Source: Candidatus Rifleibacteriota bacterium
Lineage (GTDB): Bacteria > Muiribacteriota > Ozemobacteria > Ozemobacterales > Ozemobacteraceae
Length of the DNA: 12,653 nt
Assembly (NCBI GenBank): GCA_051747585.1
Contig: JBNJGH010000097.1
Location: 1-12,653, forward strand
Reading direction: 5' to 3'
Numbering within the stretch: the first letter of the stretch is position 1; the number at the start of each line of letters is the position of its first letter. Of the stretch, positions 1-12,653 are shown piece after piece. The position numbers and the translations under genes are program-made. The notes below the pieces were generated by a model, which was not told the origin of the DNA, did not search any database, and saw nothing but the letters and a program-made list of their open reading frames with translations.

Positions 1-134
1 TGGCCTCAGTGGTTTAAATTCTATATTTGACAGAAAGAAATAAAACCAGAACTTTTTGTAACCAGCTAATAATAATTGACCGAGAATTCCTGAGTATTTA
101 TCCATTTGTTTGTAGTAACCGTTTCAAGACATTT

Positions 135-324
135 AGATTGCTTCGTCGTTTTGCTTCGCATAAAGCTTCGCAGAACTCCTCGCAATGACACCCTATTGCG
201 GTCCCTGAGCGGAGTCGAAGGGACCAGATAATTGTTCACTTGGTGGTTTCGACTACGCTCAACCACCAATATACGATGACAGCTTCAAATTGTCATTGCG
301 AGGAGCGTAGCGACGAAGCAATCT
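135..324. repeat. Nested REP-like palindromic repeat cluster (two inverted pairs, A-B-B'-A')
   Basis: Outer pair: AGATTGCTTCGTCG (135-148) and CTCCTCGCAATGACA (176-190) are exact reverse complements of 311-324 and 291-305. Inner pair: hairpins at 200-225 (GGTCCCT..AGGGACC) and 240-269 (TTGGTGGTT..AACCACCAA). Their cores TGAGCGGAGTCGAA (206-219) and TTCGACTACGCTCA (248-261) are reverse complements with 1 mismatch. Confidence 0.85.
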
Positions 325-397
325 TTGATATGCTCAAATTTAGTTAAAAAAAACAAAAATGTCTTGAAACTCGCTAATATTAATAATGGATAATTAC

Positions 398-490
398 TGC
401 AATTCAGCAAAATTTTTGTACTGGGTCGCGCTCTATCCTCAGGTGCCTCAGGGATTAGGACATTCTGCCCGTCATCGTTGCCGAATTGCA
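398..490. other. Unidentified stem-loop element with GC-rich interior
   Basis: TGCAATTCAGCAA (398-410) pairs with TTGCCGAATTGCA (478-490) at 12/13 positions; the mismatch is G-U on the minus strand. The interior (421-482) is clearly GC-richer than the flanks and has short internal stems (GGGT/GCCC, ATCC/GGAT). Confidence 0.45.
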
Positions 491-547
491 AAATAATTCT
501 TTGTGGTCAAGAAACTTTGTGTGAAAAAAACACTGGCACCCAGTCTA

Positions 548-565
548 ATGTGAAATAAAGCACAA
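548..565. promoter_or_regulatory. Rex/CRP-like palindromic operator
   Basis: ATGTGAAATAAAGCACAA matches TGTGA-N6-TCACA at 9/10 and the Rex consensus TTGTGAA-N4-TTCACAA at 11/14. Confidence 0.35.
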
Positions 566-718
566 GCCCGGTTCAGTAAGTTACGATAAATGTTGTAAAA
601 ATATTTAAACTATGGTTTAATCTTTGTCGAAGCATTGTTTTGTGTGTGAAAAAATAACACAAGTGTGGAATTTGAACCCTGATTTTATGTTCTTAGCACT
701 AAATAAGGGGTTTTAAAA

Positions 719-735
719 TTGGCACGGAAGTTGCT
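719..735 (+). promoter_or_regulatory. sigma54 (RpoN) -24/-12 promoter
   Basis: TTGGCACGGAAGTTGCT matches the consensus TGGCACG-N4-TTGCW exactly, with correct GG-N10-GC spacing (GG 721-722, GC 733-734). Predicted transcription start is about 746. Confidence 0.85.
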
Positions 736-745
736 CGTATATAAG

Positions 746-1060
746 TAGCTCATTGAAAAAAGAAAAAAAAGTGTTTTCCGGATCGTTTACAGCTAGATAA
801 TAGTTGGATCGCCGAATTGTCACAAAAATATTTAAAGCTCAAGTCACAGAATGAATCAGGCACGGTCATAATAATTAGATATGCAATATTTACAACTTAT
901 ATTGAAGAAAATACAACAGCATTAGTCAAAGTAAATTAACAGCATGATCCGGAAAGCTCTTTTTTATAAATTTAAGTCGTCTCTCTCAGATGACTTCAAG
1001 TATCCTCTCAAAAGATCCTCTCACTTTGTCCCCGGTTTTTTATTCCGGGGACTTTTTTTT
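746..1060 (+). ncRNA. Candidate sigma54-dependent non-coding RNA (~315 nt)
   Basis: Lies between the sigma54 promoter and a plus-strand terminator and contains no credible ORF. Helices 765-786/944-965 and 974-996 contain G-U pairs that form only on the plus strand. No family recognised. Confidence 0.6.
1028..1060 (+). terminator. Rho-independent terminator
   Basis: GTCCCCGG (1028-1035), 9-nt loop, CCGGGGAC (1045-1052), then T8 (1053-1060). The minus-strand reading has no U-tract. It overlaps the last codons of rseC. Confidence 0.8.
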
Positions 1061-1489
1061 GCAAATTTCTATCACTTTCAGACTGAGTTTATTGGCTGAT
1101 CTGGTTCTTGCTATAATCGCCAGCAAAAAAAAACCCAGGCCAAGAGCGGAAAAACCGGAGATAAATCTTGCCTGGTCTGTTAATTCAAAGCCAAAGGTTG
1201 AGCACAGGAAAGGAGTCAGCAGCAAACCCACAAAAAAAGAGGCAAGGGGAATACCAAATACCAGAATAGCCGCAAGAGTGCCTTCGCCGGGGTTTATATC
1301 AAGAATTACTTCGTCACCGATCCTGGGAGAAAATTCTCCTTTAAGAACGTCTATACGTTTAAGAGCAGATTTCTTTTCTCCGCCCAGCAAGCCGGTGCAA
1401 GCGTGACAACCGTTACATTCAGGTCTTGGTGAAACTTCTACAACAACCGATTCTTCATTAACCTTAACTACTTTGCCTGGTAAACTCAT
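1040..1489 (-). CDS. rseC: RseC/MucC family protein (SoxR-reducing system / Rnf-associated)
   Basis: 149 aa. N-terminal beta-type segment GKVVKV..VVVEV, Cys motif CNGCHAC, 'IGDEVIL' motif, then two hydrophobic helices starting 'AAILVFGIPL'. Located near the rnf operon. Confidence 0.85.
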   Translation of the reverse strand: MSLPGKVVKVNEESVVVEVSPRPECNGCHACTGLLGGEKKSALKRIDVLKGEFSPRIGDEVILDINPGEGTLAAILVFGIPLASFFVGLLLTPFLCSTFGFELTDQARFISGFSALGLGFFLLAIIARTRSANKLSLKVIEICKKKSPE

Positions 1490-1534
1490 ACTTATAATTG
1501 CTTTCTAATGTTATTTCTAAAATTTCTCTTTTTA

Positions 1535-1543
1535 TGGTACGCT
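1535..1543 (+). promoter_or_regulatory. Putative extended -10 promoter (leaderless transcript)
   Basis: TG-G-TACGCT fits TGnTAnnnT. The expected +1 falls on the ATG at 1550, and there is no Shine-Dalgarno upstream. Confidence 0.4.
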
Positions 1544-1549
1544 AAAATG

Positions 1550-2119
1550 ATGAAAATAAAAAGACTTTCTCTGCTGGTTTGTCTGCTTTTAACAACTTTT
1601 TCAAATCTTTTTGCACAGGGGACTTCTTATATCGGATTTCCGCCATCTGAACCAACAACAACTCAAAGTGATACAGATGGCGAAGCAGGTGCAAGTCGGC
1701 AACAGGAGGAAACAGCTACACAAACTCAGAATGTTGAGCCAGAATTTTCGGGTATTAATTCCTATGATCCATATATGGACAATCATTTGCATGCTCCACC
1801 ATCAGAAAAGCCTATAGGTCTTTTTGGCAAGCCGATCAAAGAAGTAGAAAAAATTCTCGACCAGTATGGTGCAAAAAATTATTCATATGCTTTTGGAAAA
1901 TACAGTCGCATGAGAATCTCTCCATACCTGCTTACGATGTATTTTAACCGGCAGAGAAGGCTTGGTGGTCTGGCAGTTGAGCCAATGGCACCTTTTAAAT
2001 ATATTGCGCCTTCAGCAAGAAAATTTTTTATTGGGCTGTTCTTGCAAAATCAGAGTATGGAAAAGTTTAAATCTATTATTTCAAGAAATCGCCTTGAACT
2101 TCGTTACAAGCCGGATTAA
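1550..2119 (+). CDS. Hypothetical exported protein
   Basis: ORF is open from 1508, but a start at 1547 or 1550 gives a typical signal peptide MKIKRLSLLVCLLLTTFSNLFA|QG. A low-complexity T/Q/E/S linker and an unrecognised ~100-aa domain follow. The stop overlaps the convergent plsY-like stop (TTAA 2116-2119). Confidence 0.75.
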   Translation: MKIKRLSLLVCLLLTTFSNLFAQGTSYIGFPPSEPTTTQSDTDGEAGASRQQEETATQTQNVEPEFSGINSYDPYMDNHLHAPPSEKPIGLFGKPIKEVEKILDQYGAKNYSYAFGKYSRMRISPYLLTMYFNRQRRLGGLAVEPMAPFKYIAPSARKFFIGLFLQNQSMEKFKSIISRNRLELRYKPD

Positions 2120-2766
2120 TTTTCAGTAAAAGAGTTTTCTGTTTTAGCCGGGTCTTTTGATTTTTTGATGCCCATATAGCTTTTTAATTCTTCTCTGTGT
2201 TCCCAGAATGTCCATAAAGACATGAAGGCCACTATATAAAGAAAAAACAGGTCTTCTGGTCTAATAGCGGTTACCCAGATTATTGAAAGAATGGGCATTG
2301 CGCCGGCAGCACTCAAGGCACCGGGTTTGGTCGATAAACCCCAGAAGGCAAGCCAGGCACCAATTAAAAATGCTATGATTGCCGGAACAGGAAGAAGTGT
2401 AGCCGTAACCCCAAAAGTCGGGGCAAGGCCACGTCCGCCTCTAAAGCCAAGAAAAGGTGAATTACAATGCCCTATAATTGTTAAGAGGCCTCCAAGACTC
2501 AGCCATACCCAATGGGTAAAGGTATCAGGGCCGAGAAAATAAACGGCAACCGGATATATAGTTAAAAAGCCTTTAAAGAAATCAAGTAAACAGATAAAAA
2601 GACCAAGAGGAATGCCAAGAATTTGAAACATTTCCCCTGGTGTCACTGTTGTTCTGGTGCCTGGGCTGATTAAAGTCTTACCGGTTTTCAATCTTCCGGC
2701 AATCTCTCCGAAAGGCAGGCTGCCAATCAGAAAGGATGACAGTAAATAAGCTATTACATGATTCAT
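2116..2766 (-). CDS. plsY: PlsY-family (glycerol-3-phosphate acyltransferase-like) membrane protein, divergent
   Basis: 216 aa polytopic protein with family marks YLLSSFLIGSLPFG, LLDFFKG, IIGHC.SPFLGFRGGRGLA and C-terminal HRE. Motifs 1 and 3 are degenerate. Starts 7 nt after the rnfB stop. Confidence 0.8.
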   Translation of the reverse strand: MNHVIAYLLSSFLIGSLPFGEIAGRLKTGKTLISPGTRTTVTPGEMFQILGIPLGLFICLLDFFKGFLTIYPVAVYFLGPDTFTHWVWLSLGGLLTIIGHCNSPFLGFRGGRGLAPTFGVTATLLPVPAIIAFLIGAWLAFWGLSTKPGALSAAGAMPILSIIWVTAIRPEDLFFLYIVAFMSLWTFWEHREELKSYMGIKKSKDPAKTENSFTEN

Positions 2767-2773
2767 TTAGTTA

Positions 2774-3787
2774 TTATTTGTTTTTCATTTCTATACATTT
2801 TTTTGGACATTTTTCAGCGCACATACCACAGCCTACACATTTGTCGGCTATAATTTCATGCTTTTCTTTTGGTTTTCCACCATCAACTGCATCGAACTTA
2901 CACACTTTATAACAAATGGTGCATTTAACGCAATCATCCTGATTTATTTCGGCTACTCTACCTTTAAATTCCGGTTGATCTTCCATAATAATTGAATTTT
3001 GCGGGCAAACAGCAACACATGCACCACATTGAACACATTTGCTGTAATCGATTTTTGCCAGATTATCTTCGATTGTTATTGCATCGTAGGCACAAACTCT
3101 TTTGCAAAGGCCACAGCCGATACAGCCAACTTTACATGCTTTACGTGTATCTGCACCTTTTTCGGTCGAGTTACATTTTACATGAACCTGCTGCTCTTTA
3201 TCGACCATTTCAATTAATTGTTTTGGGCAGGCAAGAACACATTTACCACAAGCGACACACTTTTCTTCATCGACTATTGGAAGATGTTGGGAACCAATTT
3301 TTATAGCATCAAACTTACATGCTTCAACGCACGAGCCAAAGCCCATACAGCGATGGGGGCATCGCCAGGGTCCACTTTGCAGCATTACCGCTGCCTGGCA
3401 GTTTTTTACGCCATTATATTCAAATTTCTGGTATTCTTCACTATCCGAACCATTGCATTTGACAAGAGCTGCTTTTACCACCGGCTTTTTCTCACCTTCA
3501 ATTTTTTCATTCAAACCAAGCAGGTCTTCAATTTTAGCGCGGTTTTCGGCAGATATTACCGGGCAGGCTGTAACAGGAACAGCATCTTTTACGATTGCTT
3601 CGGCAAGACCTGCGCAACCAGGATATCCGCAGCCTCCGCAGTTAGCACCGGGCAGCAATTCAAGGGTTTCTTCGATTTTTGGATCGACATAAACATAGAA
3701 TTTTTTGGCAGCATAAGACAGCAGGGCTCCAAATAAAAAACCCAGACAGCCTAAGACAATTATCGCTGTAAAAATTTGTGTAATCAT
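2774..3787 (-). CDS. rnfB: Rnf complex subunit B (long polyferredoxin type)
   Basis: 337 aa. N-terminal membrane anchor, LPGANCGGCGYPGC motif and six ferredoxin-type Cys motifs. Last gene of rnfCDGEAB. Confidence 0.95.
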   Translation of the reverse strand: MITQIFTAIIVLGCLGFLFGALLSYAAKKFYVYVDPKIEETLELLPGANCGGCGYPGCAGLAEAIVKDAVPVTACPVISAENRAKIEDLLGLNEKIEGEKKPVVKAALVKCNGSDSEEYQKFEYNGVKNCQAAVMLQSGPWRCPHRCMGFGSCVEACKFDAIKIGSQHLPIVDEEKCVACGKCVLACPKQLIEMVDKEQQVHVKCNSTEKGADTRKACKVGCIGCGLCKRVCAYDAITIEDNLAKIDYSKCVQCGACVAVCPQNSIIMEDQPEFKGRVAEINQDDCVKCTICYKVCKFDAVDGGKPKEKHEIIADKCVGCGMCAEKCPKKCIEMKNK

Positions 3788-3802
3788 AATTTAATAATTC
3801 CT

Positions 3803-4381
3803 TTAAACTAATCCAGAAAAGCCCATAAAAGCAGTTGCAAGCAAACCGGCAGTAACAAAGGTAATTGGCGCACCTTTCATTGCTTCGGGCACTTCAGCGA
3901 TTTCGAGTCGTTCTCTGACTCCGGCCATAAGAATTAATGCAAAGAAGAAACCTACACCCGCGCCGAAAGAGTTAACTGCTGATTCTAGAAGATTGTAGTT
4001 GTTTTTAATATTGAGTAATGCAGCGCCAAAAACGGCACAGTTGGTTGTAATCAGTGGTAAAAAGACGCCTAGTGACTGGTATAAAGCCGGCGCGGCTTTT
4101 CTGACGACCATCTCAACGAACTGAACCAGAGAAGCAATAACCAGGATAAAGGATATTGTCTGGAGATATTCAAGTTGAAACCTCACCAGAATAAAATGTT
4201 GAATGCCCCAGGTAACTACACCGGCCATAACCATAACAAATGTTACCGCAAAACCCATGCCAACAGCTGAATCAAGCTTGCTGGAAACACCAATGAAAGG
4301 ACATATCCCAAGAATTTGATTTAAAACAAAGTTTTCAATAAAAACTGCAACAATAAATATACTAATTAATCCGCTGGTCAT
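3803..4381 (-). CDS. rnfA: Rnf complex subunit A
   Basis: 192 aa hydrophobic protein with ENFVL..ILGICPF, LPLITTNCAV and GVRERL motifs. SD AAGGAG; 1-nt TAATG overlap with rnfE. Confidence 0.96.
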   Translation of the reverse strand: MTSGLISIFIVAVFIENFVLNQILGICPFIGVSSKLDSAVGMGFAVTFVMVMAGVVTWGIQHFILVRFQLEYLQTISFILVIASLVQFVEMVVRKAAPALYQSLGVFLPLITTNCAVFGAALLNIKNNYNLLESAVNSFGAGVGFFFALILMAGVRERLEIAEVPEAMKGAPITFVTAGLLATAFMGFSGLV

Positions 4382-4977
4382 TATGCATCTCCTTTTGCTT
4401 CAAGGTGACGTTTTAAAGCGATCAAAAGACCGAAAACAATAAATCCGCCTGGAGCCATGATCATTACTAATGCAGGGTCTGCACTGAAAAACGGAATGAC
4501 ATAGCCAAAAAGTTTGCCTTCCCCCAGAAGCTCACGGAAAAAAGCGATCATTACCAAAGCGATAGTGAAGCCTATACCCATTCCAAAAGCATCCATTATT
4601 GAAGGAAGAGTTTCGTTTTTGCTGGCAAATGATTCGGCTCGACCCAGAATTACACAGTTAACAACAATCAGGGGAATGAAAATGCCCAGACTTGAGGATA
4701 GGGCAGGGGAAAAAGCTGCTATCAGTTTGTCTATTATTGTTACAAAGGTTGCAATAATTACGATAAAAACAGGTATTCTAATTTTTGACGGAACTGTTTT
4801 GCGAATCAAAGATACGATTATGTTGCTTCCAAGTAAAACGAAAGTTGTAGCAACACCCATTCCTATTGCATTAAATAATGAAGAAGATACCGCCAGGGCC
4901 GGACAAAGACCAAGGGCAATTACAAAAATCGGATTTTCTTTCCAGAATCCTTTGGTTAAATGTTGTGTCAGAGTCAT
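4381..4977 (-). CDS. rnfE: Rnf complex subunit E
   Basis: 198 aa with ENP..LGLCPALAV, IPLIVVNCVILGRAE and RELLG motifs. ATGA overlap with rnfG; SD GGAGGT. Confidence 0.96.
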   Translation of the reverse strand: MTLTQHLTKGFWKENPIFVIALGLCPALAVSSSLFNAIGMGVATTFVLLGSNIIVSLIRKTVPSKIRIPVFIVIIATFVTIIDKLIAAFSPALSSSLGIFIPLIVVNCVILGRAESFASKNETLPSIMDAFGMGIGFTIALVMIAFFRELLGEGKLFGYVIPFFSADPALVMIMAPGGFIVFGLLIALKRHLEAKGDA

Positions 4978-5594
4978 TTTACACCTCCGGTTGCTGAAGC
5001 TGTAGAAGGTTCAGGGGGGCTGAGGCTTTCCAGCTGGGGTGCAATCAGATTGAATTTGGCCAGACTGTCTCGAATGCCTTTGCAGAAAGCCCTGGAGCTG
5101 ATAGTCGCTGCTGTAATCGCGTCTACATCGCCGCCATCCTGTTTAACCATAAATACAGGAGATTTTTTTTCTTTTATCAGTTCTTTGAAAGGATCCATAA
5201 ATACAGGGTCAGAAAGCTTGGTTCCCAAGCCTGGAGTTTCTTTTTGCGAAAGAATTTTTACACCGGCTATTTTTCCCTGGTTATCTATACCCACGACCAT
5301 TTCAATTGTTCCACCATAGCCTTTGGGATAGGCGTTTACAACAACCCCGGCTTTTTGATTCTCTTCTGTCCAGCCCGAACTGTAGCTCAAAGATTTTTTA
5401 TCATCTTCCAGCTTTAAATTATGCTGCTGAAATTTAGCTGCTTCGGGTAAAACTTCTTTGCGTGCTTTTTGCAGCAAAGCTTTTTTGTTCTGAGCAATTC
5501 TGGGAGCGGTAATTTTTTCGGTTACTGCCAGGAGGGCTCCAGCAATAGAGGCAATTACAAAAAGGAAAAGACCCATTTTAATCATGTCTTTCAT
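4974..5594 (-). CDS. rnfG: Rnf complex subunit G (covalent FMN)
   Basis: 206 aa with N-terminal anchor, GYGG, ETPGLG and FMN-attachment motif DAITAATISS. ATGA overlap with rnfD. Confidence 0.96.
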   Translation of the reverse strand: MKDMIKMGLFLFVIASIAGALLAVTEKITAPRIAQNKKALLQKARKEVLPEAAKFQQHNLKLEDDKKSLSYSSGWTEENQKAGVVVNAYPKGYGGTIEMVVGIDNQGKIAGVKILSQKETPGLGTKLSDPVFMDPFKELIKEKKSPVFMVKQDGGDVDAITAATISSRAFCKGIRDSLAKFNLIAPQLESLSPPEPSTASATGGVK

Positions 5595-6655
5595 GCTTGC
5601 ACCTCCTGCACTTTTTTAACGGTTCCGAATTTTTCCGGAACGGTAAAGCGGTCAATAATCGGAACAAGTGCATTCATAATTAGAATCGAGTAACAGACTC
5701 CTTCAGGGTAACCGCCTTTCATTCTTATTAAAAGCGTAATAGCTCCGCAGCCAAAACCAAAAATCAGTTGTCCCATGCCTGTCATCGGAGAGGTGACCAT
5801 ATCTGTGATCATAAAGATTGCTCCAATAATCAGGCCGCCGGTTAAGAAATGAAACAGGGCATATTCAAGTGAACCGCCAAAAATAAAGGCACCACCAGCA
5901 ACTGTAGCTATCATGGCGACAGGAGCCTGCCAGGTTATATGGCCTCTGATCAGCAGGTAAAGACCGCCGATTAAAAGAGCCAATTTTGATGTTTCTCCCA
6001 GGGAGCCACTGAAATTAAGGCCAAGGAAAAGGTCGGAAAAGCTTACCTGTAGCTGTTGCATTGTATAAGTAACAAGACTGGTGCCCTGTTCGGCAAGTCT
6101 TGACATGAGTTCTGGATCGTTTGCGGATTCCTTTAGAATTCCTAATGGAGTGGCACAGGTTAAAGCATCTGCAGTTTTTTCAACTCCATTGGGTTTCAGC
6201 CAGGTTGTCATATAAACGGGCCAACTGGCCAGCAACATAGCCCTGGCAACATGAGCAGGATTAAAAATGTTCTGGCCCAGGCCGCCATAAACCTGTTTCC
6301 CTAGAGAAATTGCAACAATTCCACCGATGAAGGCTACCCACCATGGCAGAGCTGCAGGTAGACAAAAAGCGAGCAACAGACCTGTTACTATTGCGCTGCC
6401 GTCAGATATTGTTGAAGGCTGTTTTAAAAGAAATTTTTGAATGAAATATTCAGTTATAACTGCTCCAAGTATCGACGCGACAATAACCAGGGCAGCTTTA
6501 CCTCTAAAGTTGTATAAAGCCATTGCCAGAGCAGGAATAAGTGCAATGTTTACATCCCACATTACTTTGGCTGCGGTCATATTGTCATGAAGATGTGGTG
6601 AGCTGGTGACCATTAGCTGATCTACTTTAGATAAAGGCTGTTTTTCTTTGTTCAT
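5591..6655 (-). CDS. rnfD: Rnf complex subunit D
   Basis: 354 aa with SSPH, GGLGQNIFNPA, FMN motif DALTCATPL, GSLGETS, TDMVTSP and GGYPEG. Confidence 0.96.
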   Translation of the reverse strand: MNKEKQPLSKVDQLMVTSSPHLHDNMTAAKVMWDVNIALIPALAMALYNFRGKAALVIVASILGAVITEYFIQKFLLKQPSTISDGSAIVTGLLLAFCLPAALPWWVAFIGGIVAISLGKQVYGGLGQNIFNPAHVARAMLLASWPVYMTTWLKPNGVEKTADALTCATPLGILKESANDPELMSRLAEQGTSLVTYTMQQLQVSFSDLFLGLNFSGSLGETSKLALLIGGLYLLIRGHITWQAPVAMIATVAGGAFIFGGSLEYALFHFLTGGLIIGAIFMITDMVTSPMTGMGQLIFGFGCGAITLLIRMKGGYPEGVCYSILIMNALVPIIDRFTVPEKFGTVKKVQEVQA

Positions 6656-6672
6656 CTCTATCTTTCCTTAAA

Positions 6673-7998
6673 TTATTTAGCTTTTTTTTGCTCGGCCATT
6701 ACCATCTTTTTACCCATTTTAAAGGTTTGAATAAGAGGAAGTCCGGAGGGGCATGTGTAAGCGCAGCAGCCACATTCCATACAATCAAGAATGCCCATTT
6801 TATCTGCTGCTTCCCATTTTTTGCTGTCAACCAGCCTTTTTAACTGTTGGGGCATAAGTCCCATGGGGCATGCTCTGATGCACCTGCCGCATCTAAGGCA
6901 GGGCGACTGGGGTACAGTTTGGGCTTCGTTTTTATCCCATACAAGTATCCCGCTTGTGCCTTTAATTATGGGAATATTGAGATCAAATAAAGCAAAACCC
7001 ATCATGGGACCACCCATAATTACTTTTTCGGGGGGGATATCTTCTTTGAGTCCGCCGGCCATTTCAATAAATTCAGCGACAGTTGTACCTATTCGCACCC
7101 GATAGTTTCCGGGATTTTTTACACAATTGCCGGCCAGGGTGACAACTCGTTCGATTAAAGGTTTCCGGCAATTTACCGCATCTGCTATTGCTGCGGCTGT
7201 GGCGACGTTCTGAACAACGACGCCAATATCCATCGGTAAACCTCCAGATGGCACCTCTTTGCCAAGACAGGCTTTAATTAACTGTTTTTCGCCGCCCTGT
7301 GGGTATTTAACTCTTAGAGGTTGAACTTCAATATTTTCTTCACCTTCGACTTTTTTCTCCATTAATTCAAGGGCGTCAGGCTTATTGTTTTCAATTCCAA
7401 TAATGCCTTTTTCAGCATTGAGTATTTTTATAATAAGCTTGAGACCTGCAATAATCTTTTCAGGCTCCTCGAGCATCAAGCGGTGGTCTGAGGTTAAAGC
7501 TGGCTCACATTCGACACCGTTTAAAATGACGGTATCTATCGGCTTGTTTTCGGGCGGAGAAAGTTTCACATGCGTAGGAAAGGTTGCTCCGCCAAGTCCT
7601 ACCATTCCAGAATTTTGAATTCTGTTTTTAATTTCTTCTACACCCAGATTAAAACCATTTTCTTCTTTATATTCAGGCTCTGCAATTTCAGGATTTCTTT
7701 CAATAACAAGTGCCGGCGTTGGAACGCCGAAAGGATGCATAAAATTACCAGAGCCAATTATCTTACCCGAAATCGTTGCATTTATACTTGCAGAAACAAA
7801 TCCACCCGGTTTTGCAATAATCTGACCGGTTTCTACTTTTTCGGTGATTTTAAAACAGGGTTTTGCCGGTGCACCAATATGTTGGGAAACATGTAGTATA
7901 ACCTTATCGGGAAGAGGCAGGTCAACAATACTTTTATCTTCTGTATTTTTTAATTCCGGTGGGTGCAGACCACCTTTAAATGTTTTGATAGCAAGCAT
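6673..7998 (-). CDS. rnfC: Rnf complex subunit C (NAD/FMN binding, 2x[4Fe-4S])
   Basis: 441 aa with FKGGLHP, QHIGAPA, GLGGATFPTHVK, NGVECEP, KYPQGGEKQLI, GGPMMG, CLRCGRCIRACP and CMECGCCAYTCP. SD AGGAGA. Confidence 0.97.
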   Translation of the reverse strand: MLAIKTFKGGLHPPELKNTEDKSIVDLPLPDKVILHVSQHIGAPAKPCFKITEKVETGQIIAKPGGFVSASINATISGKIIGSGNFMHPFGVPTPALVIERNPEIAEPEYKEENGFNLGVEEIKNRIQNSGMVGLGGATFPTHVKLSPPENKPIDTVILNGVECEPALTSDHRLMLEEPEKIIAGLKLIIKILNAEKGIIGIENNKPDALELMEKKVEGEENIEVQPLRVKYPQGGEKQLIKACLGKEVPSGGLPMDIGVVVQNVATAAAIADAVNCRKPLIERVVTLAGNCVKNPGNYRVRIGTTVAEFIEMAGGLKEDIPPEKVIMGGPMMGFALFDLNIPIIKGTSGILVWDKNEAQTVPQSPCLRCGRCIRACPMGLMPQQLKRLVDSKKWEAADKMGILDCMECGCCAYTCPSGLPLIQTFKMGKKMVMAEQKKAK

Positions 7999-8044
7999 AA
8001 CTATATCTCCTGACTTACCAGAGCGGCAGTTTTAAATGCGTCAA

Positions 8045-8073
8045 AACCTAACATAATAAATATGATAATTCAA
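8045..8073 (-). promoter_or_regulatory. Putative sigma70 promoter of the rnf operon
   Basis: Minus strand: TTGAAT (8073-8068), 17-nt spacer ending TGT (extended -10), TAGGTT (8050-8045), about 45 nt upstream of the rnfC start. Confidence 0.5.
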
Positions 8074-8076
8074 TCC

Positions 8077-8094
8077 TTGTAAAAAAAATCACAA
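8077..8094. promoter_or_regulatory. Putative Rex operator (CRP/FNR-family site not excluded)
   Basis: TTGTAAAAAAAATCACAA matches TTGTGAA-N4-TTCACAA at 12/14 and lies 3 nt upstream of the putative rnf -35. Confidence 0.55.
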
Positions 8095-8178
8095 TTAAAT
8101 TTATACTTGCTCAATAATTGTTATTTCATAATGAGTAATGAATGATTTATTTGTTGAAATGTTATAGTCTATTGACCT

Positions 8179-8841
8179 ATGCATTATCTACAAAAAATAA
8201 AAGAGAGTAAGATTAAATTTCCAGATGTTGAACTAGCTGATAAAGACGGTTTGCTTGCATGGGGTGGAAATATGGAACCAGAAACCCTGGTTGAAGCTTA
8301 TTCTCATGGGATATTTCCCTGGACAGCTTCACCAATAACCTGGTGGTCACCTGATCCAAGGGCTATATTTGAAATAGAAAGATTTAAATTATCAAAAAGA
8401 ATGCAAAGATTATATAAAACGGGAAAATTTGAATTCAGCATCGACCAGGCTTTTGCCGAAGTAATCAGGGGATGTGCTGAACCTTGGCCTGGTAGAGAAG
8501 AAACCTGGATAAGCAAAGAATTTATCAAGGCTTATGAAGAACTGCATGAGCTTGGTATTGCTCATAGCTGTGAAGCCTGGTATAACAAAACTCTTGCCGG
8601 TGGAATTTATGGGGTAGCGCTCGGCGGCTTTTTCGCAGGAGAATCTATGTTTTATAGAGTTTCAAATGCCTCTACACTTGCATTAAAATTCTTTATTGAT
8701 CATTTAAAAAAGGCCGGTTTTGAATTGTTTGATTCACAGGTAATTACACCCCATACCAGAAGGTTGGGAGCAATTGAAATTTCCCGCAGGGATTATATTA
8801 ACAGGTTAAAAAAAGCTATAAAAAAGGATGTATGTTTATAA
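8179..8841 (+). CDS. aat: Leucyl/phenylalanyl-tRNA--protein transferase (N-degron pathway)
   Basis: 220 aa with GLLAWGG, AYSHGIFPW, WWSPDPRA, TWI, AHSCEAW, GGIYGV, FAGESMF, ASTLAL and FDSQ motifs. Confidence 0.96.
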   Translation: MHYLQKIKESKIKFPDVELADKDGLLAWGGNMEPETLVEAYSHGIFPWTASPITWWSPDPRAIFEIERFKLSKRMQRLYKTGKFEFSIDQAFAEVIRGCAEPWPGREETWISKEFIKAYEELHELGIAHSCEAWYNKTLAGGIYGVALGGFFAGESMFYRVSNASTLALKFFIDHLKKAGFELFDSQVITPHTRRLGAIEISRRDYINRLKKAIKKDVCL

Positions 8842-8868
8842 AAATTTAATAAATAACATTCAGAGGCT

Positions 8869-8896
8869 TTGAACAAATTTCTAAACCTGCTATAAT
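8869..8896 (+). promoter_or_regulatory. sigma70 promoter with extended -10 for the amidase-chemoreceptor unit
   Basis: TTGAAC (8869-8874), 16-nt spacer ending TGC, perfect TATAAT (8891-8896), 43 nt before the amidase ATG. Confidence 0.65.
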
Positions 8897-8939
8897 CTGT
8901 GCATATAATTAAAGGTATTATATAGATCAGGCAGAAAAT

Positions 8940-10379
8940 ATGGTAAATAAAAGAATTTTTAAAGAATTGGTTTCAACCTGTTTTACGCGATTATCTCTGG
9001 TGCTTTTGCTTTGCTTGTATTCAGTAAACCTTTTTGCTGCAAAAGAAGGGCGAATTACTGATATAAGATTCTGGCAGAGCCCCGAAGAAGCTCAGATTGT
9101 TGTAGATATTTCGTGTCCTCCCAAGGTTTCTTCTGTATCCCGTCTTAAAGATGGTACTTTGTATTTTGATATTGCAGATTGTAAATTCAGACCCGGCAGG
9201 CAACGTTACCCCCTGAGAAATCCCTTTATCGATGTTTTAACTGTTAAGCAGAAAAAAACAAAAGATACGGTTAGAATTTTTTTCAGGGTGCCTGATGGTG
9301 TCGAAGCCAAAACTTTTGTTTTGCCTGCAAATGAAAGAAAGGGAGACAGGATCGTAATATTTTTGAAAGGTCCTGCTGAAGAACTTCTTGAAAAAAGGCA
9401 GGCTAAAATTTCAGAAGTCAAAAAGCTTAAAGCGGAAAACGTAAAAATTGTAGTTTTAGACCCAGGCCATGGAGGAGAAGACCCGGGCTGTCATCATAGC
9501 GGCATTCTTGAAAAGGATTATGTGCTCAATATGGGTAAGCTGGTAAAAGCTTATTTTGACAGAGATCCACGCTTTAAAGCTATTCTTACTAGAAATGGCG
9601 ATTACATCATACCACTTGAAAAAAGAAGAGAAATCTCAGAACGACTTGGTGCTGATGCGTTCGTTAGTCTCCATGTAAACTATAATCCGAAAAGTTATAT
9701 TAGAGGAATAGAAGTCTATTATGAATCACAACTCGGAGCAGTAAGTGAGGCAGAACGTCTGGTAGCTGAAAAAGAAAATCAGGTGGATTTTGGCGGAAAG
9801 ATCAAGCGTAAGAAACCTGCAAATGTTAAAAAAGAAATTGTTGCCAGGCAGGCTGAAACTATGTATTTAAGTAGCCAGCTCGCAAGTAAGGTTGAAAACA
9901 GGCTGGAAAACTCTGTTATTTCAATGCCTTCACGAGGGGTTAAAAGAGCGGGGTTTGTTGTCCTCCACTCAATGACTATGCCTTCTATACTGGTTGAATT
10001 TGGTTATACCTCTAATAGAAACGACGTAAAAGTCTTAAAGAATTATACTCATCGAACGCGGCTGGCTCAGGCTGTATATCTTGGAGTCAGAGATTTCCTT
10101 CTTGGCAAGGTTGAAGCTGGGATAGATACGACCTATTTGGCTTATATCAAAAGTTCAGAGGCAAGAAAAGCTCGATTGAGAAGAGCTGCCGCGCAACGTA
10201 AGAAAAAACTTGAGCGGGAAAGAAGAAAAGCTCGAAAGTATAAAGTTAGAAGAGGAGATACCTTATCCGAAATCGCTGTTAAACATCGAGTTTCGCTGAC
10301 AAAGCTATTAAAAGTTAATAAGTTTTCAAAAAAACAGGTAATTCGAATCGGACAAGTAATCTTAATTCCAGCAAGATAA
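8940..10379 (+). CDS. N-acetylmuramoyl-L-alanine amidase (AMIN-like + Amidase_3 + LysM; AmiB/AmiC-like)
   Basis: 479 aa with N-terminal signal sequence and an AMIN-like region (ITDIRFW..DRIVIFL). Zn-amidase motifs VVLDPGHGGEDPG, EKD, FVSLHVN and SILVEFGY. C-terminal LysM YKVRRGDTLSEIA..IRIGQVILIP. Confidence 0.93.
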   Translation: MVNKRIFKELVSTCFTRLSLVLLLCLYSVNLFAAKEGRITDIRFWQSPEEAQIVVDISCPPKVSSVSRLKDGTLYFDIADCKFRPGRQRYPLRNPFIDVLTVKQKKTKDTVRIFFRVPDGVEAKTFVLPANERKGDRIVIFLKGPAEELLEKRQAKISEVKKLKAENVKIVVLDPGHGGEDPGCHHSGILEKDYVLNMGKLVKAYFDRDPRFKAILTRNGDYIIPLEKRREISERLGADAFVSLHVNYNPKSYIRGIEVYYESQLGAVSEAERLVAEKENQVDFGGKIKRKKPANVKKEIVARQAETMYLSSQLASKVENRLENSVISMPSRGVKRAGFVVLHSMTMPSILVEFGYTSNRNDVKVLKNYTHRTRLAQAVYLGVRDFLLGKVEAGIDTTYLAYIKSSEARKARLRRAAAQRKKKLERERRKARKYKVRRGDTLSEIAVKHRVSLTKLLKVNKFSKKQVIRIGQVILIPAR

Positions 10380-10398
10380 GCATTGGAGATAAACTGAA

Positions 10399-12653
10399 GT
10401 GGAATTTTTCTCGAATTTAAAAATCAAAACCAGACTCTTTTTAACAATGATAATTGTTTCTCTGATTTTGCTTGTCCTTACTTTTTATACTTCTGAAAAA
10501 ATCAGAGACGCAGTTAAAAGTCAGATTCCTTTACAGATAATAGCGATATTGAATTCTGAAGCATCAAAGATTTCATCTACTGTTGCTTCTTACGAAAGAA
10601 CCGCTGAGTATGTTTCCAATCTTAATTCTGTTGTTCAGTTCCTTTCCTGGATAGAACAGGCTCCTGATCAGATTGATCTTATTAATCAATGGAAAAGGGT
10701 TTTATCTACGCCGGTAGAAGGATTGCTGATGAAAAAAATGGAAGATACGCCATCTGATCTTGTAGAGATCGCTATTCTTGATAATGACGGTAAAACTCTT
10801 TTTAGAATGGGTCCCAATGGAAAAGAGTTACCCCATATAGATACGCCGTATGAGAAGTATGTTACAGTTAAGATGGACAATAGCTTCGAAACTGAAGGGG
10901 TTTATAAAACACCTGTTATGTTTCAAGAGCTGCAAGATGATTATAAAGAAAGAGTTTTTTATGTTTGTAAGCCGGTAAACCATTTAAAAAAAACAATCGG
11001 AATTGTTTTAGTTGGTGTAAGTCTTGAACGATTGATGGAAAACGTGCCAATGTCTTTAACTACCATTGGCGGAAAAAGTGCAGTGGTTTCAAATAATCCT
11101 GCTCAAAATGGTTTTTATCTTGCTCACAATAATTTTGAGAATATTCTAGATCCACAGAAAAATATTTTCTTGAATTCTGGCGACCCGGAACTTCAGGACC
11201 ATGCAGATAATATTATCAATAACAAAAGCGGTTTTCGCAAATTTTTAAGCGGTTCAAAATCAAATATTTTTATTGCTGCTTCTGCCATTCAGGATACCAG
11301 CTGGGTTCTTCTATCTCTTGTAGATACTCAGGGTATGATGGGAGCATTAAACAATGCGCAAAACTTTTCCCTCTTTTTGATCATCTTCGGCCTTGTTGTA
11401 ATGACTGGCATAACAATGATTGTTATAAACGGTGTGGTTAAACAGATTCGCGGAGTTTCCCAGGGCCTTGAAGAGATATCCAGAGGCCGTGGTGATTTGA
11501 CCCGTCGTCTTGCAATTGTAGGTAAAGATGAATTAACAGAGGTTTCAGAAAGATTTAATCGTTTTATCGGGTATATTCAGCGCTTATTGTTGCAAATTCA
11601 AGATGTTATCAATCGCTTATCCAACATGGCAAACACTATTTCGACTTTGACTTTTCAATCTAATGAATCGATTCAAAACATTACCGGTAATACACAGAGA
11701 ATTACCAAGGCCTCAAAAGATTCGGCCACTACCCTTGAATCAACGGCAGCTGCAATTGAAGAAATTTCAGCCAATTCGCAACTTATTGCCAAAAGATCGA
11801 ATCGAGCTTATGAAGAATCTGTTCAGAACAGGCTTAAAGCTACTCAGGGTATGGAGTCGGTAAGGGAAGCATCGACAACAATTAAAGAAATTGAACGTGC
11901 GGTTGGCGACTCATCCAGAGTGCTTGAAGAACTCAAAAACCAGTCAAGAAAGATTGGAAAAATTGTATTAACCATCACTGCTATTTCTCGACAGACAAAC
12001 CTTCTTGCTCTTAATGCCTCGATTGAAGCCGCCAGAGCAGGGGAGCAGGGCCGAGGTTTTGTTGTTGTAGCCGCAAATGTTAAAAAACTGGCAGAGCAAA
12101 GTGCTAAAGCGGCTGAAGAAATTGGCGCTCTTATCGGTGAAATTCAACACAAAACCAATAAGGCCGTTGAGGAAATGGGATTTGGTCGAGAAAGAGTTCA
12201 AGAAGGGGTTAAAATTATTAACCAGGCCGGAGCATACCTGGATGAAATTGGTATGGCTTCTGAAAGCGTTAATGTTCAGGTTCAGGATATCAGTAAATCT
12301 TCGGTAGAACAAAGCCGCAATATTGAAGCAATCAGTCTTTCTATTGAAAATCTTTCTATTACAACTAAAACCACTACCAGAGAGGTCGATGGGGTTCTAA
12401 GTTCATTGAAATCTCAGAGAGATTCAATTCAGAATATGGCTAAAATTACCAAACATCTTAGTATGGTTGCCGATGAACTCAATCGTATGCTGGCCCACTT
12501 CGTGCTCGAAACTCATGAATTAGTTGAAGAAGAACCCGAAGAAGAAATAGAAGATATCGAAGATGCTGAAACAGTAGAAAATGAAGAAGAAGAAGAAGAA
12601 GAAGAAATAGAAAAGCCTGAGAATGAAAAGCCTTCGACAAAAGCAAAGCGCAA
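10399..12653 (+). CDS. Methyl-accepting chemotaxis protein (TM - Cache-like sensor - TM - HAMP - signalling domain), 3'-partial
   Basis: Not in the ORF track. GTG at 10399 after SD GGAG (10385-10388); my translation stays open to the window end. [16 protein letters not shown]1, extracytoplasmic sensor, TM2, HAMP ([22 protein letters not shown]) and signature [23 protein letters not shown]. Confidence 0.95.
12583..12606 (+). repeat. (GAA)8 trinucleotide tract encoding poly-Glu in the chemoreceptor tail
   Basis: Eight consecutive in-frame GAA codons within an acidic low-complexity tail. Confidence 0.85.

Follow-up and report, generated by a model that had tools for sequence, protein, structure and literature searches.

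The uncultured bacteria of Ca. Riflebacteria possess a real and hitherto undescribed family of small regulatory RNAs, a member of which occupies positions 719 to 1060 of the 12,653-nt stretch of DNA analysed here (the window), in a genome, called G000 here, of 4.1 Mb and 93.6 % completeness. The family is marked by its conservation, a sigma54 promoter, an upstream enhancer motif, a boxA identical to that of the rRNA leaders and a long-range stem upheld by covariation; its tail also stands alone in phages and operon 3′ UTRs, and the unit is present in RNA libraries. The explanation that we favour, with a confidence somewhat above even, is that a sigma54-fired, boxA-bearing precursor is cut to a tail with a doubled core, which would act as an Hfq-assisted base-pairing sRNA and has been copied by phages.

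Within the window, the unit begins with an exact sigma54 −24/−12 promoter on the plus strand (719..735), and the start (+1) is predicted at 746 because GG lies at 721-722 and GC at 733-734. The pattern TGGCACG-N4-TTGC occurs eight times in G000, where 0.33 occurrences are expected from the shuffled genome. The unit closes with an intrinsic terminator on the same strand (1028..1060), made up of an 8-bp stem (1028-1035/1045-1052), a 9-nt loop and T8 (1053-1060); the minus strand of this region lacks a U-tract, and a terminator scan overlooked the hairpin because its loop of 9 nt exceeds the scanner's maximum of 8. The longest closed plus-strand ORF within the unit amounts to 40 aa (start TTG 817), and a 138-aa ORF from ATG 990, antisense to rseC, shows no conservation in homologs. 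The fold of 746-1060 has a z of −3.71, which none of 100 shuffles equals, while the ends and the strand of the transcript are predictions from the DNA. The convergent neighbour, rseC (1040..1489, minus strand; PF04246, E 1.4e-16), is counted as outside the RNA, although the antisense strand of the terminator (window 1040-1060) encodes the last rseC codons and the stop; in relatives, the end of rseC usually lies farther from the unit. Two further features of the window are a predicted 203-aa protein at 1508-2119, which belongs to no Pfam family and often adjoins rseC in relatives, and a set of nested inverted repeats at 93-398 with four arm pairs and look-alikes on other contigs, which is probably a palindromic MITE. 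G000 encodes rpoN and 13 full-length sigma54 activators, as well as two hfq, nusB, rho, RNase E/G and csrA. An earlier note on this DNA, made from the letters alone, had described the exact sigma54 box, about 315 nt with no credible ORF behind it, a structured region, the 8-bp hairpin with T8 whose U-tract exists on the plus strand only, and rseC as a convergent next gene, and had made its reading depend on rpoN; all of this is borne out.

A covariance model of the tail, scored on only 62 candidates per genome, was positive in 47 of the 50 other genomes of the same family and in none of 36 genomes from other families, and a DNA search recovered homologs in 23 of 24 other same-family genomes. 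The 21-nt core was matched in 45 of 50 family genomes, with one to four copies each and all but one of them exact, and the exact core was also found at 11 viral and 75 metagenome loci; a reversed control pattern had no match in the genomes or in the viral contigs. Two core matches with two mismatches outside the family were left unconfirmed by the covariance model and were set aside. When the 93 distinct exact-core contexts are sorted by source, a sigma54 box accompanies 41 of 41 from genomes, 26 of 42 from metagenomes (of which one is spurious and several are truncated at contig ends) and none of the ten from viruses. The copies occupy two syntenic places per genome, each with a promoter and a terminator, the second G000 copy (G000:C37:25650-25901) having its own sigma54 box. 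The sigma54 box, the covariation of the stem and the terminator are thus kept in homologs, as the earlier note had proposed to check, but its term 'orphan' is refuted by the paralog and by the one to four copies per genome. It had also placed the unit beside an rnf/rseC locus: since rseC flanks 29 of 93 contexts, that neighbourhood is common but dispensable, and the link looks incidental. The first reading had, moreover, overlooked the boxA, the enhancer sites and the invariant core.

Searches for a previous description returned nothing that resembles this family. Rfam 15 at its gathering threshold gave no match on the window and, on seven homolog loci, a tRNA only, in keeping with the novelty claimed in the earlier note; sub-threshold matches were driven by the terminator, the best being PrrF with 25.1 bits against a required 90. 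INPHARED phages and PLSDB held no credible match. In literature drawn mostly from non-subscription journals, supplements aside, there was no sRNA paper on Riflebacteria and no description of this element, and the same limited set of journals yielded no paper that connects boxA with sRNA, sigma54 and antitermination.

Upstream of the promoter, the motif GTG-N9-CAC appears as a proximal site (646..660), a candidate binding site of the sigma54 activator, and as a distal one (519..533; PWM match, 13.6 bits), which is a direct repeat of the first. The motif is present in 52 of 56 distinct upstream regions, compared with 2.4 in shuffles, and 66 of its 104 sites sit 59-91 nt upstream of a sigma54 box. 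An enhancer-site matrix applied to G000 placed seven of its top ten matches before four sigma54 boxes; both G000 sRNAs belonged to the training set of the matrix, and the other two promoters are new. One of the latter precedes a gene on C75, where two enhancer sites and a sigma54 box (G000:C75:982-1200) precede a gene whose 274-aa product has a weak YbgF-like match, a putative further member of the regulon. The other heads an operon on C10 with EIIA, rsbW-like and ndk genes, which lies directly behind the gene for a Rec-AAA-HTH bacterial enhancer-binding protein (bEBP; G000:C10:25518-26897). This protein, for which no NCBIfam equivalog scored above cut-off, is probably the activator of the sRNA promoter; as a dedicated enhancer-binding response regulator, it would bind GTG-N9-CAC and fire the sigma54 promoter, giving a non-coding precursor of about 315 nt. 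A bEBP of the C10 type is encoded once in 48 of 50 family genomes, and 36 others have none at E 1e-130, but its co-occurrence with the sRNA is not independent support, because both are confined to one clade. The gene before the activator encodes a HEAT-repeat protein and not a sensor kinase. Promoter, palindromic enhancer site, stem covariation, rpoN and the activators together support what the earlier note had put forward, an undescribed sRNA under the control of sigma54 and an enhancer-binding protein. In three other genomes (G017, G006 and G015), a core shorter by one base and a terminator form the 3′ end of the bEBP-linked operon, which likewise has an enhancer site and a sigma54 box, whereas the G000 counterpart has kept the terminator alone; the tail may have originated as the 3′ UTR of this activator-linked operon.

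The 5′ part of the unit resembles the leader of an rRNA operon. A boxA-like, putatively Nus-loading element lies at +3 (748..759, plus strand), and its strict pattern occurs in 60 of 67 sigma54 units, a count of 66 of 66 having come from a pattern that was widened afterwards. The consensus of the units, GYUCWUUGAWAA, is found mostly 28-32 nt from the sigma54 box and resembles the published boxA consensus GYTCTTTAANA (PMC5725501); the same motif stands at the head of the 16S leaders of G000 and three relatives, and of two G000 contig ends adjoining 23S. The rRNA genes of G000 (C58 end; C142 start; C312 and C173 ends) appear to be unlinked, the 16S gene being followed by a terminator and then an unrelated ORF, and the 23S-side contig ends having their own promoter and boxA. 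Among units, the boxA varies between UCUUU and UCAUU while the core stays constant; RNAalifold suggested, for the units of type B, that the 5′ motif pairs with the linker of the core, which was rejected because the motif alternates in this way and the core never changes.

Directly after the boxA comes a long-range stem, whose 5′ arm spans 765..786 (765-771 and 773-786) and whose 3′ arm spans 944..965 (944-957 and 959-965), both on the plus strand and both defined by fold and covariation. In 37 aligned units, 89.9 % of the cells of 773-786/944-957 are paired, and two-sided changes affect 9 of 14 pairs; they amount to 73 cells, where shuffled alignments have 25.6 (0 of 500 reaching the observed number), figures that are inflated by the relatedness of the units; slid registers of the alignment pair at most 60.7 %. 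Copies of type B rebuild the stem from unrelated sequence, and a stem of at least 10 pairs is found in 60 of 66 units, although two host units (L017 and L021) lack it and keep the tail. The stem encloses a variable, mostly unstructured insert (787..943, plus strand), which in homologs measures 70-273 nt (144-160 nt in 29 of 60) and usually has more C than G (50 of 60), and it is followed by a variable hairpin (970..1001, plus strand) that is absent from some homologs. By analogy with rRNA operons, the boxA may load Nus factors, which would keep the polymerase going across the untranslated, C-rich insert and promote folding of the long-range stem. The likeness to those leaders extends to the same boxA variant as in the 16S and 23S leaders of this organism; the difference is that the stem here encloses a short variable insert instead of rRNA, and that the promoter is of the sigma54 type.

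The stretch is present in 12 RNA runs from three studies, four of which were examined. In each of the four, contigs that are 95-100 % alike, the longest without a differing letter, cover 761-1034; this evidence consists of assembled contigs, which are blind to strand, ends and level, and the three studies possibly belong to a single campaign. The C37 paralog is found in run X1 as well, and copies from relatives are found in X3. Uncut contigs span 953/954 in X1 and X2, and 773/774 in X2 and X3. For 400-704 and 1376-2200 there was no contig, and for rseC a single one of depth 5, in X1; since this stretch was the criterion by which the runs were selected, and all were RNA runs, these gaps are given no weight as a sign of a discrete transcript. 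Adapter remnants of one type follow 1023, 1024 and 1034 in three runs, which would fit a plus-strand RNA in a dUTP library and is likewise given no weight.

The sole contig of run X5 has a different form. It is 210 nt long (180 + 30, depth 132.9) and reads 910-953 and then 774-939, so that 953 is joined to 774 without ambiguous bases, at nearly invariant UUU/AAA pairs of the stem; 774..953 (plus strand) is accordingly listed as a candidate excised and circularized 180-nt RNA. The contig is suggestive only, of a circular RNA or of two real ends joined in library preparation. From it arises the possibility, compatible with the explanation we favour but in itself doubtful, that the unit has two products, the tail and an excised, circularized inner RNA with a function of its own, for instance as an Hfq or Rho sponge. 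The exact 180-nt cycle, its joint on the most constant part of the stem, the clustered lengths of the insert and the existence of bacterial circular non-coding RNAs such as DucS (PMC10504365) speak for it. However, the joint is known from a single contig in one of four runs, and ligation or template jumping in library preparation can join adjacent ends; the sequence of the insert is unconserved, two host units lack the long stem, and the phage copies are devoid of the precursor. Moreover, neither of the RNA ligases sought, RtcB and PF09414, was found in G000 at its 93.6 % completeness.

The tail would be released by cleavage in the stem or close to it, and the likeliest enzyme is the sole RNase III-domain one of G000, a protein of 147 aa (L189, G000:C19:10076-10372) that we take, from its size and gene context, to be a Mini-III. 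PF14622 had no match in G000. Most family genomes have a single, low-scoring RNase III-domain match, whereas the matches in sister families are higher-scoring and longer; canonical RNase III may have been lost in the family. A long double-stranded stem and an enzyme are thus both present, but the sole observed pair of ends, 774/953, gives a 3-nt 5′ overhang and not the 2-nt 3′ overhang left by Mini-III cuts (PMC4357697), and fits Mini-III only with trimming after the cut. According to the explanation we favour, such processing would free a 3′ fragment of about 60-107 nt, with an unpaired double AUCCUCUCA core and the terminator.

The core itself (1002..1023, plus strand) reads AUCCUCUCA-AAAG-AUCCUCUCA, that is, two 9-nt anti-Shine-Dalgarno-like repeats (1002-1010 and 1015-1023) with a 4-nt linker, and is predicted to be unpaired, with a mean unpaired probability of 0.71-0.86. 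In hosts and phages alike, the two repeats do not vary at all and the linker hardly does, by one base. The repeats are complementary to ribosome-binding sites of the form GAGAGGAU/GGAGGAU, and this conserved, unpaired seed adjoins a U-tailed intrinsic terminator in a genome that has hfq. Since the last ~60 nt recur alone, in operon 3′ UTRs of three genomes and in several unrelated tailed phages, the tail is most likely the active piece; 1002-1060 is most likely the minimal active RNA, judging by the start sites in phages, and the stemless L017 and L021 agree. The tail is probably a base-pairing repressor of ribosome-binding sites, a regulator that would cover GAGGAU-type sites, most likely with the assistance of Hfq. 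The two hfq paralogs of G000 are at G000:C45:10932-11105 and C6:9977-10150, the second scoring below the NCBIfam cut-off. Directly after hfq on C45, a sigma54 box heads a unit of about 85 nt (G000:C45:10719 to ~10610, minus strand) with a hairpin, a CU-rich stretch and a terminator with T9; its core is unlike that of the window, and it is probably another sigma54 sRNA.

The search for targets gave two candidates, neither of them firm. A duplex scan of 3,253 crudely called G000 genes produced no firm target. By word counts, the full UGAGAGGAU stands before the start of two G000 genes only, encoding a SpoIIE/PP2C phosphatase and a HATPase_c_2/cNMP protein, both of which would suit a regulon with an rsbW-like gene. 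All five same-genus orthologs of the former retain AGAGGAU, and 11 of 30 homologs of the latter retain GAGAGG; Shine-Dalgarno 6-mers, however, persist by descent at 0-64 %, so that neither candidate is established as a target. A two-genome scan of 396 pairs, covering 1.6 of the 5.2 Mb of G014, revealed no outstanding conserved site, and among the 30 matches listed in a pattern search of the family, six resemble gene starts, with no shared ortholog.

That no conserved mRNA site was found is one of the points in favour of the main rival to base pairing, namely that the tail is a protein decoy with tandem 9-nt sites for a dimeric RNA-binding protein, which the phages would titrate. Repeats that never vary are as much to be expected of a protein-binding site, and sigma54-driven decoy RNAs exist, among them GlmY and CrcZ. 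Against it stand the one-base variation of the linker and the fact that the motif is unpaired, complementary to the Shine-Dalgarno sequence and set beside a U-tailed terminator, which is the layout of Yfr1 and FlmE (PMC6778093, PMC11187230), and we regard the decoy as unlikely. A decoy of the CsrB/RsmZ type was rejected: though csrA is present, the core is not a CsrA-type site because it has no GGA, a motif that the alignment shows nowhere but in the paired stem. Far less probable is an action on rRNA, in which the repeats would pair with the helix-12 loop of 16S RNA during ribosome assembly; that loop is the best duplex site in 16S RNA (−19.3 kcal/mol) and the unit has the architecture of an rRNA leader, but the duplex energy is no better than that of many mRNA sites, and the fit depends on a G-U pair, without any sign of co-adaptation, because the loop reads UGAGAGGGU, or a variant of it in two, among the nine family genomes where it was found. 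Scarcely credible, finally, is a known or non-regulatory element, for although the 180-nt stem-closed part is of 6S-like size, the window has no RF00013 match and the only one in G000 is elsewhere, a Y RNA lacks its partner (no TROVE/Ro60 gene, with PF05731 unmatched in G000 at 93.6 % completeness), a small-protein gene is at odds with an in-frame ATG for the core frame in only 26 of 93 contexts and with scattered ORF lengths, and two syntenic copies per genome with promoter and terminator argue against a MITE. The 6S RNA candidate of G000 (G000:C8:42362-42563) scores 34.6 bits, below the gathering score.

Within IMG/VR, the exact core occurs in 11 contigs and a form with a short linker in four more. 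The viral copies keep the core and the terminator, the stem of the latter differing freely in sequence, and none has the precursor. In place of the sigma54 box, which is missing from all ten distinct exact-core viral contexts, a sigma70-type −10 ends 5-7 nt before the core in eight of ten, as against one of 66 sigma54 units, so that the phage promoter points at the first base of the repeat. The ten contexts are not independent cases, because about five lineages are represented. All five annotated phage contigs encode terminase and portal proteins, of several PHROG families, and two of them have integrases. A family genome, G062, holds a tail-bearing contig 71 % identical to one phage, which supports Riflebacteria as putative hosts insofar as a bin can be relied on. 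Temperate and other tailed phages may thus express the fragment from sigma70-type promoters of their own and so uncouple it from the host signal. One copy from a virus and one from a metagenome have a tRNA gene directly downstream. Copies placed in this manner before a tRNA gene, L072 and L135, are without a sigma54 box or a good sigma70 match and follow a sequence like the 3′ end of a tRNA, which ARAGORN left uncalled. At two other loci (L126 and L089), a type-B hairpin and core stand behind an AT-rich stretch with no sigma54 box. Phage matches of 22-35 nt in G001, G004 and G059 were considered as CRISPR spacers and rejected, as they belong to prophage-like terS regions; these regions (L385-L387) are akin to the sRNA-bearing phages, and the core is absent from the stretch examined. 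No CRISPR array was found in G000.

Several known systems share part of this design. Vibrio Qrr1-5 and Pseudomonas NrsZ combine sigma54 with a dedicated enhancer-binding protein and occur as sibling copies, as the unit does. To our knowledge, no boxA or rRNA-like processing stem has been described in Qrr, GlmY, NrsZ or CrcZ. Enterobacterial GlmY and Pseudomonas CrcZ also share sigma54, a dedicated enhancer-binding protein and sibling copies with the unit; the unit has no Rfam sequence match to any of the four RNAs. The closest likeness in processing is to Campylobacter FlmE/CJnc230 (PMC11187230), which is RpoN-dependent and released by RNase III from a longer transcript at a predicted stem, bears a single-stranded anti-Shine-Dalgarno motif between two stem-loops, and represses an anti-sigma mRNA. 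FlmE derives, however, from the flgE mRNA, whereas the main precursor here is non-coding; the unit additionally has a boxA, a doubled seed, one to four copies per genome and phage copies, and there is no Rfam sequence match between the two. Cyanobacterial Yfr1/Yfr10 (PMC6778093) likewise have an unpaired, CU-rich motif that is invariant throughout the lineage, lies between a hairpin and the terminator and is reused in different contexts, but the motif is another one, without an Rfam match, and it is the unit that has sigma54, boxA and a precursor stem. DucS of Bacillus altitudinis (PMC10504365) is a non-coding RNA of ~200 nt with linear and circular forms that was first seen as permuted reads, its circles joining the start site to the terminator end and having been validated by RNase R and Northern blot; the candidate circle of the unit, unlike these, is an internal stem-closed piece known from one contig. 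The prophage sRNAs and anti-sRNAs of EHEC (PMC4104026, PMC13502914) are reported to be phage-encoded RNAs that act in a host regulatory network; here, in contrast, several unrelated phage lineages carry an exact minimal copy of the seed of a core host sRNA.

What is new, taken as a whole, is a sigma54 sRNA family with an rRNA-leader-like precursor, 3′ UTR siblings and minimal copies borne by phages. For this uncultured lineage, it amounts to a predicted complete circuit of activator, binding site, regulon and sRNA siblings. If the boxA is functional, an sRNA precursor would be added to rRNA and the few mRNAs under Nus control; the published survey of boxA (PMC5725501) states that it did not consider non-coding RNAs. 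A validated internal circle would join the very few circular RNAs of bacteria, in a genome where the two ligases sought were not found. A bolder version, which we offer as a speculation and hold to be improbable, is that the unit is a miniature rRNA operon, whose output is made dependent on Nus antitermination by the sigma54 promoter and the boxA, and in which a Mini-III-type cut in an rRNA-like stem yields two stable products, a covalently circular 180-nt RNA and a double-seed regulator; if so, several unrelated phages would have captured the regulator independently, and its constitutive expression would override the signalling regulon of the host. The presence of an exact host sRNA seed in unrelated phages would offer a clear example of a core riboregulator captured by phages.

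Follow-up and report, generated by a model that had tools for sequence, protein, structure and literature searches.

A conserved, multicopy non-coding RNA with twin anti-Shine-Dalgarno-like repeats in one family of Riflebacteria

A non-coding RNA with a C/U-rich doublet

We found that the window, that is, the whole 12,653-nucleotide stretch of DNA analysed here, carries a gene, predicted on the plus strand, for a non-coding RNA of ~315 nt, and it is close to certain that this RNA represents a real, conserved, multicopy non-coding RNA family across one family of Riflebacteria. Judged from sequence, the RNA is a likely sigma-54-dependent transcript that would probably mask the ribosome-binding sites (RBS) of stress-signalling genes; it is probably an Hfq-aided, Qrr-like base-pairing RNA, in which the two anti-RBS seeds of a conserved core pair with ribosome-binding sites. 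The features of the locus are as follows:

518-533 and 549-564: two TGTG(T/C)GAAAA..CAC copies, putative activator (bEBP) sites
643..661: proximal putative activator site TGTGTGAAAAAATAACACA, conserved in homologues
720..735, plus strand: sigma-54 (-24/-12) promoter TGGCAC-N5-TTGCT, predicted start about 746-747
747..1060, plus strand: non-coding RNA, ~315 nt (fold, RNA-library contigs)
747..759, plus strand: boxA-like element AGCTCATTGAAAA, 5' end of the RNA
765..786, plus strand: 5' arm of the closing stem, pairing with 944-965 (predicted fold)
787..943, plus strand: variable A/C-rich loop with repeated GUCAC(A)/ACAGCA words
944..965, plus strand: 3' arm of the closing stem (predicted fold, arm comparison)
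974..996, plus strand: small hairpin, stem AAGTCGTCT (974-982) / AGATGACTT (988-996), loop CTCTC (983-987)
1002-1010 and 1015-1023, plus strand: two ATCCTCTCA repeats
1003..1026, plus strand: invariant 24-nt core UCCUCUCAAAAGAUCCUCUCACUU, read UCCUCUCA-AAAG-AUCCUCUCA-CUU, with two predicted seeds
1028..1060, plus strand: intrinsic terminator, 8-bp stem (1028-1035/1045-1052) and U8 (fold, covariation)
1040..1489, minus strand: rseC/mucC-family gene (PF04246), end of a convergent rnf-like cluster, with its stop codon inside the terminator loop

The original prediction had proposed a "triple CUCUCA" module, made up of a CUCUC hairpin loop and two downstream repeats, as the working part of a candidate RNA. 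The letters and positions given for hairpin and repeats were correct, and the view that the module is a functional part of a real non-coding RNA was borne out, as the repeats are the most conserved segments, are predicted to be single-stranded and lie just before the terminator. The hairpin loop did not qualify as a third copy, however: of 63 distinct homologues, only 6 have CUCUC within the 43 nt that precede the core, which leaves a doublet rather than a triplet. Not covered by that earlier description were the sigma-54 promoter with its activator-like sites further upstream, the boxA, the closing stem and the paralogues.

Conservation of the repeats and fold of the RNA

Alignment of 45 copies revealed 24 invariant columns (1003-1026) in all 45; since 21 of these 24 nt formed the search pattern, the unbiased test of conservation is a scan allowing three mismatches, which returned 75 matches in the family, 72 of them nevertheless identical to the 21-nt pattern. 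By itself the repeat is only mildly unusual: exact repeats of at least 9 nt with a period of 9-20 were present in 48 of 2000 dinucleotide shuffles and in 80 of 1446 genomic windows; we regard it as real because it is conserved, not because it is rare by itself. Repeated C/U-rich motifs are also known from RNAIII, RsaE and RepG. In the predicted ensemble, the hairpin at 974-996 is firmly paired with an open loop, and the repeats are not sequestered, their mean unpaired probabilities being 0.83 and 0.91 in the window RNA and 0.73 and 0.84 for the two AUCCUCUCA copies over 69 family copies. Conservation in homologues thus applies to the repeats and the core but not to the hairpin loop: the hairpin stem is retained with altered sequences, the loop varies (CCCC, AACCCC, UAAC, UUC and others), and some copies are missing the hairpin.

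The fold of 748-1060 (z = -3.98) consists of a long closing stem, an open loop, the hairpin, the unpaired core and the terminator. Both arms of the closing stem differ in sequence between lineages, and all but one of 65 copies (64) form an arm duplex of -15 kcal/mol or better. The mean is -28.3 kcal/mol when each arm is combined with its own partner and -19.1 when arms are swapped, although the own arm is strictly best in only 6 of 65 copies because close kin share arms. The loop ranges from nearly none to ~280 nt across the family, and the RNA is about 140-420 nt long in promoter-bearing copies. In the terminator, both-sided changes were found in two of five consensus pairs; it was absent from the list of the consensus scanner because its 9-nt loop exceeds the scanner limit of 8. 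A U8 terminator right after the core resembles those of Hfq-type small RNAs.

Positions of about 756-1034 are covered by contigs of four RNA libraries, which come from three studies; 300-703 is bare, rseC has thin coverage only, and one contig contains the hairpin of a paralogue on contig C37 of the same genome (G000); as the runs were selected for containing the stretch, these contigs speak for presence only, not for level, strand or ends. One contig from one run joins position 953 to 774, in the closing-stem arms, which may represent a circle or a library artefact.

Two candidate small proteins (817-939 and 944-1099) were rejected, having no Pfam match and an ORF length that is inconsistent across copies; the longest internal ORF varies from 0 to 81 codons over 69 copies. 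Maturation of the long stem by canonical RNase III was set aside, since that enzyme (PF14622) was found in only 2 of 26 family genomes and not in G000. A short PF00636 protein, likely Mini-III, is present in G000 and in all 13 family genomes tested, and other families of the phylum have mostly full-length-sized RNase III matches.

Distribution and copy number

An exact scan for the core in 185,579 genomes returned 78 matches at 73 loci. Where informative, the record titles were mostly Riflebacteria or Ozemobacteraceae, and the few loci under other submitter labels had the same architecture and neighbours. With up to three mismatches, the pattern made of the first 21 nt of the core was matched in 45 of 50 genomes of the family (f1), each with one to four exact copies, and the five f1 genomes without a match are 64-86% complete. 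Outside f1 in the same phylum, 5 of 36 genomes matched, each with two or three mismatches; the three of these inspected were not accepted as members, as they were without the family architecture and scored 14-17 bits, compared with 32-86 bits for members.

A sigma-54 motif is located within 450 nt upstream of 69 of the 78 core matches, and the other nine divide into five short forms, a single copy in which no motif matched, and three matches attributed to chance. The chance matches (L043, L053 and L065, exact matches to the A3 pattern) have neither promoter nor terminator and were removed before conservation was counted. At three loci, the core with an A3 linker and the terminator closes the 3' end of an activator-ptsN-rsbW operon, and at two further loci a short core-plus-terminator form is present without a sigma-54 motif; all five short forms score 32-44 bits with the family model, suggesting that the core is able to stand alone, that the linker is able to shorten and that the core is tied to the ptsN operon.

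The C37 paralogue in G000 has its own promoter. In other genomes, tandem arrays of two or three complete units, each with its own promoter, were observed at G014:C2:3614900-3615920 and on G009:C39, G012:C9 and G023:C91, and in one of the G012 copies the core differs at two positions. A search of Rfam 15 revealed no family at the gathering threshold, the best being PrrF (25.1 of 90 bits, E 1), followed by suhB (20.9 of 41) and anti-hemB (18.5 of 49.5).

Promoter, putative activator and boxA

Read by eye, the TGTG(T/C)GAAAA..CAC motif is present upstream of most family copies and before ptsN-like genes, and BLAST located a TGTGTGAAAAAATAACACA-type site upstream of the C37 paralogue as well. The genome encodes 13 enhancer-binding proteins, and rpoN was recognised by its RpoN-box motif only. 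An operon encoding a PTS EIIA (ptsN-like) protein, an RsbW-like protein and ndk directly follows a gene for a REC-AAA+-HTH (NtrC-type activator) protein and is preceded by the same upstream motif and a sigma-54 site; in the 30 family loci shown, sigma-54-like and activator-like motifs were seen by eye before ptsN, with ndk following in 21. Because this adjoining operon carries the same promoter design, we infer that the REC-AAA+-HTH protein encoded just upstream of it may be the activator; the RNA is likely transcribed by sigma-54 RNA polymerase together with an NtrC-type activator. In addition, two activator-like motifs and a sigma-54 site precede two TPR-like envelope genes at G000:C75, about 984-1136, a promoter that likely belongs to the same regulon as the RNA.

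The boxA-like element is present in 64 of 67 copies, and in 59 of these its distance to the -24 element is 28-31 nt. The form seen most often, GTTCTTTGAAAA, is that of the rRNA spacer boxA of family genome G014, whose rRNA leaders contain a similar element. The genome also has nusB, and genes that we take to be rho, rpsJ, nusG and suhB were assigned from sequence motifs only. It may be that boxA recruits NusB/S10, by which a long untranslated C-rich RNA would escape Rho termination, and that the closing stem shields the 5' end of the RNA. The rpsJ (S10/NusE) start, GGAGGAUUUU (G000:C60:12843-13154), ranks in the top 2% for core pairing; as S10 binds boxA, pairing between rpsJ and the core would be a candidate feedback loop. 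The family's GYTC(T/A)TTGA(A/T)AA matches the boxA of its own rRNA and resembles the gamma-proteobacterial consensus GYTCTTTAANA, which comes from a survey that, by its own account, excluded non-coding RNAs (PMC5725501); unlike the rRNA and suhB boxA elements described there, the one found here heads a small regulatory RNA. We found no publication, judged by title, describing a small RNA headed by boxA, and such an RNA would extend Nus-factor antitermination beyond rRNA and the leaders of protein genes.

Candidate targets

The core complements a rare RBS variant, GAGAGGA, found in 9 of 336 GAGGA starts, most starts (taken from a simple in-house caller) being AGGAG/GGAGG. An altered 16S anti-Shine-Dalgarno sequence was rejected as an explanation, since the 16S rRNAs of G014 and G051 end in GAUCACCUCCUUU and AGGAG/GGAGG dominate the starts. 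At score 22, the genome has 27 complementary starts, compared with 19.8 +/- 13.1 for shuffled cores, which is no excess; kept sites showed none either between G000 and G014 (8 of 538 orthologue pairs, drawn from 1.6 of 5.2 Mb, versus 14.4 +/- 11.8). Among 123 ORFs from 18 fully listed genomes and single loci, none whose start has a perfect UGAGAGGA site recurred throughout the family, nor was a recurring target row for a longer seed seen by eye in 51 genomes. Two single candidates were discarded: a 250-aa gene with UGAGAGGAG in five genomes, which has no Pfam or NCBIfam match and an ordinary GGAG(G) Shine-Dalgarno sequence, and whose TGA may be an upstream stop; and a nucleotidyltransferase match between G000 and G014, whose site overlaps upstream coding sequence. 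The anti-Shine-Dalgarno reading of the original prediction is the best-supported candidate, although complementary starts are enriched not genome-wide but in a few signalling-gene families only, chosen after the fact.

At strong sites in the own genome, signalling genes, a set whose kinase class includes non-kinase GHKL proteins and from which the PAS model was left out, are enriched: they make up 10 of 89, compared with 105 of 2929 (p 0.002-0.005). The enrichment of partner-switching genes is weak (p 0.04-0.09). Three candidates, all chosen after the fact and among kin that are not independent, stand out, with predicted seed duplexes of -12 to -18 kcal/mol. One is a REC-like/HATPase_c_2/cNMP (anti-sigma-kinase-like) family, in which 13 of the 22 starts contain GAG(A/G)GG, over four genera and with changed flanks, compared with 0-17% in 11 control orthologue groups and 1.6% of own-genome starts (shuffle p 0.003-0.02); the gene was found in only 21 of 41 genomes. 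Another is an RsbU-like REC-SpoIIE phosphatase, with an orthologue in six genomes of two genera, a strong site in five of five orthologues (shuffle p 0.002 or less) and none in its paralogues. The STAS anti-anti-sigma gene (TIGR00377) was found in 45 of 51 genomes. Among 20 of its starts newly fetched from 43 other matches, UGGGAGG(A/G) is present in 8, compared with 9 of 444 own GGAGG starts, and the 16S-optimal AGGAGG in none, compared with 192 of 444; however, 12 of the 20 scored strongly, which is not significant against shuffles (p 0.075-0.22), and the match, which is weak in genera g6, g8 and g12, depends on a G-U pair within a GGAGG of the ordinary kind. A long duplex with a hairpin upstream of the STAS gene was rejected, as the hairpin overlaps a likely -35/-10 promoter and is not conserved family-wide.

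These three candidates, and also the co-regulated RsbW-like gene, are parts of partner-switching modules, and the own genome has 14 sigma-70-family matches. One of the two UCCUCUCA seeds would likely pair with an RBS of the (U)G(A/G)GAGGA type and repress translation, with the help of Hfq; the putative targets are the mRNAs of the near-universal STAS anti-anti-sigma protein, the RsbU-like phosphatase and the REC-like/HATPase_c_2/cNMP protein. The RNA would thereby tune an alternative-sigma switch when the sigma-54 regulon fires. A bolder reading, possible but tentative, is that of a two-module RNA resembling a miniature rRNA operon, with a sigma-54 start, a Nus-loading boxA, a stalk that closes a protein-binding loop, and a twin anti-RBS seed that silences the anti-anti-sigma gene and its phosphatase/kinase partners. 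If true, it would constitute a sigma-54-to-alternative-sigma switch acting through an antiterminated small RNA, in a phylum without a described RNA regulator.

Alternative functions

Simple seed pairing leaves the fully invariant linker and the repeated loop words unexplained, and both would fit a CrcZ/CsrB-like sponge, in which the words of the closed A/C-rich loop and the fixed-spacing doublet titrate an RNA-binding protein such as Hfq, a KH-domain protein or, via boxA, NusB/S10. RNA length, closing stem and open A/C-rich loop resemble those of sponges, GUCAC is enriched (58 occurrences, spread over 38 of 60 loops, where mononucleotide shuffles give an expectation of 6.1; kin are not independent), and the 123-ORF search for perfect sites found no universal mRNA target. 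The loop, however, is short or missing in several copies (about 140-180 nt, and the core-only forms) while the core is unchanged, and sponges usually retain many short sites rather than one invariant 24-mer. CsrA, although present in the genome, is an unlikely partner, as the core has no GGA, and none of the enriched loop k-mers contains this word, many copies of which in hairpin loops mark the CsrB/RsmZ type. In a comparison with the CrcZ type, the loop is A/C-rich but its enriched words are GUCAC/ACAGCA, and it is dispensable in some copies. CrcZ is likewise RpoN- and activator-dependent and redundant with a paralogue, as described in PMC5113210. We consider the sponge unlikely on balance, though worth keeping in mind.

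Total invariance of the core with no family-wide start-site target would also be expected if the core bound a second non-coding RNA, either a sponge or a partner small RNA, or paired with mRNA sites away from starts, which scans centred on starts would miss. G000 has two hfq genes (C45:10932-11105 and C6:9977-10150, the second with a long basic C-terminal tail), and directly after the first, on the minus strand at C45, about 10600-10720, lies a sigma-54-like promoter with a short structured unit behind it that ends in a U-tract terminator, and which is thus another candidate small RNA. This unit could be such a partner, but it pairs weakly with the core (-8.9 kcal/mol), and of the only 43 UGAGAGGA 8-mers in the genome none stands out as a non-coding partner, which makes this explanation improbable. 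Still less credible is an RNA associated with ribosomes or pre-rRNA, whose boxA and stalk mimic an rRNA leader and whose UCCUCUC(A) pairs with rRNA GAGA tetraloops, which we take to be those of 16S helix 12 (UGAGAGG) and the 23S sarcin-ricin loop (GAGAGGA): the boxA is identical to the rRNA spacer boxA and both 7-mers are present in G014 rRNA, but these rRNAs contain 23% of all possible 7-mers, no match is longer than 7-8 nt, and both sites are tight hairpins. A function in cis, as terminator of or antisense to the convergent rnf-rseC transcript, suggested by the rseC stop codon within the terminator loop and by the many long-stem copies adjoining rseC, is the least probable of all; a cis role at rseC is already largely refuted by the unlinked copies, namely the C37 paralogue, many copies elsewhere and tandem arrays of two or three, and the gap between RNA and rseC varies by hundreds of bases between homologues. 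Pairing with ribosome-binding sites is the best reading, ranked ahead of a protein sponge, a partner RNA or non-start site, rRNA binding and a cis role.

Comparison with known regulatory RNAs

On RBS pairing as the preferred reading, the closest parallels are Qrr and CrcZ. Like the RNA described here, Vibrio Qrr1-5 are reported to depend on sigma-54 and an enhancer-binding response regulator, to exist in several redundant copies, one of them linked to the activator gene, and to have a conserved internal pairing core, a 5' stability stem and an intrinsic terminator (PMC8043402, PMC3730234). At the level of sequence alone, the -24/-12 promoter with activator-like sites and the paralogues with an invariant core are of the Qrr type; unlike Qrr, the RNA has no Rfam Qrr match, is ~3x longer, belongs to another phylum and has a boxA, a closing stem, a variable loop and a tandem anti-RBS doublet as seed. 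Pseudomonas CrcZ/CrcY, as described in PMC5113210, are similarly dependent on RpoN and an activator, long and present as paralogues, and can arise from the 3' end of the activator operon; however, CrcZ sequesters Hfq/Crc, whereas the conserved part here is the invariant C/U core and not an A-rich loop. The RNA thus appears to work like Qrr and to have a promoter logic in common with CrcZ, and is a member of neither family.

Looser parallels may be drawn with three other RNAs. Sinorhizobium NfeR1 also has repeated C/U-rich motifs and is described as pairing with the start region of the signalling mRNA ntrB, being repressed by NtrC and activated by LsrB (PMC10746234); the motifs of the RNA described here form part of a linear stretch, have the sequence UCCUCUCA and are complementary to an RBS variant that is rare. 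Myxococcus Pxr, with a long precursor and short active forms (PMC10217877), is a possible parallel, although there is no Rfam sequence match to it. Staphylococcus aureus Teg16 is predicted to pair with the start of the anti-anti-sigma gene rsbV (PMC13252486, preprint); it is unrelated in organism and sequence, and the available text of the preprint mentions neither sigma-54 nor boxA.

We found no paper on small or non-coding RNAs of Riflebacteria in a search that covered few subscription journals, and supplements of comparative RNA screens could list the element. The RNA would thus be the first Riflebacteria regulatory RNA family with a promoter, a likely activator and candidate targets. With an invariant 24-mer, short natural variants and named 5' UTRs, its mechanism is testable in an Escherichia coli reporter without culturing the host.

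Other elements of the window

The minus strand at 1040-7998 contains an rnf-like electron-transport cluster, with subunits that were named by eye from their sequence; genes of the plsY and rseC families come after it. In addition, a cluster of palindromes of the GTCATTGCGAGGAGC..GACGAAGCAATCT type, with CCCTGAGCGGAGTCGAAGGG and TTCGACTACGCTCA, which we presume to be REP-like, is located at 137-315, and a like palindrome element was observed in the rRNA spacer of G051 (L196).
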